From: Vibrio vulnificus CMCP6
GTDB lineage: Bacteria > Pseudomonadota > Gammaproteobacteria > Enterobacterales > Vibrionaceae
Reading direction: 5' to 3'
NCBI RefSeq assembly: GCF_000039765.1
Contig: NC_004459.3
Location: 810,001 to 842,000, forward strand
Length of the DNA stretch: 32,000 nucleotides
Under the pieces are notes generated by a model. That model saw only the letters and a program-made list of their open reading frames with translations. It was not told the origin of the DNA and did not search any database. Below, piece after piece: positions 1 to 32,000 of the stretch; the stretch's first letter is position 1, and every line of letters begins with the position of its first letter. A program made the translations under genes and the position numbers.

Positions 1-906
1 GAACAGTGAGCACTGCTCTTCTAAACGACACAGTAAACGCGCATCATCGCCCAAGAAAGCTTCCACCTGCTTAAATAAACCAGGCTTAAACTCTTTGTCA
101 AGAGCATCATCAACTTCAACCGCCACTAACGGAATCGTGCCTCTTTTTTGCACTTGTAGTGCTTCCATTGGTCTGAATACGTAGCGATTTTCTTTGGTTA
201 ATACTTCAACAGACCAGCGACCAGCCGATTCCCAGTTTGCGGCATAATTAAACAAGGCACCTTGTTCTGTCATTCCCGCGCCAGAAAATACTGACCCTGC
301 TTGATGCCAGTTTAGGCTGCCTTGAATAAAGCAGCAGATATCTCGAGGCTTGCCACCCAAGTAGAACGCCAGATCGGCAACATGAGTCGAATTAGCTAAG
401 AACCACTTGTTTAACACCTCTTGAGGTTTGTCGATTTTTTCAATGACATGCGCCCATTCTGTCAGTTCAAAGTTGAATGAAGTGACCCCACCTTCCTGCT
501 CAATCAAGCGCTGCGCTTCCAGTACTGAGGAGAAGAAACGACGGTTATATGCAATATAAACCGCACAACCATGCTGCTCACTGAGTTGGCGCAATTCTTC
601 GATTTCCGCCAGTGTGGTGGCACCTGGTTTTTCGACCAGAATTTTTTTTACGCCCGCTTCGATGAGTTGCTTGGTGGTTTCATACAGTTGAGCGACGCCC
701 ACGCTCACAATCGCCGCCTCTGCTACCGCCTTGGTATTGGCAATATGCTGCGCTAATCCACCACAAATCACTGCTTTACCCGTTTTTTCAGTGAACGATG
801 CTGCTGAGTCACTACCACGGCCGACCACCTGATAATCACAGCCTTGAGCATCGAGTACTTTGGCATAGTCAATCGACATCAAACCAGAACCAATTAGCCA
901 GATCAT
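1..906 (-). CDS. Gfo/Idh/MocA-type NAD(P)-dependent oxidoreductase; partial, 3' end runs off the left window edge
   Basis: Absent from the ORF track because there is no stop codon in the window. Hand translation of the minus strand from ATG (rc of 904-906) gives MIWLIGSGLMSIDYAKVLDAQGCDYQVVGRG...KKILVEKPGATTLAEIEEL...VYIAYNRRF. The frame is open for all 302 codons down to position 1. GAGGAG Shine-Dalgarno (rc of 912-917) lies 5 nt upstream. It has an N-terminal Rossmann-like segment and the family EKP motif. Confidence 0.6.
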   Translation of the reverse strand, partial: MIWLIGSGLMSIDYAKVLDAQGCDYQVVGRGSDSAASFTEKTGKAVICGGLAQHIANTKAVAEAAIVSVGVAQLYETTKQLIEAGVKKILVEKPGATTLAEIEELRQLSEQHGCAVYIAYNRRFFSSVLEAQRLIEQEGGVTSFNFELTEWAHVIEKIDKPQEVLNKWFLANSTHVADLAFYLGGKPRDICCFIQGSLNWHQAGSVFSGAGMTEQGALFNYAANWESAGRWSVEVLTKENRYVFRPMEALQVQKRGTIPLVAVEVDDALDKEFKPGLFKQVEAFLGDDARLLCRLEEQCSLF

Positions 907-921
907 ACTTACTCCTCAATA

Positions 922-1884
922 TTAAGTAATTGGGCAAGCGTCCAAATGAACGTTAAGGGTTTTCGATAGGTGCTCAAGGACCACCTCAATAAATGGGGTA
1001 TGCAGCGAGCATGATTGCGTAAACGGCGTTAACTGACACTGATTGGTCGTCAACAGTTCGGTGACATTCGCTCCCGTCAGTTGGCTTTGGAACAGCGGAG
1101 TGTGGCTATGTTGTGTCGTTGTGCCATCTTGGCTAAACAGCCAGGTTTGCTCCACTTCGTTAACAACATGGCGTGAGAGACCATTGTCGATAGTCACAGC
1201 TAAACTTGGGATGAGATCTTGGCCACTTTCAATTCGTAACGTGTTTACACCAATGGCATATTCGATCGCGCCTGTCACTTCATAAAAGCCTGCACGCTTA
1301 CTTTCAATCAGCTCAGCATCCAATGCCACATTGGTAACTTGTAGCGCAGCACTGTCGACAAGGTAAGAGAACAAATCGATAAAATGAACGCTATTACATG
1401 CCATACCCCAAGCGTTACCTTTAACGGTCATGTTCACTGGCTGACTCGTATCCAAATAAGATTTAAGCTCTTGGTAACTTGGGAAAATACGGCGTGGGCA
1501 GTTCACCCAACCTTGTACTTGATGCTGCTCAAGTAAAGCTAGGATCTCAGGATAATGCGCCAACTTTTGGAACAGTACCTTTTCAAAAATGATGTGTTTG
1601 ACGCGGTTCGTACTCAGCAGTGCTTTGGTAACGTCGGCACGAACTTGCGCAGCAGTAGCGATGATGCAAACTTCAAATGCCTTAGAATCAGGTAACGTGG
1701 TGCTATAGCTGATCTGGCTATTGTCATTGCCCCACTCCACTTGCTGAGCACGTTCTTCAGCAATATTCAGTGAGTCTTGTGACGGATCGACAACAGTAAT
1801 ATCTAAGCTTTCAGTCGCAGCCAGTGCACCTTGCAAATGGCGGCTACCCAATTGTCCCGCACCGATGATCAATAACTTATGCAT
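922..1884 (-). CDS. Rossmann-fold oxidoreductase, Gfo/Idh/MocA-like, of the nonulosonic acid cluster
   Basis: 320-aa ORF. N-terminus MHKLLIIGAGQLGSRHLQGAL has a GxGxxG dinucleotide fold, and there is an IIFEKV variant of the EKP motif. Its start overlaps the stop of the upstream CMP-synthetase gene by 8 nt (1877-1884). Confidence 0.55.
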   Translation of the reverse strand: MHKLLIIGAGQLGSRHLQGALAATESLDITVVDPSQDSLNIAEERAQQVEWGNDNSQISYSTTLPDSKAFEVCIIATAAQVRADVTKALLSTNRVKHIIFEKVLFQKLAHYPEILALLEQHQVQGWVNCPRRIFPSYQELKSYLDTSQPVNMTVKGNAWGMACNSVHFIDLFSYLVDSAALQVTNVALDAELIESKRAGFYEVTGAIEYAIGVNTLRIESGQDLIPSLAVTIDNGLSRHVVNEVEQTWLFSQDGTTTQHSHTPLFQSQLTGANVTELLTTNQCQLTPFTQSCSLHTPFIEVVLEHLSKTLNVHLDACPIT

Positions 1885-2578
1885 TTTGTTCCCTATATTT
1901 TAATACCGTTTCTGCAATCAGAAAATCCAACTCATGGTCAATATCAACCGAGCTTTCATTATCCATTACATAGGCAAATATGTTTGAAGATAAGAATAGC
2001 GAGTTTTCTTGGTAGAATCTGCTCACTCTTGTTAAGTAGATTGCACCATTAATTCGATAGTAATCAGGAAGATCCTGACTTCTCAACTGGCTAACTTCAT
2101 GACGGATAAAATCGGCCATCGAGCGATCGTCTGGTAAGGTATTAGCCCAAAGTGGCGAGTGATCACAAGGGCACACTGACACGACGGCATCCGCCGTATG
2201 CGCTATAAGTTGCTCGATCGCGTGGCGGATGTCATCCGCACTGCGAATTGGTGACGTGGGTTGTAACAGTAAGACAAAATCAAACTCTTCACCTTGTGCG
2301 CGATAAAAATCCAGCGCATGACGGATCACATCGGAACTGGAACTGGTGTCGGTGGCTAACTCTGGTGGGCGGATAAACGGCACCTCTGCCCCCGCTTTTT
2401 TCGCAATCTCCGCAATCTCGTCACAGTCCGTCGTCACCATGACGCGAGCGATCTCTTGCACCGCTAAGGCGGCATCTATTGTCCATTGGATTAGAGGCTT
2501 ACCATTTAAATTTTTGATGTTCTTGCCTGGTAGCCGCTTGCTGCCCCCGCGGGCAGGAGTAATCGCCAGTATTTTCAT
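1877..2578 (-). CDS. neuA: CMP-nonulosonate (acylneuraminate) cytidylyltransferase, NeuA/LegF family
   Basis: 233 aa. N-terminus MKILAITPARGGSKRLPGKNIKNLNGKPLIQW is the canonical CMP-sugar synthetase signature. It lies 3 nt downstream of the preceding gene. Confidence 0.85.
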   Translation of the reverse strand: MKILAITPARGGSKRLPGKNIKNLNGKPLIQWTIDAALAVQEIARVMVTTDCDEIAEIAKKAGAEVPFIRPPELATDTSSSSDVIRHALDFYRAQGEEFDFVLLLQPTSPIRSADDIRHAIEQLIAHTADAVVSVCPCDHSPLWANTLPDDRSMADFIRHEVSQLRSQDLPDYYRINGAIYLTRVSRFYQENSLFLSSNIFAYVMDNESSVDIDHELDFLIAETVLKYREQNA

Positions 2579-2581
2579 TAT

Positions 2582-3628
2582 TTATAAACCTAACGTGAGA
2601 ATATCCACTTGTGCACGCTTATAGTCGTCCATGCGACCAATATCTAGCCAATATTCATGAAATGGAAATACATGGATGTCTCGGCCAATTTGCTGTTCAA
2701 ACAAGGTTGGCATATCTAAGTATTCTCCTTTCGCCACCGAAGTAATCAGCGATTTGTTCAACACATAAATGCCCGCGTTGACATGAAAGCGGTAGGTCGG
2801 TTTTTCCACAATCCCAGTAATTTTGAAATCTTGAGCTTCAATTACACCAAAAGGCACTTGATATTCAAACTCACGGACACACATGGTCGCTTTTGAGTCA
2901 TTTTTATTATGGAACTCAAGCACATCTTCAAAGTTGATCTTGGTCAGGATGTCTCCATTCATCACGATAACGGGCAGATCTGGCAGACTATCTGGTAGCA
3001 AGCCTAACGCACCGCCAGTGCCTAATGGAGTTTCTTCATGAATATATTGAATCGACACGCCCCAACGCGAACCATCGCCCAAAGCTTCATGGATCATTTC
3101 TGGTAAATAATGGGTTGAGATATAGAAATTACTAAATCCTGATCGAATAAAACTCAAGATGACCGTTTCTAAGATCGGGCGCTCACCCACTTTGAGTAAT
3201 GGTTTAGGGCAGTTATCCGTCAATGGTTTAAGGCGAGTCCCAAAGCCTCCTGCCATTAAAAAGACCGGATTGGCGTATTCGGGTTTATGTAACAAGCCAT
3301 GCAATGTTTCCAAGCCAATCACGATCCCATTACTTAAGATTGGAATGGCATGCAGCTCTTTGCGTTCCATCAAAGAGAGAATATTGTCTCTCGACATGCT
3401 GACATCGGCAGTGGTTGGCTGGGTATTCATCACCAAATCAACACTGTCTTCCAATGAGGCATCTCTTAAGATGGCACGACGAATATCACCATCGCTGACC
3501 GTTCCTAACAACTTGTTCTGCTCATCTACGACTAGGGCTAGTTTCAACGCTTGTTGATCAATAGTCCTCAACACAGAACGAATCGAAGCGGAGGGTGAGA
3601 CTAAAATCTTTTTCCAGTTGTGGCTCAT
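2582..3628 (-). CDS. CBS-pair plus sugar-phosphate nucleotidyltransferase (PtmE-like, as in Campylobacter legionaminic acid clusters)
   Basis: 348 aa. The N-terminal ~110 aa resemble a CBS pair (LGTVSDGDIRRAIL, LHAIPIL). They are followed by LMAGGFGTRLKPLTDNCPKPLLKV, the G-x-G-T-R-L nucleotidyltransferase motif. Confidence 0.8.
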   Translation of the reverse strand: MSHNWKKILVSPSASIRSVLRTIDQQALKLALVVDEQNKLLGTVSDGDIRRAILRDASLEDSVDLVMNTQPTTADVSMSRDNILSLMERKELHAIPILSNGIVIGLETLHGLLHKPEYANPVFLMAGGFGTRLKPLTDNCPKPLLKVGERPILETVILSFIRSGFSNFYISTHYLPEMIHEALGDGSRWGVSIQYIHEETPLGTGGALGLLPDSLPDLPVIVMNGDILTKINFEDVLEFHNKNDSKATMCVREFEYQVPFGVIEAQDFKITGIVEKPTYRFHVNAGIYVLNKSLITSVAKGEYLDMPTLFEQQIGRDIHVFPFHEYWLDIGRMDDYKRAQVDILTLGL

Positions 3629-3645
3629 GCGTATGCCTTATTTGC

Positions 3646-4137
3646 TTAGAGACTGTATTTAATAAATTTTACTGGTGTTGGGCTTTGTGCTAATTGGCGA
3701 TATTCGCATTCATCGGTAGCCCGAAAACCCAGCGCAGTAGCGGTCTTGACCGAAGCAATGTTGCTTTCCGCAATCCATGCAACTTGCATGGTGAACATAG
3801 GTTCAATGTGTTCCAGTCCAAGTTTGATCATTATCTTGGCGAGTCCACGTCCAGCATATTTTGCCGAAACGCCATAAGAGATTTCGACCGTATTATTGAG
3901 ACAATCTTTATCGACACAAAAGTAACCAATTCGCACATTGTTCCCTTTGAGAATATAGATATCTCTATTTTCATTGTTCAGCATCGCCGTGTAGTGTTCA
4001 AGTAAACAAGTCCTATCCGGCGCAGTATTAAAACCTGACCAATAAATACTTTGGCTTTCCGATTTGATTGCGTGATAAAAGGTAAAGTCAGATTTATCTG
4101 CCAAAACAAGGGTCAGATGGTCAACATTCATCGGCAT
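3646..4137 (-). CDS. GNAT-family N-acetyltransferase
   Basis: 163 aa. The YAGRGLAKIMI segment fits the GNAT acetyl-CoA binding motif (R/Q-x-x-G-x-G/A). Its start overlaps the stop of the upstream gene by 17 nt; an alternative ATG lies at 4131. Confidence 0.7.
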   Translation of the reverse strand: MPMNVDHLTLVLADKSDFTFYHAIKSESQSIYWSGFNTAPDRTCLLEHYTAMLNNENRDIYILKGNNVRIGYFCVDKDCLNNTVEISYGVSAKYAGRGLAKIMIKLGLEHIEPMFTMQVAWIAESNIASVKTATALGFRATDECEYRQLAQSPTPVKFIKYSL

Positions 4138-5116
4138 ACTCCATGATCATATTGCAGACACGCTCAATGTCTAACTTCGAGTATCTTGAGTCCAAAGGCA
4201 ATGACAGTAAATAATCACTCAGCTGATTGGAGACCATCGACAACTGGGGCCAATGCACAGCCAAGAAAATCTGGTGCTGCATGAGTTGCTTTCTAACGGC
4301 ATCCCGATTTTTCAGGACAATGGGTAAAAAACTTGGGAATTCAGGCACCACATCAAGATAGAGATGCTCCGGCAGCAAGTGTTTGGCTAAGGCGAGATTG
4401 CTCTGTCTATGCTGGTTTTCTTGATCCAAAGTACGATAGAACGTGTTGGCCAGCATACTGCTGCGTCCACTTGGCTGATAGATCCCCTGTGAGGTATCGA
4501 GCAGGTGCTCCGCTGCGACAAACGATGCTAAATAAGAAGCCTCATCACCCAGACCATCGGTGAGATATTTCGCTTTAAGATCTTTGGCTTGATATTTAAG
4601 CTGAGCAAAATTCGCCAACGATTCGACCGTCACCGTCGCCAGTGCTCGATTGGAAATCAGCTGACTGTAGTCTGGAATCGCGGTGATTTTTCTTAAGCTA
4701 TTGAAATAGACCCAATGACATGGGTTGTCAAAGTGCGGCTTACTGATGCCAAACACGTCATCGAGGATAAAGGGAATTGTTAAGGTCGCCAATAGATTGT
4801 CTAAACTAACCGTTTGCGCGCCAAAATATCGCACCAAATAAACTGCATCAATCCCAAGCAACGATTCACTGTTGAGATCAATCGACAAATCTGGGTTTAC
4901 CCGATAGAAATCGAAGTTCACTTCTTGTTCGATTAATACATCAATAACGATCTGACAAATAAAATCTGGAACCAGTATCTTTTGATGTTTTAACCCCATT
5001 GACTCAAGCGCCCATCGTAACGATGAGCGCCCAGAGTTGGTGACCCCATAATGAAGATGGTCCGATAGCAGCTCTTGCTCACCACCAATCGTTTTTTGAT
5101 TAGTATTCGACATCAT
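4121..5116 (-). CDS. Divergent DegT/DnrJ/EryC1-like (fold-type I PLP) protein, function unknown
   Basis: 331 aa. By eye it aligns collinearly to sugar aminotransferases: GGEQE; SGRSSLRWALESMGL..KILVPDFIC (compare SGTAALHLAL..VIVPSFTF); AVYLVRYFG (compare IIPVHLYG); ILDDVFG (compare IEDAAQ, the PLP-binding Asp); FNSLRKIT (compare FSFHPTKN, the Schiff-base Lys). Identity is low, so the family call is tentative. Confidence 0.4.
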   Translation of the reverse strand: MMSNTNQKTIGGEQELLSDHLHYGVTNSGRSSLRWALESMGLKHQKILVPDFICQIVIDVLIEQEVNFDFYRVNPDLSIDLNSESLLGIDAVYLVRYFGAQTVSLDNLLATLTIPFILDDVFGISKPHFDNPCHWVYFNSLRKITAIPDYSQLISNRALATVTVESLANFAQLKYQAKDLKAKYLTDGLGDEASYLASFVAAEHLLDTSQGIYQPSGRSSMLANTFYRTLDQENQHRQSNLALAKHLLPEHLYLDVVPEFPSFLPIVLKNRDAVRKQLMQHQIFLAVHWPQLSMVSNQLSDYLLSLPLDSRYSKLDIERVCNMIMEYADEC

Positions 5117-6263
5117 AGAACTTCTTGGATTTCAATTTGCTCAAGTCGACTGACTTAATGATACTCACCAACTTTTGCGAACTGTTGCCCTGGCCGTAAG
5201 GATTAATGACCGTGTGGAGTCGCTCTTGGAAAGCATCTGTATAGATAGTAGCAATGGCGTCGATAATCTGCTGCTTTTCAACCTCAACGTCAATGGTGCT
5301 ATCAGCTCGTACTCGCCCTTTTTGACGAGAGCCGATATTAATCGACGCTATTCTAAATGAAGGGGCTTCTACGATACCACTCGACGAATTCCCGACCACC
5401 GCATCGACATATTGCAGAGCAGACAAATAGCGCAACTGCCCCAACGAGGTAAACGCCACTGACTTGTCTTTATGGTCGACCACGTACTGATCAATCATTT
5501 TGTTGATCAGACGGCCACCCACATCTGCATTCGCTTTAGTGAAAATGATCAAACAATCATCAAGAGTATCTAATGCCGCAAGGATATGGTTAAAATCCGC
5601 TTCAATCTCATCAACTGATTGGGTTGTTTCCGGATGATAGGTAAACAGCAGATTTTTCTTTTTTAACTTCACGCCAATAGACTCTTCAAAGGCACTCTTA
5701 GAGAGCAACTCCATTCTTAGAATGTTATCCAAACCCACTTCACCAATATTAAACACTCGATCTGGACTTTCACCCATTTGAATGACACGTCGAGAGTATT
5801 CTTCCATCGCAGTGAAATGCAGTTGCGACAGTTTGGTGATCGCATGACGAATGAGTTCATCAATCGCCCCTTCTGTTAACTCGCCGCCATTGAGGTGAGC
5901 GACTGGAATACGCGCAATATTGGCCGCCGACACAATCGGGATCAACTCGTAACGGTCACCAAGTACCACGACTAAATCCGGTCGCAACTCTTCAAAGGCT
6001 TCAGCAAAACTGATTTGGGCCAAGCCCATACTTTTACTCACTCCCACTGGGGTATCTGAAGAGAGTAAGATCTCAATTTGCTTGTTAACACGAAAACCAT
6101 CATCCAAGATTTGCTGATTGGTGTAACCAAACTCTGGCGACAAATGGCTGCCAGTAGAGATGATTTGTAACTCAAGTTGCGGATCATTTTGAATATCATC
6201 CAGCAAACATTTCAGTAAGCCATATTCCGCTCGCGTGGCGGTGACTACACAGATTTTACGCAT
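5100..6263 (-). CDS. neuC: Hydrolysing NDP-sugar 2-epimerase, NeuC/LegG family
   Basis: 387 aa. N-terminus MRKICVVTATRAEYGLLKCLLDDIQ plus HLNGGE and GNSSSG motifs are typical of NeuC-type epimerases. Its ATG overlaps the neuB stop in the sequence TAATG at 6261-6265. Confidence 0.85.
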   Translation of the reverse strand: MRKICVVTATRAEYGLLKCLLDDIQNDPQLELQIISTGSHLSPEFGYTNQQILDDGFRVNKQIEILLSSDTPVGVSKSMGLAQISFAEAFEELRPDLVVVLGDRYELIPIVSAANIARIPVAHLNGGELTEGAIDELIRHAITKLSQLHFTAMEEYSRRVIQMGESPDRVFNIGEVGLDNILRMELLSKSAFEESIGVKLKKKNLLFTYHPETTQSVDEIEADFNHILAALDTLDDCLIIFTKANADVGGRLINKMIDQYVVDHKDKSVAFTSLGQLRYLSALQYVDAVVGNSSSGIVEAPSFRIASINIGSRQKGRVRADSTIDVEVEKQQIIDAIATIYTDAFQERLHTVINPYGQGNSSQKLVSIIKSVDLSKLKSKKFYDVEY

Positions 6264-7264
6264 TAGATCAGCTCTCCAATCTGGTAATCTTTCTTCGCTA
6301 TAGAGCCAACCACTTCATCCCAACGCGTTGGAGAAATACCATTACCTGGACGTTTAATTTCTAACATATCTGCACAGATGATGCTGCCCGCCATGATCGG
6401 CTTGCCAGCCACTAAGCTCTTGCGCACAATGTTACGGTTTTCCTGTTCGGTTTTAGTGGGTACCTTCCAGCCATTACCCAGAGCTTGTTCAATATTGCGG
6501 ATCGCAGTGACCATGTCGGCGAGCTCTTGTGGCTCGAGGCTAGCTTTATGATCCGGCCCAGACATGGTTTTATCTAGCGTGAAATGTTTTTCAATCACTT
6601 TCGCGCCTAGCGCCACCGCTGCTACTGGTATTTCAGTACCCAACGTATGATCAGAGTAGCCGACAATAATGCCCGGGAACGCTTGTTCGATCGTCTTCAT
6701 CGCCAACAAGTTAACGTCTTCTGGCGCGGTTGGATAATCGGTTGTCGCGTGTAAAACCGTGATCATGTCGAGTGATAAGCCCGCGTCGCGCAACGTCACC
6801 ACCGCATGCTCCACTTCCGACAAATAGCCCATCCCCGTTGACAAGATCACTGGCTTGGCAAAGCTCGCTATATGGCGTAGAAATGGTGTGTTGGTGAGCT
6901 CTCCCGAGCCAATTTTGAATACGGCTTGTAAGCCATCTAAAAATGTGGCGCTTTGCTCTTCGTCTGGCGTTGACATAAAGGTAATACCTTTATCATCACA
7001 GTACGACTTTAATTCTGTAAAATCATCGTAGCTCAATTCCAAACGCTTCAGCATTTCAAATTGCGTTTCTTCACGTTGAGTGTTTTCAACTTGATATTCC
7101 GCCATTTTTGCGTCTTCTGTTACCAGTAATTCGGTTTTCCAAGTCTGGAACTTCACCGCATCGACGCCCGCATCCGCCGCCGCATCAATCAACTGTTTGG
7201 CTAAACGAATATCACCATTATGGTTTACACCGGCCTCAGCGATGATAAATGTCTTGTTTGTCAT
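6263..7264 (-). CDS. neuB: Nonulosonic acid synthase, NeuB/LegI family
   Basis: 333 aa. N-terminus TFIIAEAGVNHNGDIRLAKQLIDAAADAGVDAVKFQTW is the NeuB TIM-barrel signature. There is a C-terminal SAF-like segment (IKRPGNGISP). An AGAGG Shine-Dalgarno lies upstream. Confidence 0.9.
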   Translation of the reverse strand: MTNKTFIIAEAGVNHNGDIRLAKQLIDAAADAGVDAVKFQTWKTELLVTEDAKMAEYQVENTQREETQFEMLKRLELSYDDFTELKSYCDDKGITFMSTPDEEQSATFLDGLQAVFKIGSGELTNTPFLRHIASFAKPVILSTGMGYLSEVEHAVVTLRDAGLSLDMITVLHATTDYPTAPEDVNLLAMKTIEQAFPGIIVGYSDHTLGTEIPVAAVALGAKVIEKHFTLDKTMSGPDHKASLEPQELADMVTAIRNIEQALGNGWKVPTKTEQENRNIVRKSLVAGKPIMAGSIICADMLEIKRPGNGISPTRWDEVVGSIAKKDYQIGELI

Positions 7265-7272
7265 AAGTACCT

Positions 7273-8265
7273 CTAAGCTCGGTATAACTGGAATAACTTT
7301 GGTGCTTGGCGTTGCGGGTTTTGCTCAATCCACAACTGATTCAACTGGTGCCTCTTCTCTGGTAAGAAATCTAATCCAGCAATATAAAAGGCTCTATTGA
7401 GTGGTGAGAACTTGCTCTTAAACTTAAATAAACTGTCTTCTGGTGACGATGTCCGTCCCCCGCCTAACATCATATATCGGCATCCCTGCGCTTTTGCGTG
7501 TTCAAAAGCAGCATCCAACAGTAAGTAATTGCCATTGTCTTTCGCCAACTCTTGGTTGTTTGCTGAAAGATGATAGTGGGCAAGCTCATTGCTACACATA
7601 AAAAAGCCAATCGAGGCATATTGTTGCTCTTTTTGGATGGCGAGCAAGCTGACCCCTTGGATTTTCATTAAAGCCTCAAAATATGGCTCTTTAAAGTAAA
7701 AGAAGTCACTTGCGGTGTTCTTTTGCATCGTATCGTAATACATACTCATAAACTCACTGAGCGGTACATGTTCGTACTTTACCGTTAAGTTGTTCGCCGC
7801 TTTTTTCACAATATTACGCGTAGTTTTGGAATACTGCTGTCGACGCTCTTCACTGCTTTGCTCGAGATCCACGATCACGACTTGACGTTCAGCAAAATGC
7901 ATATCAAATAGCGCATTGTTTTCAGCCAACGAATTGAAAGGGTGGAAGCGAATAAACTCACACACAATACGTTGCTGCTGGCAATGCTCGCGATACGCCG
8001 TAAACGCCCGTTGTAGAAAAGCAGGAGCGTCACAGTTTGATAGTGGCCCACCATAGCCATATGGCGTCTCTAAATCGTAAAGCTCTTCTTGTACCTCAAC
8101 CCCAGCAACATGACTAATACGATGTTTAAGTGCCGTGAACCTCACATAGTGTTCGCCTTCTTGATAGGTGTACTCAAAATGATCACATCCCTGTTCATAC
8201 AAGGCTGAGTAAGCACGTTGATAATAAATATCAGCCGATAAATCTGTGGTAGGAGCTATAGTCAT
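7273..8265 (-). CDS. FemAB-like / tandem-GNAT-fold acyl- or aminoacyl-transferase (tentative)
   Basis: 330 aa. Motifs ETPYGYGGPL, EFIRFHP, AHYHLSA and FKFKSKF resemble FemAB-related (Acetyltransf_6-type) proteins as I remember that family. It occupies the slot between aminotransferase and synthase where a LegH/PseH-type N-acetyltransferase is normally found. No homology search was possible. Confidence 0.45.
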   Translation of the reverse strand: MTIAPTTDLSADIYYQRAYSALYEQGCDHFEYTYQEGEHYVRFTALKHRISHVAGVEVQEELYDLETPYGYGGPLSNCDAPAFLQRAFTAYREHCQQQRIVCEFIRFHPFNSLAENNALFDMHFAERQVVIVDLEQSSEERRQQYSKTTRNIVKKAANNLTVKYEHVPLSEFMSMYYDTMQKNTASDFFYFKEPYFEALMKIQGVSLLAIQKEQQYASIGFFMCSNELAHYHLSANNQELAKDNGNYLLLDAAFEHAKAQGCRYMMLGGGRTSSPEDSLFKFKSKFSPLNRAFYIAGLDFLPEKRHQLNQLWIEQNPQRQAPKLFQLYRA

Positions 8266-8274
8266 CTTGTTCCC

Positions 8275-9417
8275 TTACGCAACCGGCGTACTCGGTAAGT
8301 TAATCAGGTGTGCTTCAATAAACTCTGAATGGGTCAAATCCCCGCGCAGGGCTTGTTCGAACATTGGCAAACGATGCATTAACTGCCAAATTGGGCGAGT
8401 CATTACGCCAGCGGCATTAGTTTGCTCAAGCAGTTCATTGCGCTGCTGTGCATCCGCGCAAATGATGGCATTGAGCCAGTAGTTAGATTGCGCGTATTCT
8501 GGCTCGACCACAAAGGTCACATCGCTGCTGGCGAAAAACGCTTGGTATTGATGTGCCAGTTGGCGTTTTTGAGCCAGATAGTGTTCAAGTACTTCCATCT
8601 GCGCACAACCCAGCGCCGCATTTAAGTTCGGCATGCGGTAGTTAAACCCTGGCTCATCATGGAAGAACTCATACGGGTGCGGCACTTTCGCCGTCGTAGT
8701 CACATGCTTAGTGCGTCTGCCCGCTTCTTCACTCCCGCAAAGCACCATACCGCCACCACCTGTGGTAATGATTTTGTTGCCGTTGAAACTCACCGCACCA
8801 AAATCACCGATTGTCCCCGTGTGCTTACCCTTGTAAAACGAGCCTAGGCTTTCCGCAGCATCCTCGACTAACGAAATATTCCATTTCAAACAAACAGCAA
8901 CCAGTTCATCCAATTCTACCGGATGACCAAAAGTGTGCATTGGCACCACGGCTTTGATTCTTCTGCCCGTTTGCTTATGGATGCAACCTGCCTCAGTGAC
9001 TTGTGCATTATCTTCTAAGAAAGCACTCATCGCTTTAGGGCAAAGCCCCAAGCTTACAGGGGAAACATCCACAAAAATCGGCTCGGCGCCCATGTGATAA
9101 AGCGCATTACAAGTAGCAACAAACGTCAGCGCTTGTGTGATCACCAAATCACCACGTTCAACCCCTGCCATGTAGAGGGCTGCGTGCAAGGCTGCGGTAC
9201 CATTGACCGTCGCCACCGCCTTTGGAGTACCAGTAAACGCTTCCATTTTACGTTCAAACTCATCGACAAACTTACCGACGCTGGAGACAAAGGTGCTGTC
9301 AATGGTTTCCATCACATACGCTTTCTCATTGCCCGCAAAAGTAGGGGCATGCAACGGAATAAAATCTTGGGTTTGGTATTGGTCGCGTACAAACTCAACC
9401 AGTAACTGTGCGTTCAT
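8275..9417 (-). CDS. DegT/DnrJ/EryC1-family sugar aminotransferase (LegC/PglE-like)
   Basis: 380 aa. It has FIPLHAPTFAGNEKAYV, NGTAALHAAL, LVEDAAESLGS and the lysine motif AVSFNGNKIITTGGGG, a full canonical set of family motifs. Confidence 0.85.
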   Translation of the reverse strand: MNAQLLVEFVRDQYQTQDFIPLHAPTFAGNEKAYVMETIDSTFVSSVGKFVDEFERKMEAFTGTPKAVATVNGTAALHAALYMAGVERGDLVITQALTFVATCNALYHMGAEPIFVDVSPVSLGLCPKAMSAFLEDNAQVTEAGCIHKQTGRRIKAVVPMHTFGHPVELDELVAVCLKWNISLVEDAAESLGSFYKGKHTGTIGDFGAVSFNGNKIITTGGGGMVLCGSEEAGRRTKHVTTTAKVPHPYEFFHDEPGFNYRMPNLNAALGCAQMEVLEHYLAQKRQLAHQYQAFFASSDVTFVVEPEYAQSNYWLNAIICADAQQRNELLEQTNAAGVMTRPIWQLMHRLPMFEQALRGDLTHSEFIEAHLINLPSTPVA

Positions 9418-9429
9418 TCTTCTTCACCC

Positions 9430-10632
9430 TTACATCTTGCTATCGAGGTATTTGCCCGTTTCTTTATGACCGAAATCGGGGATCATCGTAAAGAAGAGCG
9501 CCACAATCTGCTCTTTGCTCCAAGCTCGTTGACCTTTCATTTGGGCAATTTGTTCTTCAAAAAGACTCAACAGCTCCGGTTGATACAGAGGTTCATTTTT
9601 GATGATGCCCAAATTTTCAAAACGTGCCATATCAAGCACTTCTTTATCAGTGAAAAACTCTTCGAAATCCTTTTCACCCGTCGTATCACTTTCGGTGAAA
9701 AGACAAGGCCATTTGCCTTGTGCTGGTAGTGTTTTGGCGAGCTCACGCGCTTCATCTTCATTGGCACACAAGTGAGGCTCGTAACCACGTTGCTTGAGGT
9801 ACTTCACTGCAATGTCGGCAAAAGTGATCAGATGCAATGCTTCACTGAGTTTCGGGAAGAAAATGTCGCGATTTTCACCAAAAATACACGACATCAAACA
9901 CAGCTCACCCGATTCTTGAGGGGTAACAAAATAACGTTTGATATCATTTGGTGCGACAATCGGCTGATTTTTTTGGATACGTTGGTTAAAACCATGCAAC
10001 AGTGAACCATCAGAAAAGGCCACGTTAGCAAAACGCGCAGTTGAGATGGCAATTTGCTCACTCTTACGCATCAAGAACATTTCCATAATGCGTTTGGACG
10101 CCCCCATCATATTGACTGGGTTGGCCGCTTTATCCGTCGAGACACAGAAGTACTTTTTAACGCCAGCATCAATCGACTGTTGAATCGTCTTATCAGTGTT
10201 GAATACATTGACATCGATCATTCGCATTAAGGTAAATGGGTCTTTCTCACTGCGAACATGCTTAAGTGCAGATAAGTTCAATACATAGTCATATTGGCCA
10301 TCCGCCTTAATAAACGCATCATACTCAATAGAACCGATGTCCAACGCGAATGTTTGGAAATCGCCATCTATGTAACCGAATGAACTGCGAATATCGCGGA
10401 CCAACTCCACCATATTGTTCTCACTGATATCAACAACGTGCAACTTCTGCGGATGGCGCTTAAAGATTTCTTTAGTGACCGCTTGGCCAATCGACCCCGC
10501 ACCGCCAAGAACAAGAAAGCGTGACTCTGAAACGATACGAGATAGCTCAGCTTCATGCTGAGCAATGTCTTGAGTAAACAGCGCGTCGGTACGACCGATA
10601 AGAGGTAGAATTGGGTTCATAGTATTTATCAT
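9430..10632 (-). CDS. NDP-N-acetylhexosamine 4,6-dehydratase, extended-SDR LegB/LgaA-like (about 400-aa class)
   Basis: 400 aa. It has the LVLGGAGSIGQAV Rossmann motif, STDKAANPVNMMGASKR (the S..Y/M-xxxK catalytic region of the CapD/PseB/LegB group) and a long C-terminal extension. It is the first gene of the operon, facing a 128-bp divergent intergenic region. Confidence 0.75.
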   Translation of the reverse strand: MINTMNPILPLIGRTDALFTQDIAQHEAELSRIVSESRFLVLGGAGSIGQAVTKEIFKRHPQKLHVVDISENNMVELVRDIRSSFGYIDGDFQTFALDIGSIEYDAFIKADGQYDYVLNLSALKHVRSEKDPFTLMRMIDVNVFNTDKTIQQSIDAGVKKYFCVSTDKAANPVNMMGASKRIMEMFLMRKSEQIAISTARFANVAFSDGSLLHGFNQRIQKNQPIVAPNDIKRYFVTPQESGELCLMSCIFGENRDIFFPKLSEALHLITFADIAVKYLKQRGYEPHLCANEDEARELAKTLPAQGKWPCLFTESDTTGEKDFEEFFTDKEVLDMARFENLGIIKNEPLYQPELLSLFEEQIAQMKGQRAWSKEQIVALFFTMIPDFGHKETGKYLDSKM

Positions 10633-10760
10633 GTAATTGTTTCAACTGCCTAAATTATACTATAGACTTAAACATGATTAAATCTTACCACGCAACCATG
10701 TTTGCGATGTCAGCAAACAAAGATGCTCAACCAAAGTAGACAACTGCACCTCTTCTGACT

Positions 10761-11759
10761 ATGAACCTTTTTCTCTCTACCTCACCACTCCAGCTCATTT
10801 GCTGTATAGAAGCTAAACGCTTTTATAACACAAAAAACAATATCTTAATTCTAAGAGAAGAACGTTCTTCAGCAGGTAATGAGCAGATTAACAAGCTACT
10901 AGATAAGAGTGAGTGGGATTCAGTACTAATACTGAAACGAAATAGTAAGATTTGGAACACAGCACGACTTATACATAAGATAAAAAGTTTAAATCCAAGC
11001 TTGCAGTTCGAGCATTTCTTTTTTGCAGATTACTTGGCGTGGAGAACCAATGTTCTTCTCGCAAACATAAAAGCTAGCAATGAAGTCATGCTCGACGATG
11101 GAACAAATACAATATCAACATTCAAGACTCTTATTGAAACTGAACAGCATGTTTATCGGAACAAAAGAAGTCGAGATATACTAATGTCTGCTCTTGGTAT
11201 TAAAAAAGCTAGAGTGATTTATCCAAGAAAAACATTCCGCCTTTTCACTTTTTTTAATCTAGTATCTAAAAAATTCCCCATTGATAGAAACGATTTCATC
11301 ACACTGAAAGAAAGACTTAATATAAATTATTGTTTTTCAGAAACAGCCCCAGTCGGCTTCATCGGTCAAGGTCTGGTTGGCAGTCGAGGAATGAAAATTA
11401 CGGAATATTGCAACCTGTTAAAAACAATTATAAAAAAGCATCCGAGAGGACTCATTTATTTTCCACATAGAAGTGAAACTAAAGACGTTGAAAATATAGT
11501 AAGGAGCATCAATGGTGTCGACTACAGAAAAACGTCTTGTCCAATTGAGTTCGAAATATCTAATGAAGAAATAAAGCTATCCACCATTTATGGTATAACA
11601 TCCGCAGCTTCATTTACATTAAGTAAAATCTACACCAACATACCAATCTATGATATCGAAGTTCCCATTGAAAAATACGAAATGCCATTACTTGGGGAAA
11701 CTTTGGAATCATTAAGAAAAGAAATTGGGTTACCTTATGCAGAGTTGCCAGATTGGTAA
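10761..11759 (+). CDS. GT52-like glycosyltransferase, candidate nonulosonic-acid (sialyl-type) transferase
   Basis: 332 aa. The N-terminus NLFLSTSPLQLICCIEAKRF resembles the GT52 (Lst/LsgB-type) start. D-D-G at residues 112-114 and F-P-H-R at 234-237 recall the D/E-D/E-G and H-P motifs of bacterial sialyltransferases. The gene is strongly AT-rich: a hand count of the first 200 nt gives 71 G+C. Confidence 0.5.
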   Translation: MNLFLSTSPLQLICCIEAKRFYNTKNNILILREERSSAGNEQINKLLDKSEWDSVLILKRNSKIWNTARLIHKIKSLNPSLQFEHFFFADYLAWRTNVLLANIKASNEVMLDDGTNTISTFKTLIETEQHVYRNKRSRDILMSALGIKKARVIYPRKTFRLFTFFNLVSKKFPIDRNDFITLKERLNINYCFSETAPVGFIGQGLVGSRGMKITEYCNLLKTIIKKHPRGLIYFPHRSETKDVENIVRSINGVDYRKTSCPIEFEISNEEIKLSTIYGITSAASFTLSKIYTNIPIYDIEVPIEKYEMPLLGETLESLRKEIGLPYAELPDW

Positions 11760-11769
11760 CCCCTCGACT

Positions 11770-13605
11770 CTATCGACTAAATCGACTGATCTGCTCTAAG
11801 GCTTGCTGCAGATAGGTAAAATTCGGTTGTTGATCTTTCAACTGGCGATTGGTTTTGTCCATAAATTGGTACTGGCCACCGCCACTCACTTCTAGGATAT
11901 TGTCATCGGTAATAATGGCATAACCGCTGTAGTTTGAGGAAATGATCCAATCACGTTTTACTGCATCACCGAGTAAATCTTCGCCAACCGAGTAATCTTT
12001 CACATCGTTGGTCACCCCGAGATAGTGCTTCATCAACGTCGGTACAACATCTTGGTGGCTAGTGAGCGCTTCGCTACTCCACTGCATCTTCGCCGCATCA
12101 ACGCCAGGGCCAAAGATAGCAAACGGCACGTTGACCTGCGCATCGGTAAAGTTGCTGTTGTGCCCCCAGAAGTTGAGTTTGTTGTCATTCATCTCTTGCC
12201 CATGGTCACCGGTAATGATCACCAAGGTGTTTTCCAGATCGCCACTCTCTTTGAGTTTATCGAGCACTTTTGTTGCCATTGAATCGACATAACGCACACT
12301 GGTTTTGTAGCGATTGAAAAATGGCGTCGGATCCGTGTCGTTGTGCAGCTTGAGATAATTCACCTCTTTGAGTATCGGTTCGTATTTCGGCTCAAAATCT
12401 GCAGGGAAATCGTAGCCATGTGGCGCATCGTAAAACAAGAAAGAGAACGTTGGCTTCGACTTATCACGTTGATCGTACCAAGCTAACCAATCTTGAGTGA
12501 GGTTAGCATCCAGCTCAGACGGGCGACCACCTTCAGAGCCAATACGTAAGTTTTCCACTTTGGTGAAAACCGTTTGATTGAATTCCGGTTTACGCAACTG
12601 AGCGGCAGTGAAAATACCTAATTGGTAGTCCAGAGCCTGTAGACGGTCGATCAGTACCGGGCTTTGTTGGTTTGCTAAGAAGCCATGCCAGTAGGTGCCC
12701 GGAATGCCGTAGAAAAGACCAAAGATACCTGTACGAGTCGCGTTGCCTGTCGCGATGTGATTATTGAAAACCACACCCGACTGCGCGTATTTCCACATGT
12801 TTGGCGTATTGTCTGCGTTGAAGGTATCGGCACGCCAAGAATCCACCACCAGCAACATAATATTGAGCGGTTTCTCTACAGGTTGTGTTTGAAGTGGTGC
12901 TAATGGGTAATTCAAATCATTTTTGCGTTTAAACGCCAGTGCCTTTTGACGCTCAAGCGCCTCTTCATCCACCCAACCTTGTTTGCGCATAAATTTATCT
13001 GCTGTAGCAGGATAAAACAGCGGTAAATAGCGCTTCACCGTGGTCACCGGTTGATAGGCATGCGCTGCGGCCCAAATATGAATCGCATTGGTGGCCAGTA
13101 GCGCAGCAAAGGTCAACAACGCAAATTTGCGGCCAAGTTTCAGCGCTCTGACGGGTGCACCATTTTCTAGCCAGCGAATTGTCCACCACTGAGCGGCCAA
13201 CAACAAAGCAACACCGCCAATCACCATTAACCAAGTGATCAACGGAAAGCTAACAATTTGCCCCGACATCACGAGCTCTAGCACCACCGCATTAATATGG
13301 AATCGATACTGTGCAAACACGATGGTATCAATAAACAAAGTCGCGACGCCTAACGAAGCAATTAGAGCTTGGGTACCATTACGAAATGGTTTCGGCAAAA
13401 ATAAGGTGGGAATGGTCACCAAACCAATGAGCGCAGCAAGCAGCGTCATCTGCCCCCAAGTACCAGCAAGAATAAAGGTGATGCCTAATGGATCCGTCGG
13501 GAACTCTGGCAGAAAGGCGAAATAACGACTGGCAATCAACATTAACACCAAAGCGTTAATTAGAATAAACCAGCCGTGAGCGTGCAGCTTTTGCTTAAAA
13601 GACAT
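11770..13605 (-). CDS. YejM/PbgA(LapC)-like inner-membrane protein: DUF3413-type N-terminal TM domain plus sulfatase/alkaline-phosphatase-fold domain
   Basis: 611 aa. The N-terminus HAHGWFILINALVLMLIASRYF aligns by eye with E. coli YejM (WGHWFALFNILLSLVIGSRYLF). There are about 5 TM helices. The periplasmic domain has sulfatase-fold motifs (LLVVDSWRAD, ITGDHGQE). Confidence 0.7.
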   Translation of the reverse strand: MSFKQKLHAHGWFILINALVLMLIASRYFAFLPEFPTDPLGITFILAGTWGQMTLLAALIGLVTIPTLFLPKPFRNGTQALIASLGVATLFIDTIVFAQYRFHINAVVLELVMSGQIVSFPLITWLMVIGGVALLLAAQWWTIRWLENGAPVRALKLGRKFALLTFAALLATNAIHIWAAAHAYQPVTTVKRYLPLFYPATADKFMRKQGWVDEEALERQKALAFKRKNDLNYPLAPLQTQPVEKPLNIMLLVVDSWRADTFNADNTPNMWKYAQSGVVFNNHIATGNATRTGIFGLFYGIPGTYWHGFLANQQSPVLIDRLQALDYQLGIFTAAQLRKPEFNQTVFTKVENLRIGSEGGRPSELDANLTQDWLAWYDQRDKSKPTFSFLFYDAPHGYDFPADFEPKYEPILKEVNYLKLHNDTDPTPFFNRYKTSVRYVDSMATKVLDKLKESGDLENTLVIITGDHGQEMNDNKLNFWGHNSNFTDAQVNVPFAIFGPGVDAAKMQWSSEALTSHQDVVPTLMKHYLGVTNDVKDYSVGEDLLGDAVKRDWIISSNYSGYAIITDDNILEVSGGGQYQFMDKTNRQLKDQQPNFTYLQQALEQISRFSR

Positions 13606-13649
13606 GTAACTAACTTCCTGAGACTTACGTCTATTAATGAGAATAGCGA

Positions 13650-14360
13650 TTATTGTTGACTTTCGTAGCCTGTCAGTAAGGCGTGAAAATCTTTGTCGTG
13701 CCAGTGAATACTTCGCTTCACTCGCTCTTTGTTAAATGAGCGTTTGAGTCGATCTAAGTTCTCTTGTTTCCAACCATCCCCAGCTTGCGGATAGCATTTA
13801 TCAAAATCGATAATCCAGATCGTTTCCTGCGCATCAATCAGAATGTTGTGAATATTAAGATCGGTATGATTGACGCCAACGCGATGCATTTTCGCAATTT
13901 CGACACCGATTTTTTGGTAAAGCTCCGCACTCAGTGAGTGTTTTTGCAGTATGGTCACTAAATCTTGCGCATTGGCAATGCGTTCACTCAGCAAGTCCGC
14001 TTGGTAAAAAAGCCCTTTTCTCATCGCATAGGCTGCGATCGGTCTCGGTACATTGACCCCGGCTTCGCGTAATTGTTTAAGCAGATGAAATTCTGCGAAA
14101 CTGCGTGTTGCAGACCAGCTTTGAAACCAATAGTGATCTTTCACCAACTTGCCGAATAGTCCACCGCGACGATAGTGACGCAGTGCTGCTGTGATCTTGG
14201 GCAGTTGCACAAACCACGTGGTGCCGCGCCCAGTGGCACTTCCCACCACTTTGTTTTGTGCTTGCCAATACTGCGGGTCAAATAAAGCCAGCTCTGGCGA
14301 ACTCACCCATTCGCTGTCGTAACAAATTCGACTTTGACCAAACTGCTGTTGTTCAATCAT
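13650..14360 (-). CDS. kdkA: 3-deoxy-D-manno-octulosonic acid (Kdo) kinase
   Basis: 236 aa. It has the kinase catalytic loop VNHTDLNIHNILID and a DFDK metal-binding motif. The size and the position inside the LPS core cluster match KdkA of Vibrio/Haemophilus. Confidence 0.8.
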   Translation of the reverse strand: MIEQQQFGQSRICYDSEWVSSPELALFDPQYWQAQNKVVGSATGRGTTWFVQLPKITAALRHYRRGGLFGKLVKDHYWFQSWSATRSFAEFHLLKQLREAGVNVPRPIAAYAMRKGLFYQADLLSERIANAQDLVTILQKHSLSAELYQKIGVEIAKMHRVGVNHTDLNIHNILIDAQETIWIIDFDKCYPQAGDGWKQENLDRLKRSFNKERVKRSIHWHDKDFHALLTGYESQQ

Positions 14361-14412
14361 GCTTTACCACCACCAATCATGCTTTACCACCACCAATCAT
14401 GCTTTACCACCA
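14354..14412. repeat. Three tandem copies (period 20 bp) of the 19-mer CAATCATGCTTTACCACCA spanning the dgkA stop and kdkA start
   Basis: Direct reading finds copies at 14354-14372, 14374-14392 and 14394-14412. On the minus strand each copy reads TGGTGGTAAAGCATGATTG, which is the end of dgkA (W W stop) plus AGC plus the ATGATTG start of kdkA. Confidence 0.95.
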
Positions 14413-14793
14413 ATAGTGACTACCAACGATATAAAGCCATGTAAAACCAGCGAAAATCAACGCCACCAGCACCGCCGCAGAACCAATGTCTTTAGCTCGG
14501 CCACTGAGTTCGTGATGCTCCACCCCGATGCGATCCACTACCGCTTCCACCGCTGAATTCATTAATTCAACAATCAGCACCAGCACAACCACCGCAAGCA
14601 ACGTGATACGTTCAAGCATCGATACATCAAACCAAGTCGCTAGCACTATTGCAACGACGAGCAAAGCAAACTCCTGACGAACCGCAGCCTCATGCTTAAA
14701 TGCCGCTTTCAAGCCCTGAATCGAGTAGCCTGTGGCTTTTATTATGCGCTTAATACCAGTATTGCCTGGCTTGCCTAAATTTGGCTGAGTCAT
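14404..14793 (-). CDS. dgkA: Diacylglycerol kinase
   Basis: GIKRIIKATGYSIQGLKAAFKHEAAVRQE...VELMNSAVEAVVDRIGVEHHELSGRAKDIGSAAV aligns closely to E. coli DgkA. The track ORF extends to 14862 (152 aa). The E. coli alignment and a divergent promoter inside the extension favour the ATG at 14793 (129 aa). Confidence 0.9.
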   Translation of the reverse strand: MTQPNLGKPGNTGIKRIIKATGYSIQGLKAAFKHEAAVRQEFALLVVAIVLATWFDVSMLERITLLAVVVLVLIVELMNSAVEAVVDRIGVEHHELSGRAKDIGSAAVLVALIFAGFTWLYIVGSHYWW

Positions 14794-14836
14794 AGAAGGG
14801 ATTGCCTTATCGTTGCCATCAATGAAAGAGGGGTAT

Positions 14837-14865
14837 TTTACATTTATCTTGGGTATCTGCATAAT
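14837..14865 (+). promoter_or_regulatory. Putative sigma70 promoter for the GT9-GT2 operon
   Basis: TTTACA (14837-14842), a 17-nt spacer, then CATAAT (14860-14865), about 30 nt upstream of the ATG at 14895. This is a sequence match only. Confidence 0.4.
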
Positions 14866-14894
14866 TTAGCCAGATATTTTTTTGAGCAGAACTT

Positions 14895-15956
14895 ATGCCG
14901 CTTTTTGAACAAGCCCCAAACTCCGTCTGTTTCCTACGTTTGTCCGCCATTGGTGATGTTTGCCATGCGGTCGCTGCCGTTCAGGCGTTGCAACGCCACT
15001 GGCCTTCCACCAAAGTGACCTGGGTGATTGGCAAAGTCGAAGCGCAACTGCTACAAGGTTTAGAAGGCGTTGAGCTGATCGTTTTTGATAAAAAGCAGGG
15101 GCTCGATGGCATGAAAGCCGTTTGGCGCCAGTTGAAAGGGCATCGTTTTGATGCGCTTGTTCATATGCAACTTGCCCTAAGAGCAAGCATAGTCACTCTT
15201 GGCATCAAAGCCACGTATAAGGTTGGCTTTAACTTTAAACGCGCAAAAGAAGGGCAATGGCTGTTCACCAATCGCAAGATCTCCGATACAGAATCTGCGC
15301 ACGTCTTAGACAGTTTCTACTCGTTTATCGAATATTTGGGTGTGCCCCGAACGCCTCCTCAATGGCAATTGCCCATCAGCGATGCTGATCATCACTTTGC
15401 CCAAGAGACCCTCGGTGACCAACCCACCCTTGTCATTTCGCCGGCAGCCAGTAAGGATGAGCGTAACTGGTTGGCAGACCGCTACGCGGCATTAGGTGAT
15501 TATGCTTATGAACAAGGCTATCAAGTGGTGATTTGTGGTTCTCCCGCTGAACGCGAAAAAGCCTTGGCTGCGGATATTCTACGCCACATGCAGCACCCTG
15601 CGCTGAATTTAGTGGGTAAAACCAACCTCAAACAACTCACCGCACTATTAAACAAAGCTGCCGTGGTATTGGCGCCCGACTCTGGTCCCGCGCACATTGC
15701 CACGACCCAAGGCACCCCCGTCATTGGCCTTTATGGACACAGTAACCCCAAGCGCACCGGACCATACAATAACCTCAACGAGGTAGTGAGCGTCTATGAG
15801 CAATTTATTGTCGAACAACACGGCAAAGCGGCTGAAACTCTGCCTTGGAGCACTCGCGTTAAAGGCGATCATATTATGCAAGCAATCTCGGTCAGCGATG
15901 TGATTCACAGCTTTGACCACATCACGAAAAAGGAATCAGCATGTCTGAATCAATAA
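14895..15956 (+). CDS. Glycosyltransferase family 9 (ADP-heptose:LPS heptosyltransferase family)
   Basis: 353 aa. It has the N-terminal [20 protein letters not shown] motif of GT9 enzymes and a C-terminal PDSGPAHIA donor-binding motif. Confidence 0.8.
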
Positions 15957-16732
15957 ACAAGCCAACGCTCGCCGTGGCTCTGATTGTTAAAAATGAAGCC
16001 GCTAACTTGGATGCCTGCTTAAAAACGGTTGAAGGTTGGGTCGATGAGATCGTTATTTTGGATTCAGGCAGCAGCGATGAAACCGAAGCCGTTGCCAGAC
16101 GCTACACCGACAAATTCTTTATTAACAAAGAGTGGCCGGGCTTTGGCCCACAACGCCGTCTTGCTCAGCAGTATGTTGAATCCGATTATGTGCTTTGGCT
16201 CGATGCCGATGAGCGTGTCACACCTGAGCTGAAGTTGAGCATTCAACAAGCGGTAGAATCCAATGAAGCGAATACCCTTTACAGCATGTGTCGCCTAAGC
16301 TGGGTATTTGGTCGTTATATCCGTCACTGTGGCTGGTATCCTGATCGTGTGGTGCGTCTCTATCCTACCAAGTTGACTCAATACGACGATGCGTTGGTGC
16401 ATGAGAAGGTGGAAATCACCAAAGCAATGAAAGTGAAAGAGTTACAAGGGGATGCCATCCACTACACTTACAACGACTTGCACCATTATTTGGTGAAGTC
16501 TGCCGGTTATGCCAAAGCATGGGCAGAGCAACGTGAGAAACGAGGTAAAAAGAGCAGCATCTCTCAAGGCGTACTGCATGCCATTGCTTGCTTTGTCAAA
16601 ATGTACATTGTCAAAGCGGGCTTTTTAGATGGTAAGCAGGGCTTTCTGTTGTCGCTACTTTCCGCGCACTCCACACTGGTGAAGTACGCGGACTTGTGGA
16701 TCAGGACAAGTACGGAGAAACCCAAGGATTAA
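15941..16732 (+). CDS. Family 2 glycosyltransferase, WaaE/KdtX-like LPS core enzyme
   Basis: 263 aa. [39 protein letters not shown] and WLDADE (a DxD motif) resemble Klebsiella/Serratia WaaE (KdtX). Its start overlaps the upstream GT9 gene by 16 nt. Confidence 0.75.
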
Positions 16733-17735
16733 GCTGCACCAGCGCCGCATCAATGTCGATGCGGCTCATATCCGCTTCCATTGCTTCACCGCCACCTTTT
16801 GGTGGGCAAAACGCCAGATGGCGTCCTTCTGAGTTGAGTGGTCTCCAGCGCAATGGCGTTGAAGAACGCTTACTTGGAAAAAATCCGACAGTTGGAACAT
16901 CCAAGGTCGCCGCAATATGCAACGGTCCTGTTGAGCCAGCAATAAATAGATCAGCGCAGGCAATGGAGCGCGTAAAGTCGACAAGGCCTTCATTCTTGTC
17001 ATACACCACCCCTTGGCCACCTAACTGAGCGTATTCTTTCAATAGCTGTTGTGCTTTTTCCGTTTCCCCCGGCCCCGCCGTGACAATCAGTTGAAAATCT
17101 TGCTCGATCCCTTTTAGCAACTCGGCATATTGTGACAATGTCAGGTTATTGGCTGAGCCACCCGTGCCGGCATGCACCATCACCCAAGCCTTATGCGCTT
17201 CAATGCTGAGCTGTTCGCTGAGCTTGAGTTTTTGCACACTCAATTCGGTTTCGTCAAACGAAAGAAAAGGCGCTTGAGGCTCAACTGCCGTGACTTTTTG
17301 CTCATTCAAGAAGGTGCGAATGAGATCAAGATTGTACTGATATTCCGGTTTGGCGGATTGTGAGCGTTTCTGCTTAATTCTGCGGTTATAAAAAATCTGT
17401 GCGATTTTTGTTGCAGGTGCCAAGCGATACTTAATGCCCGCTTTCCACACGAGTAACGCATTATACGTTGTCGAAAACAAGTTGATTGAGGCATCAAACT
17501 GACGTGACTTGATCTCCTGAACCAACTGCTTCGTGGCTTCTTTGCCTGCCTTTTCAGTTGGGTCCAATAATACATCGTCAATCCATGGGCAAAGTCGCGC
17601 CAACTCTTGCGTATAACTTGGTACTAAAGCGGTAATGTGCGCTTCTGGCATCGATTGCTTGAGCATGGCGAAACTTGGCCACGCAAGCATAAAGTCGCCA
17701 ATTTTATCATTCCGGATAACCAGTATTTTTTTCAT
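16701..17735 (-). CDS. Glycosyltransferase family 9 (heptosyltransferase family)
   Basis: 344 aa. It has N-terminal [20 protein letters not shown] and C-terminal [11 protein letters not shown] motifs. It is divergent from coaD. Confidence 0.8.
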
Positions 17736-17803
17736 TGTTCTGCTGCCGTTTGATTTTTATGTCGTCATGATACATGCATATTGATAGCATGTAGACATTT
17801 TGA

Positions 17804-18316
<513 letters not shown>

Positions 18317-18327
18317 GAAATAAAACA

Positions 18328-18370
18328 AAACCCGCCCGATGAAGCACCTGAAAGCGGGTTTCTCTTTTTT
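18328..18370. terminator. Putative bidirectional rho-independent terminator between coaD and the convergent LtaS-like gene
   Basis: AAACCCGC (18328-18335) pairs with GCGGGTTT (18354-18361). It is followed by CTCTTTTTT on the plus strand and, on the minus strand, by TGTTTTATTT. The 18-nt loop is large, which lowers confidence. Confidence 0.5.
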
Positions 18371-18392
18371 ATTGCTGCGTGGGCTGACAATG

Positions 18393-20369
18393 CTATGGTT
18401 GCGTGACCTGCAAACGCAAATAGTCATTCATCAATTTACGGTAATCCGCTGCCCATTCGGGCTGAGGGTTAGCAATGGTTGTTTCTTGCGAATACAACCC
18501 ATCGCCCCATGGGTAAAGCCGCTCTGGCTTCGACGTGCTATATGCACCCTGCTCTGTGATCACTCGAGACGCATTAAAACCGACATTGCTCACACCCTGA
18601 GTTGAGAGCATATTTTCCCCGCCAAGAGAGACATACTGCTGCGCAGATAAACTCAAATGGTAGAGCGTAGGAAAAATATCGCGATGAGAACCGATACGAC
18701 TTGGATCATACTGATGTTCCACATGCTGTAGGATGCTTTCAGGCACATAGAGATAGAAAGGCACCCCAAAGGTCAAGCCAAACTCTGCCTCTTCATCGAT
18801 GGCTAAGTAACGCACGCGATGATCGCCAGAGGCCGCAATGACGGTTTTCTCAGCCAATGGGGATTGCTTCACACCATGGACAAATTGACCTAGAGAATCG
18901 TTCGCGTATTGGTAGGCTTGCAACAAATCATCCGCCTCTTCCTCCATTGGACCCAGCAAGGTTTTTAATCGCTCACTTGCTTTAACAGGCTTAGCCTGAT
19001 AATCGCTCGGGGCGCGAAATGGCGAGTGGTTGGTCACCGTCATGATGTAAATCAGCGTCGGTTGCGTGGCTTCATCAAGCACTTTACGCGCAAACTTGAA
19101 GGTAAACGCATCGGGCACGCCCCAAGTATCGGCATGTTTAGCGGCATCAGGAAAGGCGTTTTTAATGCTGTTTTCATCGTAAACCTGATCAAAACCTTGT
19201 ACCGGCAAATAATTGGACAAGTTACGCCACATCCCATTGCCACCGTAGATAAACACCACACGATAACCTGCCTGCTTGTACGGTAACACCGCTGAGGATG
19301 CCAACGGTTTTTTCTGTGCACTGGAGTGGCTGATCGTCGGAACATCGCTGTGCATTAGCATCATTACGATGCTATCAATGGTTGCCGAAGTGCCAGCCAT
19401 AAAACGTTTGAAAACAAAATCTTGCTCAAATCCTTCACGTAATGCTCCTAACAAGTCGTTACTTTGAGCATCGTCTTCAATTAACACGTTGGTGCCCATC
19501 CCCTCCATCAGTGCCATCACCACATGCGGGGGATTTTCCGCGAGATAGGCATTCTCTGGCGTGGCGAAGTAAGGTGTAGGCTGTCCAAGCACTTTCATCA
19601 TTTGCGCTTCCACCGCTTGAGCAGAAATAGGCTCAAATTTCGATTGCTTCTTATAGTCACTTTTTGCCCAATCGAGCGCCATAAAGGCATTAGGGGTGAT
19701 GATATTCAGTAGCTTGTTATCTGACACATTGGCGTGATAACGCTTAAGTGGCAAGGTACCGATGGATCCTCTTGCGATCACCACATAAAGCAGAATCATC
19801 ACCACAATGACTGCCGTCGTATAACTCCAATGACGAGGCATGAAACGGCGTTTTTGTAAACGCTCAACCAGCCACTGCGCGCCAACTCGGCTCAACCATG
19901 CCACGGCAAGCGAAACGAAGAAGGAGCGCAAGATCGGGTAATCTTCCCAAGCATTTTCTAATACCGCTTCGGTATCATCATCGAATAAACCAAACGCAAA
20001 CACGTCAATATAGTTGCCATAAGTGACGTAGTAGTAATAGTTGCCGATGGAAAAGGCCGTGAGTAAAAAGAAAATCACAAACGCATAATTGGGAACGGCG
20101 CGTTGCCAGAGCGAAAAACCTCGAGCAAAGGCCGCCAATATCAGCCCGGCTAAAAATAATGGCGCAAAAGCAATCGCAATGATTTTGGCATCAAAACGCG
20201 CCCCCACCCAAAAGGCTCGGAATAGATCATTGCCTAGTCCAGTAAGATCAGAGAAATCTGCGGCCAACAATAAAAAAAGGCCGCGAGAGACCGTAAGCAG
20301 TAGTAACGCCGCAACGATTAAAGAGAAAATGATGCGCATCGCTCGGCGCGCATTTTGCTGGAAATCCAT
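18393..20369 (-). CDS. LtaS/MdoB-like membrane-anchored sulfatase-fold transferase (phosphoglycerol- or phosphoethanolamine-type; substrate unknown)
   Basis: 658 aa. It has an N-terminal polytopic membrane domain (about 5 TM helices) and a C-terminal domain with sulfatase-fold features (MEGMGTN, ASGDHRV). Confidence 0.65.
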   Translation of the reverse strand: MDFQQNARRAMRIIFSLIVAALLLLTVSRGLFLLLAADFSDLTGLGNDLFRAFWVGARFDAKIIAIAFAPLFLAGLILAAFARGFSLWQRAVPNYAFVIFFLLTAFSIGNYYYYVTYGNYIDVFAFGLFDDDTEAVLENAWEDYPILRSFFVSLAVAWLSRVGAQWLVERLQKRRFMPRHWSYTTAVIVVMILLYVVIARGSIGTLPLKRYHANVSDNKLLNIITPNAFMALDWAKSDYKKQSKFEPISAQAVEAQMMKVLGQPTPYFATPENAYLAENPPHVVMALMEGMGTNVLIEDDAQSNDLLGALREGFEQDFVFKRFMAGTSATIDSIVMMLMHSDVPTISHSSAQKKPLASSAVLPYKQAGYRVVFIYGGNGMWRNLSNYLPVQGFDQVYDENSIKNAFPDAAKHADTWGVPDAFTFKFARKVLDEATQPTLIYIMTVTNHSPFRAPSDYQAKPVKASERLKTLLGPMEEEADDLLQAYQYANDSLGQFVHGVKQSPLAEKTVIAASGDHRVRYLAIDEEAEFGLTFGVPFYLYVPESILQHVEHQYDPSRIGSHRDIFPTLYHLSLSAQQYVSLGGENMLSTQGVSNVGFNASRVITEQGAYSTSKPERLYPWGDGLYSQETTIANPQPEWAADYRKLMNDYLRLQVTQP

Positions 20370-20515
20370 TGACTAAAAACCTAACGGGTGAGCACTAAAG
20401 GGCGCACATCATAGCATAGAGAGCAAATTGCACCTCAACTCTGGGTGTCAAAGCAGTGATCAAACACACGGACGATCGGCATTTCTATCTCAGCCTTCAA
20501 CCCGTTTCAGGTTCA

Positions 20516-21325
20516 TTAGCACTGACAGTAAGAACAGTAGAAGGTATTGCGTTGCCCTATCTTCTGCTCTTGAATCGCTTCGCCGCATTCTGGGCATGGT
20601 TCTCCCGCTTTTCCATACACTTGCAATTCTTGGGCAAAATACCCCGGCTTACCATCGGCTTGGGAAAAGTCTTTCAATGTCGTGCCACCTTGCTCAATCG
20701 CCGTTTGCAAGGTTTGCTTGATGTGGCTCACCAAGCGTTGCCATTCCTCGGCACTGAGTGACATCGTCGCTCTGGTCGGCAGGATGCGTGAGCGAAACAA
20801 AGATTCGCTGGCATAGATGTTCCCCACACCCACTACGATTTTGTTGTCCATAATAAACTGCTTCACCGCAACGCGTTTTCCTTGCGCTTTTTCAAACATG
20901 TATTGCCCATCAAAGGCATTCGTTAGCGGCTCTGGACCAATATTACCCAACACATCATGGTCTTCCCCTGGCGCTGCATAAAGCCAAGCACCAAAGCGAC
21001 GTGGATCGTTGTAACGCAGCACTTTGCCATTAGAGAGTTTGAGATCGACGTGATCATGTTTGCCTGCTGGGAAGTCAGCGTCCAGCACACGCAATGAACC
21101 GGACATGCCTAAATGCACAATCGCACTGCCGACATCGGTTTCGATGATCAGATATTTGGCTCGGCGGCCAATATGACGAATCACTTGCCCTTGCAGCTTT
21201 TTTAGCTCACTTGGAATGACCCAGCGCAGTTTTGGGGTACGGAAAATCAGTGATTGAATGGTTTGATTGAGCAAATGCGGCGTAATGCCCATTCGGCTCA
21301 CTTCCACTTCTGGTAATTCAGGCAT
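20516..21325 (-). CDS. mutM: Formamidopyrimidine-DNA glycosylase
   Basis: [14 protein letters not shown] (catalytic Pro2/Glu3) and a C-terminal zinc finger [25 protein letters not shown]. The track ORF extends to 21412, but the ATG at 21325 with a GGAG SD gives the canonical 269-aa protein. Confidence 0.95.
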
Positions 21326-21354
21326 GGTGGCTCCAAGGTCAAAATGCTCAATGT

Positions 21355-21852
21355 CTAGTAGGGAAACAAATAATCGGTTGAAACTGAAATGGCAATCCAT
21401 TGGTCTTGCCAATTCTTAAAGACCCAAAAATCCGTAAGACGGTAAAACGTGATTCTTTGTGGCTCTTCCTGATCTTGGTACCACACTTCGATGGTTTCTG
21501 GTTCAATCAATTGTGGCGCCAATTTTTGCATTGTCGCCTCATCCAATTGCGTCCCGAGTAACGATTGCCATCTCTGCGCCCACTCTTGCGGAGAAATGGA
21601 GAGCTCACGCGCGGTAACCCACATTCCCTTTTGCCACTCTAAGCTATTATCGGAAAGCTGGATGGAGAGTAACTGAGTCTCGGGGTTCAATAGAGAAGGA
21701 TAGCCGTTGATACTTTCAATCTGAGTCGTGCTCTGATCGTCAAGCAAATAGGTTTTGATCAACGTCGGGGCATTGATGATCACAATAAAGAAGGTGATGC
21801 CAGCGATGAGGATATTATTCCATCTCCGGCGACGCTTTGGTGAAACCCGCAT
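21355..21852 (-). CDS. Conserved hypothetical single-pass membrane protein
   Basis: The ORF is open to 21891. The ATG at 21852 ([29 protein letters not shown]) is preceded by AGGA and leaves room for a promoter. There is one N-terminal TM helix and no recognisable catalytic motif. It lies 29 nt upstream of mutM. Confidence 0.55.
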
Positions 21853-21881
21853 ATTCTCAATCCTGACTGATAACTGAGCAA

Positions 21882-21890
21882 AGTATACCA
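21882..21890 (-). promoter_or_regulatory. Putative extended -10 promoter (TGGTATACT) for the hypothetical-mutM unit
   Basis: The minus strand reads TGGTATACT (TGn plus TATACT) about 30 nt upstream of the ATG at 21852. No good -35 was found. This is a sequence match only. Confidence 0.35.
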
Positions 21891-21916
21891 ACCAAGAGAA
21901 AAGCGAGGTACTAGTT

Positions 21917-22056
21917 TTCTAGGTTCTAGGTTCTAGGTTCTAGGTTCTAGGTTCTAGGTTCTAGGTTCTAGGTTCTAGGTTCTAGGTTCTAGGTTCTAGG
22001 TTCTAGGTTCTAGGTTCTAGGTTCTAGGTTCTAGGTTCTAGGTTCTAGGTTCTAGG
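21917..22056. repeat. Perfect heptanucleotide tandem array (TTCTAGG)x20
   Basis: Direct reading finds 140 bp, 20 identical units and no interruptions. An extra out-of-phase CTAG (within ACTAGT) lies at 21910-21915. Confidence 0.98.
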
Positions 22057-22069
22057 AGGATCTTAAAAA

Positions 22070-22106
22070 ACAGCAAATAAAAAACCCAGCTCGAAAGCTG
22101 GGTTTT
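22070..22106 (-). terminator. Rho-independent terminator of rpmBG
   Basis: The minus strand reads AAAACCCAGCTTTCGAGCTGGGTTTTTTATTTGCTG. This is a 7-bp GC-rich core stem (CCCAGCT/AGCTGGG) extended by flanking A-T pairs, a 4-nt loop and a T-tract, 28 nt after the rpmG stop. Confidence 0.85.
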
Positions 22107-22133
22107 CTACAATCTTCAAAGAGACTCAATCAA

Positions 22134-22304
22134 TTACTTGATTTTCGCTTCTTTGTACACAACGTGCTGGCGTACTACTGGATCAAATTTTTTGATCTCG
22201 AACTTGCCTGGCATGTTGCGCTTGTTTTTGTCAGTTGTGTAGAAGTGACCAGTATTTGCAGTAGATACTAGACGAATTTTCTCACGAATGCCTTTCTTAG
22301 CCAT
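22134..22304 (-). CDS. rpmG: 50S ribosomal protein L33
   Basis: Not in the ORF track because it is under 60 aa. Hand translation gives [56 protein letters not shown] (56 aa), near-identical to E. coli L33. AGAGGA lies upstream. Confidence 0.95.
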
Positions 22305-22319
22305 TGCTAATTCCTCTTA

Positions 22320-22556
22320 TTAAACGTTTTCGCCGCGTGCACGCATATCAGCTAGAACAACATCGATGCCTTTCTTATCGATGATGCGCATGCCTTTTGC
22401 AGTCAGGCGTAGTTTAACAAAACGTTTTTCGCTCTCTACCCAGAAACGATGAGTTTGTAGGTTCGGCAGAAAACGACGCTTAGTAGCATTTCGTGCGTGT
22501 GAGCGGTTGTTACCAACTGCAGGACGCTTACCAGTTACTTGGCATACTCGGGACAT
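22320..22556 (-). CDS. rpmB: 50S ribosomal protein L28
   Basis: [34 protein letters not shown] is the canonical L28 N-terminus. The 5-codon extension in the track (to 22571) is not supported. Confidence 0.95.
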
Positions 22557-22669
22557 GAATGTCTTCTCCAAATCGTTTCAGCTCGATATCAACCTTGGTG
22601 GCCGAACCTCATCAATTAGAGGTCAAATACCATTATGGAAAATCCATACAAGGCTATCAAAGGTCGCGC

Positions 22670-22698
22670 ATTATACTAACTTGCCATGCATTGCTCAA
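22670..22698 (-). promoter_or_regulatory. Putative sigma70 promoter of rpmBG
   Basis: The minus strand reads TTGAGC (rc of 22693-22698), a 17-nt spacer, then TATAAT (rc of 22670-22675), about 115 nt upstream of the rpmB ATG. Confidence 0.5.
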
Positions 22699-22867
22699 GA
22701 CCCGAACAGATCCTTTTTACAGGTTTTCGTGATCTTTTTTTAGACAGCACGTTTTCAAGTAGTCCAAGCTGAATGTAAGTTAAAAATTTTGAGTGGCGAG
22801 GATTGTAGCAGAAACTCACTTATGAACAACAAAAAGTTTGCCTGTCAAGAGCGATGATTTTATTAAC

Positions 22868-23542
22868 TCAAATCCAGCCTCTTTCTGCAAAGGAAACCAC
22901 TTCCCCATCGCCCACCACAAAGTGGTCCAATACCCGTATATCCACTAAGCCCAATGCGTCACTCAAACGTCGAGTAATTCGCCGATCTGCTTGGCTTGGC
23001 TCTGCTACGCCTGAGGGATGGTTGTGCGCCAATATTAAAGCTGCCGCATTATAGTGTAAGGCTCTTTTAACAACTTCCCGAGGATAGACCGAGGCGGCAT
23101 CGATGGTGCCTTCAAACATCACCTCATCTTTAATGACACGATTTTGATTATCGAGGAACAACACATAAAACGCTTCTCGATGGCGATCGCGCAGCATGGA
23201 AGAGAGATAAAGCTTAGTGTGCTGTGGACTGGTGAGCGCATCACCACGTTGCAATGTTTCGGCCAAATAACGTTGCGTCATTTCCAAAACAGCTTGTAAT
23301 TGAACGTATTTTGCCTGCCCCAATCCTTTGTGACGGCAAAAGCTCTGTTCATCGGCGGAAAACAGTTTTCTCAGCGAGCCAAAGTCTCGCAATAAAAAAT
23401 CGGCAAGTTCAATTACGTTCATTCCTTGTGTGCCTGTTCGCAAAAAGATCGCAAGCAACTCGGCATCAGACAAAGATTGAGGCCCTCGCTGAAGCAACTT
23501 TTCTCTTGGCATGGATTCACTAGGCAGGTTTTTTAGGCTCAT
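22868..23542 (-). CDS. radC: RadC/YicR-family JAB-domain protein
   Basis: 224 aa. It has [27 protein letters not shown] and the JAMM motif [16 protein letters not shown]. Confidence 0.9.
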
Positions 23543-23584
23543 CGTCTCTCTCAGTCATCTTAGATGCGCCTATTGCAACGAGAA

Positions 23585-23616
23585 AACCAGCAAAGTCTAG
23601 TATGACGATGCTGGTT
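23585..23616 (-). terminator. Possible terminator hairpin downstream of the MCP gene
   Basis: AACCAGCA (23585-23592) pairs with TGCTGGTT (23609-23616). On the minus strand it is followed by TTCTCGTT. The loop is large (16 nt) and the T-tract is weak. Confidence 0.3.
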
Positions 23617-23655
23617 CGTTATTAATAGAAGACAATAATGTAACTGAGCATTTTA

Positions 23656-25323
23656 TCAGAGCTTAAAGTGACCGACCAAATCATGCATTTCTTGGCCAGA
23701 TACACTCAAGCGTGTGCTAATGGTTTCCGACTCTTGTAAGTTGTGATTAATCTCATTAACGATTTGCTGAATGGTGACCAGGTTTTGATTGATGTCCTCA
23801 GCGACCGCGCTCTGTTGTTCAGCGGCGGATGCCGTTTGAATGCCCATATCACGGATCATTTCCACCGCCGACTGGATACCAGCAAGTGATTCTTTGATTT
23901 GCACTGACTCAAGCGCCGTTTGTTCGCCACGCTCTTGGCTGGCAGACATAGTGGTGACCGCTCTGGCCACACCATTTTGCAACTGCTTAAGCATATCGCC
24001 AATTTCCAGCGTGCTGTTTTGTGTGCGACTCGCTAATGAACGAACTTCATCGGCAACCACGGCAAATCCGCGGCCTTGCTCTCCCGCACGCGCCGCTTCA
24101 ATGGCGGCATTCAATGCCAGTAAGTTCGTTTGCTCGGCAATTTCGCCTATCACTTGCAACACTTTGGTGATTTGATCGGTCTGTTGGCTAAGCTGAGAAA
24201 TGGCGTCTGAGGTGATGTTCACTTCGTCGACCAATTTACCAATCCCTTCTATCGCGTGATTCACTTCGACTTGCGCTTCTGAGATCTGCGCATTGGCAGA
24301 ATCAATGGCCTGCGCCGTGGCATGGGTATTGTTGGCGACTTCTCTCGCCGTGGCGCTCATTTCCGTCACGGCGGTGACTACTTTATCCGTCTCCAAACAG
24401 TGCGTTTGCATTTGGTTACTGGCTAACGAGGTTTGTTGATCCAGCCCAGAGGCAGCGCTTTGCACTGTTTGCGCCGAGCTGCGAATATCGACCATCAAAG
24501 GATGCAATTTGTCCATAAACTGGTTGAAGGCTTTGGCCACTTCCCCCACTTCATCTTGGCTTTCGACACTCAAACGAGCGGTTAAATCGCCACCGCCTGC
24601 CGCTACATCTTGCAATGAGGCCGCGATATGTTGCAGCGGCAAAATCGCCCGAGAAACAATCACGCTGATCACACCACACGCAATCAATAACCCCACCAAC
24701 GTGAATCCAATCGCCGATAAGGTATGCTCATTCAAACTGGCAATACTTTGTACACGATGCTCTGCCACTTGCGTGTCGATATCGTCAATGTAGATCCCTG
24801 TGCCGAGTACCCAATCCCATTTTGGTAGATATTCCGCATAACCCAATTTAGGCGCTTGCGCATTGATGGTCGGCTTGTGCCAAGAGAAATAAAGAAAGCC
24901 ATCGCCTTTTTGTGAAGCGTCAATCAACCCCGCTATCACCGCGACACCATTGTCATCTTTCATGCCGTAAAGGTTTTTACCTTCCAACTCCGGCTTGATC
25001 GCGTGCAGCGTGTTGACGCCTTTGGAATCATAAGCAAAAAAGTAACCATCACTTTCAAAGCGCATTGCTTTCAAAATCTGTTTGGCTTGTTGTTGATTGT
25101 TGCCATTCACATCCGCGTCATACAGCGGTTTAATGGCGGTGACGCCCATCATCAAATAGGCTTTTAACTCGCTTTTGCGCGTTTCAATCAGCTCATTTCG
25201 ATATTCGCTGAGTTCAACGTCTAAGCTTTTTACACTGTTAAAATAGAAAACCGCTGTCACCATCGCTGTCAGCAGCACTAATGGGATTAACGTTAGCAGC
25301 AATAATTTGTTCCGACTCTTCAT
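23656..25323 (-). CDS. Methyl-accepting chemotaxis protein with periplasmic single-Cache-type sensor, HAMP and MA domains
   Basis: There are two TM segments. The periplasmic [36 protein letters not shown]...[10 protein letters not shown] is Cache-like. The highly conserved signalling hairpin is [32 protein letters not shown]. The start is taken at [10 protein letters not shown] (25323) rather than the track start at 25377. Confidence 0.9.
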
Positions 25324-25604
25324 AACAAGTTCCGTCGCTATCCATATGATTGTTTTAATTTTTAAGAGGTATCGCAAACATTATCTGGTGTCTATTTAGT
25401 CAATGTCTGTGAGCAACGTGCTGTTTCTCTGATCTCTTTGTCGAGTTTGTCTTCAATTAGAGAAGTAAAACCGCCCTGGTCGTTTCTCTATTATTCAGGC
25501 GAACAATCCGATCCCAACCTTGCACTATCAATCGCCTATCTTTCAATCACCTGAGCAGATAATTTGTGTTAGGATCGGCAACAGTTATTTTGGAGAGTAA
25601 TCAA

Positions 25605-26810
25605 ATGCAAACATTGGCAGGAAAGAAGATTCTACTGGGTATCAGTGGTGGTATTGCGGCCTACAAATGTGCAGACCTCACCCGACGTCTTAAAGAAAGA
25701 GGCGCAGAGGTGCAAGTGGTGATGACCAAAGCCGCGAAAGAATTTATTACCCCGCTCACGATGCAGGCAGTCTCTGGCCGACCAGTCTCGGATAGCTTGC
25801 TTGATCCCGCCGCCGAAGCCTCAATGGGCCACATCGAGCTGGCGAAGTGGGCCGATTTAATTTTGCTTGCTCCTGCCACTGCGGATCTGATTGCTCGCAT
25901 GGCCGCTGGCATGGGCAACGACCTACTGACCACCTTAGTGTTGGCCACTGACGCCCCTGTTGCGGTCTCTCCAGCGATGAATCAACAGATGTATCGCAAC
26001 GTCGCGACCCAAGAGAACATTGCGACTCTGAGCCGACGCGGTATGGAAATCTGGGGCCCAGCGGCTGGCGAACAAGCGTGTGGCGATGTGGGCCCAGGCC
26101 GTATGTTAGAGCCGATGCAGTTGGTTGCGTTGTGCGAACAATTCTTCCAGCCAAAACCGCTGCAAGACAAATCGATTTTGATCACTGCGGGTCCAACTCG
26201 CGAAGCCATTGACCCTGTGCGCTACATTACCAACCACAGCTCAGGCAAAATGGGTTATGCGCTGGCGCAAGCCGCAATGCAATTGGGTGCGAATGTGACA
26301 CTTGTCAGCGGCCCGGTTTCTCTGCCAACCCCCGTCAATGTCAACCGCATCAACGTCGACAGTGCCCAAGAAATGTATGACGCCGTGATGGCTCAGGCAT
26401 CTGATCACGATATCTTCATCAGTTGCGCGGCCGTGGCAGATTACCGCCCAGCTACAATTGCTGAGCAAAAACTGAAGAAAACTGACGACAGTGATGAAAT
26501 GACCATCACTATGGTGAAGAATCCCGATATCGTCGCGTCTGTCTCCGCCATGACGGAGAATCGTCCTTTTACAGTCGGCTTTGCGGCAGAAACCAACGAC
26601 GTTGAAGTGTACGCTCGCCGTAAACTGGAAAAGAAAAAGCTCGATCTGCTCTGCGCGAACGACGTGTCCGTGGAAGGGCAAGGCTTCAACAGCAGCGACA
26701 ATGCGATTACGCTTTACTGGTCACAGGGAGAGAAAGCCCTGCCACTCAACAGCAAAGCGGTATTAAGTATGGAGATCTTGAAACAGATCCAAACCCTGAT
26801 GGGTCACTAA
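25605..26810 (+). CDS. coaBC: Bifunctional phosphopantothenoylcysteine decarboxylase / phosphopantothenate-cysteine ligase
   Basis: [29 protein letters not shown] is the flavoprotein N-terminus, and the CoaB half follows ([25 protein letters not shown]). The ATG at 25605 has a GGAGAG SD. The track's GTG at 25566 is an unsupported extension. Confidence 0.95.
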
Positions 26811-26912
26811 TCGACATATCGCCCTCCGTTATTGATCAGGTTATTCGTACAGCTTTTTGCTAAACGATCTCACAAAACCTGATCGATACCTGATGTCTTG
26901 AACTGGGCATGC

Positions 26913-26921
26913 TGATATAAT
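26913..26921 (+). promoter_or_regulatory. Putative extended -10 promoter (TGATATAAT) for slmA-lpxL
   Basis: TG at 26913-26914 and TATAAT at 26916-26921, about 40 nt upstream of the slmA ATG. This is a sequence match only. Confidence 0.35.
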
Positions 26922-26960
26922 CGCAGACGAAAAAACGTCTATTCAAAAGGAAGTTAATCA

Positions 26961-27551
26961 ATGGCAGGCAGTAAAAAATCAAACCGCCGTGAAGAGATCC
27001 TCCAAGCTCTTGCTCATATGTTGGAGTCTGCGGAAGGGGCATCGCGTATAACCACCGCGAAGTTGGCACAACAGGTGGGCGTATCAGAAGCGGCACTTTA
27101 TCGCCATTTTCCAAGCAAAGCGCGTATGTTTGAAGGTTTGATTGAGTTTATTGAAGAAGCCTTGATGTCGCGTATCAACCGTATCTTAGATGAAGAGAAA
27201 GACACGCTAGAACGTATTCGTTTGGTACTGCAACTGCTGCTCGCCTTTGCGGAGCGCAACCCAGGGTTAACGCGTATTATGTCCGGCCATGCGCTGATGT
27301 TTGAAAATGAACGACTGCGCGATCGCATTAACCAACTGTTTGAACGCATCGAAACTCAGCTGCGTCAGATTCTACGTGAGCGCAAATTGCGTGAGGGGAA
27401 ATCCTTCCCTGTCGAAGAGAAAATCCTCGCCGCTCAGTTACTAGGCCAAGTGGAAGGCAGTTTGAATCGCTTCGTTCGTTCCGATTTTAAATACCAACCA
27501 ACTGAAAATTTTGAGGAATACTGGGCATTGCTCAGTGCACAGATTAAGTAA
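26961..27551 (+). CDS. slmA: Nucleoid occlusion factor SlmA (TetR family)
   Basis: 196 aa. [59 protein letters not shown] aligns closely with E. coli SlmA (Ttk). Confidence 0.92.
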
Positions 27552-27554
27552 TTT

Positions 27555-28493
27555 ATGGCAACTGCAACAAAACCTGCGTTTTCAATTTCGCTGCTTCACC
27601 CTAAATACTGGCCTGTTTGGCTAGGCTTTGGCTTACTTGCCATCCTTGTCACCATCCTGCCGTACAAATTGCAACTTTGGCTAGGTCGCGGTCTTGGGCA
27701 ATTTTCCATGCGCTTCGCCAAAAGCCGTGTGCATGTCGCTCATCGTAACTTGGAGCTGGCCTTTCCAGAAATGGGCGAGCAAGAGCGCGAGGCCATTGTG
27801 GTTGAAAACTTCAAAAACACCGGCTTAGCATTGTTTGAAACGGGCATCGCCTGGTTTTGGCCAGATTGGCGCATCAAACGTCATGTTGTTTTTGGTGACA
27901 CCCGAGAACTGATGGAACTGGATGCCAATAAGAAAGGGGTGTTAGTGGTGTGTACGCACTCACTTAACCTTGAGATCACTGCACGTGCCTTTTCATTGTT
28001 TGCGCCCGGTTATGGCGTGTATCGCCCACATGACAACCCCGCTTACGACTTTATTCAAACTTGGGGTCGCACCCGTTGTGGCAACCAAATGGTGGATCGT
28101 AAAGATGTCAAAGGCATGTTGAAAATTCTACGCGGTGGTGGCCGCTTGTGGTACTTGCCTGACCATGACTATGGCAACAACCATGCGGTATTTGTCCCCT
28201 TCTTTGCAGTACCCGATGCGTGTACAACAGCAGGAACAGGCGTATTAGTGGATGCGAGTAAGTGTGCGGTGATCACCGCGTCTAGTTTCCGCAAAGGCGA
28301 AACGTATACGCTAGAAATCGACCCGGATATCAGCGACCAATTCCCACGTAAAGACGCGGTTGGTGCGGCAACGGTGATGAACCAAGCGATTGAGAAAGTG
28401 ATTTTGCGTGGATTAGATCAATGGATGTGGCTGCACAAACGCTTTAAGAGCATGGCTGACCCAAGCCAACCACGCGGCATTCGTTATAAATAG
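27555..28493 (+). CDS. lpxL: Lipid A secondary (Kdo-dependent) acyltransferase, LpxL/HtrB family
   Basis: 312 aa, collinear by eye with E. coli LpxL. Shared segments include LLHPKYWPVWLG, VAHRNLELAFPEM, the HS(x)4E active-site variant (THSLNLE), GVYRPHDNP, WYLPDHDYG and QWMWLHKRFK. It starts 3 nt after the slmA stop. Which acyl chain or position it serves cannot be told from the sequence. Confidence 0.85.
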   Translation: MATATKPAFSISLLHPKYWPVWLGFGLLAILVTILPYKLQLWLGRGLGQFSMRFAKSRVHVAHRNLELAFPEMGEQEREAIVVENFKNTGLALFETGIAWFWPDWRIKRHVVFGDTRELMELDANKKGVLVVCTHSLNLEITARAFSLFAPGYGVYRPHDNPAYDFIQTWGRTRCGNQMVDRKDVKGMLKILRGGGRLWYLPDHDYGNNHAVFVPFFAVPDACTTAGTGVLVDASKCAVITASSFRKGETYTLEIDPDISDQFPRKDAVGAATVMNQAIEKVILRGLDQWMWLHKRFKSMADPSQPRGIRYK

Positions 28494-28523
28494 TTAGGTT
28501 CTAGGTTGCTAGGGACTAGAAGC
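28494..28523. repeat. Degenerate CTAG heptamer-family tract (TTAGG TTCTAGG TTGCTAGG GACTAGAAGC) starting immediately after the lpxL stop codon
   Basis: Direct reading. It includes one exact TTCTAGG (28499-28505), identical to the unit of the 21917-22056 array. Confidence 0.85.
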
Positions 28524-28527
28524 CTAT

Positions 28528-28663
28528 ATAACTAGATAACTAGATAGCTAGATAACTAGATAACTAGATAACTAGATAACTAGATAACTAGATAACTAGA
28601 TAACTAGATAACTAGATAACTAGATAACTAGATAACTAGATAACTAGATAACTAGATAACTAG
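28528..28663. repeat. Octanucleotide tandem array (ATAACTAG)x17 with one variant unit
   Basis: Direct reading finds 136 bp and 17 units. Unit 3 (28544-28551) is ATAGCTAG and the others are identical. It is followed by ATTCTAGG, which contains an exact TTCTAGG at 28665-28671. Confidence 0.98.
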
Positions 28664-28689
28664 ATTCTAGGAGCTGCTTTTCCTAGAAT
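28664..28689 (-). terminator. CTAG-containing hairpin (9-bp stem) between the octamer array and the pyrE stop; possible pyrE terminator
   Basis: ATTCTAGGA (28664-28672) pairs with TCCTAGAAT (28681-28689) around an 8-nt loop, 17 nt downstream of the pyrE stop on the minus strand. No clean T-tract follows; the next sequence is CTAGTTATCTAGTTATC, from the array. Confidence 0.3.
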
Positions 28690-28706
28690 CTAGCCCCTGC
28701 CTTTAC

Positions 28707-29348
28707 TTAGATCCCGTATTGGGCGCGATACGCTTTCACCGCATCAAGATGCTCGGCTGCATCGCCTTTCTCTTCCAAGAAAGTGATCAAATCCGACAAG
28801 CTAACGATAGAAATCACTGCACAAGCGAAATCACGTTCAACTTCCTGAATCGCCGACAGCTCACCCTTACCTTTTTCTTGGCGGTCAATCGCCACCAATA
28901 CGCCAGCCAGATCGGCACCATTGGCTTGGATGATTTCCATAGATTCGCGAATCGCTGTGCCCGCAGTGATCACGTCGTCCACCAGCATAATGCGCCCTTC
29001 TAGCGCAGAGCCAACCAAGTTACCGCCTTCGCCGTGATCTTTGGCTTCTTTACGGTTGAAGCAGTAAGGCGTGTCGATATCGTGGTGATCGGCAAGTGCA
29101 ACCGCTGTCGTAGTCGCGATTGGGATACCTTTGTATGCAGGGCCAAAGAGTACGTCGAACTCAATGCCAGAATCCGCTAACGCCGCCGCATAAAAACGAC
29201 CTAGGCGTGCCAAGTCACGACCTGTATTGAAAAGACCAGCGTTAAAGAAATATGGGCTTTTACGGCCAGATTTCAACGTAAACTCGCCAAACTTAAGGAC
29301 TTGTTTCTCTAGTGCAAACTCAATAAATTCACGCTGGTATGCTTTCAT
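28707..29348 (-). CDS. pyrE: Orotate phosphoribosyltransferase
   Basis: 213 aa. It has [40 protein letters not shown] and the PRPP-binding motif [21 protein letters not shown] lies upstream. Confidence 0.95.
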
Positions 29349-29367
29349 TACTTTCTCCGTCTATAAG

Positions 29368-29407
29368 TTTCTAGTTCCTAGCTTCTAGTCCCTAGAAAGA
29401 TAACTAA
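29368..29407. repeat. Degenerate CTAG array in the pyrE 5' leader: four 7-bp units plus one octamer-like unit
   Basis: The units are TTTCTAG TTCCTAG CTTCTAG TCCCTAG (29368-29395), with CTAG at exactly 7-bp spacing: 29371, 29378, 29385, 29392. ATAACTAA (29400-29407) is one mismatch from ATAACTAG. The tract ends 20 nt upstream of the pyrE ATG. Confidence 0.85.
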
Positions 29408-29535
29408 AACTATAAAAGTGTTTTCAAAATAGATGTCTTTACGCGAGGCAGCGAGACTTTTCAGCGCCTGAGCAGAGTGCGCTATGTGATGGCGTGAAAA
29501 GTTAAAGCGAACAACGCGGCTCAGTTCTCTATACA

Positions 29536-29569
29536 GAAAACAAAAAAATAGCCCCCAAATGGGAGCTAT
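29536..29569 (-). terminator. rph-pyrE intercistronic intrinsic terminator (candidate pyrE attenuator)
   Basis: The minus strand reads ATAGCTCCC-ATTT-GGGGGCTAT, a 9-bp stem including one G-U pair, followed by TTTTTTGTTTTCTG. The hairpin begins 5 nt after the rph TGA stop codon. Confidence 0.8.
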
Positions 29570-29574
29570 CTAAA

Positions 29575-30291
29575 TCAATTGGCTAACGCCGCCTTCTGCG
29601 CGGCGACGATCTCGCTAATGCCCTTTTTGGCCGACTCTAGCAGAGCCAGCAATTGTTCATGGCTAAATGGTTCGCCTTCTGCAGTGCCTTGGATTTCGAT
29701 CATCTTGCCTTCTTCCGTCATCACCACGTTCATGTCGGTATCAGCCGCCGAATCTTCCACGTATTCCAAATCGCACAGTACATCTTCACCCAAAATGCCG
29801 ACTGAAACCGCGGCCACATGGCCTTTCATTGGGTTTGCTTTTAGCTTGCCACTGTCAACAAGGTGTTGGAATGCATCCGCCATCGCCACGCTAGCGCCAC
29901 TGATTGACGCGGTGCGCGTACCGCCATCGGCTTGGATCACATCACAGTCAACGGTGATCATAAACTCGCCCATCGCTTCCAAATCCACGACTGCGCGCAG
30001 GCTACGTGCGATCAAACGTTGAATTTCCATGGTACGACCGCCTTGCTTGCCATTGGCCGCTTCACGACGAGTACGTGAATGAGTTGCGCGTGGCAGCATG
30101 CCATATTCCGCCGTCACCCAGCCTTTACCTTGGCCTTTTAGCCAACGAGGCACCGATTCTTCCACGGTCGCATTACACAGCACCTTGGTATTACCAAACT
30201 CAACCAGCACGGAACCTTCCGCATAAGCCGTGTAGTTACGAGTAATTTTAATTGGGCGCACTTGGTCTGCCGCGCGATCATTTGGACGCAT
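29575..30291 (-). CDS. rph: Ribonuclease PH
   Basis: [39 protein letters not shown] and [15 protein letters not shown] are canonical RNase PH. The 21-codon track extension to 30354 is unsupported. Confidence 0.95.
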
Positions 30292-30483
30292 GGATGAATA
30301 CCTTTTCTGGGGATCGATTTGATTGGGGGTGAAGTATAGCGGAAACCACCGCAAGGCACTAGGGAAAGGCTCACGGTTTTTAGCTCACAGTTTTAGCAAC
30401 AATGCTTCACGCCTAGCCGCAACGCCATTCTGTGCTACTATTGCCAAGCGTTATTTTCAAAGATGATAAAACAGGAAAATTCG

Positions 30484-31350
30484 ATGATTTACAGCATGAC
30501 CGCATACGCGCGCAAAGAGATCAAAGCCGATTGGGGCAGCGCGGTATGGGAAATCCGCAGTGTTAACCAACGCTACCTAGAAACTTACTTCCGTATGCCA
30601 GAGCAGTTCCGTGGTCTAGAACCCGTGCTGCGTGAGCGTTTCCGCCAGCGCCTTGCTCGCGGCAAAGTCGAGTGCAGCCTAAGATTTGAAGCCAACCCAG
30701 CGGCGCGCAGCGAACTGACGATCAATGAGACCTTAGCGAGCCAAGTAATTGGTGCCGCAAAGCAAATCATGCAGCTCACTGGTGAAGATAGCCGCATCAA
30801 CCCATTCCAAGTGATGCAGTGGCCTGGTGTGATGGAAACGCCAGAGCAAGATATGGACGCCATTAATCAGCAATTGTTGGCCGCTTTTGACCAAGCACTT
30901 AACGAGTTTATCGAAGCGCGCGGCCGTGAAGGCGACAACATGAAAGCCTTGATTGAGCAGCGCCTAACAGCCATCACCGCGGAAGTGGTGAAAGTACGCG
31001 CCCGCATGCCAGAAATCATTGAGTGGCAGCGTGAGCGTCTGTTCTCGAAATTCGAAGAAGCCAAGGTGGAACTGGATGCTTCTCGCGTAGAGCAAGAGCT
31101 GATCATTTTGGCGCAGAAATCGGATGTGGCAGAAGAGCTGGATCGCCTCGATTCTCACGTTAAAGAAACCACCAACATTTTGAAAAAAGGCGGCGCCGTT
31201 GGCCGTCGTTTGGATTTCATGATGCAAGAGTTCAACCGTGAATCCAACACACTCGCTTCAAAATCGATCGCCACTGACATCACCGCTTCAGGTGTTGAGC
31301 TTAAAGTGCTGATTGAACAAATGCGTGAGCAGATCCAAAATATCGAGTAA
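30484..31350 (+). CDS. yicC: YicC-family stress-induced protein (endoribonuclease family)
   Basis: MIYSMTAYARKEIKADWGSAVWEIRSVNQRYLETYFRMPEQFR aligns with the E. coli YicC N-terminus. The conserved C-terminus is GRRLDFMMQEFNRESNTLASKS. An AGGA SD precedes the ATG at 30484; the track start at 30463 adds 7 codons. Confidence 0.9.
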   Translation: MIYSMTAYARKEIKADWGSAVWEIRSVNQRYLETYFRMPEQFRGLEPVLRERFRQRLARGKVECSLRFEANPAARSELTINETLASQVIGAAKQIMQLTGEDSRINPFQVMQWPGVMETPEQDMDAINQQLLAAFDQALNEFIEARGREGDNMKALIEQRLTAITAEVVKVRARMPEIIEWQRERLFSKFEEAKVELDASRVEQELIILAQKSDVAEELDRLDSHVKETTNILKKGGAVGRRLDFMMQEFNRESNTLASKSIATDITASGVELKVLIEQMREQIQNIE

Positions 31351-31374
31351 CTTCTGACTCAATAACGATTTGAT

Positions 31375-31402
31375 AAAGCCCCGAGATTCGGGGCTTTGTT
31401 TT
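31375..31402 (+). terminator. Rho-independent terminator of yicC
   Basis: GCCCCGA-GAT-TCGGGGC is a 7-bp GC-rich stem with flanking A/T extension, followed by TTTGTTTTGGG, about 25 nt after the yicC stop. Confidence 0.8.
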
Positions 31403-31417
31403 GGGTAACGTTCTCGT

Positions 31418-32000
31418 CTAAACGTTCAGCTCCTTCATACATCGCTCGCACAGCACTGGCTTTGACTTAATGCGCTTGCGGCCAAAACGAGCCCAAAACT
31501 GAGGTTCTGCTTTGGTCACAAAAATCCCACCGAGTAGTGGCAACAACAAAACCACCGAGGTCGAGGAAATACTGTTGCCTGACATCCAAGTAGAAAGACT
31601 CAGTGCGATCAACGGGAAAAACAAGAAACAAATCGAAGCGGTAAAGGGCGTTGAAACCTGGCCCAGTTTGAAATAGGCCACAATGCCACCCACGCTGGCA
31701 AAGACCCCCAAGTAAATGACAGATAACATCGACACTTGAGAGAAGACTGAAAACGCCGGCTTTTCAATTATCCAAGATGCCGTCAACAACAGCATGGATG
31801 CCATCAAACTCGGCAGCGCGTTGTACGTCAACACTGGAATGTCTTGGCAATACTTCTGCACGCACACATACATCACGGCATGAATGGCAACTGCGCCACC
31901 AAGCGCAAGAAAACCAAGTAGATAGTCGTCTCCGCCCAGACTCATCTCTTTCGCCAAAATCAGGACCAAACTGAGTACGGCGATCAACAGCCCAGCCGTT
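31418..32000 (-). CDS. EamA/DMT-superfamily transporter; partial, 5' end beyond the right window edge
   Basis: It is hydrophobic and multi-TM (about 5 helices visible) with the look of an EamA-type second repeat. The track 'start' at 31987 is a TTG. The frame stays open to position 32000, so the gene probably begins outside the window. Confidence 0.5.
   Translation of the reverse strand, partial: TAGLLIAVLSLVLILAKEMSLGGDDYLLGFLALGGAVAIHAVMYVCVQKYCQDIPVLTYNALPSLMASMLLLTASWIIEKPAFSVFSQVSMLSVIYLGVFASVGGIVAYFKLGQVSTPFTASICFLFFPLIALSLSTWMSGNSISSTSVVLLLPLLGGIFVTKAEPQFWARFGRKRIKSKPVLCERCMKELNV

Follow-up and report, generated by a model that had tools for sequence, protein, structure and literature searches.

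The spacer separating the 3′ ends of lpxL and pyrE in Vibrio vulnificus CMCP6 is best explained, with a probability that we put at about 0.8 on the strength of sequence comparisons, as a hypervariable compound VNTR/simple sequence repeat (SSR), built from a lineage-specific family of CTAG-ended units and lying next to a terminator-like hairpin. The repeat itself, its polymorphism, the invariance of the hairpin, the state of the junction in related vibrios and its derivation from a terminator-only spacer are direct results of the comparisons presented here. Given the fast copy-number change among strains (1–17 octamers), we regard the locus as an ordinary slippage-prone repeat and a strain marker, and not as a demonstrated protein-binding array. 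In what follows, the window denotes the whole 32,000-nucleotide stretch of DNA that was analysed.

A compound CTAG repeat between two convergent genes

The genes in this part of the window are arranged in the order slmA, lpxL, the array, pyrE (minus strand), rph (minus strand) and yicC, with a 213-bp spacer running from the end of the lpxL ORF at 28493 to the end of the pyrE ORF at 28707. The spacer and its flanking genes comprise the following features:

27555–28493, plus strand: lpxL, lipid A lauroyl acyltransferase (NCBIfam NF005340, E = 2.7e-142), with its TAG stop at 28491–28493; the flank upstream of the repeat
28494–28527, no strand: degenerate CTAG flank, ttaggttctag gttgctag GGACTAG aagcctat, delimited by sequence and allele decomposition
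28528–28663, no strand: octamer array (ATAACTAG)x17, from direct base reading and TRF, with unit 3 (28544–28551) being ATAGCTAG
28660–28693, no strand: hairpin with arms at 28660–28672 and 28681–28693 and the loop at 28673–28680, from folding and conservation
28694–28706, no strand: tail CCCCTGCCTTTAC, separating the hairpin from the stop of pyrE and akin to the V. navarrensis 16-nt unit sssCTGCTCTTCCTAG
28707–29348, minus strand: pyrE, orotate phosphoribosyltransferase (TIGR00336, E = 1.6e-69); the flank downstream of the repeat

The original prediction, made from the letters of the sequence, had described 17 octamers with a single variant in the 213-bp spacer, 23 CTAGs in about 200 bp, and stop codons in every frame of both strands, and all three descriptions were borne out. 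TRF recovers the array with a period of 8, 17.8 copies, 97% matches and a score of 270 at 28524–28665, in agreement with direct reading, and the dimer ATAACTAGATAACTAG (1 mismatch allowed) has 16 matches as against 0 in 100 dinucleotide-preserving shuffles; these are head-to-tail copies far beyond chance, as is characteristic of a VNTR or simple sequence repeat. The CTAG count over 28494–28700 is indeed 23, and the six-frame check of the spacer encounters stops in all frames, the longest open run being 3 codons on the plus strand and 7 on the minus strand. The lone GGACTAG at 28513–28519 in the degenerate flank is the single-copy form of another variable array, which holds 1–20 GGRCTAG copies in other strains.

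No genes were called in this spacer in any of the strains fetched, a scan of the lpxL-pyrE spacer revealed no promoter-like site, and an Rfam search of the window returned 0 matches at the gathering threshold, the sub-threshold miRNA matches on the repeat at E<=1 being spurious. Situated outside any ORF or promoter, between the stops of the convergent lpxL and pyrE, the array does not have the placement of a phase-variation (contingency) repeat.

Copy number varies in whole units among strains

Alleles of the spacer were collected from contigs that encode a PyrE or an LpxL identical to that of the window, or a close variant of this PyrE, and were cut at their CTAGs; one of the matching contigs, BA000037.2, we take to be chromosome I of strain YJ016. 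Among the 37 gap-free alleles thus compared 36 are distinct, with spacer lengths of 83–274 bp (median 146), 1–17 copies of the octamer ATAACTAG (median 6) and 1–20 copies of the GGRCTAG heptamer. The octamer and heptamer copy numbers are nearly independent of each other (r = 0.18). A single octamer is present in YJ016 and 17, the longest array found, in the window. All strains but one share a common architecture of the form ttagg(t/atagat)tctag gttgctag (GGRCTAG)n aagcctag (ATAACTAG)m, followed by the hairpin and cCyCTGCCTTTAC. Copy number hence varies across strains while the flanks and the hairpin are conserved, which is the hallmark of a VNTR; an array length that is invariant across strains was not found in the 37 alleles (1–17 copies).

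The window allele and two others (L008 and L201) have the internal marker units cctatATAACTAG and ATAGCTAG in common and differ solely in how many pure units they contain, a pattern indicative of recent gain or loss of whole units within one lineage. A further allele (L530) displays a block-duplication pattern. A replication-slippage hotspot had been listed among the alternatives in the original prediction, and the whole-unit copy differences among strains strongly support it. We accordingly propose that the adjacent arrays of GGRCTAG (7 nt) and ATAACTAG (8 nt) expand and contract by entire units, with slipped-strand mispairing in replication as the most likely cause, judging from the whole-unit differences within the marker-sharing lineage, and with occasional multi-unit block duplications of the kind suggested by L530. 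The length of the array would be neutral or nearly so, without a conserved function, and the window would merely hold the longest allele found.

The one strain departing from the common architecture (L003; GCA_021022985.1) has an unrelated 399-bp spacer (L003 3643–4041) composed of (GTCCTAG)n, a unique segment of ~130 bp and (GTAATCC)x26, with the CTAG-free (GTAATCC)x26 standing where the octamer array would be. Further, N gaps occur within the arrays in 4 draft assemblies and 3 short-read contigs end inside them; such breaks and gaps in short-read assemblies are explained by the presence of variable arrays at this locus.

An invariant hairpin adjoins the arrays

The only constrained, invariant element of the spacer is the hairpin with its 13-bp arms. 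These arms, CTAGATTCTAGGA (28660–28672) and TCCTAGAATCTAG (28681–28693), begin 13 nt past the pyrE stop, and the first CTAG of the hairpin is shared with the last octamer. They fold into 14–15 pairs, with a predicted energy of -22.1 kcal/mol on the plus strand (z -4.1) and -24.3 kcal/mol on the minus strand (z -3.3). A CTAG-built hairpin at the end of the array had been recognized in the original prediction and is present as described, with the correction that the 9-bp stem given there is too short, the arms being 13 nt long. In all 38 alleles that contain both arms these are identical; 0 of the 26 stem columns are variable as opposed to 9 of the 22 columns of the loop and tail (p = 3e-4, with alleles that are not phylogenetically independent), the variable ones amounting to 5 of 8 in the loop and 4 of 14 in the tail among the alleles containing the hairpin.

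A stable, GC-containing hairpin of -22 to -24 kcal/mol is what an intrinsic terminator would have. After the stem, the pyrE strand reads UUAUCUAGUUAU and the lpxL strand CCCCUGCCUUUAC, a proper T-run being absent, and a scan with a terminator consensus did not call the hairpin at 28660–28693. We consider this element to be probably a terminator or a 3′-end structure of the convergent lpxL and pyrE transcripts. It would most likely act by terminating, or by stabilising the ends of, both transcripts, and a weak U-rich tail would be furnished by the first octamers, which read UUAUCUAGUUAU on the pyrE strand. An invariant stem alone is no proof of structure, and a sequence-specific binding site could equally give rise to it.

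In the V. navarrensis counterpart TTCTAGG..CCTAGAA still pair as the core, and a G-C pair takes the place of the adjacent A-T pair of V. vulnificus; there the core is embedded in a longer imperfect palindrome of CTAG units. This core is kept in 3 of the 4 V. navarrensis strains; the fourth (L223) has lost one 16-nt unit and that hairpin is not predicted in it.

The CTAG spacer is a derived state of the Vulnificus lineage

The same junction in other vibrios is far shorter and plainer. The lpxL-pyrE spacer of V. parahaemolyticus is an invariant 60 bp, and that next to a PyrE variant annotated 'MULTISPECIES [Vibrio]', from Harveyi/Natriegens-type genomes, is 70–75 bp long; both the V. parahaemolyticus and the Harveyi-group spacers feature a canonical hairpin between runs of A and T, with no CTAG or, in one strain, a single one. 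The V. navarrensis spacer spans 116–177 bp with 7–13 CTAGs, and combines GTTCTAG/GTTCTGG heptamers, a single gttactag octamer and the 16-nt sssCTGCTCTTCCTAG, while V. floridensis displays the V. vulnificus architecture with 7 octamers. In light of the short terminator spacers of the relatives, the spacer made of CTAG units is a derived state of the Vulnificus lineage, in which it has replaced a plain bidirectional terminator.

The V. parahaemolyticus/Harveyi-group terminator and the V. vulnificus hairpin occupy the same place between the two stops and both are stable hairpins that can be read on either strand. Unlike the former, the V. vulnificus hairpin is built of CTAG sequence, has no runs of A and T at its sides and is set inside variable repeats. 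We envisage that the CTAG-unit family took the place of the short canonical bidirectional terminator seen at this junction in other vibrios. The proposal in the original prediction of an octamer expansion within a heptamer-type element finds partial support, in that single-copy alleles exist and V. navarrensis has its lone gttactag among heptamers.

Related CTAG-ended units at other loci

The density of CTAG in the 32-kb window is 1.25 per kb for coding sequence as against 15.4 per kb for noncoding sequence, and 48 of the 51 noncoding CTAGs are confined to three intergenic regions. That the units used all end in CTAG is not accounted for by slippage, the tetranucleotide being otherwise rare in the coding sequence. 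Two further loci in the window carry the same family of units:

21917–22056, no strand: (TTCTAGG)x20, which reads (AACCTAG)n on the other strand (TRF score 280), between the rpmG terminator (22077–22110) and the start of a 165-aa ORF
29366–29395, no strand: four degenerate CTAG heptamers shortly before the start of pyrE, with (ACCCTAG)1-10 in other strains

The first of these ranges from 7 to >45 copies in 11 V. vulnificus strains, with an N gap in one assembly, and the link that the original prediction drew between it and the octamer array is upheld, since both belong to the same unit family and are likewise variable in copy number. The adjacent 165-aa ORF has no family matches. The >45 AACCTAG units at the rpmG locus occur in the GCA_021022985.1 strain (L003, L212).

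At the second locus, the rph-pyrE spacer (window 29349–29574), V. vulnificus strains show two forms, as inspected in L004, L204, L205, L208 and L543: one, as in the window, of about 226–230 bp with 4–5 degenerate CTAG heptamers, and the other of 93–156 bp with (ACCCTAG)1-10. Both keep a hairpin-plus-T-run just after rph (29546–29571), which resembles the E. coli rph-pyrE attenuator. The V. navarrensis rph-pyrE spacer (L220–L223) is 205–424 bp long with up to 38 CTAGs and is different in each strain sampled, its units being AACCTAG, GACCTAG, TAACCTAG, AACCCTAG and the 16-mer GAAGAGCAGGGACTAG. A family of CTAG-ended units of 7, 8 and 16 nt occupies several intergenic regions in the lineage of V. 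vulnificus, V. floridensis and V. navarrensis.

For a wider survey, genomes (one per species) were scanned for the exact octamer trimer (CTAGTTAT)3, since generic period-7 and period-8 CTAG patterns proved too unspecific in viral contigs (98 and 45 stretches, respectively). Controls with other palindromes in those contigs give comparable counts of period-7 x5 patterns (CTAG 98, GATC 75, CATG 40, TGCA 70 and AGCT at least 120), and the notion of CTAG as a generally favoured heptamer anchor was rejected on this account. An origin of CTAGG through Dcm/Vsr deamination was also considered and set aside, as the V. navarrensis GTTCTGG/GTTCTAG units do not lie in CCWGG contexts.

The trimer scan yielded 38 loci, 11 of them in Vibrio, including V. 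maerlii (four), V. floridensis (two), V. europaeus, V. tapetis and V. tubiashii; the others come from Colwellia (4), Psychromonas, Kangiellaceae, Motiliproteus and scattered MAGs of distant phyla. The octamer arrays are often joined to other CTAG units (AAAACTAG, CTAGTTTT, AGAGCTAG and GGTCTAG) and often adjoin terminator-like hairpins. Identical octamer arrays of up to 12 copies recur in distant phyla, namely in a Bacteroidota MAG (L170 1088–1183), a Treponemataceae MAG (L183/L189) and Patescibacteria (L175), where they often precede a second array differing by one or two bases (CTAGTTGG, ATAACCGG). The flanks of the arrays at different loci share no common ends, and hence nothing suggests a mobile element.

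Considering the 19 gammaproteobacterial octamer loci, 5 are convergent, 1 divergent and 13 co-directional; 9 of the 13 co-directional arrays are closer to the 3′ end of the upstream gene, and 6 of the 19 arrays either overlap a stop codon or lie within 11 bp of one. The presence of related units at multiple intergenic loci, together with this preference for the upstream gene's 3′ end, is typical of lineage-specific intergenic SSR families of the heptamer class. It is plausible that duplications arising at a stop codon or immediately past it are tolerated because they leave the protein unchanged; the tolerance of stop-containing units would follow from this, and the arrays that abut stop codons are consistent with it.

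Alternative explanations

We next consider a selected spacer or insulator, in which repeats are kept for their six-frame stops and for the distance that they provide, thereby freeing read-through ribosomes and buffering transcription collision, so that some repeat would be favoured while its length drifts. This is compatible with the stops in all six frames, with unit lengths of 7, 8 and 16 that are all non-multiples of 3, and with the surveyed gammaproteobacterial loci, where convergent arrangements outnumber divergent ones (5 to 1), most co-directional arrays (9 of 13) are nearer the 3′ end, 6 of 19 arrays sit at a stop codon and terminator-like hairpins are often found alongside. However, 83-bp alleles with one copy of each unit exist, the relatives make do with 60–75 bp and a plain terminator, and the 3′-end bias is equally predicted by neutral tolerance, having been reported for other heptamer SSR families (PMC4692102). 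We therefore deem such selection unlikely.

A protein-binding array, as favoured in the original prediction, is more doubtful: TrpR, MetJ, a ribbon-helix-helix protein or another small repressor would bind the CTAG cores 8 bp apart cooperatively, with the array acting as a decoy or architectural site. Tandem short units can be true operators, as exemplified by the omega repressor of pSM19035, which binds arrays of 7-bp heptads. CTAG has been described as the core of both Trp and Met repressor sites (PMC1166578), and MetJ binds 2–5 tandem 8-bp met boxes of the form AGACGTCT, in Vibrio among others (PMC12925634). The statement in the original prediction that the E. coli trp operator has CTAG cores 8 bp apart is sound and was verified in sequence: the trp promoter carries ACTAGTTAACTAGT, with 100% identity upstream of trpL in 5,422 genomes, and the region upstream of aroH carries GTACTAGAGAACTAGTGC. 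Over CTAG-N4-CTAG, the CTAG-ATAA-CTAG of the array is identical at 11 of 12 positions to both the trp core CTAG-TTAA-CTAG and the aroH core CTAG-AGAA-CTAG, so that in the 8-bp spacing of its cores and in the bases between them it resembles a TrpR site.

However, the E. coli TrpR operators have 2–3 CTAG cores over a promoter with outer GTAC/GTRC flanks, whereas the array lacks the outer GTAC flanks and strings up to 17 cores, in unconstrained number, between two stop codons, overlapping no promoter and not conserved among strains. Likewise, the MetJ arrays, (AGACGTCT)2-5, resemble ours in their tandem 8-bp units with CTAG at the unit junctions, but the V. vulnificus unit matches the met box at only 5 of 8 positions in the register AGATAACT, has ATAA in place of the central ACGT, and lies away from a met promoter. 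Given the lack of promoter location and of conservation, we do not place the locus in the TrpR or MetJ operator families.

The comparison of alleles also runs counter to a long cooperative binding or titration array. Octamer copy number ranges over 1–17, with single-copy alleles in healthy lineages such as that of YJ016; the neighbouring 7-bp array varies independently (r = 0.18); periods of 7, 8 and 16 nt are mixed; and the deviant strain L003 replaces the whole spacer, with CTAG-free (GTAATCC)x26 in the octamer array's place. Furthermore, the identical octamer array is present in Bacteroidota, Treponemataceae and Patescibacteria, which to our knowledge have no TrpR. Incidental binding of TrpR to long alleles may nevertheless occur. 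A broader version, in which the CTAG-ended 7-, 8- and 16-nt units, far from being simple products of slippage, are read by TrpR itself or by some other protein, a ribbon-helix-helix or HTH factor, that coats gene-end spacers and functionally replaces intrinsic terminators, with the number of units tuning occupancy or titrating the regulator, strikes us as decidedly improbable.

A remnant of either a deleted gene or a mobile element (e.g., a MITE) bounded by TTCTAGG direct repeats is largely refuted. Exact copies of TTCTAGG do lie on both sides of the array (28499–28505 and 28665–28671), as the original prediction stated, and the 399-bp spacer of one strain is different altogether. However, one of the two copies is part of the flank and the other of a hairpin arm, and nothing points to their being target-site duplications. 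The flanking copy is largely conserved, a minority of alleles having ATTCTAGG and YJ016 lacking it. Moreover, the spacer has stops in all frames and no ORF, the octamer arrays elsewhere share no common ends in their flanks, and no gene is found at the junction in V. parahaemolyticus, the Harveyi-group vibrios or V. navarrensis, so that the suggested remnant of a deleted gene is at odds with the 60–75-bp terminator spacers of the relatives.

Finally, an assembly artefact, which the breaks and N gaps of short-read drafts within the arrays might bring to mind, is scarcely credible, for the 136-bp array is shorter than common read lengths and several multi-megabase single-record chromosome sequences have the same architecture with varying counts (CP035731, CP012881, CP118438, CP150831, CP014636, CP027030 and BA000037).

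Relationship to known repeats and significance

The slippage-prone compound repeat that we favour finds its closest parallels among bacterial VNTR/SSR typing loci, with which it shares short units in head-to-tail order, conserved flanks and a large number of alleles (36 of 37 being distinct here). Unlike these, the lpxL-pyrE locus is compound, with two arrays of different period beside a conserved hairpin. An SSR typing scheme for V. vulnificus was reportedly devised by Broza et al. in 2007. Typing of this species has made use of 12 SSR loci with 2–34 alleles (PMC2815951). With its 36 distinct alleles among 37, the present locus could aid outbreak typing of V. vulnificus as a strain marker beside the existing scheme.

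A second set of parallels is seen in heptamer repeats. Heptamer SSRs are reported to be over-represented in bacterial intergenic regions, with lineage-specific families such as GGGAATC in Xanthomonas and GGGGAYT in Nostoc (PMC4692102), and a TAACTGA family is known from Beggiatoaceae, cyanobacteria and Bacteroidetes (PMC4679880). Like the V. vulnificus units, these families (PMC4692102, PMC4679880) occupy many intergenic sites per lineage, tend to lie nearer the upstream 3′ end, vary between close relatives and are of unproven function. In contrast to them, the V. vulnificus units are CTAG-ended, come in lengths of 7, 8 and 16 nt and have no G-quadruplex potential; moreover, TAACTGA concentrates just upstream of start codons, which the CTAG units of V. 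vulnificus do not. Our literature searches for the exact CTAG units found no paper describing them.

The locus presents a case in which the canonical bidirectional terminator gave way, in one lineage, to a repeat-built hairpin flanked by expanding arrays. It offers a tractable system for studying the origin of lineage-specific repeat families and the use of a tetranucleotide that the genome otherwise avoids. It also sounds a note of caution, in that a tandem repeat can closely match the core of a TrpR operator without thereby being a regulatory site.

Other features of the window and its neighborhood

Elsewhere in the window, a perfect 20-bp x3 tandem repeat (CAATCATGCTTTACCACCAC) at 14354–14412 lies across the junction of the minus-strand ORFs 13650–14360 and 14404–14862; by straddling the junction of the two ORFs, it repeats a stop/start region. 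In CP014636.1 (L010 4721–5584) an extra glycosyltransferase gene (PF00535) is inserted between slmA and a 309-aa lpxL, and the 309-aa lpxL variant is also found in several other strains. Past yicC (window >31350; L001–L010) strains differ in gene content, variously encoding an EamA transporter, phage-type integrases, a MerR-methyltransferase fusion or a PLD/helicase DUF3427 protein, which suggests that this region is an integration hotspot.
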